DNA of 64,000 nucleotides. It comes from Dehalococcoidia bacterium (lineage in GTDB: Bacteria; Chloroflexota; Dehalococcoidia; Lucifugimonadales; UBA3495). Location of the stretch: assembly GCA_965116565.1 (NCBI GenBank), contig OZ220699.1:483589-547588 (forward strand), read 5' to 3'. The notes beneath the pieces are model-generated. The model was not told where the DNA came from and ran no database searches. It was given only the letters and a program-made list of their open reading frames with translations. A program made the position numbers and the translations under genes. Each line of letters starts with the position of its first letter. Within the stretch, counting starts at the first letter, position 1. Positions 1 through 64,000 of this stretch are shown in pieces.

Positions 1-1
1 G

Positions 2-1318
2 TTGGGTTCGTGGTGGGCTTACACCATCCTCGGATGGGGAGGGTTCTGGTTCTGGGACCCGGTGGAGAACGCGGCGTTCATGCCGTGGATCGCCCTGACC
101 GCGTTCATACATTCGATCATGGTGCAGAAGCGGCGCGGCATGTTCCGGATGTGGAACATCGTGCTGATCAACATCGCCTTCGGGTTCGCGCTCTACGGGA
201 TGTTCATGAACCGGGGCGGGCCGGTTCCGTCGGTGCACTCATTCGGCGCGTCCACGCTGGGTTGGGTCTTCCTGCTGTTCCTGGGATTCGGCGTCATCGT
301 GCCCATGGTGATATTCTTCTGGCGGTACGACCTGGTGCGGAGCGCGCAACGGCTGGATTCCATGCTGTCCCGAGAGGCAGCGTTCCTGATCAACAACCTG
401 CTGCTGCTGGGCGTTGCGTTCGCCACGCTGTGGGGCACGGTGTATCCGCTGCTGTCGCGGCTGTTTGCTGAGCAGGAGATCACGGTCGCCCGGCCCTTCT
501 ACGACCAGGTCAATGGGCCGTTGATGCTGGCGCTGGTGCTGCTCATGGGCGTCGGGCCGCTGCTGCCCTGGCGTCGGGCGAACCTGCAATCGCTGCGGCG
601 GGCATTGCTGCTGCCGGGGACGGCGGCGTTGATAACGGCGGCCGCGCTGCTGGCGGTGGGGGTACGCCAGCCCTACGCGGTGGTCGGGTTCGGTCTGTGC
701 GCGCTGGTCACCACCAGCATCCTGATTGAGTGGACGCGGGGGACCATCGCGCGGCGGCGCAGCGTGGGCGACAATCCAGCGGTGGGGTTCCTTCGCCTGA
801 TCGCGGCCAACCGCCCCCGCTACGGCGGGTACGTGGTCCACCTGGCCGTGGTGATGGTGGCGTTGGGAGTGGTGGGGCAGTCGTTCTACGGCGTGCAGCG
901 CGACGTGGTGATGTTCCCCGGGGATGAGGTAACCGTCGGCGATTACCGCATGACCTACGTGGACACGACGACGTTGGCTTTTGCGGACCGCACCGAGTTC
1001 CGCACCACGGTTGAGGTGTACCACAACGGCGAGTTCCTGGAGGCGATGCACCCGCGGCGGACGTTCCATCCCGACCACAACATGGCGTCCACCCTGGCTG
1101 CCATACGCTCGACGCCGGTGGAGGATTTCTACGTGGTGCCCAGCGAGAACCGGGAGGACGGCGCCGTGGGGTTCCGCATACTGGTGAACCCGCTGGTGTG
1201 GTGGATGTGGGTTGCGGGCCCGGTGCTGATCCTGGGCACAGTGATCGCGCTGTGGCCGTCCCGGGCGCCGGTGCGCCGTCCGGTGGTGGCGCCGGCTGCC
1301 GCCGGCTCTGCCGATTAG
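2..1318 (+). CDS. ccmF: Cytochrome c biogenesis heme lyase CcmF (5'-truncated by window edge)
   Basis: WGGFWFWDPVENA (WWD) motif, SVHSF motif, many TM helices, C-terminal NPLVWWMW. Confidence 0.95.
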   Translation: MGSWWAYTILGWGGFWFWDPVENAAFMPWIALTAFIHSIMVQKRRGMFRMWNIVLINIAFGFALYGMFMNRGGPVPSVHSFGASTLGWVFLLFLGFGVIVPMVIFFWRYDLVRSAQRLDSMLSREAAFLINNLLLLGVAFATLWGTVYPLLSRLFAEQEITVARPFYDQVNGPLMLALVLLMGVGPLLPWRRANLQSLRRALLLPGTAALITAAALLAVGVRQPYAVVGFGLCALVTTSILIEWTRGTIARRRSVGDNPAVGFLRLIAANRPRYGGYVVHLAVVMVALGVVGQSFYGVQRDVVMFPGDEVTVGDYRMTYVDTTTLAFADRTEFRTTVEVYHNGEFLEAMHPRRTFHPDHNMASTLAAIRSTPVEDFYVVPSENREDGAVGFRILVNPLVWWMWVAGPVLILGTVIALWPSRAPVRRPVVAPAAAGSAD

Positions 1319-1328
1319 CCTGCCTGCC

Positions 1329-1625
1329 ATGCAGCTTGGCCTGGCGATCGCCATCGCCCTGCTGATAATTGCCGTGGTGGCGTGGCCCCTGGTGGTGCGA
1401 CGGCGGAATGAATCCGCGACGCCCGAGGTCGAATCCGCGCGCGAAGTTGACCATACCGTCGCGCTGAACTCCGTGTACGACGCCATCCGCACCCTGCAGA
1501 CAGACTACAGGCTGGGACGGGTCAGCGACGACGACTACCAGGAGCAACTGGAGGAGTACCGGCGGCAGGCGGCGCGGATCCTGCGCGAGATGGACCGGGA
1601 AGGCGGACGGGCACAGGATGGTTGA
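1329..1625 (+). CDS. CcmI-like small membrane protein (cytochrome c maturation)
   Basis: N-terminal TM followed by 'YDAIRTLQTDYRLGRVSDDDY' as in CcmI N-terminal domains; directly after ccmF. Confidence 0.65.
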   Translation: MQLGLAIAIALLIIAVVAWPLVVRRRNESATPEVESAREVDHTVALNSVYDAIRTLQTDYRLGRVSDDDYQEQLEEYRRQAARILREMDREGGRAQDG

Positions 1626-2151
1626 CTCCACGGGAATCGCGGCCGCGGCCGAACCTGCGAGCGTCGCAGACATCGTGGAGGTGGTGTGGCTTCCGGCGCT
1701 GCTTGGCGTGGTCACGGCGGCGGCAACGTGGCTCATCTGGTACTATACCCATACGGTTTGTACTCTCGAGATCGCCGGTTTGACCGGTTGCAACCTGGGC
1801 TCTGTGGCCAAATATGTCAACGTTGACGTATTTGGCAGGATGCTGACCTACGGCGGGCTGGTCGGCGGGATCGGAGGGTTCTGGCGGTACGACATGATTA
1901 GAAAAGAACGAGCCGCGCGCATCGCGGCACAGATGCAAGTGGCTGAACTACAAAAACAGCTGGAGGAAGCACGAGCGAAGAACGCTGCCATCCGCGAGGA
2001 GGAACGCCTGCAGGCCACAGAGGAACGCCGGTTGGCTGCAGAGGAACGCCGGCAAGAACGCCAAGCATTTCTGGCCGCTCTGACCGAGCTAACCGCTGAA
2101 ATAGCCCACATGCGCCAACAGCGCAATGGCGGCAGCCACAACGGGCAGTGA
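1618..2151 (+). CDS. Hypothetical 2-TM protein with Cys-Cys loop and C-terminal coiled coil
   Basis: Two hydrophobic segments, VC..TGC loop, E/R/Q-rich tail; overlaps both neighbours; less GC3-biased codons. Confidence 0.7.
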   Translation: MVDSTGIAAAAEPASVADIVEVVWLPALLGVVTAAATWLIWYYTHTVCTLEIAGLTGCNLGSVAKYVNVDVFGRMLTYGGLVGGIGGFWRYDMIRKERAARIAAQMQVAELQKQLEEARAKNAAIREEERLQATEERRLAAEERRQERQAFLAALTELTAEIAHMRQQRNGGSHNGQ

Positions 2152-3202
2152 CCGGGCCTTGTTGCTCCGATTGGCATTAGCGGCCGCGTTCCTGGCCATC
2201 GTGCTGGCGGCGATGGTTTCGCCGGAGATATTTGCGCAGTCCTCCGGAACAGTGGCGGTATCGGGCAAGCTGGTCAACGGGACGCAGGGCGGCGCGATTC
2301 CGGCCAATACCACCGTCCTGCTGCACCAGTTCGGCATCGACGCCGGCTCGGTGGACACGTACGAAACGGCCACCGATGCGGACGGAGCATTCCGCTTTGA
2401 AGATGTGCCACCGACACCCGCCGACGGGAGCGCCGCGCTCGTGGCGATCTACGGCGGGACCAGGTACAGCCAGGTGATGTCACCGTCGGACCCGACGGAA
2501 TCGCTGGCCCTCACGGTGTACGAGTTGACGCGGGATGTGGGCGTGGTTGCCACCACCGAGCAGTCGATCATCGTGGCCGGAATTGACACCGCCACGCGGC
2601 GCATGGCCGCGGTGCAACTGTTCACGCTGGAGAACCGCAGCGATACCACGCTGGTACCCGACCTGACCGCTCCGCCCATGATCGGGCAGTTCAGCTTCCT
2701 GCGCTTTTCGTTGCCTCCGGAGGCCTCGAACCTGGACGTTTCCACCGATCTGATCGGCGGCGAAGTGATCCCGGTGGGCACTGGTTTCGCCATCACGGCT
2801 CCAGTGCAGCCGGGCCGCCACCAGGTCAGTTTCACATTCACCGTGCCCTATGAGGGTGACAGCCTGGCCTGGCGCGACAATACCCTGCAAGGAGCGGAGT
2901 CGCTGCGCCTGCTGATCCCCGACGAGTTCGGCGACATCGGCGTGGGCGGGCTGGACGCGCAGGATCCACTGACCCTGGGCGAGATAACCTACCGCGTCTG
3001 GCAAGCGGAAGATCTGGCTCCGGGGGCAGGAGTGAACCTGCAACTGTCGGGGCTCCCGGAACCGTCGTGGGTGACCAGGTTGGGCAATCCGCTATCCGAA
3101 GCGCGGTTCTGGTACGGGGCCATTCCCATCATGGTAGCCGCAGCGCTGGCCGGATTGTTGGTGTGGGGAGTGTGGCGACGTCCGGTCAACATCGCCGCCT
3201 GA
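2126..3202 (+). CDS. Exported, C-terminally membrane-anchored protein with carboxypeptidase-regulatory-like (Ig/beta-sandwich) domain, ccm-cluster associated
   Basis: Signal peptide, 'SGTVAVSGKLVNGT...TDADGAFRFEDVP', C-terminal TM. Confidence 0.7.
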   Translation: MAAATTGSDRALLLRLALAAAFLAIVLAAMVSPEIFAQSSGTVAVSGKLVNGTQGGAIPANTTVLLHQFGIDAGSVDTYETATDADGAFRFEDVPPTPADGSAALVAIYGGTRYSQVMSPSDPTESLALTVYELTRDVGVVATTEQSIIVAGIDTATRRMAAVQLFTLENRSDTTLVPDLTAPPMIGQFSFLRFSLPPEASNLDVSTDLIGGEVIPVGTGFAITAPVQPGRHQVSFTFTVPYEGDSLAWRDNTLQGAESLRLLIPDEFGDIGVGGLDAQDPLTLGEITYRVWQAEDLAPGAGVNLQLSGLPEPSWVTRLGNPLSEARFWYGAIPIMVAAALAGLLVWGVWRRPVNIAA

Positions 3203-3777
3203 TGTCCCGCCGCAACTGGATCATCCTGGGGACGGCGGCCGCGCTCATCCCCCTGTTCGCGCTGCTGGCGTGGGCATCGACACAGCAGCGGGGACTGCCG
3301 GCCGGCGCCGGCATCAACCAGCAGTTCGGGGAGATCAGCATAGATAGTTCGCCGGCAGCCGATTTCACGCTGCCGTTGCTGAATGGCGACACAATACGGC
3401 TGTCCGACCTGCGCGGCAAGGTGGTGATGGTGGATTTCTGGGCATCCTGGTGCGCTCCGTGCCGGCAGGAATCGGCGGCGCTGAACCGGGCCTACGCCGC
3501 CTACGTTGGCGAGCCCGTGGAGTTCGTCGGGGTCAACGTGTGGGACACGGAGGACTCGGCGGAGTTGTTCCTGGTGGAGTTTGGCGTGGTCTATCCGGCC
3601 GGCGTGGATGCCGGTGGCGATATCGCGCTCAACTATGGGGTGCGCGGCATCCCCGAGAAGTTTTTTATCGACTCCAACGGGGTGATCCGGCACAAGTACG
3701 TCGGCCCCATGCCGGAAGAGGTGCTGCGGGCGACGCTGGACAGCCTGCTGACCGAGGCTGGATCGGGCGGGGGATAA
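3202..3777 (+). CDS. TlpA/ResA/CcmG-family thiol-disulfide oxidoreductase
   Basis: DFWASWCAPC motif, cis-Pro loop GIPE, N-terminal TM; ATG at 3202 overlaps upstream TGA (start reassigned from 3067). Confidence 0.92.
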   Translation: MSRRNWIILGTAAALIPLFALLAWASTQQRGLPAGAGINQQFGEISIDSSPAADFTLPLLNGDTIRLSDLRGKVVMVDFWASWCAPCRQESAALNRAYAAYVGEPVEFVGVNVWDTEDSAELFLVEFGVVYPAGVDAGGDIALNYGVRGIPEKFFIDSNGVIRHKYVGPMPEEVLRATLDSLLTEAGSGGG

Positions 3778-3845
3778 CCGCAAAAGACGGGTGATACAAT
3801 CCGTCCATTCATTCCACCAGATAAGCGAGGAGACGCAACCCTGCG

Positions 3846-4898
3846 ATGACGACCACCGGCTCTCCCGATAACTTGGCCGAGTCCCAGGTGGCGCTGGCGA
3901 TGGACTGGGGCGGGACCTGGGCGCGCGCCGCGGTCATTGACCGGGAAGGCGGGCTGATCTGGCAGGGCCGCGTCGCCAACCAACCGGGCGCGCTGCAGGA
4001 TGAACTGGTGACGGCGGCCGGCGATCTGTTGCTTGAGGCCCGGGACAACGCGGTCGGACGGTCCATCACGGGCGCTGGCATCGCGCTGGCGGGGTCGATC
4101 GACGCCTCTACCAACATGCTGCTCTCCTCGCCCAACCTGCCCGCGCTCAACGGGGTGACGCTGCCCGACGTGTGGGCGCCCCTGCTGGACATGCCGGTGT
4201 GGGTGGGGAACGACGCCAACCTGGCCGCGTTGGGGGAATGCTATTACGGCGCAGGTCGACCGATACCGCCACACCATGAGCCGGCACGCACGCTGGTATT
4301 CGTTACCTTCAGCACGGGGGTTGGCGCCGGCGTGGTGGATGGCGGCGAGATATTCGTCGGGGCTGCCGGCGCCGCCGCCGAGGTGGGGCACATGACCATC
4401 GACTCCCGGGCCGACGCGCCAGCGTGCGCCTGCGGCAACAGCGGATGCCTGGAAGCGCTGGCCTCGGGCACGGCCATCGGAAGGGCGGCACAGGCCCGGC
4501 TGGCCGACGCCACGCCGGGCGCTCCCCTGCAACTGGCCTACGAGGCCAACGCCGACATCACGGGCGAGGACGTGTTTAACGCGGCGGAACGGGGCGATTC
4601 CGTCGCCCTGGAGGTGGTCAACGACGCCGTGGCTGCAATCGTCGTGGGCATGGGCAACGTGCTGAACCTGTTCAACCCCGACGTGGTGGTGCTGGGCGGC
4701 GGCGTAACCCAGGGCCTGCTGCAACTGGACCTGCTGGGGCGCATCGAGGACGGGATGCGCCGCCGCGCCATGAGCTCCGGACACCGCCGGTTCCGCCTGG
4801 CTCCCGCGACGCTGGGGGACAGCCAGGGGATGGTCGGCGCGGCCAGCCTGGTGTGGGCGAAAACCGGGGGCTTCGCGTCGGGTCGCCCGACAGCCTAG
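3846..4898 (+). CDS. ROK family sugar kinase/regulator (glucokinase-like)
   Basis: DWGGT, NDAN, GAAAEVGH, CACGNSGCLE zinc motif. Confidence 0.92.
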   Translation: MTTTGSPDNLAESQVALAMDWGGTWARAAVIDREGGLIWQGRVANQPGALQDELVTAAGDLLLEARDNAVGRSITGAGIALAGSIDASTNMLLSSPNLPALNGVTLPDVWAPLLDMPVWVGNDANLAALGECYYGAGRPIPPHHEPARTLVFVTFSTGVGAGVVDGGEIFVGAAGAAAEVGHMTIDSRADAPACACGNSGCLEALASGTAIGRAAQARLADATPGAPLQLAYEANADITGEDVFNAAERGDSVALEVVNDAVAAIVVGMGNVLNLFNPDVVVLGGGVTQGLLQLDLLGRIEDGMRRRAMSSGHRRFRLAPATLGDSQGMVGAASLVWAKTGGFASGRPTA

Positions 4899-5022
4899 CC
4901 CTCGTGCCCGCGCAGACGGCGCAGTCGGCCTCGAGGGCGGTGGCGCGCGCCTAATCTAAACTGCTCTAAACAAAAACGACACAGTAGAAATAGCTCAGCT
5001 GCCTTGTCGAACCACCCTGTCG

Positions 5023-5464
5023 TCAATGCAATGGTGCAGAGGTCCAATAGGCTCGTGGATCATTGGGGCTATTGGCAATGTGCCGTACCAATCCTCTCGA
5101 TTCCAGCAATCGCAGATTTCGCAGTACGCTGGGGGTTGCCCTCATCGTGGTAGATGAAAGTGTTGCCATTGACGTGAGCGCCGGGCCGTTCGGCGTAGCG
5201 CCCACGCAACGTGGTCACCAGCCTCTGGAATTGGCAGCCTTGGGTTTCCGCGCTGGCAGAGGTACACCGTCCGTTTCAGGGTAGCAGACGCCGTTCTCGT
5301 ACAGGTGGGGAGCGTCCACCTCCGAGGGCGGGTCGAGCAGCGGCCCGTTGACGGCGGGGGTAGTACACGCCGTTTTCGTAGAGATGCGGAGCCTCGGCCT
5401 CGGTTGGATGCTTGATCCGAGGCGGGTCGGGCATCGGCCTGGCTTTGGACGGTTTGGCGGTCAT
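5023..5464 (-). pseudogene. Frameshifted Uma2-family endonuclease N-terminus joined to a C-terminal wHTH fragment of an AlbA/RecG-like ATP-binding protein
   Basis: Piecing frames gives ...YPETDGVPLP/AETQGCQFQRLVTTLRGRYAERPGAHVNGNTFIYHDEGNP (Uma2-like), then LRNLRLLESRGLVRHIANSPNDPRAYW. Confidence 0.6.
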
Positions 5465-5514
5465 GGCCTGTCCGGCGTTGTGGGACGTGCGACGCGGCGG
5501 TTGCACGTTGCCGG

Positions 5515-6282
5515 CTAAACGATGTAGCGGCCGCCGACCACGTTCATGCGGTCGCCGGTGATGTAGGACGACTCGTCGCTGGCGTAGAACAGGCAAGCGT
5601 TGGCGATGTCCTGGACCGTGCCCTGCCGGCCCATGGGAATGGAGCTCAGGTGTTGCGCGGAGTTGCGCTCCACTTCCTGGAACTCCGGATACCATTCAGG
5701 GTGCGCACGGAACGTGTCCGTCGAACCGGGATTCACCAGGTTGGCCCGCACGCCCTGGCCGGCGTATTCGGCGGCGACGGCGCGGATAAGGCCCAGCAGC
5801 CCCGTTTTGGCGGTGGTGACCACGGCGGTCTCGGGCCGGCCGGTAATGGCAGCCTGGCCGCCCAGCGCAATGATGCTGCCGGAGCCCTGTTCGAGCATCC
5901 CGGGCAAAACGGCGCGCATGAGGTAGAAGGAAGCGTGCAGGTTGGTGGCGATGACGTCCTGCCACTCATCAACCGACACCTCCAGCAGCGGCTTGTGTGG
6001 CCGAACCGCCACGTTGCTGACCAGCACGTCCACCGTGCCCAGGGCATCGATACCTTCCGCCACCATCGCAGAGACGAGGTCAGGGTCGGACACGTCGCCG
6101 ATGACGGTGTGGGTACGGACGCCCAACTCGCGGCATTCGGCGGCAACTGACTCCAGGTCCTCCACCGACTGCCGGGTGTTGAGGATCAGGTCCGCCCCTT
6201 CGCGGGCGAAGGTGCGGGCGATTTCGGCGCCGATGTTGCGGCTGGCGCCGGTGATGAGAGCGGTTTTGTTTTCAAGACGCAT
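5515..6282 (-). CDS. SDR family oxidoreductase (FabG-like)
   Basis: TGASRNIG Rossmann motif, VRANLVNPG, YITG tail; catalytic Tyr position reads V (VTTAK). Confidence 0.92.
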   Translation of the reverse strand: MRLENKTALITGASRNIGAEIARTFAREGADLILNTRQSVEDLESVAAECRELGVRTHTVIGDVSDPDLVSAMVAEGIDALGTVDVLVSNVAVRPHKPLLEVSVDEWQDVIATNLHASFYLMRAVLPGMLEQGSGSIIALGGQAAITGRPETAVVTTAKTGLLGLIRAVAAEYAGQGVRANLVNPGSTDTFRAHPEWYPEFQEVERNSAQHLSSIPMGRQGTVQDIANACLFYASDESSYITGDRMNVVGGRYIV

Positions 6283-6310
6283 TTTGTTGTCCTCAGGGTG
6301 ATCATTTCTT

Positions 6311-6727
6311 TCATCGTCGCTTTCGCCATAGTTTTTTGATCAGCGAGATGCCCGCGCCACAGATGGTGATAAGTGCTGCTGATAGGTACAGTATTTCCAT
6401 GGCTTCAACATCAGACCGGATAACCACCACCACTATAAATGTTAGAGCTAATGCCGAGGCTACTAACGCAAACGTTGCCAGTATCGCTTTCCACAATAAT
6501 GGGTAAAGCTCCATCAATCAGGAACTGAAATCGGTGGTGAAGATCAGCACAATGCCGGACACAGCCCCGGCAATCCCAGCAGCACCGGCTATCGAACCAC
6601 CAACGACCGCAGTGATCGGCTGGACGTTGGTGACCACAAATTCTCCAGCCAGCACTGCCACCATGCCGACGAAGAACACAACCATCGACAAAATGAAGAT
6701 ACGATCCCACATAACGCTGCCTCTCAT
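6311..6727 (-). pseudogene. Small 4-TM membrane protein split by an in-frame TGA at 6518-6520 (or two adjacent 2-TM peptides)
   Basis: ORFs 6518..6727 and 6311..6517 are in frame, joined as TGA TTG ATG; low GC. Confidence 0.5.
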
Positions 6728-6833
6728 GCACCCTTACGAAGAGCATGATATGTGTGCCCAAGCGCGCTTGTCAAAAACGCCCGGGGCGGCCTCTGCTGCC
6801 CCGGGCTGAATAGACGACAATCTGCCGGCAGTA

Positions 6834-7874
6834 TCAGTAAGGTCCGTACCCCGGCACGTTGATACACGCCGCGATGTGGTTCGGCAACACCTCCCGCGCC
6901 TCCGGCATAACCCGCATGCAGTCGTCCGTCGCCAATGGACAGCGCGGATGGAATACGCACCCGCTGGGCGGGTTCAGCGGGCTCGGAACCTCACCCGACA
7001 GGATGATGCGCTCGCGCTGGGCGTCGAGGATCGGGTCGGGAATCGGGACTGCGGACAGCAGGGCCCTGGTGTAGGGATGCTGCGGGTTTTCGTAGATTGC
7101 GTTGCGGTCGGCGATCTCGACGATCTTGCCCAGGTACATGACCGCCACGCGGTCGCTGATGTGCCGCACCACGGACAGGTCGTGAGCGATGAACAGGTAC
7201 GTCAGGTCGTAGCGCTCCTGCAGGTCCTCCAGCAGGTTGATGATCTGGGCCTGAATGGACACGTCGAGCGCCGACACCGGCTCGTCGCACACGATGAAGG
7301 ACGGGTCAACCGACAAGGCTCGCGCCACGCCGATACGCTGGCGCTGTCCGCCGCTGAACTCGTGGGGGAACCGGTCGGCCATGTACGGGTTCAGGCCAAC
7401 GTTGTTCAGCAACTCCGCGACCCGTTCCCGGTACTCGCGCTTGTTGTTGACCAGTCCGTGTACGGCCAGGGGTTCGCCGATGATGTTGCCGGCGGTCATG
7501 CGGGGGTTGAGGGAGCTGTACGGGTCCTGGAAAATGATCTGCATCTGGCGGCGCATGGCGCGCATCTGGTTGGTTCGGGCATTGGCAATCTCGGTGCCGT
7601 CGAACCAGATTTCGCCGTCGGTCGGTCGGTAGAGACGCAGGATGCAGCGGCCGGTGGTGGTCTTGCCGCAGCCTGACTCGCCCACCAGTCCCAGGGTCTC
7701 GCCGCGCAGCACCGTGAAATTCACGTCGTCCACGGCCTTGATGTAGGCCACGGCCCGCTGGAACAGGATCCCCGACGTTACGGGGAAGTGCATTTTCAGG
7801 CCTCGGACATCCAGCAGCACCTCTCCGTGGCCCGGCTGGGTCTGGGCGGTCTGCGGCATTTCGGCAGTCGTCAT
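6834..7874 (-). CDS. Oligopeptide/dipeptide ABC transporter ATP-binding subunit (OppF/DppF-like)
   Basis: [21 protein letters not shown]-terminal GCVFHPRC domain. Confidence 0.95.
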
Positions 7875-7904
7875 TTTGTTACTCCTCTTGGAGCGGCAGC
7901 GGCG

Positions 7905-8948
7905 CTACGCGGTTCCCATCGCGTAGCTGAGGGCCTGCACACCGAGTATTTCGGAGCGCCAGCAGGCCGAAACGTGTGGTTCCTCGCCGCCGTTGGTTTC
8001 CACCGGCATCAGCGGCGGCGCCTCTGTGGCGCATTTATCGATCGCCCAACGACAGCGAGCGCGGAATGAGCAGCCCTGGGGCAGGTTCACGAGGTCGGGC
8101 GGCTGTCCTTCAATGGGCACCAACTTCGCGGCGTTGCCCGCGTCATCCAACAACCGCTGGTCAAGTCGCGGCACGGAGTCCAGCAATCCGACGGTGTAAG
8201 GATGGCGGGGGTTCGTGTAAATTTCCAGCGCGGAGCCGCGTTCAATGATCTTGCCCGCGTACATGACGTTCACCCGGTCCGCGTAGCGCGCCACCACGCC
8301 CAGGTTGTGGGTAATGATAATCAGCGCCACGCCCAGGGTATCCGTGAGGGACTTCATCAACTCCAGGATCTGCGCCTGAATGGTGACGTCCAACGCGGTG
8401 GTGGGCTCGTCGGCGATGATCAGCTTGGGGTTGCAACTGAGCGCCATGGCGATCATCACGCGCTGACGCATACCCCCGCTGAACTGGTGGGGATACTGTC
8501 GGATGCGGCGTTCGGGGTCAGGGATGCCCACCTGCGCCAGCAGGTCGATTGCGTCCTGGCGGGCGTCATCGCGGGACTTGCCCATGTGAAGCTGGATGGT
8601 TTCCGTGAGTTGGCGGTCGAGGGTCAGCACCGGGTTCAGGGACGTCATGGGTTCCTGGAACACCATGGCCATCTTGGCTCCCCTGATCCGTCGCATGTCG
8701 TCCATATCGACCTCGAGGATATTTTCCCCGTCGAACAGCACCTCGCCGCCTACGGTCTTGCCCGGCGGGTCGGGGATCAAGCGCATCAGCGACAAGGCGC
8801 TCACGCTTTTGCCGCATCCGCTTTCTCCCACCAGGCCCAGGGTTTCACCCGGCATCACTTCGTAGGTGACGTCGTCGACAGCCTTGACGATGCCCTCGTA
8901 GGTGAAGAAGTACGTTTGCAGATTCTTGACTTCAAGCAGCGGGTCCAC
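7905..8948 (-). CDS. Oligopeptide/dipeptide ABC transporter ATP-binding subunit (OppD/DppD-like)
   Basis: GESGCGKS, FSGGMRQR, ADEPTTALD, GCSFRARC; GTG start with AAGGAG RBS. Confidence 0.95.
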   Translation of the reverse strand: MDPLLEVKNLQTYFFTYEGIVKAVDDVTYEVMPGETLGLVGESGCGKSVSALSLMRLIPDPPGKTVGGEVLFDGENILEVDMDDMRRIRGAKMAMVFQEPMTSLNPVLTLDRQLTETIQLHMGKSRDDARQDAIDLLAQVGIPDPERRIRQYPHQFSGGMRQRVMIAMALSCNPKLIIADEPTTALDVTIQAQILELMKSLTDTLGVALIIITHNLGVVARYADRVNVMYAGKIIERGSALEIYTNPRHPYTVGLLDSVPRLDQRLLDDAGNAAKLVPIEGQPPDLVNLPQGCSFRARCRWAIDKCATEAPPLMPVETNGGEEPHVSACWRSEILGVQALSYAMGTA

Positions 8949-9026
8949 GGCGGCGCTCCTTCCTCGTATGTGCGTGCGTGCAGAACTACGCCTGCCGTAC
9001 GTTAGCGGCGCGAATTTGGTTGGATC

Positions 9027-9055
9027 AAATTACCATACGGCGCATGGTACGGCAA
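9027..9055 (-). promoter_or_regulatory. Putative sigma70 promoter of oppDF with palindromic operator in the spacer
   Basis: Minus strand TTGCCG-N17-TAATTT with TGn extension; TACCAT-N7-ATGGTA palindrome at 9031-9049. Confidence 0.55.
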
Positions 9056-9151
9056 GATACGCAATATCGGCAGGACCGATGCCATCAGCCTGCGACTCTC
9101 CGATGCTCGCCTATAGACCATAATATCGGAGCACCGGCGAACTCGCTGTGC

Positions 9152-9463
9152 TTAGCGATATGGCTGGACCACCGCCAGCTTTTCCGCCATACGATCCTCG
9201 GCGGTTTCCAGGTCGTACTGGTTCTGTATCCCCATCCAGAACGCGGCGCTGTTACCGAAAAACCTGGCCAGCAGCAGCGCGGTTTCGGCGGTGATGGCCC
9301 GCTCTCCGTGCACGATTGCGTGAATGCGCCGCGGGTCCACACCTATGGATTTAGACACGCGGTATTGGCTGATGTTCAAAGGGATCAGGAACTCCTCGTT
9401 GAGGATTTCGCCCGGATGGATAGGTGGGAGCTTTTCGTTTTCGTTGGATATGCTCAAATTCAT
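9152..9463 (-). CDS. higA: HigA-family antitoxin (XRE HTH)
   Basis: IHPGEILNEEFL...ITAETALLLARFFG...FWMGIQNQYDL; start reassigned to ATG 9463 (GGAG RBS). Confidence 0.93.
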   Translation of the reverse strand: MNLSISNENEKLPPIHPGEILNEEFLIPLNISQYRVSKSIGVDPRRIHAIVHGERAITAETALLLARFFGNSAAFWMGIQNQYDLETAEDRMAEKLAVVQPYR

Positions 9464-9502
9464 GGTTGCTCCTGCACATAATTCCGGTTTCACATACGAA
9501 CT

Positions 9503-9784
9503 TCAATGGTAATCGGTCAACTCAACCTCCAGGGCGTTCCCTGCTTTCCATTCGAAGCAGATCCGCCATTGTTCGTTTATCCGAATGCTATATTGTCCAT
9601 TGCGGTTGCCGGAGAGTTTTTCCAGACGATTGCCAGGCGGTATTCTGAGGTCATTTAAGTCAATGGCATTGTGTAGTATCGCCAATTTTCTCTGCGCGCC
9701 ACGCTGCAAATCCTGAGAAAAACCCTTGATCCGTTTGCGACGAAATATCGATTCAGTATCAGAATCTTTGAAGCTTATTATCAT
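9503..9784 (-). CDS. higB: HigB-family RelE-like toxin
   Basis: MIISFKD, LRIPPGNRLEKLSG, YSIRINEQWRICF, DYH end; upstream of higA. Confidence 0.93.
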   Translation of the reverse strand: MIISFKDSDTESIFRRKRIKGFSQDLQRGAQRKLAILHNAIDLNDLRIPPGNRLEKLSGNRNGQYSIRINEQWRICFEWKAGNALEVELTDYH

Positions 9785-9918
9785 TCACACCTCTATATCG
9801 TTGCGTTATTCTCTATAGTGTCGGCAAAATTATCCGTTATATTTAATTTGTACTTTCTGGCTGCCCACAGTCGTTTATGCCAGCCAACACCGATGCGACC
9901 GAGTGCAACCGTCCCGTT

Positions 9919-9967
9919 TAGTGCCTAGCACTATAATAGCACGGGGTGCTAATAGCGGCAAGCACTA
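9919..9967 (-). promoter_or_regulatory. Three tandem 6-3-6 palindromes overlapping a putative minus-strand promoter
   Basis: TAGTGC-CTA-GCACTA, TAGCAC-GGG-GTGCTA, TAGCGG-CAA-GCACTA; TTGCCG(9956-61)-N17-TATTAT(9933-38) on minus strand. Confidence 0.55.
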
Positions 9968-10025
9968 ATAACCATTCCGTGGACACCATCTGCTGGGTCG
10001 GCAGTAGGCTGCACACCAGCCAAAC

Positions 10026-10060
10026 ATGAAGGGGGCAGCACGCGTAGCTGCCCCCCTCAT
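10026..10060. repeat. REP-like hairpin / possible terminator of the selenoprotein gene
   Basis: GGGGGCAGC-ACGCGTA-GCTGCCCCC, extended by ATGA/TCAT. Confidence 0.65.
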
Positions 10061-10085
10061 ATTGTCGCGTCAGCGAGCCGTGATT

Positions 10086-11807
10086 TTACCCAACGTCCTC
10101 CACCGGCACCGTCGCGATGCCATACGTCCCGTAGAAGAAGTTGGCGTAGTGGGTGGAACCGCCGGTGACCCACAGCAGGTACTGGTCCGGATCCTCCAGC
10201 GCCGGGATGGTGGCGTCCGGGTCGTCGGCAAGGTGCTGAAGCTCGGGGTGGGCCAGCCACTTGCCGTTCTCGTCGGTGGGCACGCCGTTGCGGATGGCAT
10301 CCTGCAATGACGCGCGGCAACGCTCGTGCAGCCACTCCTGGGCGTCGCGCTTGCTGAAGCCGGCGTTGTTCAGTATGACCGCGCGCGACGGGCTGAGCAT
10401 GATCGGATGGTACGGGCCCTGGTAGGACACGCGCTCGTTGGTGTGGCCAACTTGCGCGGACTGCGGACCCTTGATCCACGCGCCACCGCCGGCGTGGCGG
10501 TAGAACATCATGGACGCGATGTTGTTCAGCGTGTCCAGGTGGTTCTTTGAGGCGTTGTCCAGCACGTCCGTCGGGCCGGTGACGGTTACCACCGTGACCG
10601 CGCTCTCGTCGGGCCGGAACCCCTTGTCCACGTGGTAGGGCTGCCACGGGCTGACCTCTTCGTTCTCGGCAATGCACATGCCGAACTTGGTGGGCAGGCC
10701 GATGAAGTTGGGGTCGCCGGCGCCGGCCTTGCAGTAGCCGATGTTGATGAGGCACAGGCGCAGGGCGCGCCCGATGGCGGTGTTGGCCTTGTTGACCACG
10801 CCGGGCCCCATGGCCGACGTGCCGTAGTTGATGCCGGCCCGGTCCGCTATTGGACCGTTGACCAGAATCAGCGGGGCCTCGGTGTGGCCCGACACCTGCA
10901 TGTCCCGGTGGTTGCTCTCCGGCTGGGCGATGCACTCGATGGCGGCCAGCAGGATGGGGAACTGCTCCGGACGGCAGCCGGCCATGACCGCGTTGATGGC
11001 GATCTTTTCCACGGTGGCCAGGCCGAAGCCGGGCTCCATGACCATCACCACGTCCTGCGGCGCGCGGCGCGTGCCCTTCAGCATGGCCTCCACCAACTCG
11101 GGCGTGGGCGGAACCACGGGCATCCCGTCGCTCCAGTCCCGCTCCTCCATGAATCGGTTGACGGCATCGATGCCCCACGGCGATTCGTCCAGCGTGACGG
11201 TGAACACGTCGGTCTCGCTGTGGCCGTTGGTCATGCCGGACAGGTCGGCCGTCGCCGACATGCGGGTGAGGCCGAGGATGATGTTGTCAATCTGCTCGTC
11301 CACCATGCTGTGGATGTAATCGGACTGCTGCCCGGTGCAGGCGTGGGGGATGGTGACGAACGCCGTCGCGGGCTGGCCCCAGCCGTCCACACAGGACTGC
11401 CAGGCACGGGCGAAACTGCGGGCGGCGATGCCGACGGCGGGGATGCCGGCCCTCTCCATAGCTACCATGTCGTGGGCAAGCCACGACGTGCAGCCCCCTC
11501 AATGGGCGGCGGCGCCCACCATGGCGTCAACCTCGTTGGAGATGATTGCCGCCTCGGCCTCGTCGATGTGCACGCCGCGGCTGAGGGAGGGACGGCCATC
11601 ACGCCGGGGGCCGCCGTAGCTCTCGAACTTCACGTTGGAGTAACGTCGGGCGATGTGCTCGGCCACCCGGTCAACGGCCACGCCGGCGCCGCCGGTCATG
11701 TTGTCGTAAAGGCCGATGGTCTTGCCCTCCAGGGTGTCCAGGCGGGGGGCCGGCGGAACTTTGAAATCCACCCGCGCGGCGGCGGGAGACATTATTCGCA
11801 GCTGCAT
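10086..11807 (-). CDS. UGSC-family selenoprotein (UxxC thioredoxin-like domain fused to a large partner domain), ~573 aa, Sec at TGA 11499-11501
   Basis: ORFs 11499..11807 and 10086..11468 are in frame: ...VGAAAH-TGA-GGCTSWLAHDMVAMERAGIP...; hairpin downstream of UGA. Confidence 0.85.
11469..11487 (-). promoter_or_regulatory. Candidate bacterial SECIS element
   Basis: GUCGUGG-CUUGC-CCACGAC, perfect 7-bp stem starting after an 11-nt spacer 3' of the UGA. Confidence 0.65.
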
Positions 11808-11901
11808 GGTCGTTTCATCCTATGGTGAGTTTTGGGGATTCTGGCATGTATTGGGCGGCTTGGCAACTTTGGGGCCGTTGGGCTGTGCTACGATGCTGGG
11901 C

Positions 11902-12645
11902 ATGCGCGCGCTGGTGGTGTCCGACATTCACTCGAACCTGGAGGCGTTTGACGCCGTGCTGGCCGATGCGGAGAGACGCGGCGGCTATGACACCGTATGG
12001 TTCCTGGGAGACCTGGTGGGTTACGGAGCCGATCCCGGCGCGTGCATCGAGCGACTGCGGGGCCTGCCGCACATCGCCATCGCGGGCAACCATGACCACG
12101 CGGTTACCGGCAAGCTGGACCCCGACCTGTTCAACGGCGCGGCGCGGGCGGCGGCCCTGTGGACTGCCCATGCACTCTCCAAAGACGAGATGACGTACCT
12201 GGCCGGACTGCCCGAGGTGCGCACGGTGGACGATTTTACCCACGTGCACGGGAGCCTGCGCGATCCGGTGATGGAGTACCTGATCAGCGAGCCGGCGGCG
12301 TTGGCCACGTTCGCGCTGATGGCGACGCCGTTCTGCCTGGTGGGGCACTCGCACTATCCGATCGTGTGGACGGAGAACGAGCACGGCGCGGACGTTGCGC
12401 TGCTGGACGAAACGGAACCGCTCATGCTGAGCGCGGAGCAGCGGGTGATCGTCAACCCGGGCAGCGTGGGCCAGCCCAGGGACGGAGACTGGAGGGCGTC
12501 GTACCTGCTTTATGACAGCGAGATCGGCGGCGCGGGCGCGCTGGAGCACCGCCGCGTCGAGTACGACATCGCGACGGCGCAGCGCAAAATTCGCGCGGCA
12601 GGCTTGCCGGAATCGCTGGCGGACCGGCTGGGGCGTGGGCATTAG
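11902..12645 (+). CDS. Metallophosphoesterase (calcineurin-like, YfcE-type)
   Basis: SDIHSN, GDLVGYG, GNHD, HGS, GHSH, NPGSVGQPRD; start reassigned to ATG 11902. Confidence 0.92.
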   Translation: MRALVVSDIHSNLEAFDAVLADAERRGGYDTVWFLGDLVGYGADPGACIERLRGLPHIAIAGNHDHAVTGKLDPDLFNGAARAAALWTAHALSKDEMTYLAGLPEVRTVDDFTHVHGSLRDPVMEYLISEPAALATFALMATPFCLVGHSHYPIVWTENEHGADVALLDETEPLMLSAEQRVIVNPGSVGQPRDGDWRASYLLYDSEIGGAGALEHRRVEYDIATAQRKIRAAGLPESLADRLGRGH

Positions 12646-12848
12646 GCGATTGGAGTAAAATAATTCAAATGAGCGTGAGAACTCATTCCCAACTCACGAA
12701 TGCCAAACGGCTCTCTGAATCTCGCGCCACTGCCTGAATCAGCAACTGTTACAATTGGCCGGAACAAGCGCAAGGATTCGACTGGCGACGCGCCGCAATT
12801 ATAGTCTCGGAGGAGGAGCCTCGGGGAAGGAGCCTCAGGAGGAACACC

Positions 12849-13139
12849 ATGCCTGCTATCAAGACTCGGCTGGAGGGAGCCTTGGAAGCGAGACGTCGTG
12901 CAAGGGCGAATCCGACGGTAACCCGCAGCCGCTACTCGTTGCGTCGTTTCCTCAAAGCAGCCCACGAGGCGCTCGCGGCAGGTGATGATCCCAAAGCAGT
13001 GGACATGGCGGCGCGCATCTATGTTCACGAAGACTTACGAGGCCGCGTCAACACCATACTTGCGCGCAGCCTGCATGACAAAACTGCAAACCGTTCCCGC
13101 CTGCGCTTAGACAGGTTGAATCGGCGGTCCGAACTGTAG
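12849..13139 (+). CDS. Divergent ribosomal protein S20 (bS20)-like basic protein
   Basis: MPAIK...RRRARAN...FLKAAHEALAAGD...HDKTANRSRLRL parallels S20 blocks; AGGAGG RBS. Confidence 0.5.
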   Translation: MPAIKTRLEGALEARRRARANPTVTRSRYSLRRFLKAAHEALAAGDDPKAVDMAARIYVHEDLRGRVNTILARSLHDKTANRSRLRLDRLNRRSEL

Positions 13140-13146
13140 ACGTGTC

Positions 13147-13638
13147 ATGTCCAGACGATCCGATCCACAGGATGCCGAAGCAGGTGCGGGGGAGAACGGC
13201 GGCGTTGGTCGATCGTCGACAGATATTACTCCAACAGCGCCTCCCTCACCCAGCGAGTCGTCCAGTGAACGCGACACGTTTGGCGCTGATTTGGCGGGGC
13301 ATCAGATCGGTCAGATCGTGATGCAAGCTTTTTCCCGTCTGTTCTAAACCACGAACGAAGAATCCATTGTCGACGCAGAACTAGCTCACAAAGCCCTTGA
13401 TCTCGACCGGCATGAACTGGACTTGATAAACGAAGAGGCAAAACGTGACCACCAGAGAAAGATGCAAGAAATTAAGATTATCGCGTCTCTGGCGGTCGCG
13501 GCGATGATTGTCATCCTGTTCATATGCGGTTTGGTAGCATGGCGTGCACCTGACAAGCTCCTGGAAATCGTCATACCTACCATCACTGCCATAGGTGGCT
13601 TGTTAGGTGGTTACGGTATAGGACGGGTTAGGCGTTAG
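13147..13638 (+). pseudogene. Membrane protein (disordered N-term, coiled coil, 2 TM) interrupted by in-frame TAA at 13345-13347
   Basis: ORFs 13147..13347 and 13423..13638 share a frame; the intervening codons are open apart from one TAA. Confidence 0.55.
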
Positions 13639-13754
13639 ATTGGTTCGCGACTTGCACAGCCGCCGAGATTGTCGGCGCAGTGTGGGAACGATTACAATCC
13701 GGGGGCGAACTGGACCAAGTACCGAGGCGACGCTGGCAACGAGGACTAAACAAA

Positions 13755-13934
13755 ATGAGCCAGAGCAACGATTTGGAGCGGATTTACCAGGAGCTGCGCC
13801 GGCGGGCGGTGGTGGAGTTTGGCGAGGAGCGCGCCGTGGAACTGGAATCGTACCTGCGGACTGCGGCGCAGCAGATTCACGACGTTGAGGGCGCCGACGT
13901 GCACCCGGACCTGGAGCCGCTGTTCCAGGAATAG
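13755..13934 (+). CDS. Small amidase-partner protein (GatC/AtzG/HpxX-like)
   Basis: 59 aa, helical, C-terminal PDLEPLF motif, GAGGA RBS, directly upstream of an amidase. Confidence 0.55.
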   Translation: MSQSNDLERIYQELRRRAVVEFGEERAVELESYLRTAAQQIHDVEGADVHPDLEPLFQE

Positions 13935-13958
13935 TGGGGGAGTCGAATACTCCCGGCG

Positions 13959-13987
13959 CCCCGGCCCTCGCCCGCGAGGGGAGAGGG
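13959..13987. repeat. Degenerate CCCTCTCCC...GGGAGAGGG-type palindromic repeat
   Basis: ccccggccctcgcccgcgaggggagaggg imperfect hairpin in intergenic gap. Confidence 0.4.
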
Positions 13988-14014
13988 AGTTGAGCCACAC
14001 CGTCAAGAGGTTGG

Positions 14015-15373
14015 ATGATGCCTGAACTTCATGAGCTATCGGTGGTAGAAGCCGCCGCGCAAATTCGCGAGGGAACCATTTCGCCGGTGGCCCTGGCGGA
14101 ATCGCTATTGGCGCGGATTGACGCGCTGGACGGGGACCTTCAGGCCTGGGTCACGATTGACCGGGACGCCGTGCTGGCGATGGCGCGGCAGCGGGAGGCC
14201 GAGGTGCAGAGCGGCGCGGCGCTGGGCCCCATCCACGGCGTGCCGGTGGGTCTGAAGGACATCTTCTACACCGAGGGGATGCTCACCGCGTGCGGCTCCA
14301 AGGTGTACGCCGACTTCGTCCCCAGCTTCGACGCCACGTCGGTGGCCAAGATCAAAGCCGCCGGCGGCATCATTCTGGGCAAGGCGGTCACCACCGAGTT
14401 CGCCACGTCCGACCCATCGCCGACGCGCAATCCCTGGAACCTGGAGCACACCCCCGGCGGTTCCAGCAGCGGGTCGTCGGCCGCGGTGGCGGCGCGCATG
14501 GTGCCGGCGGCGCTGGGCTCGCAGACCGGCGGCTCCACGTGCCGGCCGGCGGCGTACAACGGCATCGTGGGGCTGAAACCCACCTACGGGCGCATCAGCC
14601 GGTATGGAGTCGCGCCGGTGAGCTGGTCGCTGGACCACGTGGGCATCCTCACGCGCACGGTGGCGGACGCCGCGCTGATGCTGATGGTGCTGAGCGGCGA
14701 GGACGACAATGATCCCGGCAGCCTGCGCGAGCCCGTGCCCGACTTCGTGGCGCAGATGACGGAGCACGACCGGCCGCCGCGCATCGGGCTGGTGCGGCAG
14801 TATTACCAGGACTACGCTACGCCCGAGATCTGGGCGCATACGGAGGCGGTTGCCAACCAATTGGCGGAGGCGGGAGCAGAGGTGGAGGAGATCCCGCTGC
14901 CGGACAGCTTCGCCCGGGTGCACAGCTTCCAGCGGGTCGTCATGAACGTGGAGTGCGCCGGATTCCACCAGGCCAACCACCGCATCCGCGCCGCCGATTA
15001 CGGGCCGCGCATACGCGGCGGCATGGAGATGGGAATGATCATGCCCACGTCCACGTACATGAAGGCACAACGGCTGCGCCGGCAGTTCCGCGCCGACATG
15101 AGCGAGATGGCGGCCCGGGTGGACGTGGTGATGACGCCGGCAACGCCGGCGCCCGCGCCGAAGGACCTGAACACCACGGGGGACGCGGCGTTCCAGCAGC
15201 CGTGGACGGCGGCCGGCCTGCCGACGGTGGTGGTATCGACAGGACTGAGCGAGCTTGGGATGCCCATGGCCGTGCAGTTCGGCGGCCCGTGGGGTCAGGA
15301 GGGCCAGGTGCTGGGCGCAGGGCAGTGGTGCGAGCGCATCGCCGGCCTGAACCAGGCGCCGCCCGTTTCTTGA
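14015..15373 (+). CDS. Amidase-signature family enzyme
   Basis: GVPVGLKD (Lys), PGGSSSGS, GSQTGGSTCRPA (Ser-cisSer-Lys triad). Confidence 0.93.
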   Translation: MMPELHELSVVEAAAQIREGTISPVALAESLLARIDALDGDLQAWVTIDRDAVLAMARQREAEVQSGAALGPIHGVPVGLKDIFYTEGMLTACGSKVYADFVPSFDATSVAKIKAAGGIILGKAVTTEFATSDPSPTRNPWNLEHTPGGSSSGSSAAVAARMVPAALGSQTGGSTCRPAAYNGIVGLKPTYGRISRYGVAPVSWSLDHVGILTRTVADAALMLMVLSGEDDNDPGSLREPVPDFVAQMTEHDRPPRIGLVRQYYQDYATPEIWAHTEAVANQLAEAGAEVEEIPLPDSFARVHSFQRVVMNVECAGFHQANHRIRAADYGPRIRGGMEMGMIMPTSTYMKAQRLRRQFRADMSEMAARVDVVMTPATPAPAPKDLNTTGDAAFQQPWTAAGLPTVVVSTGLSELGMPMAVQFGGPWGQEGQVLGAGQWCERIAGLNQAPPVS

Positions 15374-15698
15374 CACCGCCAACCGTTCAGGAACTATAGC
15401 GATGCCCGACAATCAAGAACTGTTGAAACGCATCACGGCTCGTCCGGATGTGTTTGGAGGAAAACCGATTGTTCGCAACATGCGGATATCGGTCGAGCTC
15501 ATCCTGAGCCTTCTGAGCCAGGGAGCCACCACGCAAGAACTGCTGGACGACTACCCTGACTTGGAACCGGAAGACATGCGAGCCTGCGTTGCCTACGCTC
15601 ACGCCGTCATCGCCGGAGACACACTCGGCACGGTTTCAATAGCCGAGACATGACGCCGTTATGCTCAGCGTGCCCGCCCGTTTCTTGACACCCCCAAC
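15359..15698 (+). repeat. 25-bp direct repeat (15359-15383 / 15674-15698) flanking the DUF433 gene
   Basis: CCGCCCGTTTCTTGACACC(G/C)CCAAC, 24/25 identical; contains amidase stop codon and TTGACA. Confidence 0.85.
15402..15653 (+). CDS. DUF433-domain protein (orphan putative antitoxin)
   Basis: RITARPDVFGGKPIVRNMRISVELIL...LLDDYPDLEPEDMRACVAYA. Confidence 0.88.
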   Translation: MPDNQELLKRITARPDVFGGKPIVRNMRISVELILSLLSQGATTQELLDDYPDLEPEDMRACVAYAHAVIAGDTLGTVSIAET

Positions 15699-15713
15699 TG
15701 ATGTTGATAGCCT
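15685..15713 (+). promoter_or_regulatory. Promoter of tRNA pair
   Basis: TTGACA-N17-TAGCCT with TG extension and GC-rich discriminator, 28 nt upstream of tRNA-Lys. Confidence 0.6.
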
Positions 15714-15741
15714 AACTTTTGCGCCTTGTGCGCCGCTCTGT

Positions 15742-15817
15742 GGCCCGCTAGCTCAACTGGCAGAGCAGCTGACTCTTAATCAGCAGGTTCTCGGTTCGAC
15801 CCCGAGGCGGGTCACCA
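15742..15817 (+). tRNA. tRNA-Lys (anticodon CTT)
   Basis: Cloverleaf: GGCCCGC/GCGGGTC acceptor, GCTGA-CTCTTAA-TCAGC anticodon arm, GGTTCGA T-loop, encoded CCA. Confidence 0.97.
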
Positions 15818-15868
15818 TCTCCCAAAATGGTCGATTGGGCCGGTCATGCGCCAATCGGCGGGGGCTCT

Positions 15869-15953
15869 GGGGAAGTGTCGGAATTGGCAGACGAGCATGA
15901 CTTAGGATCATGTGCCCTTGGGCGTGCGGGTTCGAGTCCCGCCTTCCCCACCA
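15869..15953 (+). tRNA. tRNA-Leu (anticodon TAG)
   Basis: GGGGAAG/CTTCCCC acceptor, CATGA-CTTAGGA-TCATG arm, long variable arm, GGTTCGA, CCA. Confidence 0.97.
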
Positions 15954-15966
15954 TCTACGCTTTGGT

Positions 15967-15990
15967 TCCCCGATTCGTTCGGGGATTTTT
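15967..15990 (+). terminator. Rho-independent terminator after tRNAs
   Basis: TCCCCGA-TTCGT-TCGGGGA followed by TTTTT. Confidence 0.8.
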
Positions 15991-16020
15991 GGTTCGTGTG
16001 GATCGCGGAGAAGGCTTCGC

Positions 16021-16521
16021 CTAGCGCGGCCTGATCAGGGTCAACGTGGCAATGTACAGCCTCTCGCTGACTGAGCTCTGCAAGTAGCCGAGGATAGCCG
16101 CTTCGGTTTGACTGAGGTGCCCTCTGGCCTCCTGTGCCGTGATGACGGCGGTGTGATCGTAGTCCGCCGAGTGGCGGAGCTGCTGCATGAGGTCAAATGT
16201 ATCCGCGAAGTTGCGTGCTGGAGCGGAGAATTCATGGCGGTGGCGCCGAAGTTCACGGCGGGCGGGCGAATGGTCAAGTCCACGGTATATGCGCGACCAA
16301 GCAGCGACGGCCAGAGCGTCGCCTGGTGAACCGATGAGCATATCGGCGTTGCTTTCTGCCAGTGCGTGAAAAAGGGCGTAGTAGGCGTTGCTGATGGCCC
16401 TGCGGACGTGCCCGCCGGTGGGAGTGAATACCCCACGTCGCGTGTCGAGGAGGTCGTATCCCGCCTGTACGAGTTGACGCCAATCGACGGGCGTGGGCGG
16501 CAGGCCCCTGGCGGTAGTCAT
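16021..16521 (-). CDS. HEPN-domain protein
   Basis: RRAISNAYYALFHAL and LRHSADYD motifs. Confidence 0.8.
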   Translation of the reverse strand: MTTARGLPPTPVDWRQLVQAGYDLLDTRRGVFTPTGGHVRRAISNAYYALFHALAESNADMLIGSPGDALAVAAWSRIYRGLDHSPARRELRRHRHEFSAPARNFADTFDLMQQLRHSADYDHTAVITAQEARGHLSQTEAAILGYLQSSVSERLYIATLTLIRPR

Positions 16522-16808
16522 CTGCTCAGTTCGCCTCTATCCGAATACGAGATGTTGGGCGGATGGATGATCCCGGCCTTTTGGCAAACGTCGCGCATGT
16601 CGCTGCTGAATTCCAGCATCTTGTGAGGGTCGAGTTCGGGATGATCGTCTTCCAGGATCACGCGGATGTAAACGAAGTCCTCTTCGTCCGGGCCGGTCCG
16701 GTTTTCGGCTTTCACGTCGTTAATGATGAAATCGGCCGACAGGTAGTTGGGCAGTTCGTCCCTGATGATGCCGGCGATTTTTTCCAGGGTTTCGGGATTG
16801 GCGGTCAT
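16518..16808 (-). CDS. Small acidic partner of HEPN gene (possible degenerate nucleotidyltransferase-fold antitoxin)
   Basis: 4-bp overlap with the HEPN gene; start reassigned to ATG 16808 with GAGG RBS. Confidence 0.6.
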   Translation of the reverse strand: MTANPETLEKIAGIIRDELPNYLSADFIINDVKAENRTGPDEEDFVYIRVILEDDHPELDPHKMLEFSSDMRDVCQKAGIIHPPNISYSDRGELSR

Positions 16809-17060
16809 GGTTCCAACCTCTCGGAGTCGCGCTGTCATTTGATGATATTTTGCGCCGGAGACAAGGGTCAAGCAAGGCGGTGTCATTGTGAAAATGCGGG
16901 CCGCAGCCGTTCATGGGCCGAAACGGTTATGTTCGAGGCATGAGGAGTTCTTGTCCTGGCAAGCGCGCAACGGGGATAATGTTCGCGTATGGGATCCGGC
17001 GTTCGTCGAATAAGTTGACCCTCATGGCATTTGCCGATTTTCAAAGCGGAGTCTCTTGAT

Positions 17061-18971
17061 ATGGGCGTTTTTTCCAATCCGTGGCGCCGCATTGGCGCCC
17101 GTTTGTATCTGGCCCTGGGTTTTGCGGTGGTGCTGACGCTGGTTTCAGCGGCGGTGGGAGTGTTCTACTTTGAGCGGAGCGGTGACCTGAACTACCAGGT
17201 GCGGTCGGAGTCGGTGCCGGTGCTGGAGGCGTCGTGGGCGGCGGCAAGAGAGGTTGACGGCCTGCGCTACCTGGGAACCAACCTGCTGGCTCACTCGGCC
17301 GACGGATCGCGCGCCGTGAGCGCGGCCCAGGTGGATGACACCCTCGCGAGACTCGAGACGCACCTGGCGCAGGTCAGCAGCGTGCCATCTCTGGAAGCGC
17401 ACTCGGAGGCGGTGTATGACGGCGCATACGATCTGGCCGACATCATCAGCAGCCTGTCCCTGAACCGGATCGCCACGCTGCAGGCTGACGAGGACGCGGC
17501 GCAGGTGCAGGCACAACTGGCGGCGCTGGAAGTATCGGACCAAGCATCGCAGACGGCGGCAGGCGTGTTGGGCCAGGCGCTCAAAGCCGACGACGACGCG
17601 GAGTTGGAACGCCTGTGGAGCGAGCTGGAAACCCTGGCCGGATCGGGCGCCGACCCTGCGGTGCTGGATCTGGCGGCGGGCGACGGAGTGTTCTTCGTGC
17701 GGCGGCAGCAACTCGGCCTGCAGGAACAGGCCGCCGGGTTGGGCCAGGATTTTGAGCAGTCCGCCGCTGCGTTGCAGGATTCGGTGACCACGCTCCTGGG
17801 TGAGGCTCGCGCGGAGTCAGCGTCCACGTTGGACGCGGCGGTGGCGAGCTTCGACCAGGGAAGGGTCCTGCTGGCGGTCATCAGCATCGCCAGCGTGATT
17901 GCGGCGACGATGGCGGCCTGGCTATGGGTCGGCAACGGCGTGGTGCGTCGGCTGTCCCGACTGTCCGACCGGATGCGCAGCATGGCCACCGGCGACCTGG
18001 AAACGCCGGTGCCGGAGGTGGGCACCGACGAAATCGGCGAGCTTGCCGACGCCCTGGAGGTCTTCCGACAACAGGCGCTGGAAGTCCAGCGTCTGAACCT
18101 GGTCGAGCAGCTTTACGGCCAACTGCGGGAGGCCAACGCCGAGTTGCAGCGCATGCAGGACCGGTTGGTGGCCCAGGAGAAGCTGGCGGCGCTGGGCGAA
18201 TTGGTGTCCGGCGTGGCCCATGAGATCAGCAACCCGCTGAACTTCGTCAAGAACTTCTCCGAAGGATCCCAGGAACTGTACGGCGAACTGTCCGACATGC
18301 TCAGAACCTACCGGGACGAGATGAGCGCCGAGGACGCGGCCCTGCTGGACGACATCACTGAGGAGCTGACCACCAGTCTCAACCGGGTGCGGGACAACGG
18401 CGGGCGCGCGCTGGCGATCGTGGAGCGGATGCGCGGCCTGGGAGTGGTCGGAGGAGAACCCGTGCCGACCGACCTGAACCCGCTGGTGCGGCGGGCGGTG
18501 CAGTTGGGCTGCGACACCTTCCGGGCCGAATGGCAGGACTTCGAGATAGCGCCGAACTACGACCTGGACACCTCATTCGGGCAGGTGCCGCTGGTGGGGC
18601 AGGACTTCAGTGAGGCCCTGGTGAACCTGGTGTCCAACGCCTGCTACGCGCTGCGGGCAAAGCGGGAGTCGTCAGGCGGCGAAGAGGGTTACGAGCCTCA
18701 GCTGAAGGTATCGAGCCGGCTGGTGGACGGGATGGTCGAGGTGCGCGTACGGGACAACGGCACGGGCATTCCCGAAGACGTGGTGGGCCACATTTTCAAT
18801 CCGTTCTTCACCACGCGTGAGGGAGCGATGGGAGCCGGCCTGGGGTTGTCCATCGCCGCCGACGTCGCCCGGCGCGCCGGCGGCGACCTCACGGTGGAAA
18901 CCGAGTACGGGAAGTACACGGAGTTCACGCTGAGCGTGCCGACGGAGGAGCCGGCCCTGGCCGTGGCGTGA
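17061..18971 (+). CDS. Membrane sensor histidine kinase with HAMP domain (no adjacent response regulator)
   Basis: 2 TM, HAMP (DEIGELA), H-box AHEISNPL, N-box LVSNA, DNGTGI, GAGLGLS. Confidence 0.92.
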   Translation: MGVFSNPWRRIGARLYLALGFAVVLTLVSAAVGVFYFERSGDLNYQVRSESVPVLEASWAAAREVDGLRYLGTNLLAHSADGSRAVSAAQVDDTLARLETHLAQVSSVPSLEAHSEAVYDGAYDLADIISSLSLNRIATLQADEDAAQVQAQLAALEVSDQASQTAAGVLGQALKADDDAELERLWSELETLAGSGADPAVLDLAAGDGVFFVRRQQLGLQEQAAGLGQDFEQSAAALQDSVTTLLGEARAESASTLDAAVASFDQGRVLLAVISIASVIAATMAAWLWVGNGVVRRLSRLSDRMRSMATGDLETPVPEVGTDEIGELADALEVFRQQALEVQRLNLVEQLYGQLREANAELQRMQDRLVAQEKLAALGELVSGVAHEISNPLNFVKNFSEGSQELYGELSDMLRTYRDEMSAEDAALLDDITEELTTSLNRVRDNGGRALAIVERMRGLGVVGGEPVPTDLNPLVRRAVQLGCDTFRAEWQDFEIAPNYDLDTSFGQVPLVGQDFSEALVNLVSNACYALRAKRESSGGEEGYEPQLKVSSRLVDGMVEVRVRDNGTGIPEDVVGHIFNPFFTTREGAMGAGLGLSIAADVARRAGGDLTVETEYGKYTEFTLSVPTEEPALAVA

Positions 18972-19001
18972 GCCGCGCGCCGTGGAGATCGGGGTAAGCA
19001 G

Positions 19002-19026
19002 AGCGGCCTCTCATCGAGAGGCCGCT
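19002..19026. terminator. Hairpin between convergent genes (bidirectional terminator or REP)
   Basis: AGCGGCCTCTC-ATC-GAGAGGCCGCT perfect 11-bp stem. Confidence 0.6.
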
Positions 19027-19051
19027 GATTTGCGTTCGGTTTGGGGTGAGA

Positions 19052-20341
19052 CTAGGAGTCGTCGCCCGCGCCGGCGGGTACGGGGGCCGGCGGGTCGGCC
19101 ACATAGGGCTTGTTGGTCGCAGGGTCAATCTCGAAGGGGCCGGGGAGCTCCAGTTCATCTGCGATTTCGCGGACGGCGGGAAGAACCTCCTGCCCCATGA
19201 GGCGCAGGCTGCGCATGGCGTCGTCGTGGGTCATCGCGCCGTCGCCGTCCCAGAAGAAGATGCTGCCGGGGCGGATGGTCTCCAGCACGTGGCGGATCTT
19301 GGGGATGACGGTCTTGGGCGTGCCGCAGATGATGGTGTAGTCCTCGATCTGCTGCTCATAAGGACGGGAGAGGACGCCGCCGGGTCCGGCGCTGCCGCCC
19401 CGGGCCGCAGTGGCCACGGACTGGGTGGGCAGTACGCGCCGGCGGGAGGTGAGGCCGGGCAGCTGGAGCAGGGCCTGGTTGGTGGTGCCCTCGTTGCCGG
19501 CGAGGAAGGGGTTGCTGGGGCCCTGCACGTACTTGCGGCCGGCCTGCTCGGCGAGTTCCTCGGTTTCATCGACGTGAACCTTCCAGAGGTAGCCGATGTT
19601 CTGGGGGCCGGACTCGTAGCCCAGCTCGGCGGCGGTGTCGTGGTAGAGCTGGAAGGCCTGCTTGGTGGGTTCCATCTCGGTGGCGAGCATGATGTAGGGG
19701 ATGCGCTGCTCGGCGGCCCACATCAGGGAGTCGCGGCTGACGACGCCGGGCAGCCAGATGGGCGGATGGGGCTTCTGGTAGGGGCGCACCCACGGGTTCA
19801 CGTGGCGGAAGTGGTAGTGCTTGCCCTCCCAGCGGAAGGGGCCGGGGGTGGTCCACGCCTTGACGATAAGCTCGTGGGCCTCCTTGAACCGCTCCCAGTT
19901 GTAGTGGGGCTCGACGTTGTGGGACACGCTCTCGCGTCCGGTGCCGCGCACCCAGCCGGACACCAGCCGGCCGCGGGAGATCATGTCGATCATGGCAAGC
20001 TGCTCAACCAGCCAGAGGGGGTCATCCCAGATGGGGATGATGTTGCCCAGCAGCACGATCTTGGCGCGCTGGGTGATGCGGGCCAGGATGGAGGCCTCCA
20101 CGTTCATCGCGCCGCCCATGCAGAAGGGCGTGCTGTGGTGCTCGTTGAGCATCAGGCCGTCGAATCCCATCTCCTCAGCGTAGATTTTCTCGTCGAGATA
20201 GCGGTTGTAGAGGTCGGAGCCCAACTGAGCATCGTAGATTTCGTTGCTGACGTTCAGGTCCATGATGGGCTTGCCGGTTGCCCCGAAGTATCCGGACTTG
20301 GGGTCCTGGTACGGCCTTTCGGTAAAGTATCCGATGAACAT
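19052..20341 (-). CDS. LLM-class flavin-dependent oxidoreductase
   Basis: AEEMGFDGLMLNEHH, MIDMISRGRLVSGWVRG, PYQKPHPPIW. Confidence 0.93.
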   Translation of the reverse strand: MFIGYFTERPYQDPKSGYFGATGKPIMDLNVSNEIYDAQLGSDLYNRYLDEKIYAEEMGFDGLMLNEHHSTPFCMGGAMNVEASILARITQRAKIVLLGNIIPIWDDPLWLVEQLAMIDMISRGRLVSGWVRGTGRESVSHNVEPHYNWERFKEAHELIVKAWTTPGPFRWEGKHYHFRHVNPWVRPYQKPHPPIWLPGVVSRDSLMWAAEQRIPYIMLATEMEPTKQAFQLYHDTAAELGYESGPQNIGYLWKVHVDETEELAEQAGRKYVQGPSNPFLAGNEGTTNQALLQLPGLTSRRRVLPTQSVATAARGGSAGPGGVLSRPYEQQIEDYTIICGTPKTVIPKIRHVLETIRPGSIFFWDGDGAMTHDDAMRSLRLMGQEVLPAVREIADELELPGPFEIDPATNKPYVADPPAPVPAGAGDDS

Positions 20342-20467
20342 GTTGGGTCTCCTTGTCGCGCTTCCGGAGGCAAGTTAGGGGGCCGGTTCCGGCTGATGCG
20401 GGGATTCTAACACAGGGTGGTGAGACCGGCGCCTGGATTGATTGAGCGTCGAGAAAGCATCCGGGCG

Positions 20468-21262
20468 CTATGCGTCGGGCTTCACGTTCTCAACCAGGGT
20501 ACGCAAGAAGCCGACTGCGTCCGGTACGTCCCGGGCGATGCTCTCCTTGTCCAGAGGCAGGTGTTCGTGGCTGTAGAGGGCCGCGCCGCCGAACTCGGTC
20601 AGGTAGCGGTGGTTCTCGCCGGGAACGGGCGCGTCCGGCGGCAGTATCCCGTGCCGTTTGATCAGTTCGGTGATGATGCGCAGGTTGTGGCCGTCGCGTC
20701 CGCTGGTGGGATACTCGAATCCGTGGGCGCCCAGGACGGCTTTGTACGCGTTTTCCAGGGCGTTCTGGCCCATGCGGCCAATCTGCTTGTCGTCGGCATT
20801 GGCCAGGATACCCGCGTTTGCCATGGTTTCCAGTAAATCGGCCGCGCCGGTGGCGTCTTTCATTTTGCCCTCTACATCGTCCCAGTCGATGGACTCTTCG
20901 GGCAATTCAGTGTTTTCCTGGGGCAAGATTGGGGCTCCCTGCTTGGCGATGGAGTTGGCGAGGTTGTTGCGCAGGTGGCGGCGGCCGGCGAACTCGTCCG
21001 CCGTCATGCAGATCACGTCTATGCCGGAGGCTTCCGGCAGGCTCGCCTTCTGCAGCGCGCGGGCGCGCTCGCGCAGATCATCCAGCCACTCCTCCGTTGG
21101 GGAGTGCTTCTTGATGATCAGGACGTCGATGTCGGAATCGGGCCGATGGTCGCCGCGGGCGCGCGAGCCGAACAGGATGGTCTGCTCCGGTTCCGCCATT
21201 CGGTGGACCTCGCGGGCCACTGCAACGGCGCGCCGGTCCGCTTTGATAGCGTGGACGGTCAT
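20468..21262 (-). CDS. Fused nucleotidyltransferase (MNT) - HEPN protein
   Basis: LFGSRARGD...DSDIDVL, then QNALENAYKAVLGAHG...GRDGHNL; start uncertain (21262 or 21307). Confidence 0.8.
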   Translation of the reverse strand: MTVHAIKADRRAVAVAREVHRMAEPEQTILFGSRARGDHRPDSDIDVLIIKKHSPTEEWLDDLRERARALQKASLPEASGIDVICMTADEFAGRRHLRNNLANSIAKQGAPILPQENTELPEESIDWDDVEGKMKDATGAADLLETMANAGILANADDKQIGRMGQNALENAYKAVLGAHGFEYPTSGRDGHNLRIITELIKRHGILPPDAPVPGENHRYLTEFGGAALYSHEHLPLDKESIARDVPDAVGFLRTLVENVKPDA

Positions 21263-21307
21263 GGCTTTCGCAGTCGGTGGTTCGGCAGGTTGGCGGGAGA
21301 TTTTCAT

Positions 21308-21448
21308 CCGCTCATGGTGGGCCTGTCGAACCATCCGTCGATTGCAATGGCATCCGTCGACAGGCTCAGGATGAGCGGGAAGGCGGTCAGGATGATCGGG
21401 AAGGCGATCAGGGTGAGCGGGAACAGGGTCAGGATGAGCGGGAGGGGA
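21308..21448. repeat. Inverted REP pair (CCTGTCGAACCA / TCGACAGGCTCAGGATGAGCGG) followed by four 21-bp tandem derivatives
   Basis: Units at 21365, 21386, 21407, 21428, consensus nTCAGGaTGAgCGGGAagg. Confidence 0.8.
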
Positions 21449-22249
21449 TCAGGACCCGAGGAAATTTTTGACGACGCTGAGGAACTCGTCGGTTTTTTCG
21501 ATGTGGGGGTTGTGGCCGCAGTTGTCGAATACCGTGAGACGGGAGTTGGGGATGGACTCGTTGTAAACCTGGCTGGCGCTGACGGGGACGATCTCGTCTT
21601 CCCGGCCCCAGATGATCTGCGTGGGCAGACGCTTGAGTCTATGCAGCAGGTTGGGCAGGCCGGGATAGTGCATGTAGGGGCGCCAACTGAGCCGGCAGGC
21701 CTCCTCGCGGGCGATCTCCCACGCCTCCGACAGCTCGGGGGAAACTTCGTCGGGGCAGACGTCGAGAAACTCGGGAGTGCTGGCGGTGTCGTAGAAGCCG
21801 GCGGTGCAGAACTCCTTGGCGACGGCGAGGAACATGTCGTAGATCTCACCCTCCGGCGGACGAATACCGGCGGGGCTGACCAGCACCAGCTTGTTGAATG
21901 TGTCGGGGGACATCGCAGCCATTTCGGCGGCGAGCCAACCCCCGATGGAAAAGCCCATGAGGTTTGCGCCCTGGAGGCCGAGGTCGTCGATGGCTTCGAG
22001 ATACCAGCCGGCCAGGTCGCGCATGTTCATGATCCATTCCTGGCGTTCGGTTGCGCCGAAGCCGGGGTGGGACGGTATGTAGAGGGAGTAGTCCTGGGCA
22101 AGGGCGTCGTAGCAGCGGAGCCATGCCCGGTGTCCCAGTTCGTCGTGCAGCACGAGCAGGGGCGTTCCGCTGCCGCCTTTGACCATCTGAAGGCTGACGC
22201 CGGCTGCCTCCACGAATTCTTCCGTCCATGCTTGCGCGCCTGTCGCCAT
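21449..22249 (-). CDS. Alpha/beta hydrolase
   Basis: HPGFG, GFSIGG nucleophile elbow, WGRED, CGHNPH. Confidence 0.88.
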   Translation of the reverse strand: MATGAQAWTEEFVEAAGVSLQMVKGGSGTPLLVLHDELGHRAWLRCYDALAQDYSLYIPSHPGFGATERQEWIMNMRDLAGWYLEAIDDLGLQGANLMGFSIGGWLAAEMAAMSPDTFNKLVLVSPAGIRPPEGEIYDMFLAVAKEFCTAGFYDTASTPEFLDVCPDEVSPELSEAWEIAREEACRLSWRPYMHYPGLPNLLHRLKRLPTQIIWGREDEIVPVSASQVYNESIPNSRLTVFDNCGHNPHIEKTDEFLSVVKNFLGS

Positions 22250-22570
22250 GTGCCAAGACCTCCTCGTTCTCGTTTGAAATGGGGCGCATTAGATACTGCC
22301 TAGCCATCATAACACGGTGGTGATGGAGGCCAAGTCACCGGCCTCCGTGCACACGAGCGATCTGAATGTTTCGGCCCTCGGTGGGCCGTGGTTACCCAGG
22401 TGGTTGCGTAACCCAAGAGGTCGTCCAAGAAGCAAACCGGATCATACCCGTCGCGAGCAGCCAGGTTTGATTGAATGTCCGATACACCCAAGACCAGCAT
22501 GGCGTGTATGGCGCGGTTGGTATAATGCGGTCGTAATCGCGCGCGGTCCCACCGGTGCGGAGATACCCAC

Positions 22571-24070
22571 ATGACAACGAACCGCAGTGCCGAATACCTC
22601 TCCGGTCTGGTGCATGAGCTGCGCCGTCTGCCCCACGAAACCGAGTGGGTAGAGTTCAAGAAAAACCACGCCAACCCAGAAATGATTGGTGAGGATATCG
22701 CAGCCCTGTCCAACGGCGCAGCCCTGCATAGTCGGGAAAAGGCCTATATGCTTTGGGGTGTTGAAGACGAAACACATGTCGTTGTGGGCACTGATTTTGT
22801 GCCGGGCGCCGCAAAAGGCAAGGGCAACTCTCTTCTGGAGCCTTGGCTGTTGGCGAAGTTACGCCCGCAGGTGAACTTCGGCTTTCACATAGCTGAGGTT
22901 GATGGGCAGCGTGTCGTCGTTTTAGAAATTGAACCGTCCACGCAGCATCCGGTTGCTTTTGAGAACGAGCGGTTTATCCGCGTTGGCAGCGCCACCAAAA
23001 AGCTCAAAGATCACCCGGAAAAAGAACGCGCCCTGTGGCGTACTTTGGAGCGGACAAACTTCGAGAGTGGGGTAGCTTACGAACGGGCACGTAGCGAGGA
23101 TGTCTTGCTGAAGCTTGACTACCCCGAATATTTCAGTCTGCTGGACGCCCCATTGCCTGATGGCCGCGGTTCCATTCTGGAGGCGTTACAGGGCGACAGA
23201 CTCATCGTACCTTGCGATGCCGGCGGTTGGAACATCACCAACCTGGGCGCCATATTGTTGGCCAAAAATCTGAGGGATTTCTCCAGCGTATGGCGCAAAA
23301 CGTTGCGCGTCATTCAATATCGAGGGGAAGGACGCACCGAAACCCAGCGCGAACAGGAATTCCCCGGCGGTTACGCTACGGAATTTGATTCCATTGTCAA
23401 TTACATTGTGGCATTAACTCCAGCCACTGAAGTCATTGACGGGTCTTTCCGGCGCGCGGTTCCCACGTACCCGCTGATCGCATTGCGTGAACTGGTGGCC
23501 AACGCTCTGATACACCAAGATTTCTCCGTTGCCGGCGCTGGGCCAACTGTCGAGATTTTCGATAATCGCATCGAAATCACCAACCCAGGAGAACCGTTGG
23601 TCGATACGGAGCGTTTCCTGGACACACCACCCAAGTCTCGAAATGAGATACTGGCTGCTATGATGCGAAGGTTCGACATCTGCGAGGAACGTGGCACCGG
23701 CATCGACAAAGCTGTATTGAGCGTTGAGTTGCATCAGTTACCCGCACCTCTTTTCGAAGCGCCAGAGGCATTCACGCGGATATTTCTGTTTGCGCGTAAG
23801 CCGTTGTCAGCCATGGACAGACCAGAACGCGTGCGTGCCTGCTATCTGCACGCTTGTCTGCGGTATGTCGCCAATCAATCCATGAACAACGCTTCAATCC
23901 GCGAACGCTTCGGGATAGCTACACAGAACGCGGCCATCGCCTCCCGGTACCTCCGCGAAGCTTTGGACGACGGTTATATCGTGATAAGCAATCCCAGCGC
24001 CGGAGCACGGAACCGGACATACCTTCCTTTCTGGGCCAATCGGCACGAAATCGGAGACCAAGTTCTTTGA
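22571..24070 (+). CDS. Schlafen/AlbA_2 + HATPase-like (RecG C-terminal type) + wHTH protein, paralog 1
   Basis: ETEWVEFK, RELVANALIHQDF, IEITNPG, CEERGTGIDK; TATAAT at 22521. Confidence 0.85.
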   Translation: MTTNRSAEYLSGLVHELRRLPHETEWVEFKKNHANPEMIGEDIAALSNGAALHSREKAYMLWGVEDETHVVVGTDFVPGAAKGKGNSLLEPWLLAKLRPQVNFGFHIAEVDGQRVVVLEIEPSTQHPVAFENERFIRVGSATKKLKDHPEKERALWRTLERTNFESGVAYERARSEDVLLKLDYPEYFSLLDAPLPDGRGSILEALQGDRLIVPCDAGGWNITNLGAILLAKNLRDFSSVWRKTLRVIQYRGEGRTETQREQEFPGGYATEFDSIVNYIVALTPATEVIDGSFRRAVPTYPLIALRELVANALIHQDFSVAGAGPTVEIFDNRIEITNPGEPLVDTERFLDTPPKSRNEILAAMMRRFDICEERGTGIDKAVLSVELHQLPAPLFEAPEAFTRIFLFARKPLSAMDRPERVRACYLHACLRYVANQSMNNASIRERFGIATQNAAIASRYLREALDDGYIVISNPSAGARNRTYLPFWANRHEIGDQVL

Positions 24071-24171
24071 TGGTTGTTTGATAGAACAAAGGTAAATCAG
24101 GCGATCGTACGACTTGCACGCACTGAATCCTATTGCAATTCATGCCCGATTTTGTTTGATGGTTGTTTGAT
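24066..24171 (+). repeat. Exact 17-bp direct repeat TTTGATGGTTGTTTGAT (24066-24082, 24155-24171)
   Basis: Two identical copies 89 bp apart, each itself an 11-bp-period repeat of TTTGAT. Confidence 0.8.
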
Positions 24172-24202
24172 CACCACCCCGCAAGAGCCCCGGAGGCCCA
24201 TC

Positions 24203-25204
24203 ATGCCCAACCCCACCGTCCACATCATCGCGACCGGCGGCAGCATTGCCGGCGTCGGGCCCGACCGCATGGACTACATACGCTATCCCGAGATCGGCGA
24301 CCACCTGACCATCGACCAGAACCTGGCCCGCGTGCCGGAGATTGCCCAGAACTTCAACGTCATCGCCGAGGACATGGTCAGCGTGGGCAGCACCGCCATC
24401 GGCCCCGCCAACTGGATTGCCCTGGCCGAGCGCATCCACGCCATCGACCGCGAGGAACCCGACACCGCCGGCGTCGTCATCACCCACGGCACCGCGACGC
24501 TGGAGGAGACGGCCTACTTCCTGCACCTGACGGTCAAGACCCAGCGGCCCGTGGTCATCACCGGCGCCATGCGGCCGCCGACGTCCATCAGCACCGACGC
24601 CGACCTGAACCTGCTGGACGCGTGCCGGATCGCGGCCACGCCGGAATCGGCGGGCATGGGCGTGCTCACGGTGCTCAACAACCAGATCCAATGCGCGCGG
24701 GAGGTGTACAAGGCCAACACCCTGCGCGTCGAGACCTTCAAGCCCAACGAGTTGGGTTTCCTGGGCTACGCAGACTCCGACCACCGGGTGGTCTTCTATC
24801 GGCGACCCTACCGCAAGCACACCACGGACACCCCCTTCCGCGTGGACGGCATGGCCGATCTGCCCCGGGTGGACATCGTCCACGCCTACGCCGGCGCGGA
24901 CGGCATGCTGATCGACGCGGCCCGAGCCCACGGATCGGCCGGCCTGGTGGTGGCCGGATTCGGCGCGGGCACTTTCCCGCCCACGTTCATCGCGGCGGCG
25001 GAGCAGGCCGTGGCCGCAGGGATGCCCGTCGTACTCGCCAGCCGTTCCAGCGCCGGCCGCGTGGTGATGACGCCGCGCAAGGACGAGCAGGGGTTCATCG
25101 TGTCGGACAACCTGATGCCGCAGAAAGCGCGCCTGCTGCTCATGCTCGGCCTGACCGTCAGCAACGACCGGGACACACTCCAGCAAATGTTTTACGAATA
25201 CTGA
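24203..25204 (+). CDS. Asparaginase/glutaminase-family protein with non-canonical active site
   Basis: ATGGSIAG, HGTATLEETAY, VVITGAMRP, KARLLLML; start reassigned to ATG 24203 (GGAGG RBS). Confidence 0.9.
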   Translation: MPNPTVHIIATGGSIAGVGPDRMDYIRYPEIGDHLTIDQNLARVPEIAQNFNVIAEDMVSVGSTAIGPANWIALAERIHAIDREEPDTAGVVITHGTATLEETAYFLHLTVKTQRPVVITGAMRPPTSISTDADLNLLDACRIAATPESAGMGVLTVLNNQIQCAREVYKANTLRVETFKPNELGFLGYADSDHRVVFYRRPYRKHTTDTPFRVDGMADLPRVDIVHAYAGADGMLIDAARAHGSAGLVVAGFGAGTFPPTFIAAAEQAVAAGMPVVLASRSSAGRVVMTPRKDEQGFIVSDNLMPQKARLLLMLGLTVSNDRDTLQQMFYEY

Positions 25205-25274
25205 CGGTATCGGGCGGAATGTGACAGCGTGTGAGCCGCGCATTCCGCCAGAACGATTGTGAGTATGATGCTGC

Positions 25275-26777
25275 TTGAAAACCACATCCCGGCAAGAGCG
25301 TGCCGACAGGATTCCACACAGAGACGCCGAATATCTGACCAATCTGGTTGACAACCTACGTCGGCTACCGTCCGAAACCGAGTGGGTGGAGTTCAAGGTC
25401 AACAACGCAACGGAACCACAAACAATCGGCGAGTACATATCCGCCCTGGCCAATGCGGCTGCACTGAACGGAAAAGATGCATCATATATGCTATGGGGCA
25501 TTGAGGATGGCAGCCACGCCATAGTCGGCACGGCATTCAAGCCTGCTACAGCAAGACAGGGCAACGAACCCCTAGAAAACTGGCTGCGACGCGGACTGAC
25601 ACCACCACTGGATTTTCGCTTTCACGAAGTAGCGCATGACGGAAAGCGTGTTGTCATTCTGCAGTTGGAAAAGACGAGGCTACAACCGGTAGCTTTCAGA
25701 GGCGAGCGGTTCATACGAGTCAGCGATGTAAAGAAGAACCTCCGTGAGCATCCTGAGAAAGAACGTGCGTTGTGGCGCATTCTTGAGCAGTTTAATTTTG
25801 AGAGCGAGGTAGCATTCGATAAAGCAAGCGACGACGATGTTCTGTCCAGCTTGAACTGCCCCGCTTACTTTGACCGACTTAGCCAGCCACTTCCAGATGG
25901 GCGTGCTGCTATTCTAAGCGCGTTGCAGAACCGTCAACTGATTGTGCCCTGCGACGCAGGCGGTTGGAGTATCACTAATGTAGCTGCGGTACTGTTCGCC
26001 CATAACCTGCATGACTTTCCGCGAATACGGGGTAAAGCAATGCGGGTTATTCAATATCGTGGTGAGGGGCGAACCGAGACTCAGCGCGAGCAGGAATTCA
26101 CGCAAGGTTATGCTGTAGCGTTTAGCTCTATCATAGACTACATCATGACACTGGTTCCGGCTAATGAAGTAATCGAACAGGCTTTGCGCAGGGAAATGCC
26201 TATGTTCCCTCATATAGCGGTGCGTGAACTGGTAGCCAATGCGCTGATCCACCAGGATTTCTCGGTTGCCGGGGCTGGGCCAAAGGTAGAAATATACGAC
26301 ACCCGTATCGAAATCACTAATCCGGGGAAACCACTGGTCCCTACGGAACGTTTTGTGGATGCGGAACAGACACGCAATGATCAGTTGACCGGATTGATGC
26401 GTAGATTCAATATTTGTGAAGAGCGTGGTAGCGGCATTGACAAGGTGGCTGAGCAAGTCGAACTGTTCCAACTTCCAGCGCCTCTTTTTGAAACTGCACT
26501 AGGCTCCACACGCGCTGTGCTTTTCGCCCACAAGGCCTTGTCTGATATGGACCGTGCAGAACGGGTTCGTGCCTCCTATCTGCACGCCTGCTTGCGGTAC
26601 GTAATGCAACAGCCGATGAACACCAGTTCATTGCGAGAGAGGTTTAGCATCGCCAACGACCGCACTGACTTAGCCTCTCGTCTGCTTAGGGAAGCAGTGA
26701 ACGATGGAGCAATCGTCGTTCGTGACCCCACCGTGGGAAACAGGAGTCGCACCTACCTGCCACACTGGGCTGCTTGA
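25275..26777 (+). CDS. Schlafen/AlbA_2 + HATPase-like + wHTH protein, paralog 2
   Basis: Colinear with 22571..24070 (shared ETEWVEFK, LIVPCDAGGW, VIQYRGEGRTETQREQEF); start uncertain; lower GC. Confidence 0.85.
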   Translation: MKTTSRQERADRIPHRDAEYLTNLVDNLRRLPSETEWVEFKVNNATEPQTIGEYISALANAAALNGKDASYMLWGIEDGSHAIVGTAFKPATARQGNEPLENWLRRGLTPPLDFRFHEVAHDGKRVVILQLEKTRLQPVAFRGERFIRVSDVKKNLREHPEKERALWRILEQFNFESEVAFDKASDDDVLSSLNCPAYFDRLSQPLPDGRAAILSALQNRQLIVPCDAGGWSITNVAAVLFAHNLHDFPRIRGKAMRVIQYRGEGRTETQREQEFTQGYAVAFSSIIDYIMTLVPANEVIEQALRREMPMFPHIAVRELVANALIHQDFSVAGAGPKVEIYDTRIEITNPGKPLVPTERFVDAEQTRNDQLTGLMRRFNICEERGSGIDKVAEQVELFQLPAPLFETALGSTRAVLFAHKALSDMDRAERVRASYLHACLRYVMQQPMNTSSLRERFSIANDRTDLASRLLREAVNDGAIVVRDPTVGNRSRTYLPHWAA

Positions 26778-26837
26778 ATTTTATTTGCACGTTGTCTGCA
26801 AAATCGGCGCGAATCGCACGTTTGCCCACATCCTCCA

Positions 26838-26901
26838 CATGCTCGGCCTAACCATTTCGGACGAACGGGACGCGCTGTAGCAAATGTTTTACGAATACTG
26901 A
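26838..26901 (+). pseudogene. Diverged copy of the last 21 codons of the asparaginase gene
   Basis: 52/64 nt identical to 25141-25204, no indels; MLGLTISDERDAL*QMFYEY* vs MLGLTVSNDRDTLQQMFYEY*. Confidence 0.9.
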
Positions 26902-26973
26902 TACCCCATTGCATTTATCGGAGTGTATAATGCGCTCCATTCCGCCTCTGGAGCCACATTAGGAGCGCGACGA

Positions 26974-28347
26974 ATGGCACACGCAGCCAGCATCAGTCCT
27001 TCGCAACCCGACACTCAGGACGTGGAGCCGCGCACCAAGGGCTCCGTGATGGCGACCACGCTCATCGGGGCGCACGCCTTCGAACATCTCTACGCCCACA
27101 GCATACCCCTGTTGGCGACGGTGATCGCCCTCGACCTGGGACTTGGCGCGCTGCAGGTGGGAATGATCGTGGTGGTGCGATCGATTTTCGGCGGTCTGAC
27201 CAGCGTGTCCGGCGGCATCCTGGTGGACCTGTTCCACCACAGAGTGGCCTGGGTGTTGTCCATCAGCACCTTTATGATCGGCACCGGTTACCTGCTCATG
27301 TCCATCGCGCCCACCTTTGGGCTGATAATCGGCGCCCTGGCCCTGGGTTCCATGGGCAGCGCGTTGTGGCATCCGCCGGCCTTGGGCCTGCTGGCACGCC
27401 GATTCCCACAGCGGCGCGGCCTGTTCATATCGATGCACCGCTCCACGGGCAGCATCGGCGACGTGCTGGGGCCGATGGTCGCCGGGGCGTTGGTGCTGGG
27501 CGCGCTGGCCTGGAGCGCCGGCGAAGCCGAGGACATCGTAACCCAGGGTTGCGGAGCGCTGCCCTTCTGCTGGCAATTGCCCTGGCCCGCCATCAGCTGG
27601 CGTTGGGTGCTGGGCGTCAGCACGCCGATAATGTTCATCTCCACCGTGCTGATATTCATCCTGCTGCGCAACGCCGGTGGGGAGCGTCCCGTCGGCGTGG
27701 ACGTAAGCGCGCGCGTCCGCACCAACTGGGCCGGAATGAAGGACGCCTTCCGCGGCACCGGAATGTGGGCCATCTTCACCGTGTCCGCCGTTCGCGGCAT
27801 GGCCGACCGGTCGCTGGTGTTCCTGATCCCCCTGTACCTGACCCAGGCGCTGGGCGCGAACACCTTCCTGGCATCGGCCCACGTCGCCCTCATGGTCGGC
27901 CCCGGCATCCTGGCCGGCCCGCTGATCGGCGCGTTCTCGGACAAGGTGGGCCGCCGCCCGCTGATCATCTTCATCATGGCGGCCACCACGCTGCTGACCC
28001 TCGGCATCATCTGGGCCGGCCAGTCGCACCAGGTATATACCTTCTGGATCACACTCTTTGTGGGAATCTACGGCCTGCTGAACTTCTCGGTGAACAACCT
28101 GACCCAGGCCGCCGCCGCCGACATCGCCGCCGGCCGTCGCCTGGAGTCCAGCTTCCTCGGCCTGATGTGGGGCAACAACACGCTGTTCGGCGCCGTTGCG
28201 GCCGTCATGATCTTCGGGCCGGTGGAATGGTTCGACTGGCAGTACGGGTTCTACATTGCGGCCGGGATCTACTTCGTGGGCCTGCTGGTGTCTCTGCTGA
28301 TCCCCGGCAAGCCCAAGGAACCCGAAGCGGTGGCGGTTCCGGCCTGA
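26974..28347 (+). CDS. MFS transporter (paralog 1)
   Basis: ~12 TM, WHPPALG, GAFSDKVGRR motif A in C-half; AGGAG RBS before ATG 26974. Confidence 0.9.
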   Translation: MAHAASISPSQPDTQDVEPRTKGSVMATTLIGAHAFEHLYAHSIPLLATVIALDLGLGALQVGMIVVVRSIFGGLTSVSGGILVDLFHHRVAWVLSISTFMIGTGYLLMSIAPTFGLIIGALALGSMGSALWHPPALGLLARRFPQRRGLFISMHRSTGSIGDVLGPMVAGALVLGALAWSAGEAEDIVTQGCGALPFCWQLPWPAISWRWVLGVSTPIMFISTVLIFILLRNAGGERPVGVDVSARVRTNWAGMKDAFRGTGMWAIFTVSAVRGMADRSLVFLIPLYLTQALGANTFLASAHVALMVGPGILAGPLIGAFSDKVGRRPLIIFIMAATTLLTLGIIWAGQSHQVYTFWITLFVGIYGLLNFSVNNLTQAAAADIAAGRRLESSFLGLMWGNNTLFGAVAAVMIFGPVEWFDWQYGFYIAAGIYFVGLLVSLLIPGKPKEPEAVAVPA

Positions 28348-28371
28348 TCGCCTGATGGTTGTCCTCAACAC

Positions 28372-28400
28372 GCAGGGGGCGGGTTTGAGACCCGCCCCCA
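28372..28400 (+). repeat. RAYT-type REP hairpin
   Basis: GCAG-GGGGCGGGT-TTGAG-ACCCGCCCC; near-identical to 34370-34395 in opposite orientation. Confidence 0.8.
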
Positions 28401-28423
28401 CATCCGTATGCGGCGGTCCATAG

Positions 28424-29761
28424 ATGGCGCACGCGTCCGCGCCGCCACAGCCGGCGCCGAATGTACCGACCACCGAAGGCCGCCGCACGGGCAACGGCGT
28501 GATGGCCTCCACGCTCATCGGCGCCCACGCCTTCGAGCACTTCTTCTCCAACGCCATCCCTCTGCTCACCACGTTCATCGCCGCCGACATGGGGTTGAGC
28601 GCCCTCCAGGTGGGGGTGATTGTGGCCGTGCGCTCGGCGTTTGCCGGAGTCACCAGCGTTCTGGGCGGGTTCCTGTCGGACCTGTTCCACCACCGGGTGG
28701 CGTGGGTGCTGTCGATCAGCGCGTTCCTTTCGGGCATCGGCCTGCTGATGATGGCGGTGTCGCCATCCTTTGCGCCGCTGCTGATCGCGCTGGCCTGCGC
28801 GTCGTCCGGAGCGGCGCTGTGGCATCCCCCGGCGCTGGGGCTATTGGCGCAGAGATTCCCCAGCCGGCGCGCCCTGTTCATATCCATGCACCGCTCCACC
28901 GGCAGCGTCGGCGACGTTCTGGGTCCGATGGCCGCCGGCATCCTGCTGCTGGGCGCGTTGCAATGGGAGGCCTCGGATGGCCTGACCGTAGGGTGGGAAC
29001 TGGGCTGGGAGCCGATCGGCTGGCGCATGTGGCTGGCCGTCAGCGCGCCCGTGATGATCGTCTCGGCGTTCATCATCTATGGACTGCTGCGCCACGCGGG
29101 CAACGCGCCGGTGTTGAACATCGACATCGTCCAGCGGATGCGCCACCAGTGGGACAGCACCCGGGTGGCGTTTCGCGGCACCGGCCTGTGGGCGATATTC
29201 GCGGTGTCTGCGGTGCGCGGCATGGCCGACGGCTCGCTGCTGTTCCTGGTGCCGCTTTACATGACGCAGGCGCTGGGGGTCAACTCATTCCAGGCGGCGG
29301 CGCACCTGGCCCTGATGGTCGGGCCGGCCATGGTGACGGCGCCGCTCATCGGAGCGCTCTCGGACAAGGTGGGACGAAAGTCCTTGATCGTGTTCCTGAT
29401 GGCGTTCACCACGGTGCTGACCGTGGCCATGCCGCTCAGCGGGCAGCAGTATTCCCCGTGGATCACCGTCTGCGTCGCGCTGTACGGGTTGCAGCACTTC
29501 ACGGTGATCAACCTCACGTCGGCGGCAGCGGCGGACGTGGCCGCGCGGTACCGGCTGGAATCGAGTTTCCTGGGCTTGATGTGGGGCAACAACGTTCTGT
29601 TCGGGGCGGTGGCCGCCGTGCTGATTTTCGGGCCGATCGAGTGGTTGGACTGGCAGTACGGCTTTTTCATCGCGGCCGGCATCTACTTCGTCGGCCTGCT
29701 GGCGTCGCTGATGATCCCGAGCGACCGCGGAGGGCCGGAACCGGCGGCGGCCTCCGCCTGA
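28424..29761 (+). CDS. MFS transporter (paralog 2)
   Basis: Colinear paralog of 26974..28347; GALSDKVGRK. Confidence 0.9.
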   Translation: MAHASAPPQPAPNVPTTEGRRTGNGVMASTLIGAHAFEHFFSNAIPLLTTFIAADMGLSALQVGVIVAVRSAFAGVTSVLGGFLSDLFHHRVAWVLSISAFLSGIGLLMMAVSPSFAPLLIALACASSGAALWHPPALGLLAQRFPSRRALFISMHRSTGSVGDVLGPMAAGILLLGALQWEASDGLTVGWELGWEPIGWRMWLAVSAPVMIVSAFIIYGLLRHAGNAPVLNIDIVQRMRHQWDSTRVAFRGTGLWAIFAVSAVRGMADGSLLFLVPLYMTQALGVNSFQAAAHLALMVGPAMVTAPLIGALSDKVGRKSLIVFLMAFTTVLTVAMPLSGQQYSPWITVCVALYGLQHFTVINLTSAAAADVAARYRLESSFLGLMWGNNVLFGAVAAVLIFGPIEWLDWQYGFFIAAGIYFVGLLASLMIPSDRGGPEPAAASA

Positions 29762-29817
29762 TAGCCCGACGCAGCCCGCTATAATGGTTGCAGATCCGTA
29801 GCATTCGGAGGCCGGAG

Positions 29818-30573
29818 ATGCTGACGCCGGAGCAGATACAGGAAGTCAAGGCCATTGTGCGTGAGGCTGACCGCGCCTTTGACCGGCGCAACTACGAAGG
29901 TTTCTCGCAGAAAATCTGGGACGCCACGGCGCAGGCCATCCGGTTCATCGCCAAAGAGCGGGGTTGGCCCCACGAAACCGACGCGGATATTGACGCTGCC
30001 GGACGTGGGTTAGCCGGCGAGTACGATGATGCCGGTTCTGCACTGTCCGAATTCCGCACCGCAGACTTCTGCCGAGTCAACGGTCAGGGTCTCGTGTTGC
30101 ACAGGTACGAAATCGAAGAAGATCGGGATCTCGCGTACACCTTTGTAGAACGATTGGCGGGAACTTCGTTGTGCGATGATAGAGCACCGAGGAGACGGGC
30201 AATTGCTCTGTTCGGTGAGGAGGCTAATACAGTCAAAGACATGGTCGCAAAAGCCGATGCAGCATTTGCCCGGCAGGATTATCAGAGGTTCTACGCGCAA
30301 ATGTGGGACGCAACTGCCCAAGCCATCCGCTTCGTGGCTATGGAACGAGGCTGGCCTTACGAAACCGACGCCGACATCGAGACCGCCGGCTTGCGATTAG
30401 CCCGAGATTACGAAGACGATTTTGACGCAATGGCGGAACTGAGCTTTGCCCGATTCGCTCGCGTCAACGGGCGTTGCCTGGCGCTCAAAGATTACGAAAT
30501 CTCCGAGGACTGGGAAATCTCCGTCCGCTTCGTAGATCGGCTGCTCGGCACGTCGTCCCGCTACAAGCCATGA
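29818..30573 (+). CDS. Tandem-duplicated PaREP1/HEPN-like domain protein lacking His motifs
   Basis: Two copies of WDATAQAIRF.A.ERGWP.ETDADI; GGAG RBS; TATAAT at 29780. Confidence 0.65.
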   Translation: MLTPEQIQEVKAIVREADRAFDRRNYEGFSQKIWDATAQAIRFIAKERGWPHETDADIDAAGRGLAGEYDDAGSALSEFRTADFCRVNGQGLVLHRYEIEEDRDLAYTFVERLAGTSLCDDRAPRRRAIALFGEEANTVKDMVAKADAAFARQDYQRFYAQMWDATAQAIRFVAMERGWPYETDADIETAGLRLARDYEDDFDAMAELSFARFARVNGRCLALKDYEISEDWEISVRFVDRLLGTSSRYKP

Positions 30574-30923
30574 CCGCCACAGAGTGCATTGACGCATACC
30601 GCAGATTTTCCGTTTTGGCGGAGCAGCATTTTAGTCAAGGCGATGACCGTGCCGGCGCCGAAATGCTGTATGGCGCGCTGACTCAGATCATCATAGCAAT
30701 TGCCCTGGGGCGCCGAGCGGAGTTTCGAGAACATCAACACCGTAGGCGGGTCGTTCGCGCGCTCACCACCGAACTCAACGATTCTGGAATAGGCAAAGCC
30801 TTCGCCGCGGCTCAGCGGCTGCATGTACATTTCTACCTAAATAACCTGGCTGGGGATGACCTGGTGGAAGACATCAGCGATACTCATACTCTCATCAACC
30901 GCCTCCTGCCCCTAACCTCCTGA
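30570..30923 (+). CDS. PaREP1-family (HEPN-like) protein
   Basis: GAEMLYGA, EHQH, AQRLHVHFY motif; ATGA overlap with the upstream gene. Confidence 0.75.
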   Translation: MTATECIDAYRRFSVLAEQHFSQGDDRAGAEMLYGALTQIIIAIALGRRAEFREHQHRRRVVRALTTELNDSGIGKAFAAAQRLHVHFYLNNLAGDDLVEDISDTHTLINRLLPLTS

Positions 30924-30925
30924 CC

Positions 30926-31594
30926 ATGACCGCCATCCGCACATCCGGCCTCCTGTTCCTCATCACCGCCGTCGCCACGGCGGTATCGGTGATGACCCGT
31001 CTCAGCGGCAGCGCGGAGCCTCTTGAAGGCAGTCCCATCCAGGTCCCAATCATCCTGGACCAGGGCCAGTACGTGATCGCAGGGGCGGCCCGCACCATCT
31101 CCGGATTCGCGCTGGTGGCAGCGGCGGCGTTTCTGAGGCTCGCGCTGCGTCGAGGGCAACCGGTAACGGTGGGGATCGCCACTACATTGCTGGAACTCTC
31201 GGGGACGGCGACGGCGATTTCCGGAGTGTCGATGCTGGCCCTGGCCGGATGGTTGCCACAGGCCGCGGAAGGGACCGCAACGCTCGTGGCCTGGGACGCT
31301 CCGGGCTGGATGGGAGCGGTTGACGGCGCGCGCTGGTTCGCCGGCAAGGTGGGATTCACGCTGGCCGGCCTGGGCCTCATCGCGCTGGGGCCGGTACAGT
31401 GGCGCATGGGCGGGATATTCAAAATCAGCGCGGTCGTCGACGTCATTATCGGCGTAGCCATGCTCTTTATCTGGGTAGATGCCGCCACCGTGATGCACCG
31501 TATATCCGGCATCGCCTTCCTGGTCTGGCTGATCATTATGGGCGTCTGGCTGACGCTGGGCCTGATCAAGTCTCCCCAACCCGCGACGACGTAA
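30926..31594 (+). CDS. Multi-pass membrane protein (DUF4386-like)
   Basis: About six TM segments, ends 'AFLVWLIIMGVWL'. Confidence 0.65.
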   Translation: MTAIRTSGLLFLITAVATAVSVMTRLSGSAEPLEGSPIQVPIILDQGQYVIAGAARTISGFALVAAAAFLRLALRRGQPVTVGIATTLLELSGTATAISGVSMLALAGWLPQAAEGTATLVAWDAPGWMGAVDGARWFAGKVGFTLAGLGLIALGPVQWRMGGIFKISAVVDVIIGVAMLFIWVDAATVMHRISGIAFLVWLIIMGVWLTLGLIKSPQPATT

Positions 31595-31652
31595 CCTGTC
31601 AGTGCGGGCCCACCTCCGCCGGATGAGTTAATGCCAAAATTCCCCCGGCAAG

Positions 31653-31760
31653 TGACACCCGCCCGTTGTCCGCAGTAGCGCCCACGTTCTATCCTGCATT
31701 CGTCAGGTCCCCAACCGGTGATCGAGAACCGCGCGGGGTCGTCGCATCGCATGCAGTGGC
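31653..31760. repeat. ~110-bp dispersed repeat, copy 1 (copy 2 at 61496-61604)
   Basis: About 89% identical to copy 2 (11 substitutions, 1 indel); both intergenic, same orientation. Confidence 0.9.
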
Positions 31761-32072
31761 GTTTCACCAAACCATTGAAACATAGCGAGGTGTCAAAAGG
31801 TTCGGGTCAATAAACGGCCTGTCGGGTAACCGACGGCAGAATATGGTTCCCAAGGGGCCTATGGGTGGTTCAATCCCCGACCAGGCTCCCGGAACCCCCA
31901 AACCCTCCCACCGGCCCGCCAAAACCACTATTTTCGCCCCCAAAACCGGCCCAATCCGCCACCATTCACCCCCAAGTCCAACCTCACCGCCCTACTCAAA
32001 TGAACGGAAATGAGCGGAAGTGAGCGGGTTTTCGCAAAACCCCCACCGTCCCAATCCATCCCGCCCGCGATC

Positions 32073-32097
32073 GTCATTCCGGCGAAAGCCGGAATCC
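32073..32097 (+). repeat. GTCATTCCGGCGAAAGCCGGAATCC-type REP
   Basis: ATTCCGGC-GAAA-GCCGGAAT hairpin; relatives at 32498 and 61317. Confidence 0.85.
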
Positions 32098-32116
32098 GGA
32101 TCTCAGAGGTAACCCC

Positions 32117-32449
32117 ATGACCATCTCCCAAATCCGTCGTCGCATCGACGCCCTCAAGCGCCGGTTCGCCCCCGAACTCGCCATCATCAGGCTCCGCCGC
32201 ATCGCCGAGGCCGTCGCCGACGATTGGGACCCCGACCATCCTCCCGAACCCGCCGACGTCATACAGCGTATCGCCCGTGCCGGCTTCTGCCTCAACACCT
32301 TCACCAACCTCAGCCGCTACCTCAAAGACACCCGACTCCAGAGTGATGTCCCCATACCCGAATCAATCGTCCTCAGACTCCTCCCCTGGGCCAGCGCCGA
32401 TCGCTATAGCGGCCTCCTCCGCTGGGACCTGCCCGCCCCCGCGCGCTAG
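32117..32449 (+). CDS. Hypothetical protein
   Basis: GAGGT RBS, 110 aa, GC3-biased codons; bracketed by REPs. Confidence 0.65.
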   Translation: MTISQIRRRIDALKRRFAPELAIIRLRRIAEAVADDWDPDHPPEPADVIQRIARAGFCLNTFTNLSRYLKDTRLQSDVPIPESIVLRLLPWASADRYSGLLRWDLPAPAR

Positions 32450-32497
32450 CCGGCTTTGACATTTGGAACATGCCCCGTCGTTCCGGCGCCATCGTCC

Positions 32498-32550
32498 GTC
32501 ATTCCGGTGAAAGCCCGTCACCCCGTGCTTGACACAGGGCCGGAATCCAG
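32498..32550 (+). repeat. Composite REP: GTCATTCCGG..GCCGGAATCCAG element interrupted by a CACCCCGTGCTTGACACAGGG element
   Basis: gtcattccggtgaaagcc|cgtcaccccgtgcttgacacaggg|ccggaatccag. Confidence 0.7.
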
Positions 32551-32669
32551 TGAGTGCAAAATGAAGAGAAGCCCACCGCAACACCAACCGGCGCCACCCT
32601 TGACACACAACACATACTGCTGGTCCGCCTTGAGCGGATGGCAATCTCGTGACTCACAGGAGATCAAAA

Positions 32670-33167
32670 ATGCCCACCCGCGATGAAAACCTCGCCACCG
32701 TACGACGTATCCGCGACGAGCTGACGTCCTTGCTGGAGGGGATGGACTACTGCCTCGACTGGAAGGACGGCGACAACCGAGCCCTTGACCAATGGAGCGC
32801 GCGCGAGGTGCTGTATCACCTGGTGGACACACCTGAAGGCGGTATCGGCAGCGTCATCGCCGGCGTGTTGAACGGCGCCAGGGATGAGGTCACCATCCTG
32901 CCCGACGCCAACAACATGACGCCGGAGCGAATGGCAACGGATATGAACGAAGCGCTGTCCGGTCCGCTGGGCATCCTGCAGACGGCCGAGGATGCCATCG
33001 CCGGCGCGTCGGACGCGGACTTTACGGAGAAGGCCGCCATGGCCCACCTGCCGCACCGCGACATCCACGAGATGCGCACGGCCCAGTCGTTCATCGACGG
33101 GCTGGAACGGCACTGGGGCGAGCACCTGAACCAGCTGAGAGTGATTCGCGAGACGCTCGGCGTGTAG
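32670..33167 (+). CDS. DinB-superfamily protein
   Basis: WSAREVLYHL and HWGEHLNQL His motifs; AGGAG RBS. Confidence 0.7.
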   Translation: MPTRDENLATVRRIRDELTSLLEGMDYCLDWKDGDNRALDQWSAREVLYHLVDTPEGGIGSVIAGVLNGARDEVTILPDANNMTPERMATDMNEALSGPLGILQTAEDAIAGASDADFTEKAAMAHLPHRDIHEMRTAQSFIDGLERHWGEHLNQLRVIRETLGV

Positions 33168-33172
33168 CGCCG

Positions 33173-33388
33173 ATGCCAGGCTCGTTGGGCGCCATGGTTG
33201 CGGGTTTCAAGTCGGCAGCCACCAGGCGAATCAATACTGCACGCAATGCTCCCGGCGCACCGGTGTGGCAACGGAACCATTACGAGCGCGTTATCCGCAA
33301 TGAACGCAGCATTGACCGAATTCGCCAATACATCCGGCACAATCCGCTCAGGTAGCCGGATGACCCGGACAATCCGGCTAACCGGTAA
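33173..33388 (+). pseudogene. C-terminal remnant of REP-associated tyrosine transposase (RAYT, Y1)
   Basis: SLGAMVAGFKSAATRRIN...VWQRNHYERVIRNERSIDRIRQYIRHNPLR*(TAG at conserved W)PDDPDNP; HUH region absent. Confidence 0.85.
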
Positions 33389-33411
33389 TCGCAACCGGCC
33401 GGTCGCCCAAG

Positions 33412-33441
33412 TTGACACTTAGCCATCGTCGCGCATATATT
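33412..33441 (+). promoter_or_regulatory. Putative sigma70 promoter
   Basis: TTGACA-N18-TATATT upstream of the 33484 gene. Confidence 0.5.
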
Positions 33442-33483
33442 CCGTTCAATAATATCTATCACGCAAAACGGAGGAGATTAGAA

Positions 33484-34335
33484 ATGGCGACACCAAGAGG
33501 ACGAGTCAGCGTCGACGCCGGCAACGTAGGATTCATCGTGCAGCACGAACTGTGGGACGGGAACATCCAGGACCACTCCGACCAGGGCGTTGTGATCCTG
33601 GTGCAGGTGGGCGATGAGACGGCCCTGCGGTTCAACTGCTTCGACATCGAAAAGAGCTACGTGTACGCTCCCGACGGCAAGAACGTCCAGTACCGCATGG
33701 ACCAGACTACCGACGGCAACCCCATCGGTTGGTCGGTGCGCACCATGCGCAGCAACCTCGGCACCATGCTGGATGCCGCCGGCTACTCAGACGCCGCTGC
33801 CGGCCTGGACATGGACGCCGTGAACAAGGCGCTGGACGAGGTGGACAGCACTGCCCGCGTGAAGTTCGCTGCCGACCGCAACACGGTCAAGCACAACCGC
33901 GGCACCGACATCATCGAGGCCGGCAACATCCGCTTCGGGCTGGAGATGCGCCGCCAGGCTTCGGGCGACGGCGGGCTGGCCATCCACGTGCTGAGCGACC
34001 TGGCCGGCAACACCGGGCGGGTGTTCACGGAGGAGACCGAGTTGCTGGCGTTCGACTGCTTCCGCGACGAGCCGCACTACCACTACGGGCCGCGGAACAA
34101 GAATCACCGCATCTTCTGGGACAAGACGCTGGTCCCCGACCCGCTGGGCTGGTGCCTCGACCAGTTCAAGACGGGCAAGCTCAAGTCCATGATCGAGCGT
34201 GCCGGCTACCCCGGCGTCGCCGCCGACCTGGACGATGACGTGCTGGCGTCAGCCGTCCAGCGGGTGGAGCAGCGCGGCCGCGAAATGGAAGCCACCGGCA
34301 TCCCCGCCGAGGTAACACCCAACACCGTGCAGTAG
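33484..34335 (+). CDS. Hypothetical protein with two homologous domains
   Basis: Repeats LRFNCF/LAFDCF, NPIGWS/DPLGWC, DAAGY/ERAGY; GGAG RBS. Confidence 0.8.
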   Translation: MATPRGRVSVDAGNVGFIVQHELWDGNIQDHSDQGVVILVQVGDETALRFNCFDIEKSYVYAPDGKNVQYRMDQTTDGNPIGWSVRTMRSNLGTMLDAAGYSDAAAGLDMDAVNKALDEVDSTARVKFAADRNTVKHNRGTDIIEAGNIRFGLEMRRQASGDGGLAIHVLSDLAGNTGRVFTEETELLAFDCFRDEPHYHYGPRNKNHRIFWDKTLVPDPLGWCLDQFKTGKLKSMIERAGYPGVAADLDDDVLASAVQRVEQRGREMEATGIPAEVTPNTVQ

Positions 34336-34369
34336 GCCACGAAGATCAATCAACACTGGCAGAGCACAT

Positions 34370-34395
34370 GGGGCGGGTTTCAAACCCGCCCTTAC
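34370..34395 (-). repeat. RAYT-type REP hairpin
   Basis: Minus strand GTAA-GGGCGGGTTT-G-AAACCCGCCC. Confidence 0.8.
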
Positions 34396-34420
34396 TGACA
34401 ACGATACTCACACGCTCACT

Positions 34421-35338
34421 ATGTCTTCGCAACTCCCCCATCCCTTTCCTTATCAGGGCAGCAAGCGCAATATCGCCAAGCATATATTGCCGTACCTACC
34501 GAGCGATACAAGCCGCTTGATAGAGCCATTTTGCGGCTCTGCGGCTGTCACAATTGCAGCAGCAGCCCACGGGTTAGCTGGAAAATTTGTCCTCAATGAT
34601 ATTGACGCAGCGTTGATGGACCTTTGGGCAGAAATTATAGATAGGCCGGGTCAGTTAATGGATGGGTACGATCAACTCTGGAGTGAACAGCATGCGGACC
34701 GGAAAGAGCATTTTTACCGAATCCGAACAGAGTTCAACGAGACACACCACCCTCATCACCTGCTGTACTTACTGGCTAGGATCGTTAAGGGCGCAGTAAG
34801 GTACAGCTCGGATGGGTTTTTCAATCAGAGTCCAGACAATCGCCGGTCTGGTATGAAACCGGCGACTATGCGACGACAGATTTTTGGCGTCTCTGCATTG
34901 TTATCCGAGAGAACCACACTTTCTTCCCTGGATTTCAGGGATGTTGCGATGACGGCGAGGCCCTTGGACGTTGTGTATATGGACCCCCCATATCAAGGCA
35001 CTTCGTTTGTGAGAGATCATCGTTACTACAGCGGGATCACCTACAATGAATTCGCTGACGTTCTCGCCTTGATGAACTTGAACCACGTATCTTATATGGT
35101 CAGTTATGATGGCCGCACGGGGGAGAAACAACATGGGAAACAGCTCCCACGCGAACTTCGCCTGCGTCACTTGGAAATTTATGCGGGAAAATCGAGCCAA
35201 GCTACGCTTCTCGGACAAGACAGCGACACCGTCGAATCTTTGTATTTGTCTCCGGCACTGGTAAACAGACTGGACTCCATTGGGAGCGGTTATTTTCAGT
35301 CAGCACTATGGAAGCCAGCAGGTTTCCCGAATGAATGA
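34421..35338 (+). CDS. N6-adenine DNA methyltransferase (Dam/D12 alpha class) of a type II RM pair
   Basis: YQGSK, EPFCGSAAV (motif I), VYMDPPY (motif IV); lower GC. Confidence 0.92.
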   Translation: MSSQLPHPFPYQGSKRNIAKHILPYLPSDTSRLIEPFCGSAAVTIAAAAHGLAGKFVLNDIDAALMDLWAEIIDRPGQLMDGYDQLWSEQHADRKEHFYRIRTEFNETHHPHHLLYLLARIVKGAVRYSSDGFFNQSPDNRRSGMKPATMRRQIFGVSALLSERTTLSSLDFRDVAMTARPLDVVYMDPPYQGTSFVRDHRYYSGITYNEFADVLALMNLNHVSYMVSYDGRTGEKQHGKQLPRELRLRHLEIYAGKSSQATLLGQDSDTVESLYLSPALVNRLDSIGSGYFQSALWKPAGFPNE

Positions 35339-36059
35339 ACCGAACTTGCCGCCGGAATTTTTGGAGTTGCTACGTAACGTCCAAGCGCGCCGTCCCCGCA
35401 CCGTAATTGACCATATCCTTCAACACGGGTTCGTGACTACCGAGGAGCTTCGAGACCTGTACGGGTACAACCATCCACCCAGGGGAGCGCGGGACGTGCG
35501 TGAGCTCGGCATTCCGCTTGAAACCTTCAGGGTTACGGCGTCAGACGGTCGGTCGATAGGCGCGTATCGGTTCGGAGACCCGGCTGCACAAAGGTCCGCA
35601 ATGCTATCTGGACGAACGGGTTTCTCCGCCACCATCAAGGCCGAACTGATTGAAAAATTCGGTTCCCGCTGCAACCTGTACCTTGAGGATTTCCCTGAAC
35701 GAGAACTTCAGATTGACCACCGAATCCCATTTGGAATCGCCGGTGAGGGCAGTCTATCCACCGATATAGATGACTATATGCTTTTGTGCCCTTCAGCCAA
35801 TCGCGCGAAATCGTGGAGTTGCGAGCATTGCGAGAACTGGGAAACGCGAGAGGCGGATGCTTGCCGTTCTTGCTATTGGGCTTTCCCAGAGAATTACACC
35901 CATATCGCTATGCGCCAAATTCGCCGCCTGGATATAATCTGGTCAAATGACGAAGTATCAGAATACGAAAGATTGACTGACGCGGCCCGCGACGAACAAC
36001 AGGAACTGCCGGAGTTTGTCAAAGCAGTGATACGGCGCCATCTCGAGACGCTGGGGTAA
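35331..36059 (+). CDS. HNH-type restriction endonuclease (SphI-like)
   Basis: GYNHPPRGARD N-terminal motif, LQIDHRIP...CPSANRAK HNH core, CEHC/CRSC zinc ligands; 8-bp overlap with MTase. Confidence 0.8.
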   Translation: MNEPNLPPEFLELLRNVQARRPRTVIDHILQHGFVTTEELRDLYGYNHPPRGARDVRELGIPLETFRVTASDGRSIGAYRFGDPAAQRSAMLSGRTGFSATIKAELIEKFGSRCNLYLEDFPERELQIDHRIPFGIAGEGSLSTDIDDYMLLCPSANRAKSWSCEHCENWETREADACRSCYWAFPENYTHIAMRQIRRLDIIWSNDEVSEYERLTDAARDEQQELPEFVKAVIRRHLETLG

Positions 36060-36196
36060 TGGTTCGTCCCTAATCATACAACCGTAAACCCTTATCTTGC
36101 TTGTTGGCGATTCCAAGCCTCAATGTAAAACGCCGTCAACCTACTGGCTGCATTGACTGCGAAATGAACACCGTCGTACGGCTGCACGAGCCCTGT

Positions 36197-36568
36197 CTAT
36201 ATTGGACCGCCCCAACCCAGCCGCAGCCATTCTGCCGGAACCAGGCGTTCGCCGTGTGGGTCGGCCAGCAGATTGAAGGTCTCCAGAGCCGTGGCGCCCA
36301 GCAGATAGTTGCCATCAGGCCCAAAAATTACGGGGCATTGCCGTTCTTTCTCGTCAATGCGAAAAAGCGCCATGCCGAATCCGTACCGGACCCGGCTGCC
36401 GTCAGCCAGAATGAAGCCGAGTTCTTCCTGGGGAGACACATTCAACGTGCCCAGCAGCGACGCCGGCAACATGGAGTGAGCGGCCCCGGTATCTACGACA
36501 ATATCGACGGGATACATATCCCCGCCGTCAGGATGGCCTACGCTGATCGACACGGTGAAAATCGACAT
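36197..36568 (-). CDS. Retropepsin-like (clan AA) aspartic protease
   Basis: VVDTGAAHS catalytic motif, LLGATALE; start reassigned to ATG 36568 just after lepA stop. Confidence 0.85.
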   Translation of the reverse strand: MSIFTVSISVGHPDGGDMYPVDIVVDTGAAHSMLPASLLGTLNVSPQEELGFILADGSRVRYGFGMALFRIDEKERQCPVIFGPDGNYLLGATALETFNLLADPHGERLVPAEWLRLGWGGPI

Positions 36569-36573
36569 CGCCC

Positions 36574-38442
36574 CTACCCCTCGTCCCCTATCTTCAGCAG
36601 GCTCAGGAACGCCTCCTGAGGCACCTCCACGCGGCCGACGCGCTTCATGCGCTTTTTGCCTTCCTTCTGCTTCTCCAGGAGCTTGCGCTTGCGGGTGATG
36701 TCGCCGCCGTAGCACTTGGAGAGGACGTCCTTGCGCATGGCTCGGACGGTTTCGCGAGCCACGATGCGGCTGCCGATGGCGGCCTGGATGGGGACCTCGA
36801 ACATCTGGCGCGGGATGGTGGAGCGGAGCTTTTCGACTATGGTGCGGCCCTGGACCACGGCGTTGTCGCGGTGGCTGATCATGCTGAGGGCTTCGACGGG
36901 CGTCTGGTTCACCAGGATGTCGATGCGGACCAGCGGCGCGGCGCGGTAACCCTCGAAGGTGTAGTCCAGCGAGGCATACCCCTGCGTGCGGGATTTGAGC
37001 TGGTTGTAGAAGTCGGCGAGCATCTCGGCCAGCGGCATGGTGTACTCCATGACCACTCGGGTCTGCTCACTCTCGGCGCTGGCGTTGGCGCCGTTCTCGC
37101 CCTGGCCGCCGCCGATGCCCTGTATGTACTCCATGCGGCGGAACTCGGAGCGGCGGGCGTGCATCAGTTCCATGACCGCGCCGACGGAGCGGCTGGGGGC
37201 GACGATGGTCACTCCCAGGATCGGCTCTCGCACCTCGGAGATGGCGTTGGGCTGCGGGAGGAGGGACGGGTTGTCCACTCGGATCACGTCGCCGTTGGTC
37301 AGCAAGACTTCGTAGGCCACGCTGGGGGCGGTGACGATGAGGTCCAGGTCGTACTCGCGCTCGAGTCGTTCCTGGACGATTTCGAGATGCACGAGGCCGA
37401 GGAAGCCGCAGCGGAATCCGAAGCCGAGGGCGCCGCTGTTCTCGGGCTCTATGGTGAGGGAGGCGTCGTTGAGCTTGAGCTTTTCGAGGGCGGCGCGCAG
37501 CCGGGTGTAGTCCTCGCCGTCGGCGGGATAGAGGCCGGCGAACACCATGGACTTGAGCTCGACGTAGCCGGGCAGGGGTTCCTCGGCGGGCAGGACGTTA
37601 TTGGTCAGGGTGTCGCCGACGGCGCACTCCTGCACGTCCTTGAATCCGGTGGCGACGTAGCCCACCTGGCCGGCCTGAAGCGTGCCGGTGGCGGTGGGTT
37701 CGGGCGCGAACACGCCCACCTCCATGATCTCCACCGTCCTGCCTGAGGACATCACCCGCAGCCGGTCGCTGGTGGAGATGGTCCCGTCGGCGACGCGGAC
37801 GTAGGCGATGATGCCCTTGTAGGTGTCGTAGGTGGAGTCGAAGACGAGGGCGCGGAAAGGATCGTCGGCGCCGCCGGCCGGCGGCGGGACGCGTTCCACG
37901 ATGGCGTCGAGGAGTTCCATGCAGCCGAGGCCGGACTTGGCGGAGACAAACATGACCTCGTCGCGGCGGAAGCCGAAGATCTGCTCCATCTCCGCAGCCA
38001 CGCGCTCGGGCTCGGCGGACGGCAGGTCCACCTTGTTGATGACCGGGATCATCTCGAGGTCGTATTCCAGGGCCAGCAGGGTATTGGCGATGGTCTGGGC
38101 CTCGACGCCCTGGGTGGCGTCGACCACCAGCAGCGCGCCTTCGCAGGCGGCCAGGGCGCGAGAGACCTCGTAGGAGAAATCGACGTGCCCGGGGGTGTCG
38201 ATCAGGTTGAGCTGGTAGTCGCCGGCATTGTCGCCACCCTTGACCCGGTGGGACATGGTCACGGCCTTGCCCTTGATGGTGATGCCGCGCTCGCGTTCCA
38301 GATCCATCTGGTCGAGGAACTGCGCCTTCATGTCCTGGGGACGCACGGCGCCGGTGATTTCCAGGAAGCGATCCGCCAGCGTGGATTTGCCGTGATCGAT
38401 GTGTGCGATGATGCAGAAATTGCGGATACGCTGCTGATTCAT
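36574..38442 (-). CDS. lepA: Translation elongation factor 4
   Basis: [47 protein letters not shown]; start ATG 38442. Confidence 0.98.
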
Positions 38443-38764
38443 AATGCCGTCCTTATAACGTACATCATGGTAGCACGGGCCCAATCGGAGCGGCAACGAA
38501 ACGGCACAGCGGCGGAATGCGGATGCCATGGAATCATTAATCCTTCAAAGGAGGCCCAGCGAACGTTCTCAAGGCAACTCAACAATCAACCTGCAACGCC
38601 GACCTTAACGAAACCTTAATCAACGGCGGGTAGCATGCGCACTGGCCAGGCCAGGGCACGACTTGCGGCGCGTTGTATCCTTACGTGCCGGAGCGAGGAG
38701 TCGCCCCGGCATGTATGCCGACGATCCGTTTGGACGAACCGGCGGCGGTGAACGGGAGCACGAT

Positions 38765-41700
38765 ATGATCTTTCTGACCAAGCTGGCCCTGCGGAGCAGG
38801 ACCGTGACCGTCATGGTGCTGGTGCTCATCCTGGTTGGCGGGGTGTATGCCTACCAACAACTGCAGCAGGAGCTTTTCCCTGAAATAAGCCTGGGTGTGA
38901 TCAACGTCTCCACGTCGTTCCAGCAGGGCGCTCCCTACCAGGTCTCGCAGGAGGTCACCAAACCGATCGAGGACGTGATCATCGGGATGGAGGGTCTCAA
39001 AGAGGTCACCTCCACCTCGCGAGGCAGCCGTTCCACGGTGCGGGCCAGCTTCGAGACCAACGCGGACCTGGAGGAGGCGGAGGCGGAAATAGTCAGCAGG
39101 GTGTCCGCCCTCCGGCTGCCCGACGCCGCCGGCGACCCGCGGGTGTTTGCGCTGTCGCCGAATCAGCGGCCGGTGATGGAACTGAGCATCTCGGGACAGC
39201 GGGACATTCCCGAACTGCTGCGGATTGTGGAGCGGCAGATCGTGCCTCCGCTGCAGGCCATTCCCGGCGTGTTCGAGGTGGACATCGAGGGCGGCGTGTC
39301 GGAGCAGGTTTTCGTCACGGTTGACCCGGCGCTGCTGGAAACCTACGGCCTGACGATCCAGAACGTGATCGGGGCGTTGCAGAGCAACTCCGTGGACCTG
39401 ACCGCGGGCAGCATGTCGTCGCAGGACGGCATCCTTACGGTGCGGGCCTTCCACGGGTACACCAACCTGGAAACGATCCGCAACCTGCCCGTGGGGTTCG
39501 CCCGCCGAGATGCAACGGCGGGAGCGGACCGTACGGTCAGCGCCAACGCGACGCCCATCAGGATGGAAGACGTGGCCGACGTGCGGGTGGCGACTCCGGA
39601 AGCCAGAACCGTTTCCCGCACCAACGGACAGCCCAGCGTCAGCCTGAACGTGCTCAAGACGCCCGACGGCAACACCATCGACATCACCTACGAAATAGAT
39701 GATCTGCTCCTGGAGTTGGAGGACGCCCTGCCGCCGGACCTGGACATCGCAGTGATGGACAGCCAGGCGCCGCGTCTGGAGGAAGAGCTGAGCAAGGTCA
39801 TCAGCCAGGGCATCCAGGGATTCGCGTTCGCCGTTATAGCCGTGTTCGTATTCCTGTTGCAGATCCGGCCCGCCGTTCTGTCGGGCACGATCAATACGTT
39901 GCGCCCCACGGCCATTATCGCCACGTCGATTCCCCTGAGCGTGATGGTGACCTTCCTGGTCATGGGGGTATTCGGCTGGAACATGAACTTCATGAGCCTG
40001 GCCGGCCTGGCCATCGCGGTGGGTCGCATCGTGGACGACAGCATCGTGGTGCTGGAGAACATATACCGGCATATCCAGAACGGCAGCCCCCGGTCGGTCG
40101 CGGTGGTGGAGGCCACTCAAGAGGTCGGCCCGGCCATCGTTGCGTCCACGCTGACCACGGTAGCGGTGTTCGTTCCGTTGGGATTCCTCCCGGGCGTGGT
40201 GGGCCAGTTCTTCCTGCCCTTCGCGCAGACCGTGTGCGTGTCGCTGGTGGCGTCCACGCTGGTCGCGCTGACGGCGGTTCCGGTGCTGGCGTCGTGGTTC
40301 CTGAGACAGGGCGATTTGACGATCGATCCCGAGGCGCAGCAGGAGGACACCCTGCTGCAGCGGCTGTACACGCCGGTGCTGCGGCTGGCGCTGCGGTTCC
40401 GATTGCCGACGGCGATCCTGAGCGTCGTGGTGGTGCTGGCCAGTCTCATGTTGATACGGGCGCTGCCCATTGAGCTGTTTTCGCAGGGGCGCACGGAGGG
40501 AATCCGCATTGACCTGAACCTGAGGAACAACGCTTCCACGGGTAGGCTTTTCCAGGAGGTGCGCGCGGTTGAACGAGCGCTGGACGACTTCGTGGATAGC
40601 GGCGCGGTGGAGAGCTACCAGGTCACGCTGGGTTCCGGTAGCAGGAATTTCGGCGCGGCCGGAGCCGACGCATCGTTTGACCGGGCCGGATTCACCGTCG
40701 TTCTCCCCGAGGACGCTCCGGACGACCTGGATGAGGAGATTCGCAACGCGTTGCCCGAAAGCCCGGGCGTCACGTCGCGGGTGTTCGCGGACTCTGGCGG
40801 TCCGGGCCGGGGCGGCGGCGTCCGACTCACCCTGACCGGGCCCAACTACGAGGACGTGCGGACTGCCGCCGGCATCCTGGAGACCGCGATCGAGCGCGAC
40901 CCGGGCGTGCGCAACGCGAATACCAACATCGTGGACGGGGCGGAGGAATTCACCATAAACATCGACCCCGACGAAGCCGGCCGTTACGGCCTGACGTCGA
41001 CCAATGTCGCCAACCAGATTCGCACCTGGCTGCGGGGCAGCGAGGTGTCGGAAATCAACCTGGGCGAAGAAACGCTTGATGTCGTCGTGCGCGGCGCTCC
41101 CGAAAGCGTGGACGATCCCAAGGATATTCCGCTGCTGCCGATCTCGGGCAACGCCGGCGCCGTCGCGCTGGGGACCATATCGGATTCCGGCTACACCGTG
41201 GGCCCCAGCGTGGTCACGCATTACAACGGCAACCGCTCGGCCACGGTGTCGGGCAGCCTGGCCGGCCGCGACGCCGGCGCCATCGGTGATCGGGTCGATG
41301 CGATCGTAGCGTCCACGCCACTGCCGCCGGGGATCAGCGTGCGCTCGGGCGGGACGTTCAGCGACATCCGCGAGGAATTCAACAACGTGTACGTGGCGAT
41401 GGCCATCGGCGTATCGCTGGTGTACCTGGTGATGGTGGCGACGCTGGGTTCCCTGAAGATCCCGTTCATCATCGTGCTCAGCATGCCGTTGGCGGTGGTC
41501 GGCGCATTGATAGCGCTGGTGATCACCGACCGTTCGCTGAGCCTGCCGGCGCTGATGGGGTTCCTGCTGCTGGTGGGCATCGTGGTGACCAACGCCATCG
41601 TGTTGCTGACGTTCGTGCAGCAGTTGAGGCAGAGGGGCGCGCCGCCGTATGAGGCCGTCATGTCGGCTGGGCGCACGCGGCTGCGACCCATACTGATGAC

Positions 41701-41968
41701 GGCGTTCACGACGATCCTGGCGTTGATCCCGCTGTCGCTGAGCGAGTCCGCCGGGCTGGTGGGGGCGGAGCTGGCGACGGTGGTGATCGGCGGCCTGATC
41801 AGCTCCACCTTCCTGACGCTGGTGGCCGTGCCGGTGGTGTACCTGCTCTTCGAGGAATCGATCCCGAACCTGTATCACCGTGTGCGCGCGTTGGTCTGGA
41901 GACGAACGGAGGGGTCAGCGGCAGGAGATGCGGACAGCACGCAGGAAGGAGAACAGGCGGCGGTGTGA
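38765..41968 (+). CDS. RND efflux permease (AcrB/SwrC-like), no adjacent MFP
   Basis: GRIVDDSIVVLENI, GIVVTNAIVLL, RLRPILMT; start reassigned to ATG 38765. Confidence 0.95.
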   Translation: MIFLTKLALRSRTVTVMVLVLILVGGVYAYQQLQQELFPEISLGVINVSTSFQQGAPYQVSQEVTKPIEDVIIGMEGLKEVTSTSRGSRSTVRASFETNADLEEAEAEIVSRVSALRLPDAAGDPRVFALSPNQRPVMELSISGQRDIPELLRIVERQIVPPLQAIPGVFEVDIEGGVSEQVFVTVDPALLETYGLTIQNVIGALQSNSVDLTAGSMSSQDGILTVRAFHGYTNLETIRNLPVGFARRDATAGADRTVSANATPIRMEDVADVRVATPEARTVSRTNGQPSVSLNVLKTPDGNTIDITYEIDDLLLELEDALPPDLDIAVMDSQAPRLEEELSKVISQGIQGFAFAVIAVFVFLLQIRPAVLSGTINTLRPTAIIATSIPLSVMVTFLVMGVFGWNMNFMSLAGLAIAVGRIVDDSIVVLENIYRHIQNGSPRSVAVVEATQEVGPAIVASTLTTVAVFVPLGFLPGVVGQFFLPFAQTVCVSLVASTLVALTAVPVLASWFLRQGDLTIDPEAQQEDTLLQRLYTPVLRLALRFRLPTAILSVVVVLASLMLIRALPIELFSQGRTEGIRIDLNLRNNASTGRLFQEVRAVERALDDFVDSGAVESYQVTLGSGSRNFGAAGADASFDRAGFTVVLPEDAPDDLDEEIRNALPESPGVTSRVFADSGGPGRGGGVRLTLTGPNYEDVRTAAGILETAIERDPGVRNANTNIVDGAEEFTINIDPDEAGRYGLTSTNVANQIRTWLRGSEVSEINLGEETLDVVVRGAPESVDDPKDIPLLPISGNAGAVALGTISDSGYTVGPSVVTHYNGNRSATVSGSLAGRDAGAIGDRVDAIVASTPLPPGISVRSGGTFSDIREEFNNVYVAMAIGVSLVYLVMVATLGSLKIPFIIVLSMPLAVVGALIALVITDRSLSLPALMGFLLLVGIVVTNAIVLLTFVQQLRQRGAPPYEAVMSAGRTRLRPILMTAFTTILALIPLSLSESAGLVGAELATVVIGGLISSTFLTLVAVPVVYLLFEESIPNLYHRVRALVWRRTEGSAAGDADSTQEGEQAAV

Positions 41969-42034
41969 GGGGGCTAGTTTGTTATATTAACCCTATCTAC
42001 GCCTGATACACCCACCGTCCGCGGGAGCATCATC

Positions 42035-43309
42035 TTGCTCACATCCCTTCGCCTGGTCAACTTCAAGAACTTCGCCGACGAGACGCTGAAGCTGGGCCCC
42101 TTCACGGTGATCGTCGGCGCCAACGCCAGCGGCAAGAGCAACATCCGCGACGCCTTCCGCTTTCTGCACGGCATCGGACGGGGGTACACGCTGGCGGAGA
42201 TCGTGGGTGGCAAAGTTGGTGATGGAGGGCAGACAGTCTGGGAGCCTCTTCGTGGCGCGCCAATCGAGATAACTCGGTTCGCTCCGACCCTTCCGTTTGA
42301 TTGGTCCAAGTTTTCCGTAACGATCGATTCGGCGTCGGAAGAGTGGCAAGCATCATATTTCATTAACGTCGGGTTCAATCAGAATTCTCCAGAAGGTTTC
42401 CGTGTGTTCGGAGAACGGCTGACGACCGACTCAGATCTTGTTTACCAGACCAGCGACGAGACTTCGGGATCGCTTCTCAAGCTACATTTCGGAGATGACA
42501 GAGTAAATTCTACGCGTGTCAACTCCAGTCAACCAATCCTTACCCAAATATTCGCACACAGCACCATGTTTTTACCTTCGGGCGACACGATGCCTATGCC
42601 TCGGGGTGTTGGATCTTTCATGAGGACGCTTGGACAGACACGGTTTTTGGAGTTCTCAAATGAACGGATGCGCGAACCATCGGTTTCGCGTGTCACTTCC
42701 TTAGGAGACTACGGCCAGAACCTGCCTACTGTCCTAGAGTCCATCTGTGCCGACGCCGACCAGAAGTACATCCTCACCTCGTGGCTGCAGGAACTGACGC
42801 CCATGGACGTGCAGGATTTCGAGTTTCCCCGCGACCCAAGCGGGCGCGTACATCTGCGCATAGTGGAGCGTAACGGGCGGCAGATATCTGCCTACAGCGC
42901 GTCGGACGGGACGTTGAAGTTCCTGGCGATGCTGGCCCTACTCCTGAACGAGAACCCGAGCGGCACCTACTTTTTCGAGGATATCGACGCCGGGATCCAC
43001 CCGAACCGCCTGTGGCTGCTGCTGGAACTGATCGAAAAGCAGACCGCCAAGGGGAACATCCAAGTCATCACCACCACCCACTCTCCCGCATTGTTGGGCT
43101 GGATAAATGACACCACTTTTGAGCACACCTCCATCGTGTACCGCGACGAGAATTCCGCTGACGGGATCATTCGCCCGGTATCCGAACTGCCCAACATACG
43201 GGATCTGCGCTCATCTCAGGGATTGGGTCGCCTGCTGACGTCAGGCTGGATGGAGGATGCGCTGGCGTTGGCTCAAGATGGAGACGGAGGAGGGGAGGCT
43301 AGAGCGTGA
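42035..43309 (+). CDS. ABC-type (AAA_21/OLD-like) ATPase
   Basis: GANASGKS Walker A, SDGT signature, FFEDIDAGIHP, TTHSP H-loop. Confidence 0.88.
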   Translation: MLTSLRLVNFKNFADETLKLGPFTVIVGANASGKSNIRDAFRFLHGIGRGYTLAEIVGGKVGDGGQTVWEPLRGAPIEITRFAPTLPFDWSKFSVTIDSASEEWQASYFINVGFNQNSPEGFRVFGERLTTDSDLVYQTSDETSGSLLKLHFGDDRVNSTRVNSSQPILTQIFAHSTMFLPSGDTMPMPRGVGSFMRTLGQTRFLEFSNERMREPSVSRVTSLGDYGQNLPTVLESICADADQKYILTSWLQELTPMDVQDFEFPRDPSGRVHLRIVERNGRQISAYSASDGTLKFLAMLALLLNENPSGTYFFEDIDAGIHPNRLWLLLELIEKQTAKGNIQVITTTHSPALLGWINDTTFEHTSIVYRDENSADGIIRPVSELPNIRDLRSSQGLGRLLTSGWMEDALALAQDGDGGGEARA

Positions 43310-43872
43310 AGGTGCTCATAATTCCTGAGGACTTTCGAAATGATCAGCACATACTCACGGCAATGTTCACTCGACTATTGCGCAATATTGGAGACACTTC
43401 TCCCAAAGTCAGGATCTGTCGCGATCCCCTGCTCGGCGGGGTGACGGAAGCCCTTAAGTCCGAGCGCATCGCCGAGATCATGGAAGCCAACCGTGGGATG
43501 TTCGACCTGTTCATCCTCTGCGTGGACCGGGACGGCGTGCTCGGCCGGCGGCAGCGGCTTGACGAAATAGAGCGCGAATTTGGCCCACACTTCCTTGCGG
43601 AAAATGCCTGGGAAGAACTTGAAACGTGGGCATTGGCAGGTCTAGATCTGCCGCCCCAATGGCGTTGGCAGGACGTTCGCGCTGAGGTTCACGTCAAGGA
43701 GCGGTACTTCGAGCCGCTGGCCACGCAACGGGGCTTATCCGATGCGCCCGGCGGTGGCCGGAAAGCGCTCGGTGACGAAGCCTCCCGCAACATCCCAGCC
43801 ATCCGCCAGAAATGTCCCGAGGATTTTGACGACCTGGCGCACCGCTTGCAGGCAATCGGGCAAACACCGTAG
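43306..43872 (+). CDS. TOPRIM-like partner protein (DUF4276-type)
   Basis: IIPED and CVDRDG acidic motifs, EELETWALA; GTGA overlap with ATPase. Confidence 0.7.
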   Translation: MKVLIIPEDFRNDQHILTAMFTRLLRNIGDTSPKVRICRDPLLGGVTEALKSERIAEIMEANRGMFDLFILCVDRDGVLGRRQRLDEIEREFGPHFLAENAWEELETWALAGLDLPPQWRWQDVRAEVHVKERYFEPLATQRGLSDAPGGGRKALGDEASRNIPAIRQKCPEDFDDLAHRLQAIGQTP

Positions 43873-43983
43873 ACGCGCTGACGTCGGCGCGGCACGTCCG
43901 CCGGGGTTCGGCGTTTGGTGTTACAATTCCCCGCAGACTTTTTTGCCGCTATTCATTTCTGTCCTGTAACAGAGGAGCTTTTC

Positions 43984-44424
43984 GTGCCTACCTACGTCGA
44001 TCCCTCCGCCTGCAACGCCTGCGCCGGCCTGCACGGCGGACCCCAGTGCGTGTACATCTGTCCCAACGACCTGATGGTCCTGGACGACATCGTCAACAAG
44101 GGCAGCAACCAGGAGCCGGACATGTGCTCCGAGTGCTACGCCTGCGTCAAGCTGTGCCCGGAGAACGCGATCCACGTCCGCGGCTATGCCGACTTCGTGC
44201 CCCTGGGCGCGGAGGTGCAGCCGCACTACGAAGGCCAGGACATCGTCTGGAACGTGACGTTCCGCGACGGACGCACCGAGCACTTCCGCTTCGCCTCCCG
44301 CTCCACGCCGTGGGGCAGCATTGACCCCTACGCCGGCATCAACCCCGCCGACCGCGACGCGCTGCGCACGACGGCCCTCTTCGGAGAACCGGAATACCTC
44401 ATGCTCCCGGAATCTGCCGATTAA
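43984..44424 (+). CDS. aprB: Adenylylsulfate reductase beta subunit
   Basis: MPTYVDP..C..C...CVYICPNDLM, QEPDMCSECYACVKLCP, VRGYADFVPLG; GTG start with GAGGAG. Confidence 0.95.
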   Translation: MPTYVDPSACNACAGLHGGPQCVYICPNDLMVLDDIVNKGSNQEPDMCSECYACVKLCPENAIHVRGYADFVPLGAEVQPHYEGQDIVWNVTFRDGRTEHFRFASRSTPWGSIDPYAGINPADRDALRTTALFGEPEYLMLPESAD

Positions 44425-44683
44425 TTCCGGCCATTTTCGCGTCGCAGGCGATCAGAGCATCGCTGGTCCCGGCCATCGCCGACGACGGTGGCCGGCATGT
44501 CTGTGACAAGTACCTTACTGTCCGGTCAGCACGAATTCCAAGCAAGCGACATCGACAGGTTGTCACACGCGCCCCAAGCTCACCCTTCTGACCGCCTCCT
44601 GACTGCCGCTCCGACCCAATCTGCTATACTGCCGTGCGCCGCTTTCAGCGGTTGCCGGCCAAACCCTGAGGAGTACTCCCGAG

Positions 44684-46543
44684 ATGCCTGAACCCACCAC
44701 TCGTATTGTTGAATCCGACGTCCTGATCATAGGCGGCGGAATGTCCGGCTGCGGCGCGGCCATCGAGGCCCGCTACTGGGGCGGCGACGACCTGCGCATC
44801 GTCATGGTGGACAAGGCCGCCACCGACCGCAGCGGCGCCGTGGGCGAGGGCCTCTCCGCCATCAACATGTACATGGGCATGCGCCATGGCTGGAACCAGC
44901 CCGAGGACTACGTTGAGTACGTCCGCAACGACATGATGGGCGTTTCGCGTGAGGATCTGGTCTACGACGTGGCCCGGCACGTGGACAGCAGCGTCCACAT
45001 GTTTGAAGAGTGGGGCCTGCCCTTCTGGTACGACGACGAAGGGCTGTACGTGCGCGAGGGTCGCTGGCAGGTGATGATCCACGGCGAGGCGTACAAGCCG
45101 ATCGTGTCCGAGGCCACCAAGAAGGCCATCGGACCGGACAACCATTTCGAACGGGTTTTCATCTCGCATCTGTTCACTGACGCCGACGACCCCAACCGCA
45201 TCGCCGGCGCCGTAGGCTTCGGCGTGCGCGAGGATGTGATCTACATCTTCAAGGCCCGCTCCGTGATCAGCGCGGCCGGCGGGGCGACCGCCATCTTCCG
45301 TCCCCGCAGCGTGGGCGAGGGCATGGGCCGCACGTGGTACTCCATATTCGACACCGGATCCGTGTACGGCCTGATCATACCGGTGGGTGGAGAGATGACG
45401 CAGATGGAGCACCGGTTCGTGCCCAGCCGGTTCAAAGACTCCTACGGCCCGGTGGGCGCTTGGTCGCAGCTATTCCGAGCGGACCTCACCAACGCGGCCG
45501 GCGAGAACTACTTCATCAACCGCCTCCCCGAACTGAAGAAATACGATCCCTATGGCTCCGCGTTCCCGACGCCGACGCCTCTGCGGAACCACCTGCTCTG
45601 GACGGAGATCCAGGCCGGCAACGGCCCCATCATGCTCAAGACGCCCGAGGCCATCGACGCGCTGGCGGCCGGCGACGAGGACCGCAAGCGGGACATCATC
45701 GCGGAGGCGTGGGAAGACTTCCTGGACATGACCATCTCCCAGGCCATCCTCTGGGCCGCCCACAACATCGCGCCGGAGGACCGTCCTTCGGAGGTCGTTC
45801 TGGCCGAGCCGTACATCATGGGCAGCCACAGCGGAGAAGCCGGCGCCTGGGTGAGCGGCCCCGAGGACGTGGCGCCCGACGGCTACCACTGGGGCTACAG
45901 CAAGATGACCACCGTCAACGGCCTGTTCGCCGCCGGCGACGGCGTGGGAGCATGCCCGCACAAGTTCTCATCAGGTTCCTTCACCGAGGGCCGCCTGGCC
46001 GGCAAGTCCGCCGTCGCGTACGCCCTGGACAACACCACGCCGCCCAGGGTGGACGACCGCAAGATCGACGAGTTGAAGCGGCAGGCGTGGGCGCCCATGG
46101 TCACGTTCGAGGAGAACCAGTACGCCTCGACCAATCCGGATGTGAACCCCAACTACCTGCTGCCGCGCCAGGGCCTGTTCCGGCTGCAGAAGCTTATGGA
46201 CGAGTATGTGGCCGGCGTGTCGGCCGGATTCACCACCAACGAATCGACCATGCTGCGCGGCCTGGAGTTGATGACCATGCTGCGCGAGGACACCGAAAAG
46301 CTGGCCGCTCGCAACCGCCATGAACTGCTCCGGTGTCACGAGCTGATCCACCGCACCTGGGTTGCCGAGGCCCACCTGCGCCACATGCTGCACCGGAAGG
46401 AGACCCGCTGGCCGGGGTTCTACTACCGCAGCGATTACCCCGAGATGGACGAGGCCAACTGGCGGGTGTTTGTGAACTCGCGCTACGACGCCGAGAAGGG
46501 CGAGTGGAGCGTGTTCACGCGGGATTGCCCGCAGGTGTTCTGA
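44684..46543 (+). CDS. aprA: Adenylylsulfate reductase alpha subunit
   Basis: GLSAIN, WQVMIHGE, GRTWY, HRFVPSRFKDSYGPVG, EPYIMGSHS, HKFSSGSFTEGR. Confidence 0.97.
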   Translation: MPEPTTRIVESDVLIIGGGMSGCGAAIEARYWGGDDLRIVMVDKAATDRSGAVGEGLSAINMYMGMRHGWNQPEDYVEYVRNDMMGVSREDLVYDVARHVDSSVHMFEEWGLPFWYDDEGLYVREGRWQVMIHGEAYKPIVSEATKKAIGPDNHFERVFISHLFTDADDPNRIAGAVGFGVREDVIYIFKARSVISAAGGATAIFRPRSVGEGMGRTWYSIFDTGSVYGLIIPVGGEMTQMEHRFVPSRFKDSYGPVGAWSQLFRADLTNAAGENYFINRLPELKKYDPYGSAFPTPTPLRNHLLWTEIQAGNGPIMLKTPEAIDALAAGDEDRKRDIIAEAWEDFLDMTISQAILWAAHNIAPEDRPSEVVLAEPYIMGSHSGEAGAWVSGPEDVAPDGYHWGYSKMTTVNGLFAAGDGVGACPHKFSSGSFTEGRLAGKSAVAYALDNTTPPRVDDRKIDELKRQAWAPMVTFEENQYASTNPDVNPNYLLPRQGLFRLQKLMDEYVAGVSAGFTTNESTMLRGLELMTMLREDTEKLAARNRHELLRCHELIHRTWVAEAHLRHMLHRKETRWPGFYYRSDYPEMDEANWRVFVNSRYDAEKGEWSVFTRDCPQVF

Positions 46544-46572
46544 CCGGACGCCATACCAAGAACCTGGCAACA

Positions 46573-46596
46573 TCACCCCGTACCCATACGGGGTGA
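46573..46596. repeat. TCACCCCGTA..TACGGGGTGA hairpin (REP-like; may terminate aprA)
   Basis: Perfect 10-bp stem; related to the insert at 32516-32539. Confidence 0.65.
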
Positions 46597-46613
46597 CATT
46601 TTTGGAGCGACGC

Positions 46614-47222
46614 ATGGCCACAGAAGCGCCGACACCCGACCCAATCGCCATTTTCGAGAAAGCGTCCCGTCGCGTACAGGTCATCATGGAGGGCATCCGG
46701 CAGGACCAGGGTGACGGCGCCACGCCCTGCACGGAGTGGAACGTGCGACAGGTGATGAACCACGTTATCGGCGGCGCGGAGGTGCTGGCCGGCAGCCTTG
46801 AGGGCAATATTCCCGAAGGTGTGGGCGGCGTGTCTCCCAACAGTTCCTACTCGGATGAGGTGGAGATTTCCAGGCTCGCGCGAGCTTACGCCGATGAGTC
46901 GGTCCGCATTCTGAACGCCGCCAGGCAGCCGGGCGCGATGGAGAGCACAACGCCCGGCGGCATGATGACGGTTCCGCAGTTCCTGATCGCCATGGCCGCG
47001 GACCACATCATCCACGGCTGGGACCTGGCTCGGGCCACCGGGCAGGACGATACGCTGGACGGGGACGTGGTGGAGGCTGCCTATGCCATGATGACGGCGT
47101 CCGAAACCGCCGGGTTTGTGGACATGGGACGCCAAATGGGGTTTGTCGGCCCTGCCGTTTCGGTGGCTGAGGACGCCCGGCTGCAGGACAAACTGGTCGC
47201 TCACATGGGGCGCCAGCCGTAA
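46614..47222 (+). CDS. TIGR03086-type metal-binding protein (mycothiol maleylpyruvate isomerase/DinB fold)
   Basis: TPCTEWNVRQVMNH, HGWDLARATGQ. Confidence 0.85.
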   Translation: MATEAPTPDPIAIFEKASRRVQVIMEGIRQDQGDGATPCTEWNVRQVMNHVIGGAEVLAGSLEGNIPEGVGGVSPNSSYSDEVEISRLARAYADESVRILNAARQPGAMESTTPGGMMTVPQFLIAMAADHIIHGWDLARATGQDDTLDGDVVEAAYAMMTASETAGFVDMGRQMGFVGPAVSVAEDARLQDKLVAHMGRQP

Positions 47223-47250
47223 CGGTCCCCACCGGACAGGACGTGCCACG

Positions 47251-47580
47251 ATGGCCTACGACGAAACGCTGGCTGACCGCGTTCGAAAGAGCCTTGTCGG
47301 GCATTCCGACATTGACGAGCGCAAGATGTTCGGAGGGCTGGCTTTCATGCTGGACGGCAACATGTGCTGCTGCGTCACCGAACATGGGCTGATGGTGCGC
47401 GTGGGGCCGGACGCGTACGAGGATGCGCTGTCCCAACCGTATGCGGGCGTCATGGATCTCACGGGGCGACCCATGCGAGGGTGGGTACTGGTGCAGATCG
47501 AAGGGCTGGCATCCGATCCCGTGTTATGCAGATGGGTAGCGCAGGGCGCGGAGTTCGCGGCGACGCTGCCGGCGAAGTAG
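47251..47580 (+). CDS. TfoX/Sxy N-terminal domain protein
   Basis: MAYDETLADRVR, ERKMFGGLAFMLDGNM, GRPMRGWV. Confidence 0.88.
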   Translation: MAYDETLADRVRKSLVGHSDIDERKMFGGLAFMLDGNMCCCVTEHGLMVRVGPDAYEDALSQPYAGVMDLTGRPMRGWVLVQIEGLASDPVLCRWVAQGAEFAATLPAK

Positions 47581-47591
47581 CGCGGACTGCT

Positions 47592-48218
47592 CTAGCCGGC
47601 AGCAGGCGCGGGCGCCACGTCCTCCGCCGAGATTATGACCTGGCCGTCGTCACCATGAACATGGCGGTAGAGCGGCCTGATGGCCGCGAGCAACTCCTGA
47701 TGACGCCGATCGTTCTGTTCGCCGGACCGCTCAAACATCTGCAGGGTTTCCTGCCTTGCCCTTTCTATGGAATCGTGCGTTTCCTGGCGCATTCGCTCCA
47801 TCGAATCGTGTGTTTCCTGACGCATTCGCTCCATCGAATCTTGCGTTTCCAGTCTCATTCGTTCGATGGTTTGCTGCGTATCATGATGGCGCCGATCCAC
47901 CACTTCCAACATTCCCTGGCGCAACCGCTCCATGTTTTCCTGCGTTCCTTCGCGCAACCGCTCCATGCTCTCCTGCGTTTGCCTGTGCTGCCACTCCATG
48001 TTTTCCTGCGTTTGCTTGTGCTGCCACTCCACCAGCTCAAGAGATTCCCTGTGTCGTTCGTCAATCCTGAGGCGCGTCTCCTGGTGCTGACGGTAGTTGG
48101 ACCTATCGCGAAAGTTGATTGTCCAAATGAAAATGCCGGCAATCAGCGTAATCAGGGCGATCATTGCCCCGACGCCGATTCCCGCGAGTTGGATCAGTTC
48201 AGCGTTCGTTGCCATCAT
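47592..48218 (-). CDS. Single-TM protein with 11-residue-repeat coiled coil
   Basis: N-terminal TM; QETHDSMERMR repeats encoded by 33-bp tandem units at 47770-47868. Confidence 0.8.
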   Translation of the reverse strand: MMATNAELIQLAGIGVGAMIALITLIAGIFIWTINFRDRSNYRQHQETRLRIDERHRESLELVEWQHKQTQENMEWQHRQTQESMERLREGTQENMERLRQGMLEVVDRRHHDTQQTIERMRLETQDSMERMRQETHDSMERMRQETHDSIERARQETLQMFERSGEQNDRRHQELLAAIRPLYRHVHGDDGQVIISAEDVAPAPAAG

Positions 48219-48332
48219 GTAATTCGCTGCTGAGCGACTGTCCATACTTTACCATTAAAGTTGCGCAACCCCATTCCATCATTGTCCATATAAAATGGAC
48301 AAATCAACCCTTATCTTCATGGAGAAGAACCA

Positions 48333-49178
48333 ATGCAAGCCATTGACATGCACATTCACGTTCCGCGCGAACCCGGGCTTCCCGAGATCGAGATTGAGGC
48401 GGAGTTGCTGCGATACTTCCGCGCGCCGCCGCCTCCCAAGGACCCGGCCGAGATGGCGGACAAGTTTCGCGAGCTGGACCTGTTCGGGGTGATCTTTTCG
48501 GTGGACACCACCACCAACACGGGAGAGAAGCCCGACAGCAACGACTGGGTCGCGAGCATTGTGAACGACCACCCGGAGCAGTTCATGGGGTTCGCGTCGG
48601 TGGATCCCTGGATGGGCAAAGCGGCCTGCTATGAGCTGGAACGCTCGGTGAAGGAACTGGGACTGAAGGGCTTGAAGCTGCACCCGATTCACCAGGCTTT
48701 CTTCCCCAACGACACGCGGTTCTACCCGCTGTATGAGGTGGCCGACGGGCTGGGCATCCCGGTGCTGTTCCATTCAGGGTTCGCCGGCGCGGGTTCGGGG
48801 ACGCCGGGCGGAAGCGGTCTCAAGCTCAAGTACAGCCAGCCCGTACCGTGCTTCGACGACGTGGCCGCCGATTTTCCCAACATGACCATCATCATGGCGC
48901 ACCCCGCATGGCCGTGGATCGACGAGCAGATCGCCGTCGCGCTGCACAAGTCCAACGTGTTCCTGGACCTGTCGGGCTGGATGCCCCGGTTCATTCCGGA
49001 GACGCTGATCCGCGAGACCAACACGCGGCTGCAGGACAAGGTGATGTTCGGCTCGGACTTCCCGTTCATTCAGCCAGACAACTGGCTGGCCGACTTCCAG
49101 AACCTGCAGATGCGCGACCACGTCATCCCCAAGGTGCTGCTGGAGAACGCTCAGCGAGCGCTGAACATCGCGGCCTAG
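48333..49178 (+). CDS. Amidohydrolase_2 family protein (CouO/4-hydroxyphenyl-beta-ketoacyl-CoA hydrolase-like)
   Basis: IDMHIH, LKLHP, LFHSG, MAHPAWPW, DLSGW, FGSDFP. Confidence 0.85.
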   Translation: MQAIDMHIHVPREPGLPEIEIEAELLRYFRAPPPPKDPAEMADKFRELDLFGVIFSVDTTTNTGEKPDSNDWVASIVNDHPEQFMGFASVDPWMGKAACYELERSVKELGLKGLKLHPIHQAFFPNDTRFYPLYEVADGLGIPVLFHSGFAGAGSGTPGGSGLKLKYSQPVPCFDDVAADFPNMTIIMAHPAWPWIDEQIAVALHKSNVFLDLSGWMPRFIPETLIRETNTRLQDKVMFGSDFPFIQPDNWLADFQNLQMRDHVIPKVLLENAQRALNIAA

Positions 49179-49229
49179 CGAGTCTGCGGAAACTGGACCC
49201 TTCCCGGCGGTCTGCGCTCAGGCCGGGGT

Positions 49230-50720
49230 CTATTGGCCGCCGCTTCGTAGCGCCGTCAACGTCCCTCCCGCGGAAGCAGCCAGCAGGAGATCCCCAGAAA
49301 CGACAATCGGGGCGGTGACCGCGCCATCGAGGGAAGCGGCCCATTGCTGGGAGCCGTCGGCCAGGGACAACGCGGTGATGCGTCCGTGCTCGTCGCCGAC
49401 CAGGGCGACCGGGCCGGCGATGGTGGCGCCGGTTGTTATGTCGACGGCGAGGTCGGTCTCCCAGATGATCTCGCCGGTGACGGCATCAAGGGCGCTCACC
49501 AGACCGGCGGCGTCGGAGACCACGATAGCCTGGTCGGATACAGCGGGCTGATAGGGTTGCTTGGCCGATATTCTGGTGGACCAGACGGTTCCCTGCTGGA
49601 CCGGGGGCTGCTTGGCAAAACCCCACACGGCCAGTTGGGTGCGCACGTAGTAGATGGGCCGTTCCAGCGGGTAACGGTGCCCACGGTAGTCGATGCCCCA
49701 GATGCGGGCCCGGTTGCCGTCCCGCCTGACGCCGTTGCTGCTGACGTGGAGCAGATCTTCTGTCACCACGGGGCCGCCGCGGGTCCAGCGACCCTCGCCG
49801 GCGTTGTAGATCATGCGAAGCTTGCCGGTGTTGACGTTGAGGATATGGATCTTGGCGTCGTTGGAGGTGGCGATGAGCAGGCCATCGTTGATGGCCGGAG
49901 GAGCGATGATCCAGTCGTCCATCCGGTAGTCCCACAGGGTTTCGCCGGTGGCAGCGTCCAGGGCCAGCAGACGGTTGCGGTCGGTTTCGGCAACAAAGAG
50001 CCGTCCGTCCGCGACGGCTGGCGAGGGCAGAGACGCCACGGGCAGGCGCTTTGACCAGACCAAATCGCCGGAGTCCTCGTCCAGAGCAGACACGATGCCC
50101 GGCTTGAACACCACGAAAACCAACCCGTCGGACACGGCGGGGGTGACGGCGGCGGTGAGACCCGAGTCGTAACGCCACAGGGGGGTGCCGGTTTCGCGAT
50201 CCAGGGCTACGACGCTGCCGTCCTCCGCAGTTACGAATACGCGATCATCCACCACGGCAGGCGGGGCACCGATGGGCGCGCCGGCGGTGTATTTCCATCC
50301 GCCGGAGGCAGACGGCTCATCGGCGACGGACACGAGCGGACCGACGGCGGCCGATGCATTGGTGATGCCGTTGCCAGCCTGGGGCCAGTCTCCGGAAACC
50401 GGTGGAGCCGAAGTGTCGGCGATGGCAGTGGTCGGCTGCGGAGGATCGGGCGGCAACCCCGTGTAGGCCCAGAGGACGTACATCAACACTCCGATCAGCG
50501 GCAAAACGATGACTGCCGCGCGAGTCAACCGGTTGCGCAGGAAATCGAGGCGCACGCGCCGGGAGCGCTGCTGCGCTTCACCGGCGGCAACGGTTTCCAG
50601 GCCGGAGAACGCGCCGCACTGGGCGCACCGTGCGCCGGACACGGATGGGTCGTTGAGGTGGCCGCAGAAACGGCAGAGGAGGACGTTCGCCTCCTCTGAC
50701 TGTGACGGGTTTGCGCTCAC
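49230..50720 (-). CDS. PQQ-like beta-propeller membrane protein with N-terminal zinc ribbon
   Basis: CRFC..CAQC, one TM, repeated ALD..TG..LW blades. Confidence 0.85.
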   Translation of the reverse strand: MSANPSQSEEANVLLCRFCGHLNDPSVSGARCAQCGAFSGLETVAAGEAQQRSRRVRLDFLRNRLTRAAVIVLPLIGVLMYVLWAYTGLPPDPPQPTTAIADTSAPPVSGDWPQAGNGITNASAAVGPLVSVADEPSASGGWKYTAGAPIGAPPAVVDDRVFVTAEDGSVVALDRETGTPLWRYDSGLTAAVTPAVSDGLVFVVFKPGIVSALDEDSGDLVWSKRLPVASLPSPAVADGRLFVAETDRNRLLALDAATGETLWDYRMDDWIIAPPAINDGLLIATSNDAKIHILNVNTGKLRMIYNAGEGRWTRGGPVVTEDLLHVSSNGVRRDGNRARIWGIDYRGHRYPLERPIYYVRTQLAVWGFAKQPPVQQGTVWSTRISAKQPYQPAVSDQAIVVSDAAGLVSALDAVTGEIIWETDLAVDITTGATIAGPVALVGDEHGRITALSLADGSQQWAASLDGAVTAPIVVSGDLLLAASAGGTLTALRSGGQ

Positions 50721-50725
50721 GTGGA

Positions 50726-52177
50726 CTAGAAGGCGGGACGCTGCAGGACCGCGGGATCGATGCGGCGGCGGATGCGCCGTCCGTCCGTGGGTTCGCCGAG
50801 GATCTGACCGTTATCGACCATGACCTTGCCGCGCAGGATCACGGTGGTGGGCCAGCCGAAAATCTCCCAACCTTCCCAGGGGCTGTAGTCGCGGAGGTGC
50901 AGGTCGTCCATGGTCAGGCGCTTGTGGATGGTGGGGTCGATGATGGCGAAGTCGGCGTCGCTTCCGGGGGCAATGACGCCCTTCTGCGGGTACATGCCGA
51001 GCAGGCGGGCGGCGTTGGTGGCGGTGATGTTGGCGAACTGGGTGAGGGACATGCCGCGCCGCACAACGGCCTCGGTGTAGTTGACGCCCATGCGGATCTC
51101 AATGCCGATGTTGCCGCCGCGCATGTCCTGCACATTGAGGCCGGCCGTCTTGTCGATGTAGGTGGTGAAACTGCTGTCGGTGGCCGTGAAAGTGAGGTCG
51201 TTGCCCAGCAGGCCGGACCACAGGTCGCTGCCGTCCTCGGGATATTTGAGGGACGGGTAGGTGTGGTACTTCATGCCGTCGGGTTCGCGATATTGCCAGG
51301 AGTTGAACGAGAGGGCCAAGGTGAGCACCTCGCCGTAGACGGCCTGACCCCGACTGCGGGCGGCAGCCACGGCGTTGACGCCGTCGCTGCCGGTGACGTG
51401 GACGAAGTACATGCCGGCGTCGTTCTGTCCGGCGATGCGTATCACGTCTCGGAAGGCTACGTCCTCCACCTCCTTGGAGTGGATGAGATTCGCATTCCAC
51501 CAGTCCCACATGCCCCGTTGCTGGGCGACCAGGTAGTTGTACATGACGATTTCATCGTCTTCGGCGTGGACGGCGAGGACGCCGTCGTGGCGGCCCAGGT
51601 GCGCGGTCAGATCGGCCAGTCGCCCGTTGTCGATACGGCCGGTGGGCGTGAGGGTCAGCGGCGGATCTTGGGGCGGGCGGATATTGGTGGTGAATATTTT
51701 GACGCTGGGAAAGTCGTTGTTGATCAGTTCTCCCACGCGGGCGATGCTGTCGGCGGTGTTGCTGCTCCGGTATATGACGTGGGCGGAGTAGTCGGCGTAG
51801 GTGTTGCCCTCCCACACGGACAGGAAGTCGAGGATGCCGCCGACCAGTTCCCCCTCGTTGGGCGCGGGAGCAAAGTCAACGACGGTGGTGGTGCCTCCCC
51901 AGATCGCGCCGAGGGAATGTTCCAGCGGACCGGCGTTGGGCACGCCGGCAACCTGCTGGTGCACGCCGGGCTGGACGTTGGCCGCGGCGTGGATATGAGG
52001 CTCGATGCCGCCGGGAGTTACAATGCGTCCGGTGGCGTCCACGGTCTGCGCGGCCTCGTCGATGAGGGTGCCGGGCGCGCCGATGGCGACGATGCGGCCG
52101 TCCTGAACGCCGATATCCACGGCGGCGGCCTCGCTGGGCATGACGACGGTACCGCCAGTGATCAGCAGGTCAAACAT
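50726..52177 (-). CDS. Dihydropyrimidinase/hydantoinase-like cyclic amidohydrolase
   Basis: PGGIEPHIH, SVKIF (carboxy-Lys), VHAED, FVHV, TD, KGVIAPGSDADF. Confidence 0.88.
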   Translation of the reverse strand: MFDLLITGGTVVMPSEAAAVDIGVQDGRIVAIGAPGTLIDEAAQTVDATGRIVTPGGIEPHIHAAANVQPGVHQQVAGVPNAGPLEHSLGAIWGGTTTVVDFAPAPNEGELVGGILDFLSVWEGNTYADYSAHVIYRSSNTADSIARVGELINNDFPSVKIFTTNIRPPQDPPLTLTPTGRIDNGRLADLTAHLGRHDGVLAVHAEDDEIVMYNYLVAQQRGMWDWWNANLIHSKEVEDVAFRDVIRIAGQNDAGMYFVHVTGSDGVNAVAAARSRGQAVYGEVLTLALSFNSWQYREPDGMKYHTYPSLKYPEDGSDLWSGLLGNDLTFTATDSSFTTYIDKTAGLNVQDMRGGNIGIEIRMGVNYTEAVVRRGMSLTQFANITATNAARLLGMYPQKGVIAPGSDADFAIIDPTIHKRLTMDDLHLRDYSPWEGWEIFGWPTTVILRGKVMVDNGQILGEPTDGRRIRRRIDPAVLQRPAF

Positions 52178-52257
52178 TTTCAGCCCTCCGGACGGCGCGA
52201 ATCATCGCGCCGGGATAGTGCATGGTAGCACAAACCACCAGGGACGCAGATGGCGCG

Positions 52258-53388
52258 TCAGCTGAGAGCCTGGGCCAGATCGGCGATGAGGTCGTCGGCG
52301 TGCTCGAGGCCGACGGATACACGGAGGAGATCGTCGGGCGTGGTGGAATCCGGCCCTTCGATGGAGGCGCGGTGCTCGATCAGGCTCTGGGTGCCGCCGA
52401 GGCTGGTGGCCCGCACGAAGAGTTGGACGTTGGCGGCCACGCGCATGGCGGCGTCCCGTCCGCCGGCGACCTGGAACGAGAGCATCCCGCCGAAGTCGGA
52501 CATCTGACCGGCGGCGACGGCATGGCCCGGATGGTCGGGCAGTCCGGGGTAGTGAACCGCCGCGACGTTGGGGTGGTCGTGGAGGAAGCGGGCGACGCGG
52601 CCGGCGTTGGCGCAGTGGGCCGGCATTCGGACGTGCAGGGTGCGTATTCCGCGCAGGGTGAGCCAGCAGTCGAATGGCGACGGCACAGCCCCGTGGAGGT
52701 TCTGGATGAGGCGTATGCGCTGGAAGAATTCCGAATCGGTCGCGCTGACGACCGCGCCGCCGGTCACGTCCTCATGGCCGCCCAGGTACTTGGTGGTGGA
52801 GTGGACGACCAGATCGGCGCCCAGGGCCAAGGGACGCTGGAGCATGGGGCTGGCCCAGGTGTTGTCGCAGGCGCACAGCGCGCCGGCCGACCGAGCGATG
52901 GCTGCCATCTCCGCGATGTTGGTGATCTTGAGCAGCGGGTTGGACGGCGTTTCCACCCAGATCATGCGAGTGCTGGGCTGAACGGCGCGGCGCACGTTGT
53001 CGGCGTCGGTCATGTCAACGAAGGATGTCTGCAAACCCCACGGCGCGAAGACCTCGCGCAGCAGGCGGGCGGTGCCGTGATAGCAGTCATCTGGGGCGAT
53101 GACGTGGTCGCCGGGAGCCAGCGCCTGGAATACCGTGGCGGTGGCGGCGGAGCCGGAGGCGAATGCGGCGGCAACGGCTTCCCCGGCTTCACCCCCCTCC
53201 AGCATGGACAGCAGGTTTTCCAGTGCGTGCCGGTTGGGATTGTCGGACCGGGAATAGACGAAGCCGCGAGAATAGTCGCCGTCGGGGTCGCGCTCGAAGG
53301 TCGTGGACAGGTAGATGGGCGGAGCGACGGCGCCGGTGGCGGAGTCGATCTGATGGGCGGCCTGGGCGGCGATGGTTTCGGGGTTCAT
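52258..53388 (-). CDS. PLP-dependent trans-sulfuration enzyme (cystathionine gamma-synthase/lyase, MetB-like)
   Basis: YSRSDNPNR, WVETPSNP, DNTW, HSTTKYLGGH, LLRVSVGLE. Confidence 0.93.
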   Translation of the reverse strand: MNPETIAAQAAHQIDSATGAVAPPIYLSTTFERDPDGDYSRGFVYSRSDNPNRHALENLLSMLEGGEAGEAVAAAFASGSAATATVFQALAPGDHVIAPDDCYHGTARLLREVFAPWGLQTSFVDMTDADNVRRAVQPSTRMIWVETPSNPLLKITNIAEMAAIARSAGALCACDNTWASPMLQRPLALGADLVVHSTTKYLGGHEDVTGGAVVSATDSEFFQRIRLIQNLHGAVPSPFDCWLTLRGIRTLHVRMPAHCANAGRVARFLHDHPNVAAVHYPGLPDHPGHAVAAGQMSDFGGMLSFQVAGGRDAAMRVAANVQLFVRATSLGGTQSLIEHRASIEGPDSTTPDDLLRVSVGLEHADDLIADLAQALS

Positions 53389-53492
53389 GGGGTGATGGTT
53401 TGGACGCTGGAGTTCCCGCCAGAAACCTTCGCGATGTTAGAATGAGGACACACCACACGATTGTACTATGGCAGGAGTCGGGAGGAACGACG

Positions 53493-53813
53493 ATGGCTAT
53501 AAGAAATGCGGCAACTACCTCGAGCAAGCCCATCCGTATGACGGATTCAGACTGGGAAGAATGGATGGGAGACCCACAAATGGTCCGTGAGGAAATGGCC
53601 GAGCATTCGGAACGCCAACGACAAATGAACAGCATGGTCGATGACTTGACCCGTCAATACCCTGATCAATGGGCGGCGCTGACGGAAAGCGGCGAGTTGC
53701 TGATTGCCCCATCTTTGGACGCACTGATTACGGAACTGCGCCAGATGCAGACTCGCCCGGGCAGCAACGTGATTGAGTACTTGGACACCGATCCTGACAG
53801 CTTGATACTATGA
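53493..53813 (+). CDS. DUF5678-like small protein
   Basis: YPDQWAALTESGELLIAPSLDALITEL; GGAGG RBS; coupled to protease. Confidence 0.7.
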   Translation: MAIRNAATTSSKPIRMTDSDWEEWMGDPQMVREEMAEHSERQRQMNSMVDDLTRQYPDQWAALTESGELLIAPSLDALITELRQMQTRPGSNVIEYLDTDPDSLIL

Positions 53814-54217
53814 TCATCGGCCAATTTGACGAACGCGGGCGTCCTTTTATAGAGGGACGCCTGTTGATCCCCCGCCTGGGCCTCGCAGGGCGGGTGAATT
53901 TTTTGGTAGATACAGGTGCAAGCGGCATGTTGCTGCACCCGCGGGATGCGTCTGACATGGACTTGCCCTTTGGGAAACTGGTCAATCCAGTGCAGCGCGT
54001 GGGTATCGGTGGAGCGCACACATACTACACCGAATCCGCAAGCATACTATTTCTCGACTCTAACGAATGGCGGCGTTTTGACGTTGACCTGAACATCGCA
54101 CCACCGAATCCGGATGCGGACCGTTTACCATCCCTAATGGGGAGGGAAGTCTTGAATCAGATGCGGATGGATTATGACTTCCCGGCCCGGCGGCTGGAGT
54201 TCACAGTCAGCGTCTAG
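53810..54217 (+). CDS. Retropepsin-like aspartic protease
   Basis: FLVDTGAS, SLMGREVL; ATGA overlap. Confidence 0.85.
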   Translation: MIIGQFDERGRPFIEGRLLIPRLGLAGRVNFLVDTGASGMLLHPRDASDMDLPFGKLVNPVQRVGIGGAHTYYTESASILFLDSNEWRRFDVDLNIAPPNPDADRLPSLMGREVLNQMRMDYDFPARRLEFTVSV

Positions 54218-54225
54218 GGATAGCA

Positions 54226-54252
54226 TAAGGGCGACGCATGCGCCGTCCTTAC
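54226..54252 (-). repeat. RAYT-type REP hairpin
   Basis: Minus strand GTAAGGACGGCGCATGCGTCGCCCTTA, imperfect palindrome between convergent genes. Confidence 0.7.
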
Positions 54253-54276
54253 GGCTTGAGTTGGCGTGGGTCAGCG

Positions 54277-55848
54277 TCAAACGCCGGCTTTGATGAACTC
54301 GGCCACGCGCTCGCCGATCATTATCGTGGTGGCGTTGGTGTTGGCGCGGATGACGTCGGGCATCACCGAGGCGTCGGCGACCCGCAACCCCTGCACCCCG
54401 TGGACCTGGCCGTGCTGGTTGACCACGGCCATGGGGTCGCTGTCGGGACCCATCTTGCAGGTGCCGGCGATGTGGTGCTGGGTGTAGGCGTTGCGCAGGA
54501 TCCAGGCGTCCAGCGCGTCGTCGCTGACCAGGTCGGCGTCCACCGGGTTGAGCCGCTCGACGATGAACTCTTTGAATGGGGACTCCTGTGCAATCTCCAG
54601 GGCCTTGCGGATGGCCTGGCGCATGCGCTGGCGGTCGTAGGGGTCGCTGAATAGCTGGTAGTCCAGGTCGGGCTGCACGGCGGGGTCGGTGGACTGGAGC
54701 GAGAGTCGGCCGAAGCCCACGGCGTTCTGCAGGCCGACGCTGAGTCCGAAGTGGAAGCCCTCGCCGTCGTAGGACACGCTGGCCGGCCGGTGCTCGCTGG
54801 TCATCAGCGTGGGCGTGATCTGGAAGTCGGCTTTGGTCGGCGAATCGTCGGCGCTCCAGCGCAGGCCCACCTGGATGTTGGGCGCGAAGGTGTCGGGCTC
54901 CTCGCCCTCGCCGCGGAACAGGATATACGCGGCGGGATGGTCGCGGAAGTTCATGCCCACGCCGGGAAGCTCGTGGTTGACGGGGATTCCCATCTCGCGC
55001 AGGTGGTCGGCCGGCCCGATGCCCGACAGCAGCAGGATCTGGGCGGAGCCGATGGTGCCGCTGCACAGCACGATCTCGTTGCCCTCGACGGTGAAGATCT
55101 CGCCGCCGCTCTCGACCTCGACGCCTACCGCTCGTGGTGAGCCTGTCGAACCATCGCCATCGAGGATCACACGGCGGGCGTGGATGTTGCCGCGCACGGT
55201 GAGGTTCAGGCGATGGCGGGCGGTGTTGAGGAAGGTGAGCGAGGTGCTCATGCGCACGCCGTCGATGTTGTTCATGGGGCGCGGCGAGATGGCGGTTTCG
55301 CAGTCCGGCGCGTTCTGGTCGGGGTGCTCGGGGATGCCCAGGGCGATGCAGGCATCGTAGAAGGCGGTGTTGAAGGGCAGCCAGTCGTCGCGCCTGGGGC
55401 GGCGCACGGGCAGCGGCCCCTCGGAGCCGTGGAAGTCGTCGCCGCCGAAGTCCCAGTCGTTCTCCAGCTTGCGGAAGAAGGGCAGGCAGTCGGTGAACTT
55501 CCACTCGTCGTTGCCCCACTCGGCCCACAGGTCGTAGTCCTCGGGGATGCCGCGAAACACCACCTGGCCGTTGATGGACGACGAGCCGCCCATGGCCTTG
55601 CCGCGCGGGATGACCATGAGTTCGTCCTGCGACGGGTTGGCGCGGCCGCGCAGGTCCCAGCTGTGGGGGCCGTAGGCGGAGAGCCAGGTGTTGTTGCCCT
55701 GCTTGAGGTCCTGGGGCAGATGCTCAAAGTCGGGATAATCGGGCCCGGCCTCCAGCAGGATGACCGACTTGTCGGTCTGCTCGGACAGCCGCGTGGCCAT
55801 CACACAACCGGCGGAACCGCCGCCAACCACGATGTAGTCATACTTCAT
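54277..55848 (-). CDS. GMC oxidoreductase (choline dehydrogenase-like)
   Basis: VGGGSAG, PRGKAMGGSSSING, HIAGTCKMG, VADASVMP, ANTNATT. Confidence 0.95.
   Translation of the reverse strand: MKYDYIVVGGGSAGCVMATRLSEQTDKSVILLEAGPDYPDFEHLPQDLKQGNNTWLSAYGPHSWDLRGRANPSQDELMVIPRGKAMGGSSSINGQVVFRGIPEDYDLWAEWGNDEWKFTDCLPFFRKLENDWDFGGDDFHGSEGPLPVRRPRRDDWLPFNTAFYDACIALGIPEHPDQNAPDCETAISPRPMNNIDGVRMSTSLTFLNTARHRLNLTVRGNIHARRVILDGDGSTGSPRAVGVEVESGGEIFTVEGNEIVLCSGTIGSAQILLLSGIGPADHLREMGIPVNHELPGVGMNFRDHPAAYILFRGEGEEPDTFAPNIQVGLRWSADDSPTKADFQITPTLMTSEHRPASVSYDGEGFHFGLSVGLQNAVGFGRLSLQSTDPAVQPDLDYQLFSDPYDRQRMRQAIRKALEIAQESPFKEFIVERLNPVDADLVSDDALDAWILRNAYTQHHIAGTCKMGPDSDPMAVVNQHGQVHGVQGLRVADASVMPDVIRANTNATTIMIGERVAEFIKAGV
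55128..55155. repeat. REP copy embedded in frame in the GMC gene
   Basis: 26/28 identical to intergenic 21308-21335; encodes DGSTGSPRA. Confidence 0.85.
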
Positions 55849-56147
55849 AACGGGAGACGCTCCTGTGCGGGGATGGGTACGGCGGGGATTTTAGCATGGG
55901 GAATTGGGATGATTGATACACCAAGGATGTGGTTGATAAGACGTGCGGCCATCGCGACGCTTGCGGGTACGTCTTAACGCCAGTTGGCGGGATCAGCCTG
56001 AAGACAAAGTTACCCTCTCTCAATGTCAAGTAATCACACGCTCTTTGGGGAACGCAGTATAATCGCATCTTCGTCCACATCGTGCCAATTGAGGATTGGT
56101 GAACACTGGGGATATACGCTAGTAGCGCACAGAGGGTAAAGCGTCAG

Positions 56148-56939
56148 ATGATGCGGTTCCTAAGGCCCGGGGCATATCGGGCGACCAACGTGATCCTGGC
56201 CGGGTTTATTCTCATCTTGTCCACGGTGTCCTGCGTTGGCGAGAGCACCGCGGGTGTTGATCCAAATCTCAGCGAATCAGTTTCGCGTCATGTGCATTTA
56301 GAGGCACCAAAAAGCCGCTGGGACCTGGCGCGGGACGCAGCCATCGCCGGGCAGGCTATGGCAACGATCATCGCGATCGGTTTGGGCGGTGTATTTGCCT
56401 GGCGACGTGGTTATCTTTTTCGCACAGGGCAACCGTACATAACAATCGCACACGAGATTACGCATCGGCGCGTTAGTGACGGGTATGTCCAACTGGAATT
56501 GACGGCGACCGTTCACAACCCGTCGCGGGTCAAAGTTGAGCTCCGGGACGCTCTATTCATCGTCCAGCAATTGGCTCCTGCGAGCGACGACTATGTTACC
56601 GACCTGTACCGCCGGGCGTTCGGCGAGCACGAACCCAGGCAGTACCGACCCTTGGCATGGGAGTATCTGGATGAAATCCCCCGCGTCTGGAACAAAGATG
56701 AACTGCTCGTCGAGCCAGGGGCGTCAGTAGCCGTCGCTTTCGAGTATGTACTGTCCGTTGAGATTCACTCGGTATCTATAACCACTCATTTCTATAACAC
56801 GAAGGTAATGGGAAAAATACCCGCTGGTACAAATCCACGCGACGCGGAAAACAGGAAACATTTCGGGATGTGGGCGGCATCCGGAACCAAAGGCTGGAAT
56901 CGCACCACTACCTACGATATACTCAGAGAAGAACTTTAG
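56148..56939 (+). CDS. Hypothetical membrane/exported protein
   Basis: 263-aa ORF, signal-like N-terminus plus internal TM; lower GC. Confidence 0.7.
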   Translation: MMRFLRPGAYRATNVILAGFILILSTVSCVGESTAGVDPNLSESVSRHVHLEAPKSRWDLARDAAIAGQAMATIIAIGLGGVFAWRRGYLFRTGQPYITIAHEITHRRVSDGYVQLELTATVHNPSRVKVELRDALFIVQQLAPASDDYVTDLYRRAFGEHEPRQYRPLAWEYLDEIPRVWNKDELLVEPGASVAVAFEYVLSVEIHSVSITTHFYNTKVMGKIPAGTNPRDAENRKHFGMWAASGTKGWNRTTTYDILREEL

Positions 56940-56952
56940 ACGGTTAGTAGCG

Positions 56953-57135
56953 ATGTTCTTTTTCTTCTTTTTCGGTGCGAAAGGCACCAAAGAACTGCGC
57001 GGGGCACAGGAGCCGAAAGTCCCGCCCGCTGTAAGTGATTTCGGGGGCGGTCCACCGGGCTATAAACTGCTGACTAAGGACCTTCTCGACAAGCGCGATG
57101 CGCTGGAAGAAGCGGCCGGTCAATCGGAAAAATAG
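56953..57135 (+). CDS. Small hypothetical ORF starting MFFFFFF
   Basis: 13 bp after the previous stop; Phe run uses mixed TTC/TTT codons. Confidence 0.4.
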   Translation: MFFFFFFGAKGTKELRGAQEPKVPPAVSDFGGGPPGYKLLTKDLLDKRDALEEAAGQSEK

Positions 57136-57151
57136 CGGTTGGCACTCAGCT

Positions 57152-57856
57152 TCACCCTTCGCACGCCGCCCGCGCCCGCGCGAACACCGCGTCCAGCATA
57201 TCCAGCGTGAGCCGGCCGGTTTGGGTGTTCTGCTGGCTGGGGTGGTAGCTGGCGATGAGGATGGGGCCGCCGTCGGGTAGTTCGGTGGCGACGTTGTGGC
57301 CGAAGGGCGGTTTGCGCTCGGGCGGAGTGCGTCCGGCGGCGGCGTAGGCCCGCAGGAAGGCGTCGAAGGCGATGCGACCCAGGGCGACCACGGCGCGGAG
57401 GTCGGTGAGCAGTTGGATCTCCCGGGTGATGTAGGGACGGCAGGCGGTCAGCTCGTCGGGTCGCAGCTTGTTCTGCGGCGGCGCGCAGCGGGCGGCGGCG
57501 GTGATCAGCGCGCCCTTGAGTTCCAGGCCGTCGCCGGGCCGGATCGATTCGGGCTGGTTGGCGAACCCGGCCCGGTGCAGCGCGCCGAAGAGCCAGTCGC
57601 CGCTGCGGTCTCCCGTGAACATCCGCCCGGTGCGGTTGCCTCCGTGGGCCGCGGGCGCCAGTCCCACCACCAGCAGACGGGCGTCGGGGTCGCCGAACGC
57701 GGCCAGGGGACGGCCCCAGTAGTCCTCATCGCGGTACATCCGACGCTTGACGCGGGCGGTTTCCTCGCGCCACTCGACCAGGCGGGGACACTTGCGGCAG
57801 GCTACGACCTGCTGCTGTATCTCGTCGATGGAGGCGGTCGCAGATATATCAAGCAT
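57152..57856 (-). CDS. Uracil-DNA glycosylase family 5 (UdgB-like, 4Fe-4S)
   Basis: CRKCPRL, GLAPAAHGGNRTGRMFTGDRSG, RCAPP, SYHPSQQN. Confidence 0.93.
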   Translation of the reverse strand: MLDISATASIDEIQQQVVACRKCPRLVEWREETARVKRRMYRDEDYWGRPLAAFGDPDARLLVVGLAPAAHGGNRTGRMFTGDRSGDWLFGALHRAGFANQPESIRPGDGLELKGALITAAARCAPPQNKLRPDELTACRPYITREIQLLTDLRAVVALGRIAFDAFLRAYAAAGRTPPERKPPFGHNVATELPDGGPILIASYHPSQQNTQTGRLTLDMLDAVFARARAACEG

Positions 57857-57880
57857 GGCAAAGGCCAGCGGCCAGTTTTA

Positions 57881-57960
57881 CCGGGATAAACAGGATGAAC
57901 GGGATGGACAGGATATTTGACAGAGGAAAATGCGTAGGGGCGAACAATCATTCGCCCCTG
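57881..57960 (+). repeat. Four 9-bp tandem units (ACAGGATGA-like) plus RAYT-type REP GTAGGGGCGAACAATCATTCGCCCCT
   Basis: Units at 57881-57916; REP at 57934-57960 with GTAG foot. Confidence 0.8.
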
Positions 57961-57971
57961 CCGGGGCGCTT

Positions 57972-58847
57972 TTAGCGTTGGAGGAACTTGAGGATTTTCG
58001 GGTTGACCTTTTCCGGGCGCTCCTGGTGCATGAAGTGGCCGGTGCCGGGGATGATGACCTTTTCCAGCCCGCCCTTGAAGTATTCGTACATGCCCGAACT
58101 CAGGAAGGACTCCAGGCGGCGCGGCCGGTCGCGGGTGCCGTGGAGCGCAAGGGTCGGCACGGTGACGGGGCCGGCGCCGATGACGGCCTGGTCGGCGCGC
58201 ACCTGGTCGTCCACCTGCGACGTGTCGTAGCGGGCGCGGTAGTAGCCAAGGGCAGCCTGCACCACGCCGGGCTTGCGGAAGGTGGAGCGGATGCTCTCCA
58301 GCGCCTCGGCGGGTATGTCCCACTCGGGCGAGGCCCAGCGCCACCAACCCTCGACGAAAGCGTAGTCGTTGTGGGCGACGATCTCATCGGCTTCGGGCCG
58401 CTGGAAGAAGAACCCGTGCCAGGTGCCGCGCAGGTACTCGAACTCCATGCTCAGTTCGCGGTTCACGCGGCCGGAGGCGATGGTCACCAGCTTGATGACC
58501 TTTTCCGGCGCGAGGGCGGTGGCTCCGACGACGGCTCCGGCGCCCCAGTCGTTGCCGATGAGGTAGGCCCGCTCGGCTCCCAGCGCGCCGATGAGTTCCA
58601 CGGCGTCCCGGGCCATCAGCGCCGAGTGGTAGCGACCGTCGGCCGGCGCGGAGGTGGGCGCGTAGCCGCGCATGAACGGCGCGACGGCACGGAATCCGGC
58701 GGCGGCGAGGTCGGGCAGCAGGTGTCGGAAGGAGTAAGCGTGGTCGGGGAAACCGTGCAGGCAGATGGCCAGCGGGCCGTCGCCCATTTCCAGGTAGTGG
58801 AAATCGATGCCGTTGGCGTGCACGGAACCGGTGTTGAAATCAGTCAT
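57972..58847 (-). CDS. Alpha/beta hydrolase (epoxide hydrolase-like)
   Basis: LHGFP, MRGY, GNDWGA Asp nucleophile, GHFMHQE; start reassigned to ATG 58847. Confidence 0.9.
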   Translation of the reverse strand: MTDFNTGSVHANGIDFHYLEMGDGPLAICLHGFPDHAYSFRHLLPDLAAAGFRAVAPFMRGYAPTSAPADGRYHSALMARDAVELIGALGAERAYLIGNDWGAGAVVGATALAPEKVIKLVTIASGRVNRELSMEFEYLRGTWHGFFFQRPEADEIVAHNDYAFVEGWWRWASPEWDIPAEALESIRSTFRKPGVVQAALGYYRARYDTSQVDDQVRADQAVIGAGPVTVPTLALHGTRDRPRRLESFLSSGMYEYFKGGLEKVIIPGTGHFMHQERPEKVNPKILKFLQR

Positions 58848-58902
58848 GGGGCCTCGCGATAGATTTTTGTTTGGAGTGACGTCTATTTGCTTGGAGCGAC
58901 GT

Positions 58903-59898
58903 CTAATTGAGATCGTAGGACACCTGCAAGCCGACTGACACCTCCACCTCGGGTTCCGAATCGAAGGGCAGCAGAGCTGAGAAGCGATAGGAGGCGTCCC
59001 CGCCGCAACGGCTGGGGGCAGCGCCGAGCCAGCGGTAAGGGTCGTCCTGCAGCGGGTACTCCAGCGCGCCGTTGACTGCACCCCGCACGACTCCCAGGGC
59101 GTCGGCCAGATCGTCGGCGGCTTTCGCGGCGGCGGGCACCGCCTCCCGACGGGCCAGAGAAATCGCCCGGTTGCAGTTTTCGTCCGTCAGGCTGAACCGC
59201 ACGCCAAACGTCTCGGAGCGGCGTACGACTTCCTCCACCTGTTCGACAATGGAATCGGCCAAAGCGGCGTATTCGTTCACGTCCATCTCCACCGAAATCA
59301 CGGCGGGCTCGTACCTGCCCAGGTGTTCGAATTCCACGGCTTCCTCGGCCAGACCGATGGATACCAGATTGGCGCGTATCTCCTCGCGGTCCCGGTCGGA
59401 CAATTGCTCAGGACCGGAAGGGCCATAGTCCATCTCCGGAATCACGACCACATAGGCCTCGTCGGCGGCGACGGTAACGGTACCGATGGCGGAGACGGTC
59501 AGGCTGCCTGCGGTAGCGAAGGTCTGGGAAGCGGGCGACAGGTTGAACGCTCCGAAACTTCCCGGGCCCGATGGCGCTGCTACCGAACGGGAGCGCAACA
59601 GAACCAAAGACGCCCCGCCGCCGCTGGGTCGCCGGTCCGACGCGGCGGGCTGGGTGGGCGAGGGCGCGGCTGATGTGGGCATCCGGGTTGGTGCGACCGT
59701 CGGGTCCGCTGGGACGGTCATCGGCGCCGCTGCAACCGTTGGAGAAGCGGTGGCATCTGTTACTGGAGGCGTGGCAAGGTCAACAGGCAGAGCGGAAGGT
59801 GTCGGATCGACAGCTTCCTGACCGCAGGCCATTGCGATCACCATAACGACGAGCATAAGGAGGCCAGCCATTCTCTTACGGCTCGGCAGTCTTTTCAT
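58903..59898 (-). CDS. SIMPL (DUF541)-domain lipoprotein
   Basis: Lipobox AMAC, Pro/Thr linker, AIGTVTVAAD, AREAVPAAAKAADDLADALG. Confidence 0.75.
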   Translation of the reverse strand: MKRLPSRKRMAGLLMLVVMVIAMACGQEAVDPTPSALPVDLATPPVTDATASPTVAAAPMTVPADPTVAPTRMPTSAAPSPTQPAASDRRPSGGGASLVLLRSRSVAAPSGPGSFGAFNLSPASQTFATAGSLTVSAIGTVTVAADEAYVVVIPEMDYGPSGPEQLSDRDREEIRANLVSIGLAEEAVEFEHLGRYEPAVISVEMDVNEYAALADSIVEQVEEVVRRSETFGVRFSLTDENCNRAISLARREAVPAAAKAADDLADALGVVRGAVNGALEYPLQDDPYRWLGAAPSRCGGDASYRFSALLPFDSEPEVEVSVGLQVSYDLN

Positions 59899-59933
59899 AG
59901 CACCTCGTGTATCCCTGCGAATATGGTTCCCAA

Positions 59934-59967
59934 GAACCTGCGACCAACCCAGGTTCGTCGCAGGTTC
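59934..59967. promoter_or_regulatory. Inverted repeat upstream of the SIMPL gene (operator or leader hairpin)
   Basis: GAACCTGCGAC-N12-GTCGCAGGTTC; TATACT on the minus strand immediately upstream. Confidence 0.5.
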
Positions 59968-60029
59968 AGTATAGCAACCAGCAGATCGAGGAGCGTCTGT
60001 GGCGGCGGGCGCTCGGCAACGATGGCGGA

Positions 60030-61130
60030 TCAGAATTCGCGTATCTGCGGCAGGACTTCTTTCCCGAAGAGTTCGACCCCGGCCATGACGTCCCTGTGGT
60101 TCAGGCCGGGCTGCTGGAAGGCCAGATCGGCCACGCCGACGCCGCATTTGTCGTGGTATTCACGCAGTTGCTCCGCCACGGTGTCGGGGCTGCCGACGAA
60201 GTTGAGCATGCGGATGGTTCCGCCGGAGCGGGCTCGCGGGGGCGCAGGCGGCGACTGGGCATTGGCCTGGCCGGCGGCGCGGGCGGACTGCACCGCCTGG
60301 GACAGCGAGCGGCCGATGAATGTGCCGGTGCCTCCGCCGGCGGCTTCGACGCGGTCTCTGAGGGCGTGGGCCCTGGCGTCGGTTTCGGCGAGGCAGATGC
60401 CGCCCCGGTATACGATGTCGTCCGGCCCGGGCTGCCAGCCGGCTTCGTCGCACCACTCCCGGTATTGCCCGACGGTTGCGCTCATATCATCGGGATGATC
60501 GTAGGAAACGCCCAGGCCCAGGCGGTTGGCTGCGGCGTATTTGACGGTATCGGGGCTGCGGGTCGCCACGATGATGGGCGGCAGGGGACGCTGCACGGGC
60601 TGGGGCCAGACGCAAACGGTGCGGTACTGGTAGTGGCGCCCCACCCACGAGAAGGGTTGCGGCTCGGTGAGGGCCTTGAGCACCAGGTCCATGGCCTCTA
60701 CCAGTCGCTCCCTGCCCTCGGCGGGGTTGAGGTCGTAGACCTGGTCCTCGCCGGGAGTGCCGCGCATGAAGGCCGCGACGAGCCGGCCGCCGGTCAGGTT
60801 GTCGAGCATGCCGATTTCCTCGGCGGCGCGGATGGGGTTGTTGAGGGGCAGGAGTTGACCCAGCAGGGCGATGCGGGCAGTCTTGCAGCGTTCGGCGACG
60901 GCGGCGGCCATCACCGCCGGGTTGGGCGTGGTGCGGTTGCCGGAGTAGTGATGCTCGGACAGGCTGATCCAGTCGAACCCGAGGGCCTCGGCCAGTTCAC
61001 ACTCGACCATGCCCTCCCGGTACGAGCGCTGGGACACCTCGGGATCGTGGTAGGCAGGCGGCACCGGCCAGCCGGCAGGGAACGTGTCCCGGTCCGCGTA
61101 GCTCATGCAACCGAAATAGGACGCCTTCAT
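60030..61130 (-). CDS. LLM-class flavin-dependent oxidoreductase
   Basis: AEALGFDWISLSEHHY, MLDNLTGGRL, PQPVQRPLPP. Confidence 0.92.
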   Translation of the reverse strand: MKASYFGCMSYADRDTFPAGWPVPPAYHDPEVSQRSYREGMVECELAEALGFDWISLSEHHYSGNRTTPNPAVMAAAVAERCKTARIALLGQLLPLNNPIRAAEEIGMLDNLTGGRLVAAFMRGTPGEDQVYDLNPAEGRERLVEAMDLVLKALTEPQPFSWVGRHYQYRTVCVWPQPVQRPLPPIIVATRSPDTVKYAAANRLGLGVSYDHPDDMSATVGQYREWCDEAGWQPGPDDIVYRGGICLAETDARAHALRDRVEAAGGGTGTFIGRSLSQAVQSARAAGQANAQSPPAPPRARSGGTIRMLNFVGSPDTVAEQLREYHDKCGVGVADLAFQQPGLNHRDVMAGVELFGKEVLPQIREF

Positions 61131-61316
61131 GGACAAACCTGCCGCGTGGGTGAGTGAGGCCGATGGTAGGCACGGCGACGGGGGTTGTCAACGAAGGCAA
61201 TGACCGGCGACTGTTCCGAGTCGGTGGGCGCCCTCATTAAAACCCTGCCGTTCCCGGAAACACGGCAACCCGGACAGCCTGCGCACCGGCAAACGTGAGG
61301 ACAGCAAGGATTTCCC

Positions 61317-61341
61317 GGATACCGGCTTTCGCCGGTACGAC
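61317..61341 (-). repeat. GTCATTCC-family REP variant
   Basis: Minus strand GTCGTACCGGCGAAAGCCGGTATCC. Confidence 0.75.
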
Positions 61342-61495
61342 GGTCTCATTGCGGGACCGTCGTCTCAAATTTGTACCGCCACGGCCACGGTAGCAAATCC
61401 ATCCGTTACGGTAGCGGAGCCATCATGCAATCCACGAACCGGTTTTCATCTCGGGGCGTCAAGTTCCGAGATGCAACTATTTGAAAATCCAGGTA

Positions 61496-61604
61496 TGACA
61501 CCCGCCCGTTGCCCATGGTAGCGCCCACGTTCTAACCTACATACGTCAGGTTCCCCAACCGGTACTCGAGAACCGCGCGGGGTCGCCGCATCGCATGCAG
61601 CGGC
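61496..61604. repeat. ~110-bp dispersed repeat, copy 2
   Basis: See 31653-31760. Confidence 0.9.
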
Positions 61605-61837
61605 AGCCACCAACCAGACGACCCAGCCTTGCCAGCAGGCACCATCCTGGAGGCGGCAGCCTGAACAATATCAACGGGGATGACGCTTATCCCACCACGG
61701 ATACTTGACGGGACGTAACCGCCCTTGCTCCGGCCTTGACATCGATCCCGAAATCTGATTCCATTGGCAGCCACTCAGGTCAGTTACCGTCACACACGCC
61801 ATTTTTTGGACGTATACCGTTAGGAGGAGGCCCAAGG

Positions 61838-63724
61838 ATGTCGTATATCCATATGCGAACCCGGAATCTTAGGGCGTTGGCATTATCATCTCTGGCCGTG
61901 GTAGCCCTGTTGATTGCCGCTTGCGGCACTGCTGAGCAACCGGCCCAACAGGTGGAGCCGCAGGTCATCGAGAGGGAGGTCGTCAAAGAGGTAGAAGTCA
62001 CCAGGGAAGTCCAGGTGGAGGTCGAGAAGGAAAAAATAGTTGAGGTTGAGAAAGAAGTAGTAAAAGAGGTCCCGATAGAGAAGGTGGTGTTCGCCACCCC
62101 GGTGGCCGGCGTTCACCAGACGGATAGACCCGAATGGGTGAGCACTGGCGCCGACCATCACTACAATGGCGACTTCGTCTTTGTGCACCGGGCCAACCCT
62201 GGGTTCCTGGACGTGCACTATGGGGCCAGTTCCACCACTACCCTCTTGCCCTCCGGCCCTCGGTTCAACCAACTCCTGATGTACAACCCCAGGGAGCCGA
62301 AAGAGATTATCGGCGACCTGGCCCAGAGTTGGGAGATCAAGGATGGGGGCAAGAATTTCGTGTTTCGCCTGCACGATGCCAACTGGCACGACGGCACCCC
62401 GGTAACTGCCGAAGACATCGTTTGGAGCCTCAACCGAATGTCCCAGCCCGATGTTACGCGGGGCCGAGTCACAGCCATCCGTACCTTCTACGAGCACGGG
62501 AGCGCAGTGGCAGTGGACGACCAAACGGTGCTGATGCCCCTGAAGTTCCCCTCTTCGACGGCTCTGGGCTGGCTGGCTGTGGACTACTACAAGATTTATC
62601 CCAAGGCCCTGGAGAGCGTGTCCCAGGACGACTTCAACTGCTGTTTCAAGAACACCTTCGGATCCGGCCCCTGGAAGTTCAGGTCCTGGAAGAAAGGCGA
62701 CTCCTACGAGTTCGACCGCAACAACGACTACTTCAAGGATCCCATGCCCTATGCTGACGGCATGAAGGTGTTCATCATCACCGACTATGCCCGGCGTCTG
62801 GCCACCCTCAAAACCCAGCAGGTTATGGGACGGTACAACATGGGCGGCATCCTGCTGGCGGACGTTGAGCAGGTGCAGAAGGAGACCGGCGGCAAGATGC
62901 GGGTTCTGAAGGGCGGCGCCGCCGGCGTTTACGGTTTCTGGTTCCACTGGAACCGGCCGCCCCTGGATGACCCCAAGGTGCGTAAGGCGATTTACCTGGC
63001 GCTGGACCGCCACGAGATCGCTGAGATTTCCCAGGGTGGCGCAGCCCTGGTTGGCAACTTCTTCCCGCCTGGCTATGCCCTCAGTGAGGAAGAAGTCATG
63101 GAGTTGCCAGGCTTTCGCACCAACGCTGAAGGCTTGAAGCATCCCGACGACTTGGTCGAGGCCAAACGGCTGCTGGCCGAAGCGGGCTACCCCGATGGGT
63201 TCAAGCTGACCTACAACGTGGATCAGAGCAAGTTTTCACGGACCAACAGCGAGCTGATGGCGGACCAGTTGAGGCAGCATCTCAACATCGATGTGGAGCT
63301 TCAGGTCGCCGACCGGGCTACTTTCTACGCCCAGTTGCGGGATGGCACCCACGACTTCAGCCAGATCGGCACCGGCCTCTACTTCAAGGAGCCGGAAACG
63401 GTGCTGGCCCAATGGTACTTCCTGGACACTCTCCGCAACCCCCATAACTGGTCCCACCCCCGCGTTACCGAGTTGATGGACTTGCAGGGGAAGGAACTGG
63501 ACTCGGAGGTCCGGCGGGGATACTTCCAGGAGATGGCGGAAATCCTCAACGAGGGAGAGGGCCACTGGGTTCCCCTCTATTGGACCGCCAGCAGCGGCCT
63601 CATCGACTACCGTTTGCAGAATATGCGGCCGCCCTACCACCCGCATACCATCTGGACCTGGGAGCACGTTTGGTGGGACCCGGACGCAGAGTTGCTCGGC
63701 CCGGACGCTCCGCCCATCGAGTAA
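61838..63724 (+). CDS. Family-5 (peptide/nickel) ABC transporter substrate-binding lipoprotein
   Basis: Lipobox IAAC, GDLAQSW, WHDGTPVTAED, GSGPWKF, VRKAIYLALDR; AGGAGGAGG RBS. Confidence 0.95.
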   Translation: MSYIHMRTRNLRALALSSLAVVALLIAACGTAEQPAQQVEPQVIEREVVKEVEVTREVQVEVEKEKIVEVEKEVVKEVPIEKVVFATPVAGVHQTDRPEWVSTGADHHYNGDFVFVHRANPGFLDVHYGASSTTTLLPSGPRFNQLLMYNPREPKEIIGDLAQSWEIKDGGKNFVFRLHDANWHDGTPVTAEDIVWSLNRMSQPDVTRGRVTAIRTFYEHGSAVAVDDQTVLMPLKFPSSTALGWLAVDYYKIYPKALESVSQDDFNCCFKNTFGSGPWKFRSWKKGDSYEFDRNNDYFKDPMPYADGMKVFIITDYARRLATLKTQQVMGRYNMGGILLADVEQVQKETGGKMRVLKGGAAGVYGFWFHWNRPPLDDPKVRKAIYLALDRHEIAEISQGGAALVGNFFPPGYALSEEEVMELPGFRTNAEGLKHPDDLVEAKRLLAEAGYPDGFKLTYNVDQSKFSRTNSELMADQLRQHLNIDVELQVADRATFYAQLRDGTHDFSQIGTGLYFKEPETVLAQWYFLDTLRNPHNWSHPRVTELMDLQGKELDSEVRRGYFQEMAEILNEGEGHWVPLYWTASSGLIDYRLQNMRPPYHPHTIWTWEHVWWDPDAELLGPDAPPIE

Positions 63725-63936
63725 CGGGCTTTCCCTTGCGTCTGATTTAGACGCCGCACCCGGTTATCCTGGGGCACCGTGTCAGTGCCCCAGGACAGGG
63801 TGAATATTGTCCAACCCATACGAGTGAGAACTGCCAAGCATAGACAGTGACCTTTGACCGCCCAGTTCCAGGGACTTCCGGTTCCAGGGGCTCGCGGTTC
63901 CGGGATGGAGAGGTCACCGAGGCGTCGGGAGGAGTG

Positions 63937-64000
63937 ATGAAAGGCTATGTGGTGAGGAGGATAGGCCTCTTCATTCCCACCATGCTTCTGACTACCGTAA
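63937..64000 (+). CDS. ABC permease (OppB/DppB-like), 3'-truncated by window edge
   Basis: MKGYVVRRIGLFIPTMLLTTV after GGAGGAG RBS. Confidence 0.75.
   Translation, partial: MKGYVVRRIGLFIPTMLLTTV

Follow-up and report, generated by a model that had tools for sequence, protein, structure and literature searches.

A REP-like palindrome carried in frame at one turn of GMC flavoenzymes in uncultured Dehalococcoidia

In an uncultured member of the Dehalococcoidia, a 27–28-nt segment derived from a dispersed REP-like repeat has very likely been copied in frame into a gene for a GMC-family FAD oxidoreductase, where it extends a turn of an enzyme that tolerates it. Across the genus, this tract has been captured separately at least nine times at the corresponding turn of GMC paralogs, the copy described here included. 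A model of the event would run as follows. Once 27–28 nt of the REP-like hairpin are copied into the gene, three host codons (AAC CGG GCC) would be replaced by nine REP codons. This replacement would have two main features: i) the REP end that encodes Arg-Ala would rebuild the conserved RAVGVE strand from repeat DNA and ii) the turn of a β-hairpin in the FAD-binding domain would be extended by six residues rich in Gly, Ser, Thr and Pro. The enzyme would tolerate the insert, which would be translated and inherited under purifying selection. That palindromic repeats can lie in frame within genes is already established; what is new here is their recurrence at one homologous turn.

The gene occupies positions 54277 to 55848, on the minus strand, of the window, by which we mean the whole 64,000-nucleotide stretch of DNA that was analysed. 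It was identified as an open reading frame of 523 aa with Pfam matches to GMC_oxred_N (2.8e-42) and GMC_oxred_C (4.6e-37). Besides both domains, the product carries the N-terminal GxGxxG motif (GGGSAG, residues 9–14) and the C-terminal His/Asn region of GMC oxidoreductases (H459, N503 and N505, invariant in 58 homologs), and its predicted fold also matches that family. The enzyme resembles MftG and choline dehydrogenase and scores below the curated cut-off of each; against the MftG model TIGR03970 (NCBIfam) it reached 358.2 bits, short of the equivalog cut-off of 387.45. Some database homologs are named MftG. The REP-derived tract, delimited by the repeat match, by insert-free orthologs and by its codons, spans 55128–55155 and reads on the minus strand GAT GGT TCG ACA GGC TCA CCA CGA GCG, that is, D232-G-S-T-G-S-P-R-A240, followed by the first base of V241. 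These codons are foreign to a gene whose GC3 is 0.924: the rest of the gene uses ACA in 0/23, TCA in 0/19, CCA in 1/34 and CGA in 1/31 cases, and codons ending in A amount to 2.5% outside the insert versus 4/8 inside it. The reading DGSTGSPRA and the atypical character of these four codons had both been put forward in the original prediction, made from the sequence alone, and both hold.

The same prediction had matched the tract at 26 of 28 positions to an intergenic element at 21308. A pattern search allowing up to 3 mismatches agrees, since it returned the tract itself (0 mismatches) and 21308–21335 (2 mismatches), with no third match in the window, and none of 100 shuffles gave any match. 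The copy at 21308 is indeed intergenic, lying between two minus-strand genes, of which one starts at 21262 and the other ends at 21449, and Pfam gave no match for the long stop-free frame that runs across it. It is the first half of a plus-strand dimer (21308–21379) that joins a TGGT-stem unit (21308–21335) to an inverted CCT-stem unit. As DNA, this inverted dimer folds into a hairpin of −23.2 kcal/mol (z −4.68, equalled by 0/200 shuffles), and a search of Rfam with it found nothing near any gathering score. No significant hairpin is left in the coding copy at 55128–55155 (z about −0.4).

Beyond the window, the 18-nt core GGTGAGCCTGTCGAACCA has 58 copies at ≤1 mismatch in the 3.87-Mb single-contig genome (none for the reversed-pattern control) and 73 at ≤2 mismatches, and with a looser loop core the count is 152, compared with 25 for the corresponding control. 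The consensus of the family reads CCGCTCATGGTGAGCCTGTCGAACCA, with the palindrome often completed by CGAGCGG, and the 33-nt consensus forms a hairpin of −8.1 kcal/mol (z −2.65). The element is thus a short (20–40 bp) imperfect palindrome able to form a stem-loop, and it exists in many dispersed copies whose count varies among relatives, from 0 to 255 across 25 congeners; both properties are those of REPs. Two stem variants, TGGT/ACCA and its sister TCCT/AGGA, share one loop, so that the stem changes are compensatory. Some copies (3445649, 211080, 274663 and 3609481) carry GTAG at one end, as in GTAGTCCGCTC...GAGCGGACTAC, while most copies have no GTAG. Most copies also have a stop in the GSTGSP* frame, and only a handful have been placed in ORFs with family hits. 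Further in-frame copies were observed in the interdomain linker of LarC, in a terminase-like gene and in a restriction enzyme, within its Type_ISP_C domain. We looked for a context common to the other in-frame sites (LarC, Type ISP, terminase-like and RecG) and found none, as frames and orientations differ.

Orthologs of the window gene come in two lengths. A search of 5.8 billion proteins recovered them at 83–97% identity, with 523 or 517 aa. The filled forms (P0001, P0002 and P0019) read RRVILD(G/R)DGSTGSPRAVGVE, whereas the empty ones (P0004 and P0006–P0018) read LDGNRAVGVE. At the DNA level, the empty site is GAC GGC AAC CGG GCC GTC GGC and the filled site GAT GGC GAT GGT TCG ACA GGC TCA CCA CGA GCG GTA GGC. 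Therefore, the host codons AAC CGG GCC (N-R-A) have been overwritten by the REP, whose CGAGCG end encodes R-A anew. The net gain of the window allele is 18 nt, or six residues (GSTGSP), within the range of about 5–7 that had been foreseen; the notion that the repeat simply added residues needs amendment, because the event is a replacement and not a pure insertion.

The prediction also implied that orthologs from REP-free genomes should not have this loop. All six REP-free congeners carry the orthologous gene at 90–95% identity and none has the REP loop: five of them read LDG(N/D)RA(V/A)GVE and in the sixth the turn takes an unrelated +4 form, DGSGPDGN. Of 43 orthologs taken from named assemblies (88–95% identity), 36 are empty, 5 have the REP allele, 1 has a second REP allele and 1 has a non-REP form. 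Outgroups at 66–77% identity are empty as well, except for six loci with an unrelated single-copy 7-residue insert at the same turn. The short turn in outgroups and in solved GMC structures establishes that the empty state is ancestral, and with it the polarity of the change. Among the 43 orthologs, the +18 allele is restricted to one well-supported 11-member clade, in which it is mixed with empty alleles; such a mixture suggests that closely related species have exchanged alleles or that lineages have sorted differently. The second REP allele of the orthogroup (L072) has the +15 junction seen in other orthogroups and belongs to a different clade, where an empty ortholog is its sister (support 100/99). 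The assemblies that carry these orthologs are metagenome-assembled genomes of uncultured Dehalococcoidia of the SAR202 cluster, and the recurrence of the insert in many independent assemblies makes an assembly artefact unlikely.

Three further candidate readings of the locus were rejected. The DDGPDGK allele (P0003, P0005 and L003) was considered as a decayed REP; since the similar DGSGPDGN occurs in a REP-free genome with empty-type R-A-V codons, forms of this kind are an unrelated indel. The PPAEPGQKPKA insert of a clade at 69–70% identity was considered as another repeat and is single-copy in three genomes. Finally, a recombination mosaic is not needed to account for the window allele, because its closest DNA relative overall (L004, 93.8%) is itself filled.

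An AlphaFold2 model built on 58 homologs (mean pLDDT 86.7, pTM 0.91) places loop 231–238 (GDGSTGSP) at a β-hairpin turn between strands 223–230 and 239–247. The pLDDT of the loop is about 77, a mild dip from the 91–92 of its flanks. Foldseek superposed the model on choline oxidase 3ljp with a TM-score of 0.90, and the solved homolog 8b7s has a clean six-residue gap at the position of the insert. The original prediction had placed the insert in a surface turn, and the turn is what the model depicts; the tip of the hairpin is presumably solvent-exposed, from what the GMC FAD-binding domain is known to look like. As judged from the predicted structure, therefore, the insert lies at a turn where the fold tolerates it.

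The claim that the enzyme was left unbroken is likewise consistent with a full-length frame, with the conservation of the invariant residues and with dN/dS of 0.065–0.155 among filled orthologs (dS 0.19–0.32), and on these sequence features the window enzyme is probably active. Across 32 coding copies, the G-S-P-R-A codons show 18 synonymous versus 1 nonsynonymous change, whereas the G-S-T codons show 8 versus 14. Synonymous changes in the tract go mostly toward G or C at the third position. This pattern of substitution means that the tract is translated, partly constrained, and slowly acquiring the codon usage of its host. We infer that the inserted peptide is a near-neutral passenger, although the strong constraint on G-S-P could mean that it is not merely neutral.

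The same turn has been filled in other members of the enzyme family. There are 17 GMC paralogs in this genome, and 6 of them have REP sequence at exactly this turn. Five of the six carry (N)NT GGT TCG ACA GGC TCA CCA CGA GCG or a close derivative, with the tract doubled in paralog 1589810. The sixth, 401583, contains an entire REP of 33 nt whose loop has the opposite orientation, read as AHGEPVEPRA, and has a degenerate REP unit upstream as well. A paralog tree computed with the insert columns removed needs 4–6 changes of state. Within the genus, 13 of 25 genomes have the REP/GMC junction pattern, at 1–6 sites each; it was absent from 16 genomes of the order's other families and from the controls. 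On a tree that also includes the 17 paralogs, the sites group into 8 orthogroups, of which two are empty in this genome, and doubled inserts occur at L021, L029 and L030. The turn is almost the only place concerned: 40 of 41 REP-core matches in 127 GMC genes (197 kb) lie there, and the remaining one has 2 mismatches, which is the level of chance. About 30 of the 127 genes were fetched because they have the junction, which biases that sample, but the REP is equally confined to this turn in the unbiased subsets, made up of the genome's own 17 paralogs and of 80 database loci. Filled sites also go with the presence of the repeat, as they occur in 0/6 REP-free congeners and all 13 filled genomes have REPs elsewhere; several congeners rich in REPs (255, 82 and 58 copies) lack any filled GMC site. 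No motif in the host target separates paralogs that were hit from those never hit, as all have GAS GGC AAN NNN GCC. Nor is TTCGAC required, because the window orthogroup and orthogroup D (own gene 72221) have CTGGAC or CTGGAG.

The junctions are exact. In 7 of 8 orthogroups, the 12 nt GGC AAN NNN GCC of the empty site are exchanged for a 27-nt tract in the same frame; the window allele departs from this at its left junction, where GGC is kept, for a net +18. When filled and empty junctions are compared, there is no target-site duplication and 9–12 host bases are replaced. A change of 12 nt into 27 nt without duplication of the target matches no described chemistry of REP or MITE transposition. 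Within orthogroups, the inserts show 219 differences against 216 expected at the gene-wide rate, which fits a single capture per orthogroup followed by vertical descent. Between orthogroups, inserts differ by 2.6/24 nt, compared with 2.4/24 for orthologous ones, while the GMC paralogs are 44–65% identical at the protein level. Inserts so alike in paralogs so divergent imply that the captures are far younger than the divergence of the paralogs and came from a source that was nearly identical. Read in the frame in use here, the REP consensus encodes GSTGSP and then TGA, as do nearly all intergenic copies, whereas every coding copy has CGA, the native reading of the palindrome's opposite arm. Each capture must consequently have involved either a CGA variant or an inner hairpin that was flipped. 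One idea is that coding copies look like a forward REP with its 19-nt inner hairpin flipped, and the unflipped 401583, which has the same boundaries, fits it. A variant, GGCTCGCC, common to all three sites of genome G001 was considered as a sign that inserts are homogenised within a genome and is not general elsewhere.

Why is the same repeat found at the same turn in so many sister copies? No known mechanism readily accounts for it. The captures are most likely direct, REP-limited replacements filtered by selection, rather than the outcome of gene conversion between paralogs. Tentatively, we propose that a RAYT-less REP has a genuine hot spot of integration at the turn that precedes the RAVGVE strand, reached by a REP-limited, homology-bounded copy-in. 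Such copy-in, e.g. by templated repair or template switching, might be guided by the REP ends, which weakly resemble the G...R-A-V codons; it would replace 9–12 host bases, create no target duplication and leave the flanks untouched.

One possible, though rather doubtful, explanation is that selection alone produced the pattern: REPs would land at random, nearly all landings in coding sequence would be lethal to the gene, and this turn in this frame would be the sole survivable outcome. The turn does tolerate changes of length unrelated to the REP (DDGPDGK, DGSGPDGN and PPAEPGQKPKA), in-frame REPs of other genes also sit in linkers, such as the LarC interdomain region, or in Type_ISP_C, and the remaining five reading frames would give bulkier peptides or a stop. 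However, an enzyme of 520 residues has many surface loops, which is difficult to reconcile with the near-exclusive use of one turn described above. Moreover, the replacement boundaries are near-identical, which random landing would not repeat nine times, and the frame in use is precisely the one in which the consensus REP has a stop.

It is unlikely, in our judgement, that a single REP insertion in one GMC paralog was handed on to the others by short-tract gene conversion, so that the apparent hot spot would come from the homology of the paralogs. Such a process would account for junctions that are uniform in seven of eight orthogroups. It could have been primed by the downstream stretch GTN GGN GTN GAG ... 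GAG AGC GGC GGC, which is highly conserved between paralogs, and it might have left a trace of co-conversion in GTG and GGG just downstream, which are commoner in filled than in empty sites. Nevertheless, the flanks upstream of the tract are orthogroup-specific right up to it, and in sister pairs of filled and empty genes the flanks on both sides are of the recipient type to the base. In orthogroups of mixed state, the downstream codons do not track that state (L020 versus the own gene 1582977). A permutation test gave no sign of ongoing homogenisation of inserts within genomes (p=0.23), and conversion with co-converted flanks was rejected as well, there being no spike of divergence at the window insert beyond the gene's other peaks. 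The different left junction of the window allele, the low identity of the paralogs in protein (~44–65%), which makes them a poor substrate for homologous pairing, and the single filled site that the pattern search found in each of four genomes (G005, G010, G019 and G020) speak against conversion too.

A more improbable reading is that the GSTGSP loop is adaptive, that is, that it confers a new property (a partner contact, solubility or regulation) and has been kept or spread as beneficial. The preponderance of synonymous changes in G-S-P-R-A across the 32 copies, the persistence of the insert through dS of 0.2–0.3 in the window orthogroup and the existence of the doubled versions would all agree with a benefit. 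Because R-A is part of the conserved host strand, though, the constraint on G-S-P-R-A is partly inherited, and G-S-T is relaxed. Filled and empty alleles stand side by side in very close relatives, about half of the congeners have no filled paralog at all, and the GSTGSP peptide has no match to any motif or family. Finally, a chance resemblance can be set aside, as can the idea that the enzyme family had the loop from the start, independently of the repeat, given the shuffle control, the absence of the loop from empty orthologs and outgroups and a codon usage foreign to the gene.

How does the preferred reading, REP-limited replacement, relate to known systems? The closest precedent, to which the original prediction had rightly pointed, is that of the Rickettsia palindromic elements (RPEs), which occur in frame in protein-coding genes (reviewed in PMC10969869). 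As with RPEs, a copy of a dispersed palindrome lies in frame within an ORF, at a fold-compatible position, and insert-free homologs exist. RPEs, however, are about 100–150 bp long with a conserved peptide of their own, compared with 27–28 nt here, they are found in many unrelated genes with no recurrence described at one homologous codon of many paralogs, and their host is Rickettsia, whereas ours is a member of the Chloroflexota (Dehalococcoidia/SAR202-type). The window tract thus works like an RPE without being a member of an RPE family; it belongs to a REP of the Chloroflexota.

REPs tagged with GTAG or CGTC are hairpins of 20–40 bp, found singly, as dimers or in clusters; most lie between genes, and a smaller number fall entirely within known ones (Di Nocera et al. 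2013, PMC3733652). Those within genes have been argued to occupy linkers or loops, two Xanthomonas species were noted to have REPs at 'about the same site' of recB, and the Chloroflexi species Thermomicrobium roseum is among the REP-bearing ones (PMC3733652). In our case, only some copies have the GTAG foot and the genus has no intact RAYT, and neither the recurrence across 8 paralog lineages nor the replacement of host codons is described in that study. Compared with the REPtron, in which IS200/IS605-like Y1 transposases are involved, the element shares the nature of a REP-like hairpin, but captures here replace host bases and show no obvious fixed target tetranucleotide, and the cognate RAYT of a REPtron was not found. 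Indeed, no intact Y1/RAYT transposase (PF01797) was matched in this genome or in about 25–26 congeners. The window holds, at 33170–33355, a single-copy fragment resembling the C-terminal part of Y1 (profile positions 64–121), whose match is weak and sub-threshold (E 0.038, 14.5 bits); from it, the lineage may once have had such a transposase. MITEs, ERIC and BOX among others, are also known to make in-frame fusions with host ORFs (PMC10969869), and the likeness lies in a small non-autonomous repeat that does the same. The present element is far shorter and has neither of the MITE hallmarks, namely the terminal inverted repeats of a parent IS and target-site duplication. In the literature that we compared, we found no account of many paralogs that had repeatedly captured an element at a single homologous codon with identical boundaries.

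Bacteria have few routes to new peptide segments in old enzymes. Capturing selfish palindromic repeats in frame is one of them, and the captures documented so far come mostly from Rickettsia and Proteobacteria. Here, they occur in an uncultured Chloroflexota lineage of the SAR202 type, which is known for its large paralog families (PMC5395668). The locus offers filled and empty alleles among near-identical orthologs, junctions that are exact to the base and continued selection. With at least nine natural replicates, each with its empty counterpart, the old question of how REPs spread, above all without a RAYT, becomes directly testable. For protein engineering, the turn also offers a place in GMC flavoenzymes where insertions are tolerated. 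If the copy-in hot spot is real, it would represent an undescribed route for the spread of REPs and for the evolution of loops in an enzyme family.

The β-hairpin turn of the GMC oxidoreductases that precedes the RAVGVE strand is tolerant of indels in general. Among close orthologs of the window gene, the same turn carries two variants unrelated to the REP, DDGPDGK and DGSGPDGN, each four residues longer (loci L003, represented by proteins P0003/P0005, L036 from congener G006, and L075), and one of these +4 variants belongs to a REP-free genome. A further non-REP form, PPAEPGQKPKA (+7), occupies this turn in the clade at 69–70% (loci L091, L095, L098, L100, L102 and L105) and is single-copy in the genomes that carry it.

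Members of a single genus carry anywhere between 0 and 255 REP copies per genome, as given by contrasting congeners G013, G023, G022, G004 and G007 with G002, G006, G009, G011, G012 and G021. Several REP-rich congeners lack any filled GMC site, and the REP-free G002 carries the closest relative of the window GMC gene in the ortholog tree.

Within the window, about three tandem units of ~21 nt each (GGTCAGGATGAGCGGGAAGGC and variants; 21379-21445, + strand) immediately follow the intergenic REP dimer and reuse the REP arm GATGAGCGG. Elsewhere in the window, a frame at 33170-33355 (+), with the end ...VWQRNHYERVIRNERSIDRIRQYIRHNPLR, is similar to Y1 transposases of the IS200/RAYT type over their C-terminal half, the one with the catalytic tyrosine. 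Its match to PF01797 lies below the cut-off (E 0.038, 14.5 bits, profile positions 64-121), the HUH half is absent from this frame, and the fragment is the sole one of its kind in the genome.

Outside the window, REPs are also read in frame in genes other than GMC on the same 3.87-Mb contig (C1). A LarC/nickel-insertion protein (C1:1367591-1369222, −), whose PF01969 match (1e-104) is split over two stretches, has a long interdomain segment in which a full REP unit and a degenerate one read SAHGGPEPHQPAHGEPVEPRA. In a Type ISP restriction-modification enzyme (C1:2191802-2195116, +), REP units of the CCT-stem variant (ARPEPPTARPEPVEG) lie in frame within the Type_ISP_C specificity domain, where the matched stretch exceeds the profile by ~29 residues. 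An in-frame REP encodes ILRQAQDER in a terminase-like ORF (C1:3795687-3797420, −; weak Terminase_6C and AAA_19 matches), and REP-derived PARPEPVEG repeats occur in a RecG helicase ORF (C1:928945-931746, −), within an N-terminal extension that possibly precedes the genuine start codon.

The 3.87-Mb genome encodes 17 GMC paralogs, with luciferase-like monooxygenases and amidohydrolases among the products of adjoining genes, in agreement with the paralog expansions reported for SAR202 (PMC5395668). In one of these paralogs (C1:401583-403160, +, outside the window), the turn is extended by a 19-residue insert (GSSPNPHGSVSTAHGEPVEP) that combines a degenerate REP unit with a complete 33-nt REP whose loop is inverted. 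The ortholog closest to this paralog, L005, carries the usual GSTGSP form instead. Congeners G017 and G018 have three GMC paralogs (L021, L029 and L030) in which the 18-nt inner hairpin unit is duplicated in tandem and in frame, giving the readings GSTGSPGSTGSP, GSTGSSGSTSSP and GSTGLPGSTGSP. Therefore, REP copies within coding sequence are still able to expand by one unit.
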